Of a stretch of DNA of 64,000 nt, positions 1 through 64,000 are shown one piece after another. A model generated the notes under the pieces. The model had not been told where the DNA came from, searched no databases, and was given only the letters and a program-made list of their open reading frames with translations. Position numbers and translations under genes: made by a program. Each line of letters begins with the position of its first letter. Position 1 is the stretch's first letter. This DNA is from Octopus vulgaris (lineage: Eukaryota): positions 52,514,001 through 52,578,000 of the forward strand of contig OX597830.1 in NCBI GenBank assembly GCA_951406725.2. Reading direction: 5' to 3'.

Positions 1-68
1 AGTTGGAAAGATCAAGGGAGTTCACTGACTAGGTGACAATGTCAGTATATGCTCTCTTTTATTAAATA

Positions 69-574
69 CTAGCAGTATCGCCCGGCGTTGCTCGGGTTTG
101 TAAGGGAAATAACTATATAAGCATTTTTAGAGAGTTACTTCCCTTATAAATTCGGGCTTTCTTAGCCATTTTTGTTTTGGTGTCTTCAAGCCATGAAGTC
201 GTTGTTCTAAAAGAACGCTGGTTTTCTTCACAACACATTACAACGTTGATTTCTTTACACCCCCTTCCCCACAGCTTCACGAGGGAGGGAAGGGGGAGAA
301 GCAAACAGGTGCAGCTGTGAGCGTGGACGCCAACTCCGCCGCCATCGACACACGATGCATTTTATGCATTAAAATGGAATAAAAAATGATGTTAAATTAT
401 TTTTAAAATCGTAGACTCATCGTTGACGCACGCTAATAGTCAGACGGGCTCGATATGAATCACGACTATAAGATACCCGAATTTGATTAAACTGCACCGC
501 AAAATGTGGGAGGAGTTAGGAATCTAAATCGAAGGGGACAGACACTCACACAACTAGAGTTTTATATATATAGA
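69..574 (-). mobile_element. Non-autonomous Helitron
   Basis: Minus strand starts A|TCTATATATATAAAA (574) and ends with hairpin CCCG-AGCAACGC-CGGG, then ...CTAG|T (69). Inserted between A and T, with no TSD. Confidence 0.8.
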
Positions 575-649
575 TTTTGGATTTTAACTCTTTGCAGTCT
601 CGACCATTCATTTTCCAAGGTCTGGAACTTCAGCCCTTTATTCAAAGCA

Positions 650-880
650 TGAATTTTGTTTAAACAGGTGCATGGCATTAACAAGACTCAGCAAATGGGA
701 AATGTGTCTGTCATTCTTGTAAGTCACAGCAGTGAATGTTTGCCTCGCTCCAATATATATTGTTTTTTTTTAAAACAACAGTCTATGAAGGGATTTTATC
801 TCAGACAACTCCACAGCATCATGCCTTCTAACTGTGTATACCCTTAGTATGAAACACAAATGGTGATATATAAAAATATA
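650..880 (+). mobile_element. Old PLE-type non-coding element with decayed hammerhead (same family as 17020-17330)
   Basis: ATTTTATCTCAGACAACTCCACAGCATCATGCCTTC matches ~17215-17255. ATGGCA-TTAACAA-GACTC...GAAATGTGTC-TGTCAT at 672-714 has HHR topology. Confidence 0.5.
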
Positions 881-944
881 ACTCCTCTATTACTCATACT
901 GAATGTGCTGTTTTCCTGACTTATGGACAATTTACTGATAATTT

Positions 945-948
<4 letters not shown>

Positions 949-1000
<52 letters not shown>
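949..1000. repeat. (TA)n microsatellite, representative of dozens of TA/CA/CT tracts in the window
   Basis: Seen directly. Confidence 0.95.
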
Positions 1001-1009
<9 letters not shown>

Positions 1010-1109
1010 TACATACATCATCATCATCATTTAACATCTGTTTTACATGCTGGCATGGGTTGGATTTTCTTGAGTACAGAAATGTGCCAAATATCTCAGT
1101 CCTTAGTCA

Positions 1110-1184
<75 letters not shown>

Positions 1185-1495
1185 TAAGGTATGTAGAAAA
1201 ATACAACATGGACAAGAACGTATAACTCTTAGAAGACGATACAATAAACACGGACAGGACATTCGAAACCCTCAGTCTTCAGTCAAGAACCGGATCATCG
1301 TAGTAATTTCGGCTGATTAATATATATATATATGCACACACATACACACACACACATATATATATACACACACACACACATACACACACTCACACACACA
1401 CAGCCACACAGAGTTCACCTTAAAGTATGCAAATATAGATCAGGATAGATATTAAATGCAGTTACCCTCTCTGTCTGTCTCTCTCCTCTCTCTCT

Positions 1496-1526
<31 letters not shown>

Positions 1527-2159
1527 CCCTCTCTCTCTCCTCTCTCACTTTATATATATATATATATATATATGAGTTTGGAAGGATATGTTATCTAGAA
1601 GGATACCATATTAGTTCAGTTAGGTCCCAGTTAACAGCTAACCATAACAATCAGTATCTAACGTCCTTGTCTACATTTAGTTGTTAGTCACTCAGTGAAT
1701 TTTTCCAATGGGTAAATCTGTGTACTCAACATTGGATGATAAAAATTGTCTGGAGTATATATATTTATAATAATAAAGAGTCTGAACTTGAGTAACAGGG
1801 AAGAAATAACTAACAATAGAAGTGACATAGACATTGAGACCATAGTAGCATGCACTGGAGTAAGCGGGGCGGAATGGTAACAGAAGAACAAGCAGTCAAA
1901 GTGAAGCAACCCTAACAAATTCTTTCACAGGCATAGAAATAGAAGGACAAACTGCTAGAAAGAGCAGCACCAAAATTAATAGCCATAGGGAATTCAGAAA
2001 TAACCCTTTCTACAATAGGCACAAATCCTGAAATGTAGTGGCGGGAAGCTATGACTAAATTACATTGACCCCAATGTTTCACTAGTACTTAATTTGTCGA
2101 CCTTGAAACCTTGAATGAAAGGCAAAGTTGACCTTGGAAGAAATAATTCTGGACCTGAA

Positions 2160-3355
2160 GAAGAAAGAACAGGAGAGACTTCTAGTGAAGTCAATAACAC
2201 AATAAATCATAGAAATAGACAAACAGGTCTATGCGACTGTGCTAGAGATATAGCATGCCCACTGAACTCAAAATGTAAAACTAAGAACCTAGTCTGTAGA
2301 TGCAAAGTTACCTCAGAGAAAAGGGACTAGTTTTATATAGGGGCCAGCTCTCTTTTTTCATAAAGAGACTGGCCAATTATTTAAATTCCTTTAGAGGTAG
2401 GGAAAAAATAAGTAATACAAGACTAAGTAAACTAATTTGGTCAAATAAAGACTAAAACAATAGCTAAGCTATTTATTGACAACTAATTAATACTGCTAAG
2501 CCTCATCAAATAGGGGGGAATAGATGTAACCTATGCGTAGAGGAACTTTATCCAATATTTATATCAAGATGCACATTAATACAAAATGCGAACAAGCCCT
2601 AAGATGTTTACACAAACATGTTGGGACCTTTAAGAGATATAGAGATAATTCTAGAAAGCCAACAGCCCAGCAAGAATTGAGCTTGAGATAACAAGTAGAA
2701 TAATGTAGCCTAAACATAAAAATATATAATAATCAGCATTAATAAAAAAATAAATAAATACCCTGCCCAATATATAACACAAATCATGAGCAGCCCAACC
2801 AAAAAATGAATATAAACAAATGTGAACTTTTCAATGCAAGCACTGCACTCAAAATCAAAGACATTACACGCACAACCATTAAAATGAACAAAGAGTCTTA
2901 CAAAAGCAATAATCTCAACCCTAACCTAACGTCAGCAACTTGGGTGAAGTTGAGGTCAACAGCACTGGAAATAACAACACCCCTACCTCCCCCAGAAGAA
3001 CAAAAATTTACTTCAATCAGTTCACTTCAAGGATAACCAAATGGACAGACCCTAATGAAGCTGTACCAACAATATTGCAAGGTTGCGTTTGCAATAGTGG
3101 GTAGTCACTGCAGCAGAAACATGTGTAGGTCATTATGTTATGTTGCATATAAAATAAGTTGTGTGGATGTACAAATCTCCTTACCCTTTATTATCATTAA
3201 TATTAATGTGTGTGTGTGTATGCGTGTGACAAAGGCTAGCAGGTTGAAACTTCAAAGTCACTGTCACTCCCTCTTCTTGTATGAGTTTAATAAACATATA
3301 CTCTACTGAATAGTAACGAGCAAGTCTTCAATTTAATGTTAAATTGCTTTTATAT
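2160..3355 (+). mobile_element. Penelope-like element 3' relic: GIY-YIG endonuclease pseudogene plus pLTR
   Basis: Translation with stops and frameshifts: CDCARDIACPLNSKCKTKNLVCRCKV..FYIG..KRLANYLNSFR..NTRLSKLIW..KPHQIGGNRCNLCVEEL..KCLHK. This matches the Cys-rich/YIG/SKxIW/CxLC/CxH pattern of PLE endonucleases. An A/C-rich 3' region and an HHR follow. Confidence 0.75.
3048..3131 (+). ncRNA. Type I hammerhead ribozyme, core mutated (CUAAUGA)
   Basis: Stem I GACC/GGTC; core CTAATGA; stem II GCTG/CAGC with inner TATTGCAA/TTGCAATA hairpin; GAAA; stem III ACA-TG-TGT; cleavage triplet GUA. Confidence 0.7.
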
Positions 3356-3387
3356 ATAACTTGACATACAAAATAAGCATTTATATA

Positions 3388-3691
3388 TCATCATCACCAT
3401 CGTTTAACGTCCGTTTTTCCATGCTAGCATGGGTTGGATGGTTCAACTGGGGTCTGGGAAGCCAGGAGGCTTCACCAGGCTCCAGTTTGATTTGGCAGTG
3501 TTTCTACAGCTGGATGCCCTTCCTAATGCCAACCACTCTGCGAGTGTAGTGGTGGGTGCTTTTTTTGTGCCACCGGCACCGGGGCCAGAGGAGGCTGGCA
3601 AACGACCACGATCGGTTGGTGCTTTTTACGTGCCACTGACACGGAAGCCAGTCAAGGCGGCACTGGCATCGGCCACATACGGATGGTGCTT

Positions 3692-3692
<1 letters not shown>
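3388..3692 (-). mobile_element. RTE LINE 3' end (5'-truncated copy or RTE-tailed SINE)
   Basis: Near-identical to the 3' UTR of the RTE at 57230-57620, with an (ATG)n tail. Further copies at ~1015, 7822, 11975, 16080, 20195, 21475, 27445, 28065, 37585, 40448, 41690, 45057, 51205, 53025, 55210, 61630 and 63520. Confidence 0.85.
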
Positions 3693-3726
<34 letters not shown>

Positions 3727-4145
3727 GTATTTGAAAACGCACTCTCTCACACATTCTTTTAGTCTCTTACTGGCTTCAGTCACTGGACTGTGTCCATACA
3801 AGTTTAAGGGTGCTTTTTCAATCAATCATATTAACTCTAGTATTTATTTCAGTCAGCAGTTTATTTCATTGATTTATATTTTATATTGGTTTACATTTCA
3901 TTGATCTCTATTTTAACAAGTTACTAAGTTGTGCTTTTTGACATGATGTTGGTTTTTACACCGTAAAGATAAACAGACATTGATATATAGGCATATATAT
4001 GTAAATATATATATATATTTTATTTATATATAGCAGAAGCAAGAGAGAGACTCATAGGCTGAGATTTTTGTGCTTTAATACTTGATAAGTGCTAATGCAT
4101 GCAACTCACAGCACATAAGTTACTCTGTTGCTTCTGCTGGATATT

Positions 4146-4242
<97 letters not shown>

Positions 4243-4300
4243 CATATAGAAGGATAAGTAGATTGTTCCCTGCTCCTGGTTTCTGTGTGTCTGCATGTGT

Positions 4301-4331
<31 letters not shown>

Positions 4332-4334
4332 ACC

Positions 4335-4735
4335 CCCTTGCTTGCGAAGACATGTTGGGGCAAGCGAAATCGAAATCGAAATCGAATTGAACCAGCCAGG
4401 ATCCCTGGTCTGGTGGTACGTAAAAAGCACCATCCGACTCGTGGCCGATGCCAGCACCGCCTTGTCTGGCTTCCGTGCCGGTGGCACATAAAATACACCA
4501 ATCCGACCGTGGCCGTTGCCAGCCTCGCCTGGCACCTGTGCAGGTGGCACGTAAAAAGCACCCACTACACTCACGGAGTGGTTGGCGTTAGGAAGGGCAT
4601 CCAGCTGTAGAAACACTGCCAGATAAGACTGGAGCCTGGTGCAGCCTTCTGGCTTCCCAGATCCCCGGTCGAACCGTCCAACCCATGCTAGCATGGAGAA
4701 CGGACGTTAAACGATGATGATGATGATGATGATAT
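4335..4735 (+). mobile_element. RTE LINE 3' end
   Basis: ...GTTGGCGTTAGGAAGGGCATCCAGCTGTAGAAAC...CCCATGCTAGCATGGAGAACGGACGTTAAACG(ATG)n. Confidence 0.85.
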
Positions 4736-4991
4736 ATATATATATGTGAGTGTGTGTTTGTGTGTGTGTCTTTGTGCCTTTGTTTGTCCCCACCACCACC
4801 ATTGGATAACCAGTGTTGGTGTGTTTGTGTTCCTGTTACTTAGCAGTTCAGCAAACAGACCAATAGAATAAGTACCAAGCTTAAAAAAAAAGAATAAGTA
4901 CTGGGGTCGATACATTTGACTAAAAATTCAAGGCAATGCCCCAGCATGGCAACAGTCTAATAACTGATACAAGTAAACAATAATATATCTA

Positions 4992-5305
4992 TATAATATT
5001 AGGGAGTATAACTCCAAACTTACAGGAAAAAAATTCAATTTAGTATTAAATCAAATTTCACAGTATAAATATATAAAATATAAATTAGAGATAAAACCAC
5101 TATCATGCAACTCAAACAGTGATAGACATAAACCAAAACAAAAATAACAAATAATATATATTTTTTGATCATTCATTTTTATACTTTTTGAGATCTAGTT
5201 ATAAGTTATATGTTTTATAAAAATATATATTATTTGTTATTTATGTTTTGATTTATGTCTATCACTGTTTGAGTTGCATAATAGTAGTTTTATCTCTAAT
5301 TTATA
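4992..5305. mobile_element. Hairpin + tail element with ~80-bp inverted arms
   Basis: 5079-5160 is the reverse complement of 5224-5305 with a few mismatches. One-sided extension at 4992-5078; (TA)n flank. Confidence 0.7.
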
Positions 5306-5880
5306 AATTATATATATATATATATCCTTCGAAACGTAGAATAGATGAAACCTTAGCAACTGAAGAAGGGGTTTTTTTGTTGTGTTAATTGTCCTGTACT
5401 CCATTTTTTGTTGTTTTTAAAAAAAATGTCCTGTTCCTTTGGTTTGTGTCTATGTTTTCGTTTCTCTTTGTGTTCGACGTCCCTTTGGTGTCCTGTACTC
5501 ATATATGCGTGTATATGTACATGTAGAGGTAGGTACGTACATATATGTTTATATATATGCATATGTTTTATTTCATTTATTAATGTATATATATATATAT
5601 ATACACGCACACACACACACATACACACCCACATCATGGAGTTGCGATGATGGTTTTACCTTCTGAGTCCTACATTACCCCTTTGCCAGCTAGTCTTCAT
5701 GCAAAAGCTGCTCTGAAGTGGACATCTGGGGGAGGGGACTTTCAAAGAAAGCCTCAAAAACATAAGGATCTGTTAAGCAGGAGTGACCACCCTAGCAGAT
5801 TTCATTGCTGTTTTCAGTGTCTCACAACTTAGGAAGATTTAAGTCACACTTACTCTCTCTCTCTCTCCCCACCTCTCTCT

Positions 5881-5915
<35 letters not shown>

Positions 5916-6132
5916 ATATTTTTGTGTGTGTGAGTACGCGTGTATATATATATATATATATATATACACGCACACACGTGCCTATGTAATGTACGTATTA
6001 TATATATACATACATACATATATATATATATATACACATACTTATACATGTATGTACTGTATGTATTATATAAAATACACATATATTTATACATACATAT
6101 GTATGTGCACATGTGTGTGTATGTGTGTATAA

Positions 6133-6167
<35 letters not shown>

Positions 6168-6168
<1 letters not shown>

Positions 6169-6281
6169 TTTATTTAAAGCAGCAGAAAATTTTCTGCTGC
6201 TTTAAATAAAGCATATTACTCTACCACTGGTATTTGAGTACTCTTTTTTCCCACCTTGTTTCACATTTATGTGTTTACTCC

Positions 6282-6283
<2 letters not shown>
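6168..6283 (+). mobile_element. Hairpin + tail element (perfect 44-bp palindrome plus tail) in (TA)n
   Basis: CTTTATTTAAAGCAGCAGAAAA|TTTTCTGCTGCTTTAAATAAAG, then tail TATTACTCTACCACTGGTATTTGAGTAC...TTTACTCCGG. Same family at 16812-16969 and 43990-44185. Confidence 0.8.
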
Positions 6284-6354
<71 letters not shown>

Positions 6355-7698
6355 ATCATTATACACACATACATGCATAATCATTCTCTGTCATTTGCTC
6401 TAGCCAATGATGGTGATGTTTTTGTTGAGTGCAGTAACTGTGTACGGTGCCAAACTAAGAGCTGAAAGATGAAGTTAATGGTGTGGAAACTGTAAATGAT
6501 TTGATGCAATATGTTGTGGCTGCTGCTGCTGCACTCGACACATGCAACTGTTGCATGACAGTGGTTGCTGCAGCGTGGTCCTTTAGTTGTAGCAGTTGTA
6601 GTAGTAATAGTGGCGGTGGTGGTGGGAGTATTGGGAAGGATGTGAGTGCACAAGTGTTTTGATTGGCTATTTCTGTGTCATAGAATCACTCAAGCAAAAC
6701 TGACCTTCACTACTCTACATCATCACCGACAACAATTATTACTATCACCACCACCACCACCACCACCACTACTACTTCTACTACTACTAATTCTGCTGCT
6801 GCTACTTTATAGAACTATGACAACCAACTACGACCATCTTCAAAACTATTATCACCACTACCACTAATACCATCACCACTACTATACTTAATACTCTTCA
6901 ACTCTCCAGTATATACTGGGTACTCCATGTACACTGGGTACTCTTGTACGCTCTACATATACTGAATATGCCAACCCATTCTTCACCCATTGTTCAGTTT
7001 ACTTTAAGTACTCTTGTACTCTTCAGCCACTCCTCATAAAGCATTAATTTTCTTTAAATTCAGGAGTTTACAATAGATTTGTACATTTACCAAGATGTAA
7101 AGACGTAATGCATTGTCAGAGAGAGAGACTTGGCTGCTATATTTAACACATCAATCAACAACCTGTCTCTCATTATTACTTCTCTACACTTCATTCTCTT
7201 TTCTGTTCTCTGTCTTGACATTATTAACGTTGTTGTGTCATTTGAGCTAAATTTTTTTTTGTTTCTAAATTGCTTTTAGTATTGTTTATAGTTGTTAGTA
7301 TTTTTTGTTGTTGCTATTAGCAATGTGCATCAGCATTGTTGTTGTTGTTGTGAGCAATGTGTGTTAGTATTTCTCTATTGACTTGAAGAAATCAATGCAT
7401 AAAACAAAAGTTAAAAAAAAAAAATCAATATTACTATCGATAGTCTTTCAATGATTGTATCTATATATATATTTTGGTGTTAATGTGTGTGTGTGTGTGT
7501 GTGTGTGTGTGGAGAGAGAGAGAGAAAGAGAGAGACCAACAGATTAACAGAGAGAAAAATAGATATATGCACATGTTTGTGCGTGTATGTGTATGTATAT
7601 ATGTGTATGTGTGTAGAGAGAGAGCGGGGAGGAAGAACTCGACAGGCTGACAGAGACAAATGGATAAATAGATAATGTACATGCATATATATGTTTGT

Positions 7699-7734
<36 letters not shown>

Positions 7735-7774
7735 TGCACACATATATTTGTGTGTGTGTGTGTGTGTTTATGTA

Positions 7775-7825
<51 letters not shown>

Positions 7826-8154
7826 TCATCATCATTTAACATCCGCTTTCCATGCTAGCATGGGTTGGACTTATATATATATTTATACACAGAGAGACAC
7901 ACACATTCACAGACAGGTAGAGAGAGAAAAACAGAGAGAGAGATAGGAGCATACATATGTGTGTGTATGTACACAGACTGGTCTAACCTACAGTTAATGG
8001 TTCACCAGTTATGGACACTGAAGTGTTAGTAAGAAATCAATCAGAGTTTTCTACAAATATTTCAATTGCTATCCTCATCAAGTTTCTAATTGTTCAACAT
8101 AAATATTGAAACAGCTGAACTATGTAAATATTTAAATAGCTTTAAACTGGAGGA

Positions 8155-8440
8155 TTTTAAAAGACAATATAGGGTACCCTTGAAAAATAAAGCAACGGTA
8201 AGTACCTTCAAAAGAAAACAGTAAACACCTTTAAAAGGTAACATTGTGTTACTTTTAAAAAAATGATGCCAAGTACTTTTAAAAAAACAATAGCAAGGAC
8301 TTTCGAAAGACAACAGTAAGAATTTTTAAGGAGGAACTCTGAGTATCTTTAAAAGACAATTGTAAAGAACTTTGGAAAGCAGCATTAATTACCTTCAAAT
8401 TGCAAACCCAAATACTTTTAAAAGGTAATACTAAGTATGT
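8155..8440. repeat. Degenerate ~23-bp minisatellite, about 12 units
   Basis: Units such as TTTAAAAGACAATATAGGGTACC, TTCAAAAGAAAACAGTAAACACC and TTTAAAAGGTAATACTAAGTATG. Confidence 0.6.
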
Positions 8441-8450
8441 TTAGTGAAGA

Positions 8451-8635
8451 TACAAGTGAAAGTCAAAAATTATCCACACTATTGCCATAACATATCTTTA
8501 TTATTGCCACACTGCCTTCTGAGAATGCATACTTATAGTTGGTACTATTGTGGTCACATGATCGAAGTTTTAGCCTGATTGCACCATTTTTCTTTCTGCT
8601 TTTACAGAGTAAGCATGGCCGCTCCACTAGCAATG
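8451..8635 (+). mobile_element. Mariner 5' end (TIR, leader and start of transposase)
   Basis: Homologous to 54505-54700, up to ATGGCCGCTCCACTAGCAATG. Confidence 0.8.
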
Positions 8636-10485
8636 CTGCATGGCCTGCATGTAGCAGAATGCAGTGTCAGCTTCTTCCTTTGATGTGCACAGTTGATCTA
8701 CTCTGCTGCATTTTACACAACTATAACTCTCAACAAGCATGTGGCACTTATCCCCATGGGTGATGTACAGTGGTCCAAACCCTTTAAACTTGGGATCATA
8801 TTCTGGCTGCTGTAACTCTTCCACCAGAAACTTTGCAAGATTGGTCTTGTTCCCACTATCACTAAGGAACTTCTTCCACTGTGTCGGACACTTCTGATGT
8901 CTGCCAAGGATCTTCATTTGCAAGACACCTGATGTTCCATGCTTTGCTCGCTCTGGGTTCTTGATAGACAGCTCAGGATACTGGTCCATAATTAGGTCTG
9001 TTCTGGCAGGGTTGTTGCTTGTTGACTTCAGCACTTCAAGAACGTAAGTAGCAAGATCTCTGAATGTCTTGGGGACTGTCTTTATGGATTGCTGCAAGGA
9101 CATTCTATCAAAGATCCATACTGCTGTTGTAGGGATGTTTTCTGCTGGTTTAGCTAGCTCTTCTAATGAATGTGAAAGGGTGTCTTGGTAGTCTTTGCAG
9201 GTGCACCATCAGGAGTTGCAAGGGGCCATGACTGAGGACCTAGTGGATACTGCAAAACTTCTTTCATGTTCATTTGTCTGTGTTGAGCAATAACCACCAT
9301 CTTTGCAAAGAGTCCCCTGTCAGCCTTGATTACAATATCTGTGGTGGTACCTTTGGTTTTCTTTGATTTCACTAGGTTCCTAAATGTTTCGAGTGCAGTC
9401 TTTGCTAATGGAGAATAAAAGTCTGTCTGACTGCTACACAGCCTCTTTTGTACAAAGGATGAGAAGACATTAGCTCCCTTCTCTTCTGCAGACAAAATAT
9501 CCTCTGTTATATCATCAGTGGCTTTTACTCCTGGTGCAATGTTGATGAGGGAATCAGCTGTGTTCTTCATCTCAAATGGATTCACCCAGCTTTCTATCAT
9601 GTCCATGACTTTTTTAATATCACCTTCATCTTTCTTTAGGCAAGGGGAACTAGTTTCTTTGTGGTGTTGGTTCTGGGCATCATACATACCAGCCAACATC
9701 CTGCAGATTTGAAGTATTCTTGTCCTGTCATGTGCTGTCAGAACCCAATGCTGCACTTCCCCTTGGTTGAGGCTGATACCTACTATACCACCACTCATTT
9801 TGGAGTCGTGATTCAAAGTTTGCTCAATGGTCTGGTCAACAGCAACTTGGGAAAATGCACTCTTGGAATTTCATTGAACTGTAAAATGCCCTTCAAGGAG
9901 AAGAGTATTGCTTTCAGGATGTGTCTGAGGCAGGGTCACCATCTCACACCAGTACACAGAGAGGTAACGGGCATAGTTTGTTCTGTCGTATGCAAACACC
10001 CAAGGTAGCATCTCACACACAGAAGCAAGATGCAAAACCCAGTTTCCCTCTATAGTAGCACATGTGAATCAAAGCAATAGGCAGACCAAGTTGATGTATG
10101 AGTCCCAAAAGGCTGCCAGTTTACCTTGGTCCAACTTGCAGAACTCATCAAATAATTCCAAGAGACGTATGAACTCTGGTGCCAACAACATGTTATTGAA
10201 GTTGTCTGAAGTGATCTCACTGCTGACATTATCCATTGCTGCCCAAGTGCGTTGGAGTAAATTAGCATGGCTCTTCTGTGCCCATTCATAGAAGGCTTTG
10301 ATTCTCAGACGCTGCATAGCTTTCATGACAATTTTGTGTGTTCATATGGTGCGATTGTATTGCCGACCCTCAAGCACTGCAGGAATTGAACCAGGAGCGA
10401 CGATACCAGCTTCGATGGCCATATCTGACAGTCCTGCATCACTGAACCTATTTCCCAGGATTGCAAGGAACATCATAACAAGAAA
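8636..10485 (-). pseudogene. Academ-like DNA transposase relic with XPG/PIN-type C-terminal domain
   Basis: Fragmented ORFs: LEGRQYNRT..HK, GNWVLHL, YDRTNYARYL..EM..LP.THP, FSQVAVDQTIEQTLNHDSK.SGGIVG, NPF, L.YPL.P....LAT.DG, WKKFL...GNK..LAKFL, EEADT. This matches the Academ transposase + XPG architecture. Confidence 0.7.
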
Positions 10486-10956
10486 TCTTAACAATGGTTC
10501 GGAAGTTTATTTTACAATCATAGGGGCCCAGGTTCAATCCCACTGCATGGTATCTGAGGCAAGTTTCATTATCATAGAAGCCCAAGTCTTGGGAGTGGAA
10601 GAGGGAAAGTGAAAATTGGGTTGCAATGGCCCCATCAGATGGATCATATCCGTAATTCAAAGACCCTAACCTTGTCATGCCCTGTGTCACACTGATTCTG
10701 CCTGAGAATTACATTGAGAATACACGTTGCTGTGAAATACTCAGCCACTTCCACACAAATTTAATGAGCTTATTAATTTGGCTGATCAAAATACTGAATT
10801 TTCATCATCACAGCTGACAAAGATCTATCTGTTTGTGTGCATGTGTTCTGATTTGACAGCCAAATAATTGATCTTTAATTAGAATCATTCGAGACCTGAC
10901 ATAATGTATACATAAGGTTTATTTCACAACTAGCTTAAAGTTTAGAGCTGCTGCTG

Positions 10957-10988
<32 letters not shown>

Positions 10989-11073
10989 TTATCGCAATCA
11001 TTAACTTTCTCACTCAACTCTCTTCTAACTCCAAATCTGTTTGCCAGTTCATTTCTTCAGGTATGTACACTGG

Positions 11074-11183
11074 TTTCTTCTTCTTCTTCTTCTTCTTCTT
11101 CTTCTTCTTCTTCTTCTTCTTCTTCTTCTTCTTCTTCTTCTTCTTCTTCTTCTTCTTCTTCTTCTTCTTCTTCTTCTTCTTCT
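11074..11183. repeat. (TTC)n / (GAA)n trinucleotide microsatellite, ~36 units
   Basis: Seen directly. Confidence 0.95.
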
Positions 11184-11568
11184 TGAAAGAAGTTAAACTT
11201 TACAGAATATATTATTGCATGCAGGTGGCAAGGGTTTACAATCCTTTTCTATAGTACACAGGGCATATATCCTCTAATTTTATGTTGACTAGTATCTAGA
11301 TAGTGGAAATTGGCTTAGAGTAATCACTGTGCAGATGCCACTGAATGTGTGTGTGTGTGTTCCCAAAATGAATTATGTATGTATTGAAAAACAAACAGAT
11401 AAGTAGATAGATATTTGATATGTCAATTATTATCATAACCATAATTTTAAAACAACCCTACTTCAGTCTCTTAATGAAATTTCTTGAATAAATAGAAATT
11501 ATGGGTACAGGTATGGTTGTGTCTTAAAGATGCTGGCTTGCCTCTGGTTTCAAGGTCAGTCCTACAGT

Positions 11569-11871
11569 TGTTTGTTCCTTCTCGAGCCATGCCTGGCTCA
11601 TAAGGGCCGGTTTCCCGGTTTCATTGGCATATAGGTTCCCCACCTGGACGGAACGCTGGTCCGTCGCAGGTGAGCTGCTAGTTGCAGGAGGAAAGAGTGA
11701 GAGAAAATTGTGGCGAAAGAGTCCGCAGAAGTTCGCCCTTACCTTCTACTAGAGCCACGTGGAGCTTAGGTGTTTCGCTCATAAACACACACATCACCCG
11801 GTCTGAGATTCGAACCCGTGATTCCTCGACCGCGAGTCCGCTGCTCTAACCACTAGGCGATGTGCCTCCAC
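11569..11871 (-). mobile_element. tRNA-derived SINE nested in an older SINE (11503-11975)
   Basis: Head GTGGAGGCACATCGCCTAGTGG (A box) and GGTTCGAATCT (B box). 11-bp TSD AGTCCTACAGT at 11558-11568 and 11873-11883. Confidence 0.85.
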
Positions 11872-12525
11872 TAGTCCTACAGTGCAGCACCTTGCACAAG
11901 TGTCTTCTGTTATACCACTGGTTGACCAATACCTTGAGAGTGGATTTTGTTGATGGAAACTGAAAGAAGTCCATCATTCATCATCGTCATCGTCACCGTT
12001 TGGCGTCCATCTTCCATGCATGCATGGGTAAGACTCTTGACAGGAGCTGGCCAGGTAGAAAAAACTACCCTAGACTACTGTGTCTGTTTTGGCAGGGATT
12101 TTATGACTGGATGCCCTTCTTAACACCAACCACTCCACAGAGTGGGCTCAGTGCTTTTGATGTGACACTAACATGGGTGAGGTTAGTTTCGGCATGATTT
12201 GTTTTACAGCTGGATGCCCTTCCAAGCACCAACTACATTACAGTGTGAACTGGAGGATTTTTAACATGGCACCAGTACTGTCAGGGTAACCAAGTAACTT
12301 GCAAGACAAGGAATTATGAGAGGAGTAGGGGCAGAGGCATTTGTGGAGGGGGACTTGTGTCAGAGGATGAAAGATTAAAGTGTAACAAAGAGTGTGTATA
12401 TGTGTGTTTGTGAGTGTGTGTGTGTGTATGTATATGTGTGTGTGTGTGTGTGTGTATATGGTGGGCTTTTTCCAAGGAATTTTTCAAAATAAATACATGA
12501 ACGTGTATATATATATATATATATA

Positions 12526-13793
12526 TAAGAGATGTTTTCAAAAAAGTATCCAACTTCATATTTTCCCACCAAAATTAATGCTGCATGGGCAAAATCATTT
12601 GAGCGAGAGGTGATGCTATCCTTCCTGCACATGTATGAAAGTTGTAGCACTAGTAGGCAGTATCCTTTTCCAGCTGCTATAGCTAGGGTAGACATGTAGT
12701 GCACACTCATGGGATTTTCATTTTCATACAAGGTGACTGAATGCATCAAGCAAAAACCAATAAACCCATGTCTCATCATCAGGGATAATGGTCTTCATGA
12801 AGTCTGGGTCATGGTTTGCACAGTCCAGTATGTCCTGAGGAATTTCCATGTGGAGTTGATTCTGCTGTTGCTGTTGAGCAAACGGTCTTTGTCCCAGAGC
12901 TCGCAAGATGGGAGAAGTCCGAAACATGGTCCTTTGCTATTTGTAAGACCCGCAGAAGAGAAACCAGGTCAACCCCCGACACCAAAAGCATCGACGGATG
13001 GATGAATGTGCATCCAGGCTCAGTGGTTGCATAGGAAGTCGGGTACAAAAAACAGGAAGAAAGAGTGAGAGAAAGTTGGGGCGAAAGAGTACAACAGTGG
13101 TTGCCACCACCCCCTGCCGGAGCCTCGTGGAGCTTTAGGTGTTTTCGCTCAATAAACACACACAACACCCGGTCTGGGAATCGAAACAGCGATCCTCCGA
13201 CTGCAAGTCCACTGCCCTAACCATTGGGCCATTGCGCCTCCACTGATTCTGCTGCTCCAACAGCACATTGGGGAGGAATTTCACCCAACACTGTCCCCAT
13301 GCTCAAATTCTCTGTTGAAATGCACTGATCCTGTGCTTATTCCCACTATGTGAGCTATCTCCTGGATTGTTACATGATGGTCTTCCATGACTATTTGATG
13401 AACCTTCTCAATTGGTGCTTCGTTTTGTATTGTGGATGTCCTGCCTGGCTGCACTGAGGTGTGGCCAAGTTTGAGGTGGTTGTACCACACTTTGATCTGA
13501 GCCTGTTGAATCTTCTGCATAATTTGAACTTGCGTATCACCAAGCTTTTGGCAAAACTTGATGCGCTGTTTCTGCTCCGTGCATTCACTGAAAATGAAAA
13601 TCTAAGTAGCATGCACTACATGTCTGCACTCTAAACATAATAGCCAGAAACTGGCTTGACCTACCAATATGAAAATTTTCATGCATACACAAGAGGGGTG
13701 ACATCACCTCTCATTCAAAGGATTTTGATCATGCAGCATTAGTTTTGGTGGGAAAAGATAAAGTCAGATGATAGTTTTTGAATACACCTCATA
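12526..13793 (-). mobile_element. Mariner relic with ~220-bp long inverted termini
   Basis: TA-flanked. Transposase fragments QRIKFCQKLG..QIKVWYN..GRTST..VTIQEIAHIVGISTGSVH..DPDFMKTII.DDETWVY. Ends 12526-12750 and 13570-13793 are inverted copies of each other. Confidence 0.8.
12868..13243 (-). mobile_element. tRNA-derived SINE inserted in the mariner
   Basis: A box TGGCCCAATGG and B box GTTTCGATTCC. 11-bp TSD TGATTCTGCTG at 12857-12867 and 13244-13254. Confidence 0.85.
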
Positions 13794-13899
13794 TGTGTGT
13801 GTGTGGGTGTATATGTATGCAGATAATGGATTTTTGTACATTTACTACTTATGGTCAGATTCCCTATTTTGGTAGCCAGTATGTGGTAGCACTGAAGAG

Positions 13900-14534
13900 G
13901 ATAAAGGAGGAATAAAGTACGAGTTTACATTGGAAACACATAGTTAGAGTTACCTAAAAGAATTTCTATCCATTACTCAACATTTAGGGATAGAAATAAA
14001 CGTAATAGTACCAGTCTCAGTAAATTAATTTGGGATCTAAAAGACTACAATGAACAATTTAATTTAGAATGGTTGATTCTCTCAATGTCGATACCTTATG
14101 ACAAAGGCAAGGAATTCTGTCTTCTCTGTAATTCTGAACTATTTTTCATTATTTTTTTCTAAAAATCCCCTAGTGAACATGGTTATAGAGTGTGCATACC
14201 ATGTAAACATTGGCAAAAACACACCTTTAGTGCATAAAGTAATCTCTATCTTTATATATAATTTAAACATTAATTTCCCTACTCTTTCTATAAGCTACTT
14301 CCGACGTTATATCATTTAATGTTTTTTCAAACAATATTAATAGCGTTCAGTAAATCACTAAACATATCCATCATTTTTTGCTAAAATGTCTTATTGACGA
14401 GTTTCATTTTTTTCACTTCTCTGAAGAGAAGATTACATTGTTTTATACCATTTATTCTTTTGAATAATATCAGTGAAATTTTTGAAACATGTGTCGAAAG
14501 TAAAAGTATTTGATTTATACCGCGTTAAACTCCA

Positions 14535-14545
<11 letters not shown>
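13900..14545 (+). mobile_element. Penelope-like element 3' relic: GIY-YIG endonuclease pseudogene plus pLTR ending in (TA)n
   Basis: VYIGNT*LELPKRISIHYSTFRDRNKRNSTSLSKLIWDLKDYNEQFNLEWLILSMSIPYDKGKEFCLLCNSEL..PCKHW from 13923. Confidence 0.8.
14412..14503 (+). ncRNA. Type I hammerhead ribozyme with intact core
   Basis: CTGAAGA at 14421-14427; 13-bp stem II GAAGATTACATTG/CAGTGAAATTTTT with one mismatch; GAAA at 14484-14487; stem III ACA-TG-TGT; GUC cleavage after 14495; imperfect stem I ACTTCT/GAAAGT. Confidence 0.7.
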
Positions 14546-14606
<61 letters not shown>

Positions 14607-14849
14607 TCTGCTATATCACAGGGCTGACCAAAGCCTTGTGAGTAGATTTGGTTGATGGAAACTGAAAGAAGTTTCCGGGTAATATTTTCAACCAAGGCAT
14701 TTCAATTATATCTGATTCAAGTGCTTCAACTCTGTATGTAAACATATTTACTAGATTGCTGACATTCATTAATGGCTTTGCCATTGTATTAATGTACTAT
14801 TTTCTATCATTAATAAAACCATCAGCATTTTTTTATGACATGGGTATGC

Positions 14850-14924
<75 letters not shown>

Positions 14925-15564
14925 TGTGTTGTTTCTTTTTATGTCATGCAACCTAACAGTTCAACATACTGAGATTGAAAATAAAGTAGCAAACTGAAAT
15001 AAGTGAAGGGGTTGTGTGATTGACTAAATACCTACTCTATTCAAACATCACCCAACATTACATGCAGTCCACCAAAATATATCTCTACCATGTGCAGTCA
15101 GCATTTTATGTGAGACCCTTTCAATTCAACAGCACACGACCATATAATGACCACCCAATAACTGAGCACAACCCACCTAACACCAAATCAATCAACAGAA
15201 CAGATACTCTACACAATTACCACACAATAAAAAAACACGACACCCATGCTCCGACATGACCTATACCTGACACTGTAACACCAATAACCTGCTTTCCAGA
15301 CAGCTGAAACCAATTAATACTGCACAAACCACACACCACATTTGCTACAGTAAAAGCCAGCACTAAAACATATAACACCAATTACACATTTCACAGGAAA
15401 CACAAACACCACCCTTTAAAAGAATACCAATCGCATATTGTTATATAATCAATACCTGACATTATAAGACTAACGTTTCTCACAGGTATGAGATTTTTTT
15501 TGGTGCAGTTGTTTTTGCGCTGCCTGTTTGGGGTCACTGATACAATTCTGACTTTTTTAACATG

Positions 15565-15890
15565 AGGTGAAGGTGCATGGTTTAGTGATTAGGTTATTTG
15601 GCTTTCAGCCATGAGTTCAATTCCTGGTGGCATATTCTGTCCTTGAGCAAGACACTTTATTTCACATTGCTCCAGTCCACTCAACTAGCAAAAATGAGTA
15701 GTACTCGTAATTCAAAGAGCGAGCTTTGTCGCATTATGTGTCACACTGAATCTCCCCTAAGAACTACATCAAGGGTAGTCATGTCTGTGGAGCGCTCAGC
15801 CATTTGCATGTTAATTTCACAAACAGGATGTTCAGTTGATTGGATTAACTGGAACTCTCTCATCATTATAACCAACAAGGTGCCAATTAT
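15565..15890 (+). mobile_element. tRNA-derived SINE with CORE/V-like central domain
   Basis: A/B boxes and TCCTTGAGCAAGACACTTTATTTCAC. Related copy at 61965-62295 (minus). Its 3' module is shared with 50448-50630. Confidence 0.65.
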
Positions 15891-16762
15891 TTAGCATCAA
15901 ATGTTTTAAAGTTTCTTTTGTTCTCTCCCTCCCTCCCCCTTTTCTTCTCTGTCTCCCTCCCTCCTCCTTTCTTCCTCTCTCTCTCTCTCTCTCTCCCCAT
16001 ATATCTCTATGTAGGTGAGGAAAGGCAAAGTATTTCGGCCAATCATATTCATTTAATAACTTGCAATGTCTCTCTCCCTATCATCATCATCATCGTTTAA
16101 CGTCCATTTTCCATGCTGGCATGGGTTGGACGGTTCAACCGGGGTCTGGGAAGCCAGGAGGCTGCACCAGGCTCTAGTCCGATCTGGCAGTGTTTCTACA
16201 GCTGGACGCCCTTCCTAATGCCAACCACTCCATGAGTGTAGTGGGTGCTTTTTACGTGCCCTGCACATGTGTGTGTGTATATATTTGCTTCCAGAGCCAA
16301 AACATATTGTCACCAAAATAGGCTGAATGTTCAGTCAGCTTTCAAAATGTCCAAACAACTCTGCCCAATCATCTCATTCGGATCTCACACAATTTATCTT
16401 CACGAGACTTGCTATAAATTACGCTGCACATACTCTACACAATATCCTACACAATAACGAAGGGTCCAATCATAAAATACATTGCACAACTACACAGCAG
16501 AGATGCTATACAATGATTATTGTCGAATACTAAAACACTCTACGCAGTCTAATAATAAAATGCACAGCACAAACTCTACACAATAACCATTGTCCAATAC
16601 TAAAGCACCTGGTCACACAGCACATTTTCTGCACCAGTGTTTCTTACATTTTTATTTTTTCTGATAATTCACTTCAATTTTCCAAACAACTATGTACCTC
16701 CTCCACAACACCACCACCATAAATGGACAAAGTTTCCATATAACCAGCTATGTACCCTATGT

Positions 16763-16811
<49 letters not shown>

Positions 16812-16814
<3 letters not shown>

Positions 16815-16968
16815 GAGTAAGCACATAAATGTGAAACAAGGTGGAAAAAAGAGTACTCAAATACCAAAGGTAGAGTAATATGCTTTATTTAAAAGCAGCA
16901 TAAATATAACAAAAGCTGTGAAACTCCGAGTAACAGCTTTTGTTATATTTCTGCTGCTTTTAAATAAA

Positions 16969-16969
<1 letters not shown>
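16812..16969 (-). mobile_element. Hairpin + tail element in (TA)n, with an HHR 3' half in the loop
   Basis: Arms 16883-16919 and 16933-16969; loop GAAACTCCGAGTA. The tail is the reverse complement of 6212-6283. Confidence 0.8.
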
Positions 16970-17011
<42 letters not shown>

Positions 17012-17019
17012 CACACTCA

Positions 17020-17330
17020 CTATTGAAAAGCATGATGCTATGGTTTTGTCTGAGAGAATATATTCATTGTTGAATATATGTTGAAGAAGACAAATTTCAT
17101 TTAGGATGTGGCATCCAGCTGCATGTCAGAGACAAGACTCAAGGAGGCTGAAACACATCTGACATTCTCATGCGCTGATACATATAGCTTTCAACACAAT
17201 ATGTCTACAAAGAGATTCTATCTCAGACAAAAACCACAGCAGCATATCCTTCAAATGTGTATATACATTCAGTTTGGTACACAGATGTTGATTTTTAGTT
17301 TAATGCTGTTTCAATTGCATACCAAGATGT
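17020..17330 (+). mobile_element. Old hairpin + tail element with decayed HHR
   Basis: TGAAAAGCATGATGCTATGGTTTTGTCTGAGA pairs with TCTCAGACAAAAACCACAGCAGCATATCCTTCAA. Central ATGTCA..GACTC-AAG-GAGGC-TGAAACACATC-TGACAT. Confidence 0.6.
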
Positions 17331-17334
17331 TTAT

Positions 17335-17365
<31 letters not shown>

Positions 17366-17967
17366 TGAAAATATATTTTAATTCAAACTTTATTGCAAGT
17401 TTTATTCACTTGTTGCTTGCTCATTCCTTATTTTGAAGTCCTACCCCTCTGCAAAAATATTGCAGTGCCCCCACTGGTGGGGCATGCATCCCAAATCCCA
17501 AAACCCGTCATAGGAAAACTGCAGCCCATGGGACTTTTTGAATGGCACACTTAACAAAATGTTGCTTTGAAATTCTTAGTAACGCAGCCTGCCTGATACT
17601 CTTGTTCTGCCAATCCACCTCTCAGCAAGGATTTTAAACTTAGTGATATGACCATAAAGTTAGGTTAATGGGTGCATTTATTTATATCTACCACACCAAA
17701 TGGATATATTTGATTTAATCTACCCCAGTGGATGGGTTTTCTTTATCTAATCCATCTCAGTATGCAAATGTTGTCTTTTTATTCTTTATTGGCACAATAT
17801 GATGAAATGCTTTGTAAAGCTTGCTAGGATTTGAACTCAGAGATCCAACCCATGCCAGCATGGACAATAGACGTTAAATGATTGATGATGATGAATATAA
17901 AAAGGACTAAATATTGCAAACTGTTTTGTTTGATACCTCTGTTTTGTTGATTCAATACAAATTATTC

Positions 17968-18362
17968 CACCTGGCAGAATCGTTAGCACACCGGGCGAAA
18001 TGCTTAGCAGTATTTCGTCTGTCGTTACATTCTGAGTTCAAATTCTGCCAAGGTCGATTTTGCCTTTTATCCTTTCGGAGTCAATTAAATACGTACCAGT
18101 TACGCACTGGAGTTGATATAATCGACTTAATCTGTTTGTCCTTGTTTGTCCTCTCTGTGTGTAGCCCCTTGTGGGTAGTGAAGAAATAGGTATTTCGTCT
18201 GCTGTTATGTTCTGAGTTCAAATTCTGCCGAGGTCGACTTTGCCTTTCATCCTTTTGGGGTTGATAAATTAAATACCAGTTGCATACTGGGGTCGATGTA
18301 ATCGACTTAATCTCTTTGTTTGTCCCCTCTGTGTTTAGCCCCTTGTGGGCAAGAAAGAAATA
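17968..18362 (+). mobile_element. Meta-domain-like tRNA SINE, head-to-tail dimer
   Basis: GAGTTCAAATTC B box and GGTCGACTTTGCCTTTCATCCTTTCGGGGTCGATAAA-type domain. The second unit starts at GGTATTTCGTC. Confidence 0.8.
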
Positions 18363-19147
18363 ACAAATTATTCCACATCATCTTTGTTTTGTTTGATACA
18401 GTACACATTCTTACACACTACTTACCTTTAAGTTTACATAAAAATGGTTTCAAATATCAGAGTTCTTTGTAGGGAGGGGCTTAATATATGACACATTTTA
18501 CATATTTTAACATCCTAGGAGGATGAAAACCAGAATAGTCTTCGTCTAGATTTGAACTCAAAATGCAAAGGGAGATGACTGACTACTGCAAAGCCTTTTG
18601 AACAAAGCTTTCCTAAACCTGTCTTTCTCTCTTCTTACATAAGTATAATTAGGAAAATCCTACTTAACAAATGTAAATATTGTAAAAGAATGTTTAACAA
18701 ATGTATGAAGATGTTTCAAGTTGAGTCTTGTGTTTCAAAGTTCATTGTTAATAAACAACATACACAAAAGCCCAGTTGACTTGTTGCCATCAATTCTTTA
18801 AACATGTCTTAACTGGTAACACGTTCATTTAGAATTTCGTATAATAAACCACAGAGGGCCCTGGCATGGATAACTGTCAAGACTCAGGCAATATACATAC
18901 AAAATATTAGAGTATCATCAGGTATCACAAAACTCCCTGAATGTGGAAGGTGGCTGTTTTTAATAGTGTGCATTAGACAACCCATTGTTATACACACGCA
19001 CACTTATACACATACATATACATCTCACACATACATACAGACATGCACACACCACTATGTCTACCGCTTACATAAAATTATGCTTTTGATAATATTTTAT
19101 GATTCTCTGTTTTTTTTAATTAGTGGTGGGTTCAGTGTTAAATAATA

Positions 19148-19530
19148 AGCATAGGTATGACTGTGTGGTTAAGAAGCTCACTTTGCAACTACATGGGTTT
19201 GGGTTCAGTCCCACTACATGGAACCTTGAGCAAGTGTTTTCTATTATAGCTTTGGACTGATCAATGTCTTGTGAATAAATTTAATAGATGGAAACTGTGT
19301 AGAAGCCTGTCATATATGTGTGTTTGTCACCCTCCATCACCACTTGACAACTGGTATTGATCTGTTTACATCCCCATAACTTAGTGGTTCAACAATAGAG
19401 ACTGATAGTATAAGCATTAGGCTTTAAAAAGTACTGAGATTGGTTTATTCAACTAATACTCTGTAGGACAGTGCCCCAGAATGGCCACAGTCTAGTGACT
19501 GAAACAAGTAAAAATGTAAAAGATAAAAAG
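19148..19530 (+). mobile_element. tRNA-derived SINE with central microsatellite (34240 family)
   Basis: Diverged full-length copy. Other copies at 23883-24345, 26750-27125, 51497-51930, 62650-63058 (minus) and 4745-4980 (3' half). Confidence 0.8.
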
Positions 19531-20423
19531 GTCCCTTTAGTAGATAGAGCCTCCACCAGTCAATGTTAGTCATGCCTTGGCAAACCTAGGTTATAATTTT
19601 TTAAAGGAAAATTAATAGTTTCTCATGCATGCAAGCCCCTCCTCTCCGTACTACCAATGTTTATCCAAGGGAAAGGCTACCAACATGGCCTAATACAGCT
19701 TGTTATTGCAGGAATCATTTTAAGAACACAAAGACCCAGAAGAGATACCAGAAAGTATCTGTCCTACCCTCTTATGGTTTAATCCACTACTCTAGATTGG
19801 TGTTTTTTTTATTGATCCTGAAGGGATAAAAGGAAAAGTTGATATGGCAGGATTTGAACTCAGACAATAGAGACTTGAAACAAATGCTACTAGGCATTCT
19901 ATTCAATACCCTAATAACTCAGTTAATTCATAGCCCTTCTCTAGTAGATACCATGACCAATACCTTCTTTGATCAATGAAGAATGAGAGAATTCTGTGTA
20001 ATCACTAAATTTACTAGAAATATCAACTATCATCTCTAGATTTGTCTGCATCTGTATAAAAGGCAGGATGAACAAGGCTAGTCTGTCTTCAATTACAGGT
20101 CATTTGGATTAAGGTCTGAACTGAAACTAAACAACTACAGCATCAGCACTACTAACATGAAAATTCCCTAGTGGTTTCTCAACCCCTTAGAAATGTAAAA
20201 TGCACCAACCAGTCATGGCTGTTGCCAGCCTCCTCTGGCGCCTGTGCCGGTGGGGCATATAAAAAGCACCCACGGAGTGGTTGGCATTAGGAAGGGCATC
20301 CAGCTGTAGAAACACTGCCAGATCAGACTGGAGCCCGGTGCAGCCTCCTGGCTTCCCAGACTCCAGTCCAACCCATGCTAGCATGGAAAACGGACGTTAA
20401 ACGATAATCATGATGATGATGAT

Positions 20424-20473
<50 letters not shown>

Positions 20474-20753
20474 ACATAACAAACAGCTATTCTTTTAAAG
20501 AATTTTACATATCTCCCAACCAGTTCCTAGCATTTAGACTAGAACAGTGATGTTCCTTAAGCTGGCTAATCTGTTAATGTTTCAAAGTCTTCTCAGTCTC
20601 TTCGTGAGAATGACGAGATGGTAATAATGGAGTGTTGCCTGCACACATTGCAGTCTATCACAAAAGATCATGGAAATTCTGGCGTGTAGTCTGTGTGTGT
20701 TTTGCTGTTTTGTCATGCAAGCTGTTCCCTATTTATGCAAATATCAAACTTAC

Positions 20754-20850
20754 GTGGTAGTAGTAGTGGTGGTGGTAAAGGAGGAAGAGGAGGAGGTAAG
20801 TGAAGAGGTGGTAGTGGATGATGATAAGGAGAAGGAGGAGGAAGGGGCAT
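20754..20850 (-). other. Candidate internal exon (97 nt) of a minus-strand host transcript
   Basis: Acceptor TTTCATTTTTATTTTCAG| and donor |GTAAGT. Reads MPLPPPSPYHHPLPPLHLPPPLPPLPPPLLLP, or Ser/Thr-rich in another frame. Confidence 0.5.
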
Positions 20851-21995
20851 CTGAAAATAAAAATGAAATCTTGCTTGGGAAATTGAATCAATATTTGTGA
20901 CTATTCTTGTAATAATTGTTTCTTAATGTAGGCGCAAAGCCAGAAATTTGTCAGTAAGGGGTTAATTGAATAAATCAGCTCTAGAGTTTCAACCTCAGAA
21001 GCATGAAAGGCAAAGTCAACCTTGGTGGTATATGGACTCAGAGCTTTAAAGAGCTGGAACAAGTACCACAAGGTATTTTGACAGACATTCTAATGATTCT
21101 ACCAATCTGCTACCCTAAACTGTTCTTCTAATAATAAAATATTTCCCAACCCTACCACCACCCCTCACTCTTTTCTCGTGTTTCCCACTCCTCTTACCTC
21201 TCCTCACTCTCTCACCTCTTCCTTCCACTGTCTCCACTCTTTTTATATCTGTATATTGACACAGTTTGGTCTACTGAGATGACTACAGCTCCTGATACTC
21301 TTTATATAAGGTACTTTTTATTGGGTGGGTAGGCAGGTAGGGTAGGTAGGTGGGTATGTAGGTAGTTAGGTGTGTAGGTGAGTAAGTACAAGGTTGGAGC
21401 AACCACTATATAGAAAACTCCCTTACCACATTGCAAATATCAAGACACATATACATACATATACACATTTATATATCATCATCATCATCATCATCATTTA
21501 ACGTCCGTTGTCCATGCTGGCATGGGTTGGATGGTTTACTGGGCTGGCACGCTGGAAGGCAGTGCCAGGCTCCAGTCTGATTTGGCATGGTTTTCTACAG
21601 CTGGATGCCCTTCCTAATGCCAACCACTCTGAGCGTACAATGGGTGTTTTTATGTGCCACTAGCACGACACCAGTATCTGCCATAACTGCAATTTTGCTC
21701 AGCTTGATGGGTCTTCTTCTCAAGCACAATATAATGCCAAAGGTCTTGGTCATTGCCACCATAAGCCCCAACACTTGAAAGGAACTCGGCCACTTGCCTC
21801 CATGAGGCTCAATGCTTGAAAGGAACTCACATTTCCCTGAATTGGTAGTAGAATGCATTTCACAGAATTGGTATTTATTTCATTGAACTCATAGAATATA
21901 TTTCATTGAACTGGTAGAATATATTTCACTGCATTGGTAGAAGTTTTGATTTATAGCAAAAAAAAAGTTGTTTTTTTTTTAAATTAATATGATTA

Positions 21996-22888
21996 TATGA
22001 GAAGGTACCCAAAAGAAACCAGAATTTTGCAATGCTATTTTATTCACTTAGTTTTACATGTTTACACTTTTATTACCTTCAAAATGTTCTCCATTTGAAG
22101 CAATGCATCGGTCCAGACACATTTTCTTTCCACTGTTGGAAGCAGTGCTGGAGCTCTTGCAAAGTGACGCCTTTTAACCCCTCTTTCATTTTTTTCCTTC
22201 ACCTCTTCCACATCTGCAAATTCCATAGCACCAGTTTCATCACCAGTGATGACCTTTGAAAAAAAGTCTGGATCAATTTCCAACTGTTTTTTCAGTTCAC
22301 GACACACATTCAGTCATGACTGCTTTTGATCTTCCATGAACAAGTAAGGCACAAATTTTGCTGCAACTCTTTTAATTCACAATTCCTTGCTCAAAATTCG
22401 TTGGCAGGAGTTCCAGGACACACCAGTCATATCAACAAGTTCATCAATTGTTCAGTGATGGTCCTCCAAGATCAATTCATGAATCTTCATGATGTTTTCA
22501 TTCATTCGGGAGATCAACGGTTACCCCAAACAGGTTGGTCTTCAAGTGACAAGTGGCCATTCCTAAAGCGTGAAAACCACTCATAGCAGTGTCCTTGTTA
22601 ACTGTTTGAAGCATGACAACTGTTTCAGCCAACATTTTCCCCAGCAGAAAACAAAATTTCATGGAAGCACGCCACTCCTTCATTTCACCCAGCACAAAAG
22701 TCAACGAACCAGGGAGAAACACTGCAAAACAAAAAGTACCATGTGGCAGCACAACCTCACTGGATGCCGCCAGTCAGCAGCCTGGTGCCTGAGAGTTGCA
22801 CCAAGTGGCTTCTAGTGGTGGAAGCCCGAACTACAACAGGCTTGTCCCACAGAGAATGTTTCTAGTTACTTTTGGATACCCCTTTTTA
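21996..22888 (-). mobile_element. Internally deleted mariner element
   Basis: TIRs TATGAGAAGGTACCCAAAAGAAACCAGAA and TTCTAGTTACTTTTGGATACCCCTTTTTA. Translation MKEWRASMKFCFLLGK..FFSKVITGDETG jumps directly to C-terminal FADVEEVK. Confidence 0.8.
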
Positions 22889-23333
22889 TGAATTTGTGTG
22901 TGCATGTTGGTAGAATGTGTTTAACTGAACTGGTAGAATACATTTCCCTGAGTTGGTAGAATGCATTTCATGAACTGGTATTTATTTCACTGAACTCATA
23001 CAAAGTACATAACTGATCTGGTTGAATGTATTTGCCTGAATTGGTGTAGCATCTGATAAATCACCTTGGATATTATGGTAGTGAGGATGAATTACTATGA
23101 CAAAGATATCAATGACAATGCGAACAACACAACAGCAATAATTCCTTACCACAATGTTATATTCGAGAGGGAATATATTCTAAAGTCCTTTTGTTCTGAT
23201 ATTAATCTCAGACATCAGATACAACTTATTCACCATTATTTACCGTTATTCTTTTATGCCAAACAATGAAAATTTTGTATAGTTTTATGGCTGAAATCCG
23301 AAACATAAAAGTTACATTTAATACTTTTATATA

Positions 23334-23455
<122 letters not shown>

Positions 23456-24031
23456 AATAAGCATTGTGAGTAATATTGTGTGTTTATATATATATATGTA
23501 TAATACTGAATGCTGAATATATATACACACAAATATAAATACATACATTCATCCAAGTTCTGATAATATAAAAATTGTCTTTGCTATAAATCGGAACTTC
23601 TACAATGTTTCAGTTCCATCAATATTTTCTGATTTTTCCCTTAAAAAAAATATAAAATGAATATTCAAATAACCCGGCTCACCCTCCGCCCCGCACAATG
23701 CTTGCTCCCTCTGGAGATTTCTATTGTTTTCTTTGTGTTCTTCTATGTTTCTGGTTTAATAACTGACAATTAATAGTTGTTTGTTTTCACTTGTTAATCC
23801 ATTTGTATTTGACATGAATTCAAGTCTTTGAGACTCGAGATTGGAACATTAATTAACCGAAACTATGTAAATTTTTGACAAGTAGGTGCAGGTGTGGCTG
23901 TGTGGTAAGCAGCTTGCTTCCCAACCACTTGATTCCAGATTCAGTCCTACTGTGTAGCACCTTGGACAAGTGTTTTCTGCTATAGCCTCAGGCTGACCAA
24001 AGTGGATTTGGTAGATAGAAACTGAAAGAAG

Positions 24032-24094
<63 letters not shown>

Positions 24095-24716
24095 CTCTCT
24101 ATCTATCTATCTATCTCTCTCTCTCTCTCTCTCTCTCTGTATGTGTCTGTGTTTGCCCCCAACATCAGTACTTGACATCCAGTGTTGGTGTGTTTACATC
24201 CTTGTAACTTAGCAGTTTGGCAAAATAGACTAATAGAATAAGTACGAGGCTTACAACATGAACCTTGGGGTTGAATCATTCAACTAAATAGTTCTCCTAG
24301 GCAGTACCCCAGCATGGCCACAGTCTAATGACCAAAACAAGTAAAAAAATTAAAAAATAAATGAATAAAAGATATAAGGGGTTAATCAAAATCTAAATTC
24401 TCATAATAATAAATTGTTTTTTTTTTTACCTCTTCTGAATTACATATCATTTTCGCAAGTGCCATAAAAGTACCCAGGACTCACTATGAAATAGTTGGCT
24501 TTGTGAAGAGCATTCCTTTATTGAGACTATGCCAAAGCAGACATTGAAGCCCAATGTAGCCATCCAGCTTGTCAGATACTCTCGACCCATGCCAGCAGCA
24601 TGGAAGGGTGGACATTTAAATGACAGTGATGATGATTAATAAATTTTAAACAGGAGTCCACTCTAATTGGTCAACTTCAACCAACCAGTGAACGTCTTGA
24701 TCATCAGTCGGCTTAC

Positions 24717-24928
24717 TTGGGAATAGCAACAACAATTCTTTGAATCTAGGATAATGCTCCTAGCACCAAACTTCTTCTCTTTCCCAGTTTCACTTAATGC
24801 CATCATCTTGTCCACCTCTTCCTCCTTCCTCCTATCAACACTATTATGACGATTTCTCAGATTCCCCACCCAGTCATTCTCCCCTAACGCTTACCATTCT
24901 TTGGAATTTCTTTCCTGGCCACAGTTTC
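24717..24928 (-). other. Candidate exon with two alternative donors; possible start-codon exon
   Basis: Branch point and acceptor CTAATGTTTTGCAG|; donors GTAAGC after 24895 and after 24717. ATG at 24806 gives MMALSETGKEKKFGARSIILDSKNCCCYSQ, ending in phase 0. Confidence 0.4.
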
Positions 24929-25754
24929 CTGCAAAACATTAGCCAGAATGTATGATGGTCAGAGAGCACTATAGTTGAGCTCCTCCTCCTCTCACTCAAA
25001 TTATTTTGATAATTAATAAATTAACAAACTATCACAGAGGAGCCTCTATAGATTTCCTTGTAATAACAGCCAACTTTCCCTTTGACCACACCCTACCATC
25101 TTAAAACAAATAGGAGCAACATATTTAAAAAATAGCATCCTAGGTACCATTAAAATGACAAGAAGGTCATGGATGGAACATCTTTGAGCACAAGAGTTCT
25201 TGATCAAGGCTGATCAACAACTACCAAAAACAGAAGGACACAAATGTGGTCCTGGATACACTATGTTTGAAAAAAATAAGCGGTGATGAGCATAGTTGGA
25301 ATGTCTCTGATCAAAGGTCTGCTGAGCAACAGCATAAACAACAAAGCATCAAATTTACTCTTTTTCATTCCATACCAAATTTTAACATGTTAAATGTAAA
25401 TGATTAAGGTGCTAATGAGTTAAGAGTTAATAAGCTAAATGTTAGCAAGTAATAATGACTTGTCTTAACAAGTTAGGTATTAAGGAGTTAAGTGCTAAAG
25501 TGTTAAGTGTCAACTAATTAGTGTTCATGTATTTAAAGCTGTGAACATCAAAACTTAATTAGAGATAGTTGTGTGGTGAGAGAATTACAGCTTTAGCTCA
25601 ATAGCTGTTATTGTTTTAATTATTCCAGCAAGCATGGGAGACAACTATGTACATGTTCCAGTCTTTTTAGACCTCTCCAGCAAACCATAGAAATTGTCAC
25701 ACTTGCTGGATTAATAATGAGAGAACCACTAAATAAATACATATATAATGTTTG

Positions 25755-26555
25755 TTTCAAATTTTGGCTCAAGGCCAGCAATTTTGGGTGCAGGGTTAAG
25801 TTGATTAAATCAACCCCAGCGCACAATTGATGTTTATTTCATCAATCCCCAAAGAGATGGAAGGATGAAAGTCAACCTCAGCAGAATTTGAACTCAGAAC
25901 ATAAAGACGGATGAAATACTTGTTAAGCATTTTTGCTTGGCATGCTAATGATTCTGATAGCTTGATGTCCTTGATCCAAATTTTGGCACAAGGCCAGCAA
26001 GTTTAGGGGAATGGGTAAGTCAATTACATCAACCCCAGCAAACAACTGGTACTTATTTTATCAATCCCAATAGGATGTAAGGCAAAGACAAGCAAATTGC
26101 TGCTAAGCATTTTGCCTGGCATGCTCACAATTCTTATTTCTTTATTGCCCACAAGGGGCTAAACATAGAGGGGACAAACAAGGACAGACAAAGGAATTAA
26201 GTCGATTACATCAACTCCCAGTGCGTAACTGGTACTTAATTTATTGACCCCAAAAGGATGAAAGGCAAAGTCGACCTCGGCGGAATTTGAACTCAGAATG
26301 TAACAGCAGACGAAATACCTATTTCTTTACTACCCACAAGGGGCTAAACACAGAAGGGACAAACAAGGACAAGACAAACGGATTAAGTCGATTACATTGA
26401 CCCTCAGTACATAACTGGTACTTAATTTATCACCCCGAAAGGATGAAAGGCAAAGTTGACCTCGGCGGAATTTGAACTCAGAACGTAACGACAGATGAAA
26501 TACTGTTAAGCATTTCACCTGGCGTGCTAACAATTCTACCAGCTTGCTGCCTTAA
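25755..26555 (-). mobile_element. Tandem array of ~4 Meta-domain-like SINE units
   Basis: Repeated GATGAAAGGCAAAGTCGACCTCGGCGGAATTTGAACTCAG blocks of differing ages. Confidence 0.8.
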
Positions 26556-27247
26556 ATACAAGCATAATATTGCTCAACATAACAGTATGCTGGAAATTAA
26601 CATATTTGTGAAAAATATTATTGTAATAAGCACGGAAAACACAAGTGATAATTTTTTTATTTAATGTCGTGGTATAAAATCTCTAATTAAAAATAATTAT
26701 GTTGTAAGGAAAAGACTAATTTCATTTCAATAATTTCAGCAACTAATTTCAGGCACAGATATGGCTGTGTGGTTAAGACGTTCACTTAACAGCCACATTG
26801 CTTTAGGTTCAGTCCCACTATGTAACACCTTGGCCAAGTATGTTTTACTGATCAATCCTTGTGAGTGAATTTGTCAGAAAGAAATTGTGTGGAAGCTTGT
26901 CATGTGTGTGTGTGTGTGTGTGTGTTTGGGTTTGTCCAAACACCACCACTCAACAACTGGTGTTCTTTTGTTTACATCCCCATAATGTAGTGATTTGGCA
27001 AAAGAAACTGATAGTCCCAGACTTTAAAAATAAGTACTGAAATCAATCAGTTTGATTAAAACTTTTCAAGGGGATACCCCAGCATGACCACAATCAAACT
27101 GAAACACATAAAAGATAAAAGATATAAAAGAGACCTAACTCTGGACATGTTTAGGTCTTATTAACCCTCATCCGTAAAATATAGACTTATTGGTCATTGT
27201 AGACATTTCCTGATATTTCATGATTTCTTTAATTTGTCTCATTGCAG

Positions 27248-27331
27248 GGAATATAATTTAACTCTCATCTGAGACCAACCAGCAATGAGTAGCAGAAAAC
27301 ATTCTTTCAAAAAGCCAACCACTCCAAAATG
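27248..27331 (+). other. Candidate plus-strand exon containing an ATG
   Basis: Acceptor TTTCTTTAATTTGTCTCATTGCAG| and donor ATG|GTAAGA. ATG at 27285 reads MSSRKHSFKKPTTPK, with an in-frame stop upstream. Confidence 0.3.
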
Positions 27332-28773
27332 GTAAGAATATTTCATATCTGTAAATGACCAGCACCACAAGATGGCACTGGTGGGGAAAAAGAAGAATGG
27401 TGAGAAAGTTTAGGTTTGTTTACACATCTTACATGAGACAGATTCATCATCATCATTTAACACACATTTTCCATGCTGGCATGGGTTGAATGGTTGACAG
27501 GAACTGGCCAGCTGAGGATCTACCTGGGCACCATGTCTGTTTTGGCATAGCTTCTATGGCTGGATGCCCTTCCTAACACCAACCAATTTGCAGAGTGTGC
27601 TGGCTGCTTTTATGCAACACCAGCACATGTGCTTCTTACATGGCACTGGCAGGACTGCTTTTTTATGTGGCACCAGCACCCACAAACCCTCAAGATTAGG
27701 ATCACTCAGCTGAAGAGGAATATGGGGGACATGTCTTCTCAACTACCAAAAGTCCTGGTCCCTTGTCATCCTCTCTGTGAGGCCCAACATCTGAAGATCC
27801 TTTCTCGCCACTTCATTCCATGCCTTACTGGGTCTACTCCTTCCACATGTTTACTCCACAATTAGAGATTGGCACTTCTTGATGCAGCTGTCCTCATCCA
27901 TAGGCATTACATGGCCATACCAGCACAGTCTTCTCTCTTATCATCACTATTATTTACACTACAATCATATTTTTTACCTCAAAATTTGTTCCCTAATGAA
28001 GCATAAGAAGTGAGTCTCTGACTCCAACATGCAAATTCATTTAGACCAATCTGCCTGATTATTATCAGTATCATCATTGTATTTTAACATCCCTTTTCCC
28101 CTACTAGCATGGGCTGGATGTTTTGACAAGAAAAGATAAGCCAGAGGGCTCAGCCAAGTTCTGTGCCTGCTTTGGCATGATTTCTATAGCCAGATGCCCT
28201 TCTTAACATCAGCCACTTAACAGAGTGTACTGGGTGCTTTCTATGTGGCAACAGCACCAGTGAGGTTACCAAGTACCCATAAAATAAGTCTAAGTGGGTT
28301 ATAGACTGGAGAAAGAAACTATGACAGAGCAAGAGGAGCAGGTGTCACTAATTATTTATGTGATTACAAATTTTTGCTGAAACTATTAATAAACTGATTC
28401 ATATTTCTGACTATATTTACTGTTTTTTGCCAATACCAGTTGTTCTCAGATATGTTTTTATGTAAATCTCCTTTCATCCAAACTTGGGGAAGAAAAACTA
28501 ATGTTACCCCAGCAACTACTGTAGAAATAACTAGAGTATAATGAGCAAAGGAAATTACTCAGAGTCATCATCTACTCAGAAAATAACCAGTTATGTCAGT
28601 GCTAGAATATGTTAACACTGACTTACATATATACACAATGTCTTTATAAATAAGCAACATTGACAGAAGGAAACATTACAACACCATAGTCATTACTTTA
28701 CAATATTCATTACTCAGACACACCATCCATATAAAAAAAAAAACAAAAGTTAAGTTAGCATCTATATATTTAA

Positions 28774-29446
28774 CCCTCTTGTTATTATATTTCTGTTGAC
28801 AAATATAAGTGACAGAGTTAATATTAATACTGAAAGGTAATATTTATCTCCACTTAAATGTGGATGTTCTGTTAAAACAAACTATACTGCAGTAGGTACC
28901 ATGAGAGAAACTCTCATATAAGCCAATATGAGAGTTATTCTCATGTAAGGCGGCGAGCTGGCTAAAACGTTAGCATGCTGGTCAAAATGCTTAGCAGTGT
29001 TTCGTCTGTCTTTAGTTTCTGAGTTCAAATTCCACTGAGGTCGACTTTGCCTTTCATCCTTTCGAGATCGATAAATTAAGTACCAGTTGCATACTGGGAT
29101 CAATCTAATCAACTGCCCCCTCCCCCAAAATTTCGGGCCTTGTGCCTAAAGTAGAAAAGAATATGAGTGTTATTCTCATGGATCTGCCGCAGTAGAGCTT
29201 GTTCCAACAGAACATCCATATTTAAATGGAGATGAATATTTCTGTTGAAGCACACTGCTTTTTGCTTCACTTAATTTTGAAAATATTAAAGAATTTAGCA
29301 AGATATCTTTGACATTATTAATCTGGTGTTTGGAACATAAATTAGCATGCAATTTTGATGGAAGGTTTTAATTTAGATCACTTTGAAACGGGAAAGTTTG
29401 TATCATGGAACCGGGAGCAGTTTCAGGTCAGTTGGTATCAAAAGAG
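28774..29446. mobile_element. piggyBac-like MITE hosting a hairpin element that itself hosts a SINE
   Basis: TTAA at 28770-28773 and 29447-29450 with degenerate CCCT/CTCT termini. Inner 13-bp TSD ATATTTCTGTTGA (28787, 29236). SINE 28946-29159 has a 21-bp TSD. Confidence 0.55.
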
Positions 29447-29766
29447 TTAATGCTGGAAGTATAAATGATAATATAAAAAGAAACTAACAAATAAATAATT
29501 ATGCAACGAGGAAAAACAATTTTAGTCATTGATTAACATTGTTTTAATTAACTGGCAAGTCTCCCATACTTACTGAATTAATTAGAATTAATTAAAATAA
29601 TATTAGTGGAGAGGGCAGTGAATAAGCTGAGCTGTTAGTGTTGGATGAATGTCTTGTGATACTTGTTCCAGCTCTCTGCTTTCTGAGTTCAAATCCTGTT
29701 GAAGTTGACTTTGTCTTTTATCCTTCTAGGGTTGATAAATACAGCACCAGTCAGGAACTGGGGTTG

Positions 29767-29840
<74 letters not shown>

Positions 29841-30599
29841 ACTATTTTGTGTCATAAGGCTCACTCTTATTGACCCTTTTCTCCAGAAATAGTCTAAGTT
29901 TGAGTGAGGGGACAGCAACCACTTCTCATAAAAAAAAAACTGTTGTGGAACCTTCTAAAGATGGACTGATTGAACAGATTTAAAGAGAAGAATAATAACT
30001 AATATTGTTTCTATCTCATTACATAATCAAGAGGACAAATTGGCAAAGTCATTAAAGCGTCAGCTGAAATACCTTGCAGTATTAGTTTTAATTGTCTGTG
30101 CTCTGGGTTCAAATCCTGCAGCAATCAGCTTTGATCAACAATTTTAGTCACTGATTAACATTCTTTTAATTAACCGAGTAAGTTTCCCGTACCAGCTGAA
30201 TTAATTAAAATGAATTGAAATAATATTGACAAAGAAAGCAGTGAATTGGCAAAGATATTAGTTTTGGATCAATTGTCTTATGGTATTTGCTCCAGCTCTC
30301 AAATCTTTGTGTTCAAATCCCTTAGAGTGTCTTTAGGGTTCAATAAATAATTGAAATACTGGGGTCAATTTCCTCCTGTCAGTCCCCAACTCTTGACCTG
30401 TCTATATATATCTCTATCAATTTATCTATCAGGCACATTAAAGAGGCCATGTTCACCCTGCAAGTTCTTCCAATCATTTCATCACATTTCGATGGTCCCT
30501 CTATTTCTGCTTTTAGAACAGAGCTTTTGCGCCTTTGTTGACTTCCACTTTGGCTTATATCTTCTCTTTTAAGCCTTTCAGAGTATTGAACATGACATG

Positions 30600-31154
30600 G
30601 TTTTTCTTTCCATTTCTTCTTTAGTATGTTTTAGTGGAATTTTGAGTGGGTGTTGCACTTTGAGCTTGTCCCAGATGGTCATGCTGTGAACACTAACCTT
30701 TATGTTCAACAGTTGCAGTGAGTATATGATGCTTTGAAAGCCCACCATCCAGCATCTGTCAATTGGGAATGTGCACTCCTACAGCATGACAATACCCCAG
30801 CACACACTGCCAAAGTGACTAAATGCAAACTCGAGAAAGCTGAGGAGCTGAAAGTGCTGCCTCACTCTGCCTACAATCTAGACCCTGCACCATCAGATTA
30901 CCACCTTTTCTGAGTCATGGCTTCTTTCCTGCATGGATGAAGGTTCAACAATGTGGATGAGGTTGAGGATGAGTGTAGGGAACCTTTTGCCAACTAAATG
31001 ATATAAGTGTGGAATTGAGCTTCTGGCACAATGATGGCAACAAACAACAGAATATGATGGGATATATTTTGAGGAATAAATGCTTTACATATGTAATTTG
31101 TTTGAACTATTAATTAAAGCTCAAAATATGGAAAACTTTTGACTCAACCTCGTA
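30600..31154 (+). mobile_element. Mariner 3' half (DD34D-type catalytic region)
   Basis: WNFEWVLHFELVPDGHAVNTNLYVQQL..LLQHDNTPAHT..LPHSAYNLDPAPSDYHLF. TIR AAAACTTTTGACTCAACCTCGTA. Confidence 0.85.
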
Positions 31155-33577
31155 CATACGTTTGTGAGTGTGTATGTGTTATAATGGATGCAGACATCAA
31201 TGAATGGTTAAGAAATTTGCTTCACAATCGTGAGGTCCCCAGTTTGATCCCACTGTGTGACACCTTAGGCAAGTGCCTCTACTTTTTATCATAGTCTCAG
31301 GTCAACTCAAGTCTTGTGAGTAAAACTGGGGAGATGGAAACTGTGTGGAAGCCCATTGTATAGATAGTATCCATAAGTTAAAGGTCTAGCTTAGTTATAT
31401 ATCGTGTTGCCTTGATTTGGCCTAAGAATTTTGTTAAGAGTATACATGTCTGTGGAATACTCAGCCACCAAATTCTTAATTGCTTAAACAACTGAATACT
31501 CATTGTCAAAACTGATGGAGGATGTGTTGTGGCTGTGCAGTTAGGAAGTTTGGTACAGGAGACCTACTGTATGCAGAACTTAAACCATTTTATCTTTCAT
31601 TCCAACCATGTCATGCTTTCTCATTTCCGACATACATCTTGATGTTAGATTGGCAGAACCATTAGGGCACAGGGTGAAATGCTTAGTGGAATTAAGTTAT
31701 AGCCCTTTACATTCTGAGTTCAAATCCTGCTAAGGTCAAATTTGTTTTACCATTCCAATGTCAATAAAACAGAGTACCAGCTAAATATCGAGGTCGATGG
31801 TGTGGACTAAAACCCTTCACTCCTAATTTCTGGCCCCAAAAAATTCTGTTATATTCAAGACTAATATTTCCAGTATATTCAATCATTTTAAATGACTTCT
31901 GAAAATGAAGGAACCTTCACATAATTGTTATCTGCTACAATTAGCTGTCAAATGTCTTACACAGATCATCCTTGCAGACCTATGATCAAACTTATTGAAG
32001 CTGTGACAATCACATCTTTTACTTAGACATAGTGTATCTAGGGCAACATTATATAATGTGACCATCCTATTTTAACACAGTACAGTGTGATTGCAGGGAG
32101 ATTTGGCTGTTGTTTCAAGCAGATTGAGTGAATCCCTTGTTGGTTATGGTTTGTTGTTGTTTGACTCGAGGTAAACCTTGATCAAGCAGACCTCTTATCA
32201 GAAATTCCAACCATGCCCATCATACATATTTTTTTGACATAATATATCTAGGCTTACAGCATCCAATGCCACTTTTCTTTTTCTTTTTTAAGATGATAAA
32301 GTGTGATTTGAAGATGGGGAGAAGGGAGATTTGACTGTTATTTCTAGCAATTCAAACTATCACATAAAGGTTCTCTTGTTGGTTCATAGATGGAATATTG
32401 TCATTGTATCAAGTGTTGGGTAGATTACCCCAAATGTGGAACACATGTTGGCATAGCGGAATCAGTGGATGGGGTGTTGGCATATTGGTTGTAGAGTGGA
32501 TCAATGATGTGTGTGTTTCACTATGTCTTCCCACCATGACCAACACAATGTGTTTGAATTTGCATAGCTGAGTTGGTGTCAACAAGAAGATTCTCCTTGA
32601 GCCAATAAGAGAAATTCCACCATGATTCAACCTGACAGAAATAGCAGCCAAATCTCTCTTAAGTCTGACTTTCACAAAAACAGAAAAAGTATGCATGAGA
32701 TGACATGGTACTATATAAATACTTGAAAAAAAATGTTGGGATGGTCATAGTCGGAGTACCTTTGATCATAGGTCTGCTGGATCAGAGCTGATGTATGACT
32801 AAACAACAAGTGAAGAAACCAGCATTTCAGAATTTGACTCAGTGGCTCAGAAAACTCAGCTGTAAAACAGATACCACAGCAAGGTTGAGGATAGAGATTC
32901 CAGTATTGAGGAGGCGGGGGCAGCACTGTAAAACCGATGTTTTGTTAGCTTTGTAGTGGTGAGTTTAACTCCTTAAGTATGTAGATGGTACAATAGTGGC
33001 AAGGCTCCTTGCTTTATCAAACTGACAAGGCTCCTAGCTGTACATTACATGAGGCTAAAGCCTTCAGTGGTAAACCTTTCTATGACATAGTCAGAGATGG
33101 GGAGGAGGGTTATCACAGAGGCAAAAGAACAGACAGACACACATACCCATGGAAACAAAGGTGTAAACACACTCAAATATATGGAGACAAAGTCACAGAT
33201 ACACACATATCTCACTCACTTGTGCACACAAGCAGACACACTGAGACACACACACACACATGCTAATTATTAGAGAAGAGAGGGTACGTGTCATTAAGGC
33301 CTCACGGTAGTAAAAGTGTTGATGATAATTAGTGTGTTCATTAATTTCCTAATTATTTAGTTATGTGTATTTTTCATCTGAAGTCAGCTTGACCATCATT
33401 CATCATCATCATCACCATTATCATCATTCAGTCATCATTATCAGCATCATTGAAACATCATTCTCATCATCAACATCACTCATCATTATTCTATCAATTA
33501 AAAATTATTAATTTCCCCCTCCTCTGCCCTCTAGCAACAACTCTAAGGAGTGTAGCCTCCAGCACCCACCCACTCAC

Positions 33578-33797
33578 TTTCTTCTCACCCCTTTCCCTCT
33601 CCATGACCTCTCCATCAGTCAAACAAGTCATGCTCCTCCTTCCACTATGTCTACAGAGATTCCGACAATCTCTCTTATTCATTCCTGTCTTCAAGATATG
33701 GAAAAACCAGAGAAAAGTTCAGTTTCCCAACTTTATTATTAAAAACATCACCAACAACAACAACAACACCCAAACAATATCCAAGAATAAATCTGAT
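33578..33797 (-). other. Candidate exon (220 nt, probably UTR or non-coding)
   Basis: Acceptor TTATTGTTGTTATTTCAG| and donor GAAA|GTGAGT, in unique non-repeat sequence. Confidence 0.4.
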
Positions 33798-34239
33798 CTG
33801 AAATAACAACAATAATAATGCTTTTAAATTTTGGTACAAGGCCAGCAACTTCAGGGGAAAGGTATGTTGATTACATTGACCCTAGTGCTCAACTGGGACT
33901 TAATTTATCAACCCTGAAAGGGATGAAAAAGAATAATTAAAAGAGAATACGGGACATGTGACAACTAAATCAAAGTGTTATATGCATTCTACACAGCAAC
34001 ACTCTCCCCAAAACACACAAACACCATAAAAGAGAAATATGAACTTTAAAGAAAAAAACACACAGAGACATAAGGGGAAATATAACAGCAGACTAACAAA
34101 CATGTGAAGGTTTTATGTGAGGTTAAACTACCAAAAATTGAAAGATACAAACTTATAGATAGAATACACTGAAAATGAAACAGAACATTCAATCACACTG
34201 AAATATGAACTACAAGCAAACAAAAATTACACAATTATA

Positions 34240-34655
34240 GGCGCAGGAGTGGCTGTGTGGTAAGTAGCTTGCTTACGAACCACATGGTTCCAGGTTCAGT
34301 CCCACTGTGTGGCATCTTGGGCAAGTGTCTTCTACTATACCCTCAGGCTGACCAAAGCCTTGTGAGTGGATTTGGTAGACGGAAACTGAAAGAAGCCTGT
34401 CGTATATATATATATATATTTATATACATCTATATATGTATGTGTGTATATATGTTTGTCAGTCCGTGTTTGTCCCCCCAACATCACTTGACAACTGATG
34501 CTGGTGTGTTTACATCCCCGTAACTTAGCAGTTCGGCAAAAGAGACCGATAGAATAAGTACTAGGCTTACAAAGAATAAGTCCCGGGGTCGATTTGCTCG
34601 ACTAAAGGCGGTGCTCCAGCATGGCCACAGTCAAATGACTGAAACAAGTAAAAAA
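34240..34655 (+). mobile_element. Full-length young tRNA-derived SINE with central microsatellite
   Basis: GGCGCAGGAGTGGCTGTGTGG (A box), GGTTCAGTCCC (B box), CORE-like CTTGGGCAAGTG, a (TA/TG) centre and 3' GACTGAAACAAGTAAAA. Confidence 0.85.
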
Positions 34656-34689
34656 AGTGAAAATCCCCAAAACCTTTTGTTTCAACTTG

Positions 34690-35434
34690 GCATATACATA
34701 ATAATATTCTTGCAAGAAACGTACCCACACACACTACACAAATAAACACATATGTATACACATTTGTTCAAACACACATACATACATACAGAAGCTGCAT
34801 ACACACATGCATATGTACAATTATCTACACACAATACACGAACACACACATAACTATGTAAATACATCCACAAACAATACATATACACACATACACACAC
34901 ACACACACACACTCATGCACATGGGTAGACATACATACTAAGAACACATACATGTACACATATATGAAGATACGCACACTCAATACATACAAACGCATAA
35001 CTATGTAAACATAGCCACACACTATACATACACGCATACATATAAACACACTTGCAATATATTCAAACACACCCATAGACAATACACAATACACATATAC
35101 AAACATATTCACAAACCATAAACTCATATACACTCACATACACAAACGCATACACATACACACATATGTAAACATACTGACTGGTGTGTGTGTATATATA
35201 CATATACACACACACACACACACACGCATATGCAAATATACACATCTATGTAAACATAACATAGAATATTCGTGCACTTGTATAAACATACTCACAGATC
35301 ATAAATTCGCATACATATATTTAAACACACCTGTAGTGTATACATATGCACATCTATGTAAACATACCCACAGACTATACATTTACACATATGCAAACAT
35401 ACTCACAAACTATAAACTCATACACACACACACC

Positions 35435-35476
<42 letters not shown>

Positions 35477-35480
35477 TACA
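34690..35480. repeat. ~800-bp degenerate (CA/TA) low-complexity tract
   Basis: Continuous ACAY-type repeats. Confidence 0.85.
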
Positions 35481-35794
35481 CACACAGTGTTAGCTTCATC
35501 AATTTGACCTTCAAATTGGTAGCTCATTATTAGGAATAAATATATTTCCCCCTCTCCACCCCTCCCCCTTCTCTCTCTCCCCTCTCTCTCTCTCTCTCTT
35601 CTTCTTCTTCTTCTTCCCTGTCTCTTTCTCATTCAGTATTTGTTTGTCCACTTTGCTTCTATATGGTTCTGGTTTGAATCCTACTACATACCACCTTGGG
35701 CAAATGTGTTCTACTGTTTGAGGTTGACAGTGCCTTGCTATTGGAAACAAGCCGCATATACACTACACACATATGGATATGTGTGTGTGTATGT

Positions 35795-36275
35795 GTGTGT
35801 ATATGTGTGTGTGTGTCTGTATATAAGTGTGCGTGTATGTACACACACACACAGAGGCGCAGGTGTGGTTGTGTAGTAAGAAGTCTGCTTCCCAACCACA
35901 TGATTCCAAGTTCACTCCCACTGCATGTCACCTTGGGCAAGTGTCTTCTACTATAGGCTTGGTAGAAGACCAAAGCCTTGTGAGTGGATTTGGTAGATGG
36001 AAACTGAAAGAAGCCCATCATGTGTGTGTGTATATGTGTGTGTGTCTGTATATAAGTGTGTGTGTATTACACACACACACACACACAAGTGTGGTTGTGT
36101 AGTAAGAAGTCTGCTTCCAAACCACGTGGTTCCAAGTTCATTCCCACTGCATGTCACCTTGGGCAAGTGTCTTCTACTATAGCCTTGGACTGACCAAAGC
36201 CTTGTGAGTGGATTTGAGAGACAGAAATTGAAAGAAGCCCATCGTGTGCGTGTGTGTATGTATGTGTGTGTGTGT
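35795..36275 (+). repeat. Local tandem duplication of a SINE 5' half plus flanking microsatellite
   Basis: 35795-36020 and 36025-36245 share diagnostic bases (GTCTGTATATAAGTGTG, CCAAGTTCA, CATGTCACC). Confidence 0.75.
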
Positions 36276-36284
36276 GTTCTCTCT

Positions 36285-36725
36285 TGCAAACAGCAACTAA
36301 TTTCTCTTATACCTAACTTCTCTCTCAATACACTGGTTCTCTGTCAAACATGTACACTTACGTCACACATCCAGCAGAGCATACTAGCCTCATTCCTCTC
36401 TAACCATCGCATGTCTTCTGCATTCAGAGCCCACATCTCACTACCATGTAGAATTGCTGTCCATATACATGTCTCATACAATCTTCCTTTCACTCAGAGA
36501 GAGAAAACTTTCATAGCCAACAGAGGTAACAGCTCTCTGAATTCCCTCCAACCCATTTTTACTCTAGCTATCACACTCTCTGTGCATCCTCCCCTACTAC
36601 TAATTTGGTCCCCTGGGTAACAGAAATTGTCTACTACCTGTAATGAACCACCTGGGCATTTCAGAGAATCAGTTTCTATAGTTTTCATGGATCTTGTACA
36701 CCTTCCACATATGAATACTACCTTA

Positions 36726-36757
<32 letters not shown>

Positions 36758-36827
36758 GCACACTCACACTCACACATATACACACACACATATATATATA
36801 TATACACATATACAGACAAACACACAG

Positions 36828-36858
<31 letters not shown>

Positions 36859-37440
36859 TATCATCATCATCATCGTCATCATATAATGTCCATTTTCCAT
36901 GCTGGCATAGGTTAGACAGCTTGACTGGAGCTGATTAGCCAGAGAACTGCACCAGGCTCCAATCTATTTTGGCTCAGTTTCTATGGCTTACTACAATATT
37001 GATCTTTCCTCTGTTAACTTTAAGGCTATTTGATTCTCCTGTTTTGCTTCCACATCTGGGATTTCCTTTTCAGTTCTGTCACAGTTTCTTGTACGAGAGC
37101 ATAATCATCAGTTTACAGTGGCTCCCAAGAGTAGCCAGTCTTAAATTCCTATGTTATGGCTTGGAGGATTATAGGAGGGGACTGAGTACTGAACCCTTGT
37201 GAACTTCTACCTGTACATTAAATTCATTGCTGTACTTGTGGCTAACTCTCGCTCTACTGATAGCACCTCCATACATGGCTTGTATGGCTCTTACAAGCCT
37301 TTTCTCTACTCCTATCTCCCTCAGAGATCACCTGATCATAGAGTAAGGAACTCCGTCAAAGGCCTTCTCCAGATTGATGAATGCCAAGTACAATGGTTTA
37401 CTGTCAGTTAGATGCACCTCCTGCAGTTGTCTTATTATGC
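36285..37440 (-). mobile_element. RTE LINE RT and C-terminal fragments
   Basis: RQLQE..PLYLAFINLEKAFD; VVFICGRC..YPGDQISSRGGCTESVIARVKMGWREFRELLPLL. Confidence 0.85.
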
Positions 37441-38367
37441 ACACACACACACACACACACAAGCACATGTGTGCACGTGCACACACATGAAAGCACGTGT
37501 TCACACACATTCATATCTGTGTGAATCAGTGCTGTGTTGCATCCCCTTATGTCAAAAAGGTGAAAACTTTGTCATATGATAAATATCATCATCATCATCA
37601 TCATTTAGCGTCCGTTTTCCATGCTAGCATGGGTTGGACGGTTCAACTGGGGTCTGTGAAGCCAGAAGGCTGCATCAGGCCCAGTCTGATCTGGCGGTGT
37701 TTCTACGGCTGGATGCCCTTCATAACGCCAACCACTCCGCAAGTGTAGTGGGTGCTTTTTACGTGCCACCCGCACAAGTGCCAGACGGAGCTGGCAAACG
37801 GCCATGAACGGATGGTGCTTTTACGTGCCACTGGCACGGGGGCCAGGCGAGGCTGGCAATGGACACGAACGGATGGTGCTTTTACGTGCCACTGGTACAG
37901 AGGCCAGTCGGGGCAGTGCTGGCAACGGCCACAAACGGATGGTGCTTTTTATGTGCCACCGGCGTATTGATAAATTAAGTAAAAGACTAAAATAAGTACT
38001 GCGGTCATGTGATCAACTAAAAGGAGACCCCCTTAAATATAGCACCCTGACATGACCATAGTCCAATAACTAAAACAACTAAGGAAAAAAATGTAATCAG
38101 TTACTCATGCTTGGACAACATAGATTCCCACATAAAACACTACATTCACAAACACACCTCCTATAGAGTGACCATGCCATCAGCAAACTTGTGGCTGTTA
38201 ACCACCCCTATAACTACTTCTTGAAAGATCACCTCCTCCAATGCTCTCTCTCTCTCTTCTCAAAGATTCCTTGTTTTGCAAAGTTACTTGGTGACTCTGC
38301 CGGTGCTGGTGCCATGTGTTATGGCCAAATTTTTAGGCACACTTTACTTCCATAAAGTGAGGGCTTC

Positions 38368-38413
<46 letters not shown>

Positions 38414-38444
38414 ATGATGATGATGATGATATATATATACATAT

Positions 38445-39895
38445 ATCCTCATCATCATTATCATCATCTAGCATCTACTTTCCATGCTGGCATGGGTTAG
38501 ACTGGCTGATTTGATGTGGTTTCAATGGCTGGATGCTTTTCTTAACATGTAGTGAGTGCCTTTTACATATCACTGGCATAGGTGCCTTTTACATGTCACC
38601 AGCATGGGTGCCTTTGATATGTTACTAGCACGGGTGGTTTTTATGTGTCACCAGCACTGGCCACGACTACAATTTCACTTGGCTTGATGTGTCTTCTTAA
38701 ACACATCAAATCGCCAGAGATCTTGATCACTTGTCATCACCTTTGTGAGACCCAAGAGTCAAAGATTGTGCTTCACCATCAAATCCCATGTCTTCTTGGG
38801 TTTACCTTTTCCACAGGTTCCCTCCACAGTTAGAGATCAGCTCTTCTTTATGCAGCTGTCCTCATCCATATACAACACATGACCATACCAACACAGTTGT
38901 CTCTATTGCACACCACCTCTGATATTTTTCTCAAGATGCTCACACTCTGTTGAACATACACCACCTGCTTTATTCTCTCTCTCTCTCTCTCTCTCTCTGT
39001 CAAAGGTTTTCTCCATGTCAACAAAAACGAAGTACAGAGGTTTATTTTTGGCTAAGCACTTTTCCTGCAACTGCCTTACCAGGAATATAGCATCATTGGT
39101 AAGATTCTCTCTGGCACAAAACCAAACTACATCTCATCTAGATTATCTCTCTCCCTAATTAGTTGGGCCATGACCCTCTCCATAACTTTCATCAATTGAT
39201 CCAACAATTTGATACCTCTCAAATTATTTCTGTCTAAGGTATCACCTTTACCTTTGTAGCAGTTACTATGGTGCTGCTACACTAGTCATTGGGTATGACT
39301 CAATTGTGGGCTATCTGATTAACTATATGGGTGACTAGACCATAACCCACACCACCAGATATTTTAAGTATCTTGGTAGTGATTTCTGATGAGCCAGGGG
39401 ATTTCCCCATCTTCATATCCTTCATGGCTTTAACTACCCTGCTACTGTCTATTCAGATTGCTGATCCCTCTGTCGGATCCACATTAGGCAGACTCTCCAT
39501 GAATCCTCTACACTTAACAACCTTTCATAGTGGCACTACCAAGTCTCTTTCTTTGCAGAGTTGCTAACTGCAAGTGAACCATCATCCATGTGAACGCACT
39601 TCAATCCAACATCACAGTTTTTCTTGACACACTGTCTTGCAAACCAAAATACTTCATCCTGCCAAACATTGACAAACTTCTTCCTTTCTGCTTCAACCCC
39701 GGCTAAGTATACTGGCCTCCTAGCTTCCCTTCAACCTACCAAATATAGTTCCTTGCTATCACCACTTTTCCAGTTCTTCCAGGCCTGTTTATTTGCTCTC
39801 AAGGCGTTGTCAACTACACTGTTCCACCACCATATCACCTTAGGCCTGGTTGGGACTTTGCACCAACCACAAATTTGGTCTGTGGCTCACAGTAA
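38445..39895 (-). mobile_element. RTE LINE relic (linker, RT and 3' end)
   Basis: Homologous to 58700-59620 (WWWN, RGIKLLDQLMKV, FVDMEK) and to the RTE 3' UTR. Confidence 0.85.
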
Positions 39896-39928
39896 TATAC
39901 TCATACACACACACACACACACACACAG

Positions 39929-39977
<49 letters not shown>

Positions 39978-40628
39978 GATGGATGTTATTGACTATGTGT
40001 AATGTGTACACGTGTGTATATGCAAGTGTTACGTACATGCATTTGTTGCCAGTGTGTCATTGAGTATATTAGAGTTTGTGTAAATGTTTGATAAATCAAT
40101 ATCTATTGATACAAATCAATCTCCTCTCCTTCCACCCCACCCACTATGCACACATCCAGACATACAGACAGACACTCCCCCACTGGTGTCATCATCTATC
40201 ACTGATCACATGTATCAATACAATAGCAGACAGACAATACACCACTGAACACACCCACCTTCTGTTGCTGCCTTACCAACTGCTTTATTCTCTTGCCCCC
40301 CCTTCCCCCCCCTCTCTCTCTCTCTTTCCCTCTTGCCTTTTCTCTATGTGTCCCACAATTTTTTAAAAATTTAAACAGATTTTAGAAAATGCTATTTATA
40401 CATCTGAACATTATATATATATCTGCCTTTCTATCTAACTATATATATCATCATCACCATTATTGTTTAACGTCTGTTTTCCATGCTAGCGTGGGTTGGA
40501 CGGTTCGACCGTGGTCTGGGAAGCCAGGAGGCTGCACCAGGCTCCAGTCTAATCTGGCAGTGTTTCTACAGCTGGATGCCCTTCCTAATGCCAACCACTC
40601 CGAGAGTGTAGTGGGTGCTTTTTATATG

Positions 40629-40679
<51 letters not shown>

Positions 40680-42776
40680 CATGTGCATACACATATTTGT
40701 GTGTGTGTGAGTGTGTATGTATGTATTTGGTAGAACAAACAGGATAAGAACTCAGTACATGAGTATAAATATGTAGGTATTTAGGGGAAATCCCAGCTGT
40801 TTCTTCTTAAACCACATCTGCTTACTCCATTATTACAATCCAATATGTAGTCTCAGTTGCTGCTGTATGTAATGGTGAATAAATACTAAACAGATTTCCA
40901 GTTCCCTGTTTTGTTAAAAATGAGTATATATATATATTTTATTGTTTTAATTGGCAAAAAGTTACAAAATCACTTTCTTCCCAATCATGTGGTCTTGGGT
41001 TCAGTTCTACTCTGCAGCACCTTGAACAAGTGTCTACTCTAGCCCCTCACTGACCAAAGCCTTGTGAGGGGATTTGGTAGATGGAAAGTGAAAGAATCCC
41101 ATTATGTATGTGTGCATGAGTTTGTGTGTACCCTTATCTCAAAATAACATAACAGTTGTTAATAAGCTTTATCATACAAGTGAGATTGTTTGCTTCCAGT
41201 CTTCCATGAAAAACCCGTCCAGTTATGGGAAAATATTTCTTCACTTGGAAACAGTTGGCGACAGGAAGAGTATTAGACTGTAGAAAATCTATCTCAACAA
41301 ATTATTTTAATGTCCATTTTTTACTGTCCATTTTTTCAAGCATGCATGGGTCAAATTTGCTTGAAGTAGATAGATTTTCTAAGACTAGATGTTTTTACTG
41401 ATGCCATTTTGTTTCCAGCAAGGTAATACGTCTCCCTAGATTGATGCTTTCAGAGAAGACTGGAAAAAAAAATTGCACTTATTTACAACTATCATGCAGC
41501 ATGAAAACAAGAAGGCTTAAACATACACAAACATGCATACCTGCATATGTATGCCTATGCATATACATATATGTGACGGGCTTCTTTCAGTTTGATGTTG
41601 TTCAATATTCAAACAATTGAAAGAGGGGAAGTAGTGTGACAATATATAAGCAAAAATATTTGTTAACTCTTCAGAATATAATTATTCATTAAGACTGGCT
41701 CCTGTGCAGGTGGCACATAAAAAGCACCATTTGAGCATGGCCGTTGCCAGTACCACCAAACTGGCTCTCGTGCCGGTGGCACGTAAAAGCACCCACTATA
41801 CTCTCGGAGTGGTTGGCGTTAGGAAGGGCATCCAGCTGTAGAAACTCAGCCAGGTCAGCTTGGAGTCTGGTTCGCCAGACCTCAGTCAAATCGTCCAACC
41901 CATGCTAGCATGGAAAGCAGACGTTAGACGATGATGATGATGATGATATGATTAGTTGTCTAAAAAATCATTAGAAATTGCATTACATATTCATCTGTTG
42001 AGTTATACTCATAATGCGTTATATATTTATCAGTTCACATCTATAATCACAATATGTCCACTGGCAATGTCTGTTTTTTCTAGCAGGTCAAGTGACTGCC
42101 TAGAGACTCCATTTTTGGTTCATGGTTCCTATTATCTTATGCAGTTAGTCAGGCCAGCTGGAGCAGAGCAAACAAAATCAGGCGTTCCTTGAAGGTCACA
42201 GCCCAATGGCAGTAGTAATAGTAAGGTTTGAAATTACAAACATGTGGTCAGTTGTCCGGCATCACCCTCAGCTCAACTGCACATGATTTTAAGCCTCACA
42301 GACTGTTTATGTTGAATAAATTTCGGTCTACTTGCACTGTTTCTGGCCAAGAGAGAGGGGGGAAAAAAATGTAAGACAAAAATAGAAAAAGGCCAGTAAA
42401 AAAAAATCAATAAAATATCTTAATTATAAACCTTCACACAGCAATACAAACAGTTTTTGTGGTGTTAAGAACAATTGCTCAGGAGATCATCATCATCATC
42501 ATCATCACTGTCATCATCACCACCACCACCACCATCATCATCATCCTCGTCATTATTATCATCTTCAGAGGAGGAGGAGAAAGTAAGAGAAGAAGAACAT
42601 TAATTATCGGACATCTCCTGGCATTCTTTGGAATGACGCCAATTCTTCTTGAACAAATGGCGCTGACAATAACTGAAGATATTCACTAGAAATCATTTAT
42701 CAATTTTTCCTCCCCACCTCACCCAATCTTATCATCATCATCAGCGAAAACTTTAAACACATTTTAATAATTGCTT

Positions 42777-42856
<80 letters not shown>

Positions 42857-43724
42857 ATTTCTATGCATATGTATGAATGTTCATCCTGTATCTTATCCAC
42901 ATTATACCAAATTCTACCCCATTGGCTCCAATGATCTCATAGTTCTTTCTTCTTCATCCTGGTTTTGCTTTGTTGCTATTTTTGCTTTTGTTTTTTTTTA
43001 TATCCTTTGTGTGTGTGTTTTCTTATTAAAATTGGAAAATTAGAAGAAATTAAAAAATTTTTTTTCAAACGTGTTTTTTTCAAAACAATATATATACTAT
43101 TTTGAAAAGATATCATCATTATCATCATGAATTTTACTGCTGTTTTTTTCATGCTCGTATGGGTTGGAAGACTTCATGAGATAGTATCGTGTGACTAGAT
43201 GCCCTCCCTGATGCTAACACTCAATTTAAAGTGGTGTATAAATTCCACTGGCATTCACACCTCAAGCAACTGAGCTGTAGGATATGTCTCATTTACAAAG
43301 AGCATAAATAATCTTAGCACTGCCAGAGTAGAGTCCATGTAAAGACAAACATACACACACACTCAGCCATATGCACATATATTTATGCATGCCCCCACAC
43401 ACACACATTTGTAGCACTTTCAATGGGTGACTTCTACCAGTTCCCTGAGCCACCCAAAGCTTTATAAGTGAATTTGGTCAACAGAAGCTGAAAGAAGTCT
43501 GTGAATTTGGTAGATAGAAACTGAAAGAAGTCTATGGCATTTATATATAAGATGGACTCTCCCGTCTGTTTCAGCATATGAGGATCCGACAACCCACACT
43601 TTCTTTGTCAGTCATGATTTGCTAAGAAGCCCACAGATGTTGTAAGTATAAGGATTACGGGTCTGTACAGGCAGTATATTGGCAGCTAGTTTTCTCGGTT
43701 GCCTTGTACCCCTTAGCCTGTTAA

Positions 43725-43761
<37 letters not shown>

Positions 43762-43989
43762 AAGTCTGTGTCTGTGTTTATGTGCATGTGAGTGTGAAGA
43801 CTACAGAAACTAGTATACAAATACAGACACCAGAGCAGTCAAGAAAAGAGGAAAATATTATTGAGTATTGTAATCAATTGAGGTTTATCTGCAAATTCAA
43901 CTTCTTTCTTTCCTCTACAAGTACCTCTATGTGTGTCCTCTTGAAGATTTCAGTGACATTAGTATATGTGTGTAAATAGTTTGCATTTT

Positions 43990-44185
43990 ATTGAAGTTGT
44001 AAAACTTTACAAATTGTTACTCAGTTTCACTCCAAAAGTTCACTTCTTTCTGATGACTGGTTACATGAAACTCTGAGTAAGTTTTGTGAACTTTTTCATT
44101 TACTATAAAACACTGTATTTTACTCTACCTTTGGGATTTGAGTATTATTTCCACCTTGTTTTGCACCTATGCTCTCACATACCTG
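43990..44185 (+). mobile_element. Diverged hairpin + tail element (6168 family) with HHR core
   Basis: CTGATGA at 44050, GAAACTCTGAGTA at 44067, antisense remnant TTACTCAGTTTCA at ~44017, and family tail TACTCTACC..TTTGAGTA..CCACCTTGTTT. Confidence 0.65.
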
Positions 44186-44789
44186 TGTATGTGTAATATA
44201 TATATATATGTATGTATGTCTATATACAAGAAAATATTCATCAATTCACTCTTCTAGTAATTAGCTTAGCATCACCCTCAATCTGAAACTAGCATAATAG
44301 ATTCACTATTTACATTTATACATCTTATGTCTATTTTAATACTAACAAAATTATACCAGGTGACTAGAACTTACAACCTCAGTATTAATAGTACTATTAA
44401 TAATAATAATGTGTTGAATTGTTGTTTGAGTGGATGGAGAATAGCAAGCCAATCAAAGCTACAGGTATCTAGCCATGTGAGAATAAAGAATCTTCCTTAT
44501 CCTACCCAGGGACAGAAATCAAACAGCCACAAATTTAAGTACCACTTGATACCCACCCGCCTTTAAGTCAGTTCAAAAACTTAAGGGCTGCTACAATCAA
44601 CAATGGAGTGATGAAAGGTAGGTCTGGAGAGATTGTGGAGGTATTATCCACAAGAAATAAGATGGTGCGGTTCCTTAGCTGAACTCTCCACAGGCAAGAA
44701 ACAAGGATACAAATTATTCTGTGTGAGTAACAGTGATGAGATGGGTGGAGTAAATATGCAGTTACCTAAAATAAAGTAATTGAGGTAAT

Positions 44790-46335
44790 TAGTGTTTAAT
44801 CACAGTATCTTCAGATGGTTCCATGGTTTTTGAAATAAATCTTGATAAACAATCAGCATGGTCTAATTTCTTGGATGGTATATACTCCATCTTGAAACCA
44901 TAGTTTAATAATAGTACTGACTGGATGGAATTGTTTAATTTATGAGACCTCCCCATAAATCTGTTCTGTAAAAATATAAATGGTTTTTTTCCCCCTACTA
45001 AAAACAAGTCGTCAGACGAATTGAAGGAAAGAGTAAAAAATATTTTTCCTTAAGTTCTTCATCATCGTTTAACGTCCGTTCTCCATGCTAGCATGGGTTG
45101 GACGGTTCGACCAGGGATCTGGGAAGCCAGAAGGCTGCACCAGGCTCCGGTCTTATCTGGCAATGTTTCTACAGCTGGATGCCCTTCCTAACGCCAACCA
45201 CCCCGTGAGTGTAGTGGGTGCTTTTTACGTGCCACCTGCACTGGTGCCAGGCGAGGCTGGCATCGGCCACGGTCGGATTGGTGCATTTTACGTGCCACCT
45301 GCATGGAAGCCAGTCGAGGTGGCACTGGCTTCGGCCACGATTCGGATGGTGCTTTTTACGTGCCACCGACACGGAAGCCAGTCGAGGTGGTGCTGGCATC
45401 GGCCACGATTCGGATAGTGCTTTTTACGTATCTCCAGTCCAGGGGTCCTGGCATCTGTCGGGTGCCAGTCATAGGATTGGTTCAATTTCGATTCCGATTT
45501 CACTTGCCCCAACAGGTCTTCGCAAGCAATGGGGGGGGGGGGTTCTGTCTGATAAATTAGGTCTGTGTGCCAAGACGAAAGCATTTTTTCAAATAAAAGA
45601 AAAATGCCATACCAGTATTTAAACCAAAACAAATGGTACCCTTTGCAGTGATGATGCAAGTCAATGAAGAACTACAGAGACTAGAAAAAAGACTGGAGTT
45701 ATCCAAAAAGTGAAATCTTCATCATCCTTTTATACTAAATTCAAAGACTCCCAGTGAGTATTGAACAGGGAACGTCTCTCACTGAAAATTTTCAATAACA
45801 ATTTCACATGGTCTTTTTGGTAGAATGTAGTTACAGTATTTTGTGTTCTGCTGGGGATAATTTTCTTAAAAGTAGTAGTACCTTTTCATTGTCCATCCAA
45901 TTTTTGTATTCCTCTTTGAAGATTTCCTCATATCTTTGGAAATATGCAGAAATAGTAATACCTTCTTCTGGGTTATAACTAAATTCTGTAATTCCATATT
46001 GTTGTTGTTGTAATTGCTGTTGCAACTGCACCACAAAGGCTGTTTTCTATGTTAACTAATTTTTCTTTGATTTTTGTATCAAAAGAAAATGTTAACATCT
46101 GACGTACGCTTTGAATAAACTCATCACCACTTTTATATCCATCTATACATTGGATATACAGATTTCATGAAGCAGGGATGGACACAACTCTCTTCACACT
46201 AACATACCTCAAATTACTCCACTAAACACGATACTCCAATAAATACAAACTCTCAATGATCTCAATGACTTCCACAAACACTCAACAACTCCTACAACTC
46301 CCTTCGTCTCAACCAATACGCTGTTCTTTATAAGA
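44790..46335 (-). mobile_element. Gypsy (Mag-like) LTR retrotransposon relic
   Basis: Gag ITEFSYNPEEGITISAYFQRYEEIF; RNase H end LLLNYGFKMEY..HADCLSR; PBS-like TGGTGATGAG at ~46120 next to an LTR-like segment. An RT N-terminal piece lies on the opposite strand. Confidence 0.8.
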
Positions 46336-46533
46336 GTTCGGCTAGTCCATTCTTCCAATCCCACAGGGGTGTCATTGACTCTTGCCACAACAGTTTTTTA
46401 TGTTCGGCTAGTCCATTCTTCCAGTCCCACAGGGATGCCAATGACTCTCGCCACAATAGTTTTTCATGTTAGGCTAGTCCATTCTTCCAATCCAACAGGG
46501 GTGTCAATAACTCTCACCACACCAGTTTTTCAT
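46336..46533. repeat. 3 x 66-bp tandem repeat
   Basis: Units start at 46336, 46402 and 46468 (GTTCGGCTAGTCCATTCTTCCAATCCCACAGGG...). Confidence 0.9.
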
Positions 46534-47559
46534 ATAAGGCAACAGATGATAGTTAGATGGGGCAAATCATGAGAATAGGGAAGATGATCAACCAGTTTAA
46601 AGCCACAGTCATGCGCAGCAGTCATTGAAACCAAGGATTTGTGTGCTGGAGCATTGTCCTGATGAAACCAGACACCTTTTGTCAGTTTTCCTGGATGTTT
46701 GGTCTTGATTACCTTTCATAATTGCCCTCAGCAAGTTGGCATAGTATTCTCTATTGATGGTGTGGCCCTTTTGAAGATAGTCAGTAGACACAATGCTTTT
46801 TGCACCCCAAAAAATTGAGGCCCTCACCTTTCCTGCAGATGAAACAACCTTGGCATTCTTTGGAGCAAGTGAGGAGAGGTATTTACACTACATGAATTGT
46901 CTCTTTGTCTCTGGCTCAAAGTGATGAAGCCAACATTCGTCCTGAATTAAGAAATGTTCAAGAAAACTGGCTGGGCCTGCCTGAGACAATGTCAGATTTT
47001 CCTGCACTTATCATCAGGTGTCAGAAGACGCGGCACCCATGGAACAGAAACTTTCATCATGCCAAGTTCATTGTGCAGAAAATTCTCAACTCTCTCCCGG
47101 GATATGCTAATAGCATTGGCTATTTGATTTATAGTCAATTGCCTATCATCTATCACTATGTTGTGAAACTGATCAATATTTTCCTCAGTGGTGGATGTTG
47201 CAGGACATCCAGACCTTGGGTTAGATTCTAGACCCTCCCTTCCCCTCCTAAATTCCGCTGCCTACTTTTGCACTGTTGATAAAGTTGGAATGTCATCGCT
47301 TAGTATAGCAACCATGTCAGCATGAATGTCTTGGGGGATGAACCCTTTTCCTGTAGGTTCTTGGTAGCACCATGATGCCAAATTTTGTTGTTTTTCAAGG
47401 GAAGTCGCTACTAGTTACATTTGAAGTCTTCTTTGAGCAGTAAGATGTCAGTTTACCTGGAAAGAAACAAGAAGTGTTGAAATTAATACATGCAAGATTT
47501 CTGAACTCTAGCATTACTCCTTCAAAGTCAGCCTATGAAGTTTTCAGCCCACCCTCATA
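46534..47559 (-). mobile_element. Mariner relic, 3'-truncated
   Basis: 5' TIR TATGAGGGTGGGCTGAAAAC; motifs DYLQKGHTINREYYANLL, FHQDNAPAH and PYSHDL. Confidence 0.85.
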
Positions 47560-48227
47560 TTCTCACCAAGAAACAAGGCAGAAAGTTGTAAATGCTAAAT
47601 CCTTTCCTAATGAATAATATACCATCCAGCAAAGATTAATGATTGTGAATTCAAAGTAAGAGCCAGATAGACTCAGAGAAAAAGGATAATCTGGAGAACA
47701 AAGGCATGGAAACTAAAGGAATCTCCAATAGATTGTAGATTCAGGGAAATTCTCAATGACACAAATGATAGTGGAAAGGAGAAGATTGAAACTTTTAGAG
47801 GTCAGCTGGAATTTCCTATGAGAAAACCTGCTGAAGGCTACAAATCATATCTGTAGCTGATGAAAGGACTTAGCTAGATGAGAGGTGGAATGCTCTGGTC
47901 AATAGAGTCAAAAAAATCTAAGAGATAGGCTCGGAAAAATTGCCAAAAAGAGGGAAGCAGAGTGTTACCAAGTAGCAAGAGGAGAAGTGGCAATGAGAGA
48001 ATCATACATATTTTGCCGTGTGAAGATCGTTGGTGTGAGGTGTTTTAGATTGGAAGTCAATACATTAGAGAAAATCATCGTATTGGGAAGAAATGCTCGT
48101 GGATTGACAAAGTTACCCACGTATTCTTACTATTGATGGAAAGAAAGAGATATAGGAGCATTATTAGCGGAGATGGTTGAAAGTCATATGTGCATGGAAG
48201 AGTGAAGATCTAAGCCATCCATGTTAA

Positions 48228-48447
48228 CTCTTTTACATTCACATTATTGTCATATGTAAAGCGCTTATTTATTCACCTTGTTTTGAATTAATCATGCATC
48301 ATCTTGCAGATATGAGACTTTCATGATGTAACTGCTTATTTCTAGAAGGACATTGTAGGGTAGGTGTGAGAGGCTGCATCGGATTGGTTTAAATATAAAA
48401 CAGGAAGAATATTTAGGCTAGAAATGGCCAGTTCAAATGCTAAAGGG
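48228..48447. mobile_element. piggyBac-like MITE
   Basis: TTAA TSDs at 48224-48227 and 48448-48451; TIRs CTCTTTTACATT and AATGCTAAAGGG. Interrupts the RTE coding sequence. Confidence 0.7.
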
Positions 48448-48929
48448 TTAACAGTATTATGGTAGATAGAGGAATTTAAAATATGAAGAGAGGAAATATA
48501 CTTAGTCCATTAGGAATTACTGCTGAGATGCTTAAAATTTCTGGTGGAATTTGTTACAAGCTATTCACCTGCATAGCCAATCAGGTTGTGCAGGAAAGTA
48601 TCACACTAATAACTGGTTTAGTAGCATTATTGGGAACTGCTGCAAGTGCAAAGAAAATCCATCAGAAAAAGGAAGCTACCATGTAGCTAACTGATGGATC
48701 AGGTTATAAAAGTTAAAAAGAAAGTTATTGCAAAACTGATTTGGAATAGGATTAACCTGGGTGAGATGCAGTTCAGCATCATACCAGGAAAAGGTACCAC
48801 CAATGCCACTAGTGACACAGCTACAGGAAAGGTATTCAGCTAGAAGTAAGTCCCTATATTTAGCATTTATCGGCAAGAAGAAGGCCTTTGTAATGCGCAA
48901 GAGAGTAAGTGGTACTGGTATGGATATAT

Positions 48930-49393
48930 CAAAGGCAGCAAGCTGGCAGAACCGTTAGCACGCCGGGCGAAATGCCTAGCAGTATTTCGACTGCCGTTAC
49001 ATTCTGAGTTCAAATTCTGCCGAGGTCGACTTTGCCTTTCATCCTTTCTGGGTCGATTAAATAAATATCAGTTACGCACTGGGGTTGATATAATCGACTT
49101 AATCCATTTGTCCTCTCTGTGTTTAGCCCCTTGTGGGTAGTAAAGAAATAGGTATTTCGTCTTTTTTAAGGCAAAGAGCTGGCAGAAAGGTTAACACACC
49201 TGGCGAAATGCTTAGCTGTATTTCGTCTGCCATTACGTTCTGAGTTCAAATTCCGCCAAGGTTGACTTTGCCTTTCATCCTTTCAGGGTCGATAAAATTA
49301 AGTACCAGTTACACACTGGGGTCAATGTAATCGACTTAATCCGTTTGTCCCCTCTGTGTGTAGCCCCTCGTGGGTAGTAAAGAAATAGGTATG
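48930..49393 (+). mobile_element. Two tandem Meta-domain-like SINEs
   Basis: Both units end AAAGAAATAGGTAT. Confidence 0.85.
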
Positions 49394-49711
49394 GGCATAT
49401 CATGTGTATGAATGAGGACAACTTCAGAAGTGTTGACTGCTTAAAGTGAAGGTAACCTGTGGAAGAGTGAAGCCCAGCAAGATTTGTAATGAAGTGGTGG
49501 AGATTGATCTCGAGATATTGCATTTCATGAAGGAGCTTATGAGATATGTTTATTGGTGAAATCACAGTGCCAGACAATGGTTAGACATATGTTTTGTGTA
49601 TTTATGAAACTTTGAGTAGACTTGAATCAACTGCTATTCATCTGTGAATATAAATTTCAGTACAAGGTCTTCAGTACACTTTCTTTTCATTTGTACAGAT
49701 ATATATATCTA

Positions 49712-49751
<40 letters not shown>

Positions 49752-49890
49752 CACACATAAATACATATGAGTGCATGTATGAATATACAAATTTATGTAT
49801 TTCAATACCGCTTGCCTTTGATGTGTATAGAATTGAATTGTAAGTATACATGAGATGGACAAGATCAATGTTGTATATTACACACACATA

Positions 49891-49958
<68 letters not shown>

Positions 49959-50447
49959 TAGATCGATCAATGGATAGATAGACAGATAAACAGGTAGGCA
50001 GGCAGGCAGAAAACAGCATTTGTACAGCATATTACAACATTTCTGTGAAACAGTTTCAATAGAGTAAGGTTTTATATATATTTATGTATAAAGAAATGTG
50101 TAGATTTTACAAATGGTAATGTTATGCATATCAACCAGACATTTTGTTATGTTTTCATATCTCTCCATACTTCTGTGTGTGTGTGTGTTTGTGTGTTTGT
50201 GAAGATACATACACACACACACACAGAGTCATATACATCCATTGTAATCAACATCATCTCAGATCGGTTGTCATGCTCCAACTCAGTTCCTATTCATAGT
50301 TCCTGCCCTCCAGGGGAGAGTTTCAGAGGACTATGTCTTTCTTGTGCATTCCATTTTGGGCAGGGTTTCTATGGCATATGTATGTGCATATGTATACATG
50401 TGCATGCATATATATTCATATATGCATGCATGTATATACATTTACAT

Positions 50448-50829
50448 GGAAGCACTCCGTCGGTTATGATGACGAGGGTTCCGGTTGATCCAATCAACGG
50501 AACAGCCTGCTTGTGAAATTAATGTGTAAGTGGCTGAGCACTCCACTGACACGTGCACCCTTAATGTAGTTCTCGGGGATATTCAGCGTGACACAGAGAG
50601 TGACAAGGCCGGCCCTTTGAAATACAGGTACAACAGAAACAGGAAGTAAGAGTGAGAGAAAGTTGTGGTGAAAGAGTACAACAGGGATCACCACCATCCC
50701 TGCCGGAGCCTCGTGGAGATTTAGGTGTTTTCACTCAATAAACACTCACAATGCCTGGTATGGGAATCGAAACCGCGATCCTACGACCGCGAGTCCGCTG
50801 CCCTAACCACTGGGCCATTGCACCTCCAC
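50448..50829 (-). mobile_element. tRNA-derived SINE with chimeric head and tail
   Basis: Head as in 12868-13243, tail as in 15565-15890. 10-bp TSD ACATTTACAT at 50438 and 50830. Confidence 0.85.
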
Positions 50830-50851
50830 ACATTTACATATATAACATGCT

Positions 50852-51070
50852 TACAAGGACATGCTGGAAAGTTCCTGACTTTAAGGGTATCACAGAGGGC
50901 CTAGTTGGAAGCTCAACTTTCCAAGTTATTTTACAGGGCTTAAGAAAACTAAAGGAGCACTGCAGTAAGTGAGTGAATCTGAGAGGAGAATATGTTGAGT
51001 AAAATCATAAACTCATCCTCTTTTTTTTTTATTTTCCCCAAAGCCAGGAACCCTTCAGTATCCCCTCGTA
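50852..51070 (+). mobile_element. Mariner-derived MITE
   Basis: TA-flanked TIRs TACAAGGACATGCTGGAAAGTTCCTGACTTT and AAAGCCAGGAACCCTTCAGTATCCCCTCGTA. Retains the transposase C-terminus KLKEHCSK*VNLRGEYVE*. Confidence 0.8.
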
Positions 51071-52408
51071 TATATGTAAATGTATGTACCTACATGTATG
51101 TGCATATATCATTCAAAATTGATGTACATACACACACACACATGCACACACAAACTCACGAACTTGTGCTCTCATTGCCAGCTCTGTCTGGTTTGCCAGC
51201 TCTGTCTGGCACCTGTGCAGGTGGCACGTAAAAAGCACCCACTACACTCACGGAGTGGTTGGCGTTAGGAAGGGCATCCAGCTGTAGAAACACTGCCAGA
51301 TCTGACTGGGCCTGATGAAGCCTTCCGGCTTCACAGACCCCAGTTGAACCGTCCAACCCATACTAGCATGGAAAACGGACGCTAAACGATGATGATGATG
51401 ATGATGATGTAGATTTCCACACTCAGGTGTCCACACAGATGCACAAGCATACAGGAAGTATTGAAAACTTTTTTGATGATGCGTAACAAACTTTTACAGG
51501 CATGGTTGTGTGGTAAGAAGCTTGCTTCCCAGCCACATGGTTTTGGGTTCAGTCCCATAGCGTGGAATCTTGGGCAAGTGTCTTCTACTTTAGCCTCAGG
51601 TCAGCCAAAGCCTTGGGATTGGATTTGGTAGACGGAAACTAAAAGAAGCCTGTCATGTGTGTGTATGTATGTGTGTGTGTGTGTGTGTGTGCGCACGCAC
51701 ACATGCATGTGTGTCTTTGTTTATGTGTTTGTCCCCCACCACTACCCGACAATTAATGTTGGTTAGTTTGAGTCTCCATAACTTAGTGGTTCGACAATAG
51801 TGATTAATAGAATAAGTATCAGGTTAAACAAATAAGTACTAGGGTGAATTCTTTCAACTAAAAATTTTTCAAGGTGGTGCCCCAGCATGGCCCCAATCGA
51901 ACGACTGTAACAGGTAAAAAAAACAAGAAAAGGTAACAGATTCATATTTCTCATACATTCTAGCTTTATGACCTCAAACTCCTCTCCTCTCTGTCTCTCT
52001 CTCACCATCTTACACTCTCTCTCTGTATCTCCCATTTACTCACACTATCTCACCCTCACTCGCACACTTCACCTATCCTTGAGTCACCCTATATATGCCT
52101 ATTTTATGCTCAGTCCAGCTCCCTACCAGCACTCAATCACTCATTCTCTCTCTAATTCTTCTATCATTTCAGTAAACTGTTCCGCCAGACCTCAGCCATT
52201 ATATTTCCTTCTGTTATTCAACAAACAGTTGAACACACTTCCCAGAATGCCACACATACCACTTCAAACGGCTACAGGTGAATCAACCAAAACAATTGGC
52301 TTTTTTTTTTTTTTTCAAAATTTTGATTTATCTGAATTTTTTATTCAAACTTTGAAACAGTGATGATGATGATGATGTATGTGTGTGTGTGCATAGATAT
52401 CTATAATA

Positions 52409-52432
52409 ATATTTAGACAATAATAACTAATA

Positions 52433-52470
<38 letters not shown>

Positions 52471-52494
52471 TATTAGTTATTATTGTCTAAATAT
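52409..52494. repeat. Perfect 86-bp palindrome centred on (AT)16
   Basis: ATATTTAGACAATAATAACTAATAGCC-(AT)16-GGCTATTAGTTATTATTGTCTAAATAT. Confidence 0.9.
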
Positions 52495-52509
52495 ATATAT
52501 ATATATATA

Positions 52510-52865
52510 GAACAAAACATGAAATTGGACATTTTTGGTATTTATTCACCATTACATGTTTCATTTCTGAATAGGAATTACAGAGTTTTACATGTTAGGT
52601 AAGCATATAAGGAATTTCGTAATAGAAATTCTTCAGATAGAGAAATTAAACAATAACAAATAATATATTATTTAATTTCTCTGTTTGAAGAATTTCTAAT
52701 AAGAAATTCCTTATATGTCTATCTAACATTTAATACTTCGTAATTCCTATTAACAAATGAAACACATGTAATGAAGAATAAATAATACCAAAATAATTTC
52801 CATTCTCCTGTTTTGTTATACAATAATTCTGCAAATAATATTTCCATAATTCTCAATTTTTATAT
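52510..52865. mobile_element. Hairpin + tail element with ~140-bp imperfect arms, in (TA)n
   Basis: 52510-52650 pairs with 52671-52820. One-sided tail runs to (TA)n. Confidence 0.7.
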
Positions 52866-53746
52866 ATTTTTTTGAACTAACATACAGCAGCAACTGAGAC
52901 TACATATTCAATTGTAATAATAGAATAACCAAATGTGCTTCAAGAGGAAACAGCTTGAATTTACCCTAACTACCTATACTATATGTGTGTGTTAGTTTGT
53001 GTGTGTGCTAATGTATATATATTATTATCATCATTGTATGGCCATTATCCATGCTGGCATGGGTTGAACAGTTTGACAAATTCAGTGAGCAGCAGCCCTG
53101 TGCTATGCTGCTGTGTCAGCTTTGGCATGGTTTCTACAGCTGGATGCCCTTCCTCATGCCAACCACTTTACAGTGTGTATTGGGTGCTTTTTTCATGCCC
53201 CCAGGACTAGTGACTTGAAAATAAGTAACTTGAAAGGCAGAAAAAGAACAGGGAATAAGGGAAAAGGCAAAACTCCCTCTACTAAATGTGGTGGGGAGTA
53301 CTTGAGGTGGGAGAGAGCATTATGCTAAGTGTTGAAACATGAAAGCACATCTGAGCTTTTTGGCATGTGTGATCTTAGTAAGCAAAAAAGTAGCTCATAA
53401 CTTTGTTCAGGCTGTTTAATTGTTCAATGGGGAAAAAAGGATTATTACCTTGCTTCGAAACAGGTGAGGGTTGATAAAATGAAGGGCACCAGGACATAGA
53501 AAATCTATCTCTTCAATTCAATTTTGTCTGGCCCAAGCAAGCATAGAAAAATGGATATTAAAATGGTGCCAGTGACACATAAACAGAATCCATGCTGGTG
53601 ACATGTAAGAAACACACAGTACACTCTGTAAAATGGTTGGCATCAGGAAGGGCATCCAGCCATAGAAAGCAAGCCAACACAGATGACTGGAGGCTGGTGC
53701 TGCTCTCCTGCTTACAAACTCTGGTCAAACTGTCAGACCATATGGA

Positions 53747-53988
53747 CCCTGGTTCTCAACTAGGATCCCTATGGGACTTGGAGGCCTATATAAGATTTTG
53801 GTGTTAAGATTTACGTTCAATAAACTACTTATGTTTCTACAATACACAAAATGTTTTTACACAATTCCTAAAAATATTTAATCATAAAAATACAGGTGTT
53901 TTTAGACATCAAATGGTTATGAAAGTCCCACCCACTGAATAAAATAGGATTCAAAGGGGTCCACAAGTAAAAAAATGGTTGAGAGCTA
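53747..53988. mobile_element. hAT/Charlie-like MITE inside an RTE 3' end
   Basis: Termini TGGTTCTCAAC and GGTTGAGAG, with GGGGTCC subterminal motifs. Confidence 0.55.
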
Positions 53989-54024
53989 GCATTGTAAATG
54001 GACATTAAATGATGATATATATAT

Positions 54025-54500
54025 ATCTGTAAGTGTAATATGTGACAATTATTCGGTAGCCAAGATAAAACTCTGAGTTTCGGATGCCAAGGTGGAAATT
54101 CACACCACCATCTCTTCAGTTATCTGGCCATCGGAAAAACGCTATGAAAAATGACCTTCCATATTGAATTCTTCTGCGTGGTAGAGTCCTCAACCGATAT
54201 CTGGTGATTATCCAAAAAAAAGCTGTATTAGCTCTTAGGGAAGAATAGCGGCGTTCGGGAGGTAATTTACCACACAGAAGAATTCAATATGGACCAGGTC
54301 ATTTTTCAAAGCGTTTTTCCTATGGCCAGATAATTGAAGAGATGGTGGTGTGGATTTCTACCTCGGCATCCAAAACTCAGAGTTTTATCTTGGCTACCAA
54401 ATAATTGTCACATATTACATTTACAGATAAATTCCTCTATTTACATAATATTGAGGTCTCTTTCTTTCTTTTGTTATCTTACCATTTTTACCAATATATA
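54025..54500. mobile_element. Hairpin + tail element with ~160-bp arms, each carrying an HHR
   Basis: 54025-54184 is the reverse complement of 54268-54428 with ~10 substitutions and a small indel. ~80-bp spacer, tail at 54429-54495, (TA)n on both sides. Confidence 0.85.
54058..54129 (-). ncRNA. Type I hammerhead ribozyme with intact core
   Basis: Minus strand: GCCAGATAA-CTGAAGA-GATGGTGG..CCAC..CATCC-GAAA-CT-CAG-AGTT|TTATCTTGGC. Stem I AGATAA/TTATCT; cleavage triplet GUU. Confidence 0.75.
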
Positions 54501-54504
54501 TATA

Positions 54505-55192
54505 TATGAAGGGAAGTCAAAAATTCTCCACGCTTTCACCATAACATATCTTTATTATTGCCTCACTGTCTTCTGCATATGCGTGCATATAGTTGGTACT
54601 GTTGTGGCTATTGTGGCCACGTGATCAAAGTTTGAGCCTGATTGCACCATTTTCCTTTCTGGCTCTACAGTGTAAGCATGGCCGCTCTGCTAGCGATGTG
54701 CACCAAAGAAGAACAAAGAGCAGTGATCCAATTTCTCTGGTTGGAAGGTGTGTCAGGTGCCGAAATTCATCGGAGGCTTTTAGCAGAATATGGGGTCAGT
54801 GCACTACCATGTAGAAGTGTGTATGAGTGGATCGAGAAGTTTAAAAGTGGTGGGACAAGCATGAAATATGAAGAGGGTGCAAGACGCCCATCAACCTCCA
54901 CCACTGACAAGAAGATTCAGCAAGCTCAAGAGATGATGGGGAACTGGTGAGTTATCATCGATGAGGTAGACATTCTCTGCAGATTAGTCATGGTTCTGCC
55001 TATCAAATTATCCAAGATGCTCCAAGCTTCCATAAGGTCTGTGCAAGATGGGTTCCAAGAGAGCTTACTGCAGAGCACAAGCACAAACACCTTGAGATCT
55101 GCCAACATTTACTTGATCGCTACAACAATGAGGGCAAGGAATTTTTGAGCAGAATAGTCACAGGAGATGAAACATGGGTCCGTCATTATGAG
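54505..55192 (+). mobile_element. Mariner 5' half (HTH to the first catalytic Asp)
   Basis: MAALLAMCTKEEQRAVIQFLWLEGVSGAEIHRRL..ARWVPRELT..IVTGDETWVRHYE, with frameshifts. Confidence 0.9.
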
Positions 55193-56049
55193 GTATTATT
55201 ACATTAGCATCCTCATCTTTTAATGTCTGTTTTTCATGCTGGTATGGGTTGGATGGTTCAACAGAAATCATCGAACCAGAGGATTACACTGAACTCCAGT
55301 GTCTTCTTTGACGTTTCTATGACTGGATGTCCTTTCTACTGTCAGCCACTTTACAGTGCGTACTGACTGCTTTTTCCCATGGTACTAGCACAAGTGAAGC
55401 TACCAAATAATGTGCAAGACAAGATCCTTCAACTGGGTTAGAGTGCAGTATTGAGGGAGGTGGTTTTATGCCAAGTGTTGAAAGGTTAAAGTATGATGGA
55501 GGTACAGGAACAGGTGTCTTGCTGTAGAGGAGATACATGACTAACCTACCTGGAAAGAAAGAAAGAAAGTGAAAAGATGATGATGATGAGGTATGCCCTT
55601 GAGGTACCCAAAGGTGAAAATAAGAGAGAAGTGGAACAGGATTGGACAGTGGTGGGTGAAAAGGGCATTCAGTGGAAAACAAACTGGTAAGGGATGACAT
55701 TGATTAAAGAATAGTGGTTACATGGAAAGTGATAACTGATAGTACAAAAGTGTAATGAAATGTATGCAGTTCTGATCTCATATAATTACAGCAGCAGAAG
55801 AAAAGGTGCCCTAGTTAGAAGAGTGATGGAAGAGTGGGTGTTGAGAAGATTAGTTGTGGTGCAGAGACTTGACAGACACAGATTGAGTGCAGGGGCATAG
55901 ATATAAACAATATGCTTTTAGGACCACTTTTTTGCTGAGAAGGACAGATCTTCTCAAGCACAGCAAGTTACCAATTATTTCAATTCTTAATCATCTTCTC
56001 CATGAGGCTCAACATTCTGAATTCCTTGAATAAAGTAAAAAAATTTCAA

Positions 56050-56560
56050 TATACTATTCAGAGTAAATATTTAACAGCTGGAGTTGTTGTTCTAAGAGTA
56101 TTCCATTACTTAGACTGTCTCTGGTCAGTGTCCAATGACAATCTTCAAACAAGGACAGCTGTTAAACACTTTGATTCAGTATATGAGGTTGTTCATTTTA
56201 CTGACTTCCAGTTTGTCTTGCATATGTGAGAGTGATCTACAGATTATTTAGCAATACATTTGGCTGTTCAGTTGAGTCCAGTAGCTGTCTTACTAAAATT
56301 ACTTAGGAAATATTCATTAATCAGCTCCATTTCTCATATTTGAAATGTCTACTGTTCTGGTAAGGAGGTAGTGTTTCTTGTAATTATAGTGACCGTAGTA
56401 ATTGGCATAAAGAGCACATTTTCTAGAGTATAGATAGACCAGACAATATCAAAGTTGCTAGTATTATTGTACTTTAAGATGCCATATATATCTTGACAAT
56501 GTTGTAGTGTTTCTGTTGTTTTTCTTTGTGTTTAAATCTAGACTTATGTTTCCAGTACTA
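56050..56560 (-). mobile_element. Old Penelope-like endonuclease relic with decayed pLTR
   Basis: Minus strand: KHKSRFKHKEK..RNTTTLSRYIWHLK..NFDIVWSI. Downstream hairpin TTTAACAGCTG/CAGCTGTTAAA encloses TTGAAGA-TTGTC..GACAG. Confidence 0.55.
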
Positions 56561-57229
56561 GATCCTGAAACTGCTCTCATACACTCTGCTATAAGATTTA
56601 GAGTCGTGTGTCTTCAGAAACGTGAGACAATTGATTGTTAGATTAGGGTCTGAGCATTACATAAATTTTAAAGGGGACATAACTCTATTTTAATGATTAC
56701 AGTTATCTCCCCTGTTGGCTAAGTTTACAAAATGTATGTCTTATAGTTGACTCCAGGTTCCTCGACATTTATGAAAGATATTTCCTCTGGTTAAGCAAAG
56801 TAAGTAGTGAGTAATGCCCTCCCAAACGAAAGCTATGAATATTAATTTAACACATGCAATGAAATATATAACTCAATATTAAACAGGCATAATTTCCCTG
56901 ATCCCTTGGGCCCAGTATGTGTGTGTGTGTAATGTGTATGTATGTATGCACAATTGTGTATATGTTTGTATGTGCCCTAGTCTAGACATTACTTGATAGT
57001 TGTAAATAAGTATCATCATTATTCAAGTGAGGTCATTCATTTCCAGTCTTCCACAGAAAATATGGGATCTTTTCGGTTTGAACGGCAGTGTTTTCTAGCG
57101 GTGTCATATGAAATTGTCACCCATAATTATGACCCTAGTATCGATCTATTGCATTTCAATCTGTTTTAGGGTTAGGGTTATGGGTGGGGGAAGGGTATCT
57201 TTTTTTCTTCACAAATGTAAATAAACCCA

Positions 57230-60200
57230 ATCATCATCATCATCATTGTTTAACGTCCGCTTTCCATGCTAGCATGGGTTGGACGGTTCAACTGGGGTCT
57301 GGGAAGCCCGAAGGATGCACCAAGCCAGTCAGATCTGGTGGTGTTTCTACAGCTGGATGCCCTTCCTAACGCCAACCACTCCCTGAGTGTAGTGGGTGCC
57401 TTTTTATGTGCCACCGACACAGGTGCCAGACGAGGCTGGCGAACGTCCACGCTCAGATGGTGCTTTTTACGTGCCACCGGCACGGAGGCCAGGCGAGGCT
57501 GGTACGGCCATGATCGGAGAGTGTTTGTTACGTGCCACCAGCACGAAGGCCAGTCGATACAGTGCTGGCTACGGCCACATTCGGATTGTTCTCTTATGTG
57601 CCACCGGCGCTGGTACCACAAACTACAAATTCCATTGATGTTGATTGATTTCGATTTTGATTCAATTTTTTGATTCTTTGATTTTCACTTGCCTCAACAG
57701 GTCTTCACAAGTAGAGTTATGTGTCCCAAGAAGGAAGGTATGCACAGGTGGACTGACTACATCCCATGTAGGGGCCACGGGTTATGGCCTCACTTGCCCT
57801 TTACACATCCATCGGAGCATACTGGTTTCATTTCTTGCAAGCTTATGCATATCTTCAGCAGTCACAGCCCATGTTTCACTGCCATGTAGCATGGCTGTTC
57901 ATACACATGCGTCATAAAGTCTGCCTTTTACTCTGAGCGAGAGGCCCTTTGTCACCAGCAGAGGTAAAAGCTCTCTGAACTTTGCCCAGGCTATTCTTAC
58001 TCTAGCAGTTACACTTTCAGCACACCCGCTCCCGCTACTGACTTGATCACCTAGGTAATGGAAACTATCAACTATTTCTAGGTTTTCTCCCTGGAATGTG
58101 GCGGAAGATGGTCTCTGCGCATTTTCAGTGTTTATTGCACCAGATCATCTGCCACATACAAAAACTATATTCCTAGTTAGCCTTCCTTTGACATTGCTGC
58201 ACCTCTTATGTGTCCATAGCTTACACTTGGTGCATCTTATAGAGTTCCTACCTACGCCTTTTCTACAGATCGAGCAGGGCCATCTACCTGAAGGCGTTTG
58301 AGATTTGTCTACCTTCCTATTTATTAGGACTTTGGTTTTAGCTAGGTTGACTCTAAGGCCCTTCGATTCTGATCCTTGCTTCCACGTCTGAAACTTCTCC
58401 TCCAGTTCTGATAGTGATTCAGCAATTAGAGCAAGGTCATCAGCATAGAGGAGCTCCCAGGGGCATCCTGTCTTGAATTCCTCCGTTATTGCCTGGAGGA
58501 CTATGATAAATAGGAGGGGGCTGAGGACTGAGCCTTGGTGGACCCCGACCTCTACCCGGAATTCTTCACTGTACTCATTGCCAACCCTCACCTTACTAGC
58601 AGCATCCCTGTACATGGCACACACAGCTCTTACTAACCATTCATCTATCCATAGTTTCCTCATTGACCACCAGATAAGAGAACGGAGGACCCTGTCAAAG
58701 GCTTTCTCCAAGACAACGAAAGCCAGGTACAGAGTTTTATTTTTGGCTAGGTATTTCTCCTGCAGCTGTCTCACCAGAAATATGGCATCAGTGGTGCTTT
58801 TCCCTGGCACGAAACCAAACTGCATCTCGTCCAGGTTGACTCTCTCCCTAATCAGTTGGGCTATGACCCTTTCCGTAACCTTCATTACCTGATCCAACAG
58901 CTTGATACCTCTGTAATTACTTGTATCTAGGGCGTCACCTTCACCTTTGTAGCAGTTGACTATTATGCTACTACACCAGTCATTGGGTATGACTCCTTTG
59001 TGTATCACCTGGTTAACTATACGGGTGACTAGGCTATAGCTGACACTGCCAGATATTTTGAGCATCTCAGCAGTAATTCCTGATGGGCCTGGGGCTTTCC
59101 CTGTCTTCATGCTTCTAATTGCCTTAACTACCATGGAACTGTCAACTCGGATAGCTGGTCCCTCTATTGGGTCGACATTCGGCAGACTCTCTTTATCCCA
59201 TTCATTCTCTTTGTTGAGCAACCTTTCATAGTGGCATCTCCAAACCTCTCTCTTTGCACCCTCATTTAGCGCAAGTGAACCATCATCCATGCGAACACAT
59301 TTCTCTCCTACCACATCACGATTCTCTCTCACACACTGTCTTGCAACACGAAACACCTCAAGTCTTTGGTCCTCACGGCGCAGAACATTGGCAAATTTTT
59401 TCTTATCTACTTCCCCTCTGGCTAAATATATCTGTCTCCTAGCTTCTCTTTTCACAGTCTGATACAATTCCCTATAACCGCCATTCCTCCAGTCCTTCCA
59501 AGCCTGTCTCTTGTCTCTAATAGCCCTGTCTACAACAATGTTCCACCACCACGTTACCCTGAGACGAGATGGGACTTTGCTCCATCCACAGATCTGGTCA
59601 GTGGCTCTCAGCAGATTGTCCCGTAGAAACCTCCAGTTGGCTTCCACATTATGTGATGCTATATCCCCTTCTATTTCGTCAAAAGCTTCGAGTAGGACTT
59701 CTCTAAATCTCCGTCCATTTACAGGATCTTTAAGTTTCCAGACCCTTCTCCTCTGAGCTGGTCTTCTTCTGGGCAGCCATTTGGCCCTGATCCTGAAGTC
59801 GCTAACTACTAATCTATGTTGAGGAGTACATTCCTCGCCTGGGAAGGTTTTAGCATTTCTAAGCAGCCCTCTTTCCCTCTTTCTGGCGAGGATGTAGTCA
59901 ATCTGGCTAGTGTGTCTGCCAGAACGGTAGGTGACTAGGTGAGAGGTGGGTTTCCTGAAGTTGGTATTGCAAATCATAAGGTCATTTGCATCGCAGAACT
60001 CCAGCAGCCTGGTTCCCTCCTCATTGCGAGAACCAAAACCGTAGCTCCCATGTATGCCATGGAAGCCCCCAACATGCCGTCCAACATGTCCATTGAAGTC
60101 ACCTGCCACGAAGAGAAGGTCACTGTCATTTGTCAACGAGGTAGTCTGTAATAGGATGTCATAGAATCGGTCTTTCTGTCCTTCTGGTAGCCCTGGCTGA

Positions 60201-60410
60201 GGGGCATATGCTGAGATAATGGTAGCTGACCTATGATAAAGCACTAGTCTAATCTTAAGTATTCTGTCACATACTCTGACTACCTCGACTACCTTATCAA
60301 CCCATTTCTCTGCAAGAAGTATACCCACGCCCCCGACCCCGTCAGTGTTCCCTGCCCAGAAAATCTTGTACCTGTATTCTTTGCCTGTGGGGAACCTAGC
60401 GGAACCTCCT
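57230..60410 (-). mobile_element. RTE-clade LINE, 5'-truncated, young
   Basis: APE endonuclease and RT ORF, C-terminal domain, 3' UTR with tandem repeats and an (ATG)n tail. Confidence 0.95.
58145..60409 (-). CDS. RTE ORF: AP endonuclease, reverse transcriptase and PHD-like finger (truncated, likely inactive)
   Basis: Motifs SAYAP, GDFNGH, DYIL, YRGIKLL, QFGF, GVHQGSVLSP and YADD. Motif-A Asp is replaced (AFVVLEKAFD). Premature TGA at 58145-58147; homology continues to ~57800. Confidence 0.9.
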   Translation of the reverse strand, partial: GGSARFPTGKEYRYKIFWAGNTDGVGGVGILLAEKWVDKVVEVVRVCDRILKIRLVLYHRSATIISAYAPQPGLPEGQKDRFYDILLQTTSLTNDSDLLFVAGDFNGHVGRHVGGFHGIHGSYGFGSRNEEGTRLLEFCDANDLMICNTNFRKPTSHLVTYRSGRHTSQIDYILARKRERGLLRNAKTFPGEECTPQHRLVVSDFRIRAKWLPRRRPAQRRRVWKLKDPVNGRRFREVLLEAFDEIEGDIASHNVEANWRFLRDNLLRATDQICGWSKVPSRLRVTWWWNIVVDRAIRDKRQAWKDWRNGGYRELYQTVKREARRQIYLARGEVDKKKFANVLRREDQRLEVFRVARQCVRENRDVVGEKCVRMDDGSLALNEGAKREVWRCHYERLLNKENEWDKESLPNVDPIEGPAIRVDSSMVVKAIRSMKTGKAPGPSGITAEMLKISGSVSYSLVTRIVNQVIHKGVIPNDWCSSIIVNCYKGEGDALDTSNYRGIKLLDQVMKVTERVIAQLIRERVNLDEMQFGFVPGKSTTDAIFLVRQLQEKYLAKNKTLYLAFVVLEKAFDRVLRSLIWWSMRKLWIDEWLVRAVCAMYRDAASKVRVGNEYSEEFRVEVGVHQGSVLSPLLFIIVLQAITEEFKTGCPWELLYADDLALIAESLSELEEKFQTWKQGSESKGLRVNLAKTKVLINRKVDKSQTPSGRWPCSICRKGVGRNSIRCTKCKLWTHKRCSNVKGRLTRNIVFVCGR

Positions 60411-61587
60411 AAACGAGGGACATATTCATACGGCACAGAATGTTTTCACCTCAATAGACGTCATTGATTGGATGAAATTGAAGGAAAAGAAACAACAAAT
60501 ATCTCACAAACTATAGAATTTTCTCAATAAAGCCAAGAGAAAAAGATGTTTTATAAACACATTCTACCAGTATACGAAGTTTAAAAGTGTTTAGTTACGT
60601 GGAAATTATTTTAAAAAACTGCCGTTCAAACCGAAAAGATCCAAAATATGTTTCATGGGGAAATATCACCTTGCTTGGAAGTAGGTGAGGCTGTAGAAAA
60701 TCTGCCTTAATGAATTTCATGTGGCCCAAGCAAGCATAGAAATGTAAATATCAAATGATTATATACTAACCCATGCTGATAATAAACCACATGCTGTGGG
60801 TATATCACTACAATACATTAAATATCTTATCATAAAGGCAGAAAATTTTCTACCTTTTAGTCTGAGTCATAGCAGTAATTATGAAGTCAGAGGTACGTGT
60901 GTGTATTACTTAGTTTGGTGTTGGTTGTTGAACTAAATCTTTGAGACAAATTATATTTTATGTGAGTGTATAAAATAGCACTAGTGAAAATAAGATACGT
61001 GGTATATAAAACATAAGTTATGTGGTATACAAGATATATGGTATTTAAAACAAATATTACAATATATGTATTTATGACTTATGAGAATAATGTTTTGCTT
61101 GTTTACAAACATTTGTGGTTCAATCCACACTAATTTTCTTTATTCATATAAAAATTTGGGTGTATATAGATGTATACATCCGAATATACACACACATATC
61201 TATTTTATATATGTTTGTGAGTGTATGTCTGTGTAAGTATTTTTGTAAGTATTTTCTAGGCCATTTGTTGATGATTTACCTCTATAATGCCTATTGCCTA
61301 CCTGAGTATTTTCTCACACACATACACACATTTGTTCTGGTGCCACAACAGGATCCGCATCACCATTTGCTCTTCAAGTGAATGTTGAGCATGACTGCTT
61401 CTTTAGTACTTGTGATATGAATAATGCACACACTGTTAAGTGGTTAGCAAATGGACACAGGAAATGTAAGGTCTGTGATTGAAGGGCATCCAGTCATAGA
61501 AACTAAACCAAAAGACATGAACAAGCACCAATCTGTCAGAGCAATCTATGGCAGTATTTATTGATGATAATGATGTATGTATATTTA

Positions 61588-61631
<44 letters not shown>

Positions 61632-61826
61632 TCTCGGAGTGGTTGGCGTTAGGAAGAGCATCCAGCTGTAGAATCTCTGCCAGATCAAGATTGGAGCCTG
61701 ATGCAGCCATCTGGTTCGCCAGTCCTCAGTCAAAATAATCCAACCCATGCTAGCATGGAAAGCAAATGTTAAACGTTGATGATATATATATATGTGTGTG
61801 TGTGTGTGTGTTAACAATCCTCTCAC

Positions 61827-61878
61827 ATCTCCAATGAAGGGATATAATTAATATATATCCTGGAAACAGCTGTAAGAT
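61827..61878 (+). ncRNA. Minimal type I hammerhead ribozyme, core decayed (CCAAUGA)
   Basis: Stem I ATCT/AGAT; stem II GGATATA/TATATCC; GAAA; palindromic stem III ACAGCTGT; GUA. A short tail then runs into (TA)n. Confidence 0.65.
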
Positions 61879-62299
61879 CCTCTATCTATAAATGTTCTAA
61901 TATCTACACAGCCTTGGTTTTTTTATCTCATTACGCAAAAAATTCTTATATATATATATATAACTGGTACTCTTTCATTTACAACAATGAGGATTCAAGT
62001 TGATCCAATCAACAGAACAGCCAGAACAACCTGCTCATGAAATTAATATGCAAGCAGATGTGCACTCTACAGCATGCTTACCCTTAACAAAGTTCTCAAG
62101 GAAATTCAGTGTGACGCAAGATGTGACAAAGCTGGCCCTTTGAAATACTGGTACTTCTCATTTTTGCCAGCTGAGTAAACTGGAGCAATGTGAAATAAAA
62201 TGTTTTGCTTAAGGACACGGTGCATTGCTGAGAATTGCACTCACAAACTTACAATTGTGAGCCAAAGACCCTTACCACTAAACCATATGCCTTCACGCA

Positions 62300-62610
62300 C
62301 GCACACACACACATATTAGAGAAGATATTTGCAAAGTTCGAGTGGCATTCATTATCTTGGCTGGTGGTTTCAATAATGATGTTGAGCAGTATTATGATGG
62401 CTTTTCTGGAGTACATGGTAGCTATGGACACAGCTCTAGGAATGAGGTGGAATTAAGGCTTCTTGAGTTCTGCAATACAAATGAACTAACCCTCTGTAAC
62501 ACAAACTTCAGCAAATCGACTTGCTACTTGATCACCTTCCATTCAAACAAGCCAGGCAGATTTTATACTCATTAAGAAATATGGTAGATAGATGGTTGTA
62601 AATATTAAGT
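62300..62610 (+). mobile_element. Old RTE endonuclease fragment
   Basis: LAGGFN..GFSGVHGSYGHSSRNEVELRLLEFCNTNELTLCNTNF. Confidence 0.8.
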
Positions 62611-62649
62611 AGAAGGTACAAGGGGCATATATATATATATATGTATATA

Positions 62650-62864
62650 TTCTTTTACTCTTTTACTTGTTTCAGTCATTTGACTGTGGCCATGCTGGAG
62701 CACCGCCTTTTAGTCGAGCAGATCGACCCTAGGATTTATTCTTTGTAAGCCTAGTACTTATTCTATTGGTCTCTTATGCCGAACTGCTAAGTTACGGGGA
62801 CATAAACACACCAGCATCGGTTGTCAAGCGATGTTGTGGGGACAAACACAGACATACAAACATG

Positions 62865-62900
<36 letters not shown>

Positions 62901-63058
62901 CAACGAGCTTCTTTCAGCTTCCATCTACCAAATTCACTCACAAGGCTTTGGTCGGCCCAAGGCTATAGTAGAAGACACTTGCCCAAGGTGCCACGCAGTG
63001 GGACTGAACCCAGAACCATGTGGTTCGTAAACGAGTTACTTACCACACAGCCATGCCT
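62650..63058 (-). mobile_element. Full-length tRNA-derived SINE (34240 family)
   Basis: Reverse complement of 34240-34655. Confidence 0.85.
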
Positions 63059-63081
63059 ATATATATATATATATATATATG

Positions 63082-63210
<129 letters not shown>

Positions 63211-64000
63211 TAGCAGGTAAAAAATATTTACCTGCTAATTAAGAGCTCATATTAAATACTTGTAGGGACACCATATTTTGTTATACAACCATAATATACT
63301 ACAAAGTATATTAAATGATTTACTAGTCAATATTGTTAGCGATGCTATTAAATCACTTTTTAAGGTTATGTCTACAGATTTTCTATAGAAATTCTAGCCA
63401 GCTTGGATTTGTTATGATGCTTCATATCTAAATACACCTAATGTAAACAATGCAAGTGAGGATGAAAAAATAGGTAATTGGTTTATATGAGCTCAGTTAA
63501 TAATAGGTTGTGAAGCTCCAACATCATCATCATTTCATATTTGACTTCCATGCTGGCATGAGTTGGACAATTAGACTGGCCCCAACAGGTTGGTAACTGC
63601 CATCTTGCTCCAATGTTTGAGGCTCTTCCTAATGCCAAACACTTTGCAAAGTGCACTGGATGCATTTTTCATGGAACCAGTTATGGTGAAGTCACCTTGT
63701 AACTTTTAAGACTAAAGTGCAGCCAGATTAGAAAAGGGGAATAAGAGAGAAGGTGGTGACTTCAGGCAATGCATTTAGAAGTTAAAATATGAGAGTAGGA
63801 GCAGGTTTATTGTTGTAAGAGGGTGTCGGTGGAGAGAGTAACAGAAAGGAAAGGTAATTTGGATCTCCAACTTAACATGGAGGCTGTGTTAGAATACAGA
63901 ATACTGTGTTATTTACCTTGAGAGAATCTCTCGTAAGGACTTGTGGTGCATAAGAAGCACTCAAAATTAAATTGTTGACTGAGGCGCAGGAGTGACTGCA

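What the first reader, a model, noticed from the sequence alone, without database searches (positions are those of the whole stretch)
13900..14545. GIY-YIG endonuclease relic directly linked to an intact hammerhead
Seen: a YIG..SKLIW..CLLC..CKH pseudogene not in the ORF track, followed ~200 bp later by an HHR with intact core, 13-bp stem II and GUC site, then (TA)n. This cis linkage ties the HHRs in this window to Penelope-like elements and suggests the type of autonomous partner for the hairpin elements.
Basis: partly seen in the sequence, partly recalled or inferred. Interest (0 to 1): 0.7.

Follow-up and report, generated by a model that had tools for sequence, protein, structure and literature searches.

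The report
Decayed Penelope-like retrotransposon with hammerhead
This is the broken tail end of a very abundant jumping gene of an already described kind (a Hydra-clade Penelope-like element): a dead DNA-cutting enzyme remnant followed by a partly decayed, likely inactive self-cutting RNA motif, an arrangement that is ordinary for these elements.

Summary
A broken GIY-YIG endonuclease frame (13908-14237) is followed 184 nt later by a type I hammerhead (core 14421-14495, GUC site) and (TA)n at 14545-14602. The relic matches RT+EN proteins (tblastn E 5e-13). Its full-length relatives carry the motifs that define the Hydra clade of Penelope-like elements (PMC8557442). That paper already reports hammerheads throughout the clade, (TA)n targeting and an Octopus family, Hydra-1_Obim. 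Contig depth shows a high-copy repeat whose copy here begins near 13901-13925. It is therefore a 5'-truncated copy, of a family distinct from Hydra-1_Obim (27 of 76 residues identical, by eye). 'Intact' is overstated. The core is perfect, but stems I and II carry mismatches, and the hammerhead fold is about 15 kcal/mol less stable than the predicted best fold. Two hairpin elements carry Hydra-type hammerheads but share no sequence with this relic. They fit the known inverted-truncated PLE structure better than a separate partner-dependent class. One side lead is an upstream strand that pairs with the catalytic core. Verdict: real, known kind, low interest.

The parts
13901..14544 (+). 5'-truncated copy of a high-copy Hydra-clade Penelope-like element (5' edge within about 13901-13925)
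   Evidence: Summed contig depth on 13826-13900 is 31 (X1), 48-85 (X2), 0-5.5 (X6). On 13926-14548 it is 6e3-3.4e5 (X1), 1.4e4-4.2e5 (X2), 1.9e3-6.7e4 (X6). One X1 contig spans the 5' junction (13826-13981) with 0 differences.
13908..14237 (+). Remnant of the C-terminal GIY-YIG endonuclease: YIG, conserved R (13959) and H (13971), WxLK, CxxC..E, CxH; broken by two in-frame stops; the conserved N (LVN, 14170-14178) lies in another frame; the GIY half, linker and RT are absent
   Evidence: Comparison by eye with the Hydra EN alignment in the PMC8557442 supplement. No RT hit at E <= 0.1 anywhere in the window with two full-length relatives.
14238..14544 (+). 3' untranslated (pLTR-type) region of the element
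   Evidence: High-copy depth continues to 14548. Same layout as Hydra-1_Obim: stop, 3' UTR, HHR, short tail, TA.
14410..14506 (+). Type I hammerhead: core CTGAAGA 14421-14427, long stem II 14428-14483, GAAA 14484-14487, near-palindromic stem III 14487-14494, GUC site with cleavage after 14495; stems partly decayed
   Evidence: sibling letters
14394..14406 (+). Strand complementary to the 3' half of the catalytic core (14483-14497); possible 'off' fold, untested
   Evidence: 6+5 pairs, duplex -10.0 kcal/mol, pair probabilities 0.86-1.0 in the window copy; 13 of 1000 shuffles as strong (post hoc)
14545..14602 (.). (TA)n tract at the 3' end, the reported insertion target of Hydra elements
   Evidence: target preference from PMC8557442

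Best explanation
The stretch 13901-14544 is a decayed 3' end of a high-copy Penelope-like retrotransposon of the Hydra clade, holding the broken end of its GIY-YIG endonuclease gene, its 3' UTR with a type I hammerhead and a (TA)n flank, and it was likely laid down by a 5'-truncated target-primed insertion. Shown: the EN remnant, the hammerhead core, the repeat boundaries, the absence of RT, and Hydra-diagnostic motifs in intact relatives. Inferred from the literature: an autonomous parent RNA was bound by its RT-EN protein, the EN nicked a (TA)n tract, and reverse transcription began near the RNA 3' end and stopped after about 630 nt. The copy then gathered stops, frameshifts and stem mismatches. 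In the parent the hammerhead would likely act as a dimer through its near-palindromic stem III, to process tandem precursor RNA. That role is proposed in print but unproven, and was dispensable in vitro for an anole PLE. This copy is predicted not to fold as a monomeric ribozyme and encodes nothing functional.
For: EN homology: (63 bits against 26.6 in shuffles). Both full-length relatives checked (P0153, 749 aa; P0156, 884 aa) carry RW-basic, DKT (no DKG), YRDD, CxCX5C, C-terminal YxG, CxxC..E and CxH, the Hydra features listed in PMC8557442. Among 147 homologues, 132 have CxxC..E and 115 have N..CxH. Ungapped match by eye to the Hydra-1_Obim EN: 27 of 76 identical. High copy and a sharp 5' edge. 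The first stop is private to this copy: 13942 differs in 99-100% of depth in all four runs. Siblings have C at 14420 (95-100% of depth in four runs) and C at 14483 (50-92%), turning two G.U pairs next to the core into G-C, including the usual G10.1-C11.1 pair. Stem III forms a self-duplex of -6.0 kcal/mol, as in the palindromic stem III of the 26 Hydra HHR rows of File S2. The cleavage site lies 49 nt before (TA)n. Four opposite-strand joints in single X2 contigs show sibling copies with inverted structure.
Against: No full-length member of this exact family was recovered. The closest intact proteins are only 31-39% identical, so clade placement rests on EN motifs and on relatives, not on this family's RT or on a tree. 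Pfam gives no significant GIY-YIG hit for the relic or P0001, and only E 0.017 for 1 of 10 relatives. The upstream flank is not (TA)n and no target-site duplication is visible. Even with the sibling letters shown, the hammerhead fold is not the MFE (-4.6 against -16.6), and 44 of 84 difference rows were not shown.
Confidence: 0.9

Rival explanations
1. The 630-bp unit is itself a fixed-length non-autonomous family, an internally deleted Hydra derivative mobilised in trans, rather than a randomly truncated copy of an autonomous element.
For: Very high depth along the whole unit with a steep rise at 13901-13950. No intact close relative found in three protein searches or in the representative library.
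Against: Laying contigs on one copy always gives an edge at that copy's own 5' end. Related decayed copies P0004, P0002 and P0006 extend further 5' into the GIY half. 5' truncation is the usual state of PLE copies (PMC8557442). The protein searches are insensitive, as the tool itself states.
Confidence: 0.07
2. The relic marks the autonomous partner family that mobilises the window's hairpin elements as a separate non-autonomous class.
For: Hairpins 54021-54432 and 52508-52820 each carry one Hydra-type hammerhead core pointing outward, with the cleavage site 45-48 nt from a TA-flanked end. Three Hydra-type EN relics lie in the window.
Against: No sequence similarity between any of the four hairpins and this relic's 3' region. 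Inverted 5'-truncated copies and paired opposite-strand hammerheads 100-700 bp apart are described as ordinary PLE insertion products (PMC4209133; PMC8557442; PMC3846280). Siblings of this family form such inversions at varied junctions.
Confidence: 0.1
3. The hammerhead and the EN relic are chance neighbours from two separate insertions, or the hammerhead is a chance pattern.
For: No Rfam gathering hit. No single contig spans both parts.
Against: Depth stays high with overlapping sibling contigs from EN through the HHR to the TA tract. Chance rate is 0.02 per window. The spacing matches published Hydra elements.
Confidence: 0.02

Closest known systems
Hydra clade of C-terminal EN+ Penelope-like elements, including Hydra-1_Obim of Octopus bimaculoides (Craig et al. 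2021, PMC8557442)
   Same: C-terminal GIY-YIG EN without CCHH, with CxxC and CxH around the conserved E and N; type I HHR in the 3' UTR with palindromic stem III, shortly before the 3' end; (TA)n target.
   Different: A different family: 27 of 76 EN residues identical to Hydra-1_Obim (by eye), and a different HHR and 3' UTR. Stem II has 12 of 13 pairs against 3-7 bp in the 26 Hydra rows of File S2. This copy is truncated and dead.
Minimal type I hammerheads of metazoan PLEs (Cervera and de la Pena 2014, PMC4209133)
   Same: Mostly solitary motifs in truncated PLE copies, longer-than-usual helix II, G10.1-C11.1 pair in siblings, palindromic stem III predicted to need dimerisation.
   Different: Helix II is longer still (13 against 7-8 bp). 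[quoted passage not shown] An upstream anti-core strand is present, which the parts I read (1 and 2 of 4) do not mention.
Non-LTR retrozymes of animals (bioRxiv 10.64898/2026.07.22.740005)
   Same: Type I HHR-bearing, PLE-related repeats
   Different: Those are non-coding tandem repeats. This is a dispersed single unit with an EN coding remnant.

Membership tests
Hydra-clade PLE | C-terminal GIY-YIG EN with conserved R, H, E, N | tested here: met
   YIG, R, H, E in frame; N in a shifted frame, with 1-nt indels near 14152 and 14199-14200 seen in 30-60% and about 30-80% of sibling depth. The ORF ends at 14237, followed by the UTR.
Hydra-clade PLE | CxxC and CxH on either side of E/N | tested here: met
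   CLLC 14118-14129 and CKH 14202-14210; 132 and 115 of 147 homologues
Hydra-clade PLE | CCHH motif absent | tested here: met
   No His pair after the R..H helix in the relic. No cysteine pair between the GIY and YIG halves in the intact relatives aligned. The GIY half itself is missing from this copy.
Hydra-clade PLE | CxCX5C linker upstream of EN | tested here: inconclusive
   Truncated away in this copy. Present in P0056, P0153, P0156, in 33 of 147 mostly fragmentary homologues, and in the second relic at about 2230-2260.
Hydra-clade PLE | RT with RWK and DKT motifs; RT phylogeny | not testable with these tools
   No RT in this copy and no host genome held. RWR and DKT are present in the distant relatives P0153 and P0156.
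Hydra-clade PLE | Canonical HHR near the 3' end | tested here: met
   compared with File S2
Hydra-clade PLE | Insertion into (TA)n | tested here: met
   (TA)n at 14545-14602 at the 3' end; not on the 5' side
Penelope/Poseidon, Neptune, Nematis PLE clades | CCHH motif in EN | tested here: not met
   definition from PMC8557442
Naiad PLE | N-terminal EN followed by RT, no canonical HHR | tested here: not met
   EN is followed by a stop, UTR, HHR and (TA)n; no RT downstream
Active hammerhead ribozyme (type I) | Invariant core CUGANGA / GAAA / UH | tested here: met
Active hammerhead ribozyme (type I) | Three helices forming the favoured fold | tested here: not met
   Forced fold -0.4 against MFE -15.6 kcal/mol; stem pair probabilities <= 0.15. 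The energy model ignores tertiary contacts and dimers.
Active hammerhead ribozyme (type I) | Self-cleavage | not testable with these tools
   Needs an assay
Non-LTR retrozyme | Non-coding tandem units, each with an HHR | tested here: not met
   Single unit, no second copy in the window, coding remnant present

The most novel reading that the evidence does not exclude
This Hydra family carries a built-in antisense lock: a strand just upstream of the hammerhead (14394-14406) pairs with the catalytic core and keeps the ribozyme off in monomeric RNA, releasing it only in tandem transcripts or on RT-EN binding. That would be a regulatory switch for PLE ribozymes, whose role is still open. For: duplex -10.0 kcal/mol, 13 of 1000 shuffles and 0 of 91 upstream element 30-mers as strong; the strand is present in sibling contigs, and one A-U pair reads G-C in most siblings. 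Against: the test was post hoc, both changes are CpG-decay type and so not independent covariation, and the other two window hammerheads show weaker duplexes (-7.0, -4.4).
Probability: 0.12. Interest if true: 0.45.

Novelty: new member of a known kind. Interest (0 to 1): 0.13.

Why it matters
It matters little. It adds one more, apparently very abundant, Hydra-clade family and confirms that hammerheads in this window come from Penelope-like elements, which is what PMC4209133 and PMC8557442 predict. It would help repeat annotation of the host. It would matter more only if the anti-core strand proved conserved and regulatory, or if the hairpins proved to move as units, since the function of PLE hammerheads is unresolved (in PMC11167929 cleavage was not needed for insertion in vitro).

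Tried and rejected
Host genome search: none held, so no family consensus or copy count could be made. Rfam at gathering threshold: 0 matches in the window. At E <= 10 on 14380-14530, snR75 (23.7 bits against a cut-off of 40) is judged chance on an unstructured model, and Hammerhead_1 scored only 13 bits. Pfam: nothing significant for the 72-codon stretch, P0001 or 10 relatives. PDB sequence search with A1: no GIY-YIG hit, best E 0.018 to an unrelated cytochrome. Search for long relatives of P0001: 0 of 20 candidates. Metagenome scan with a 20-nt motif: 2 loci matching only the seed, chance. No RNA holder listed; run X9 is only guessed to be RNA and its contigs are sibling copies, so nothing is claimed on expression. 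An opposite-strand second hammerhead using the anti-core strand was considered; its 5' core has two mismatches and no stem I (sequence inspection), so it was rejected. Hairpin-to-relic homology: none. Earlier scan findings: none in three look-ups. Published Hydra sequences were compared by eye only, not aligned by program, and no tree was built.

Full report
Observation. The + frame from 13896 holds YIG, a stop, SKLIW, CLLC, E, a second stop, CKH and a final TAA at 14235-14237. A type I hammerhead follows 184 nt after that stop: CTGAAGA at 14421, a 56-nt stem II region, GAAA at 14484, a near-palindromic stem III and a GUC site with cleavage after 14495. It is the only strict hit in the window. 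(TA)n runs 14545-14602. A relaxed Hydra-type descriptor, written after seeing this site, finds 3 hits in the window. In 200 block-wise dinucleotide shuffles it gives a mean of 0.02, and 0 of 200 shuffles have a hit with stem II >= 7 bp. The hammerhead fold is not favoured: -0.4 against -15.6 kcal/mol, z -0.79, and no Rfam gathering hit. The core is intact; the ribozyme as a whole is partly decayed.

Protein identity. The unbroken 72-codon stretch retrieved one decayed relative, P0001 (E 2e-12, 56%; 1 of 7 candidates). P0001 retrieved 231 proteins at E <= 0.001, of which 150 were listed. I dropped P0001 itself and two hits that match only by short repeated stretches, leaving 147. Of these, 132 have CxxC..E, 115 have N..CxH, 110 WxLK and 33 CxCX5C, many being fragments. 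Their profile scores 13908-14240 at 107.5 bits. The RT+EN protein P0056, named in NCBI as an Argonauta hians hypothetical protein, hits the relic at 63.2 bits and 39% identity, against a best score of 26.6 bits in 100 shuffled windows. Two full-length relatives (749 and 884 aa) carry RWR, DKT, YRDD, CxCX5C and the C-terminal EN. Pfam and PDB sequence searches were uninformative.

Known family. Craig et al. 2021 (PMC8557442) define the Hydra clade by these features: C-terminal EN, no CCHH, CxCX5C linker, CxxC and CxH around E/N, RWK and DKT, canonical hammerheads throughout, and (TA)n targets. I read section 11, search passages, supplement parts 2, 52 and 53 of 59, and supplement search passages. 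The supplement lists Hydra-1_Obim from Octopus bimaculoides with its hammerhead. Its EN aligns to the relic without gaps at 27 of 76 identical residues, counted by eye, so the relic is in the same clade but a different family. Cervera and de la Pena 2014 (PMC4209133; parts 1 and 2 of 4 read) describe thousands of solitary minimal hammerheads in truncated metazoan PLEs. They also report paired opposite-strand motifs 100-700 bp apart, and no detectable cleavage for the monomer they tested. PMC11167929 (passages) found hammerhead cleavage unnecessary for insertion in vitro. PMC3846280 (passages) describes inverted pLTRs. PMC13282606 (passages) reports Penelope-like expansions in Octopus vulgaris, with 0 occurrences of 'hammerhead' or 'Hydra' in its main text. 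The retrozyme preprint was read in part 1 of 5; its supplements are closed and could list related families. That the host is an octopod is my inference from recalled repeat motifs and from the Argonauta relative. It was not tested, and the verdict does not depend on it.

Family evidence. Contigs of four runs were laid on 13826-14548. Depth is at single-locus level to 13900 (31, 48-85 and 0-5.5 in the three large runs) and two to four orders of magnitude higher from 13926 to the TA tract. This is not a copy number, but it marks a high-copy repeat and this copy's 5' edge. One contig spans the junction with no differences. The first stop is private to this copy (13942 differs in 99-100% of depth). 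A 1-nt deletion near 14152 occurs in 30-60% of sibling depth and 1-nt insertions near 14199-14200 in about 30-80%, which explains why the conserved N sits in another frame here. In the hammerhead, siblings mostly have C at 14420 and 14483, making two core-flanking pairs G-C. None of the 40 rows shown (of 84) changes the core. Against a clean picture: position 14435-14476 remains mismatched with the letters shown, and the hammerhead fold is still not the MFE (-4.6 against -16.6). No contig spans the whole element. Four opposite-strand joints (single contigs, run X2; 15 of 21 joints shown) show sibling copies with inverted structure.

Mechanism. Shown: a dead 3' fragment of a high-copy Hydra-type element ending at (TA)n, with no RT in the window. 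Inferred from established PLE biology: EN nicking at (TA)n, target-primed reverse transcription from near the RNA 3' end, early termination, then neutral decay. Inferred for the parent: a dimer-dependent hammerhead (stem III self-duplex -6.0 kcal/mol) processing tandem precursor RNA. That role is proposed in print, not proven.

The hairpin elements. Four TA-flanked inverted-repeat elements were examined. Two carry one intact hammerhead core each, pointing outward, 45-48 nt from the end, like the relic's 49 nt. None aligns to the relic's 3' region better than shuffled sequence (16, 24, 135 and 186 of 200 shuffles score as high). They are best read as inverted, truncated insertions of other Hydra-like families. 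Two further EN relics in the window show that several families are present. Whether the hairpins move as units could not be tested without the genome.

Side lead. Bases 14394-14406 pair with the 3' half of the core (6+5 pairs, -10.0 kcal/mol; 13 of 1000 shuffles, 0 of 91 upstream element 30-mers) and dominate the fold of 14385-14512. The test was post hoc, and the one apparent covariation is explained by CpG decay on both sides. I did not search the literature specifically for such a strand.

Verdict. Real, correctly recognised as Penelope-like, and already explained by the published Hydra clade. It is a new family-level member at most. Five paper searches did not show a description of this particular family, but Repbase and Dfam could not be checked. 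Interest 0.13.

Noticed in passing
window 2193-2620 (+): Second Hydra-type EN relic, frameshifted, retaining a CxCX5C linker (profile iE 8e-10 and 7e-18). No hammerhead core found downstream to 2900.
   Followed up: partly
window 56713-56470 (-): Third, weaker Hydra-type EN relic (iE about 1e-4)
   Followed up: partly
window 54021-54432: Inverted-repeat element (84% arm identity) with a TA-flanked left end. The left arm has a well-folded Hydra-type hammerhead on the - strand (core 54119, GUU site at 54069; stems I and II in the MFE). The right-arm core is decayed.
   Followed up: partly
window 52508-52820: Inverted-repeat element (80%) with a long-stem-II hammerhead core on the - strand (52636-52553, GUA site) and a decayed mirror copy on +
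   Followed up: partly
window 3993-4160 and 5064-5320: Two more TA-flanked inverted-repeat elements (74% and 83%), with no hammerhead by the descriptor
   Followed up: partly
window 14603-14672: Fragment of a dispersed repeat directly after the (TA)n, with 74-96% matches at 8 or more other places in the window. It resembles octopus SINEs (recalled, not tested).
   Followed up: no
window 13589-13794: Repeat matching 12726-12525 in inverted orientation at 74%, upstream of the element and unrelated to it
   Followed up: no
window 38997-39892, 58692-59611, 48447-48828: Longer dispersed repeat (66-75% identity between copies), not characterised
   Followed up: no
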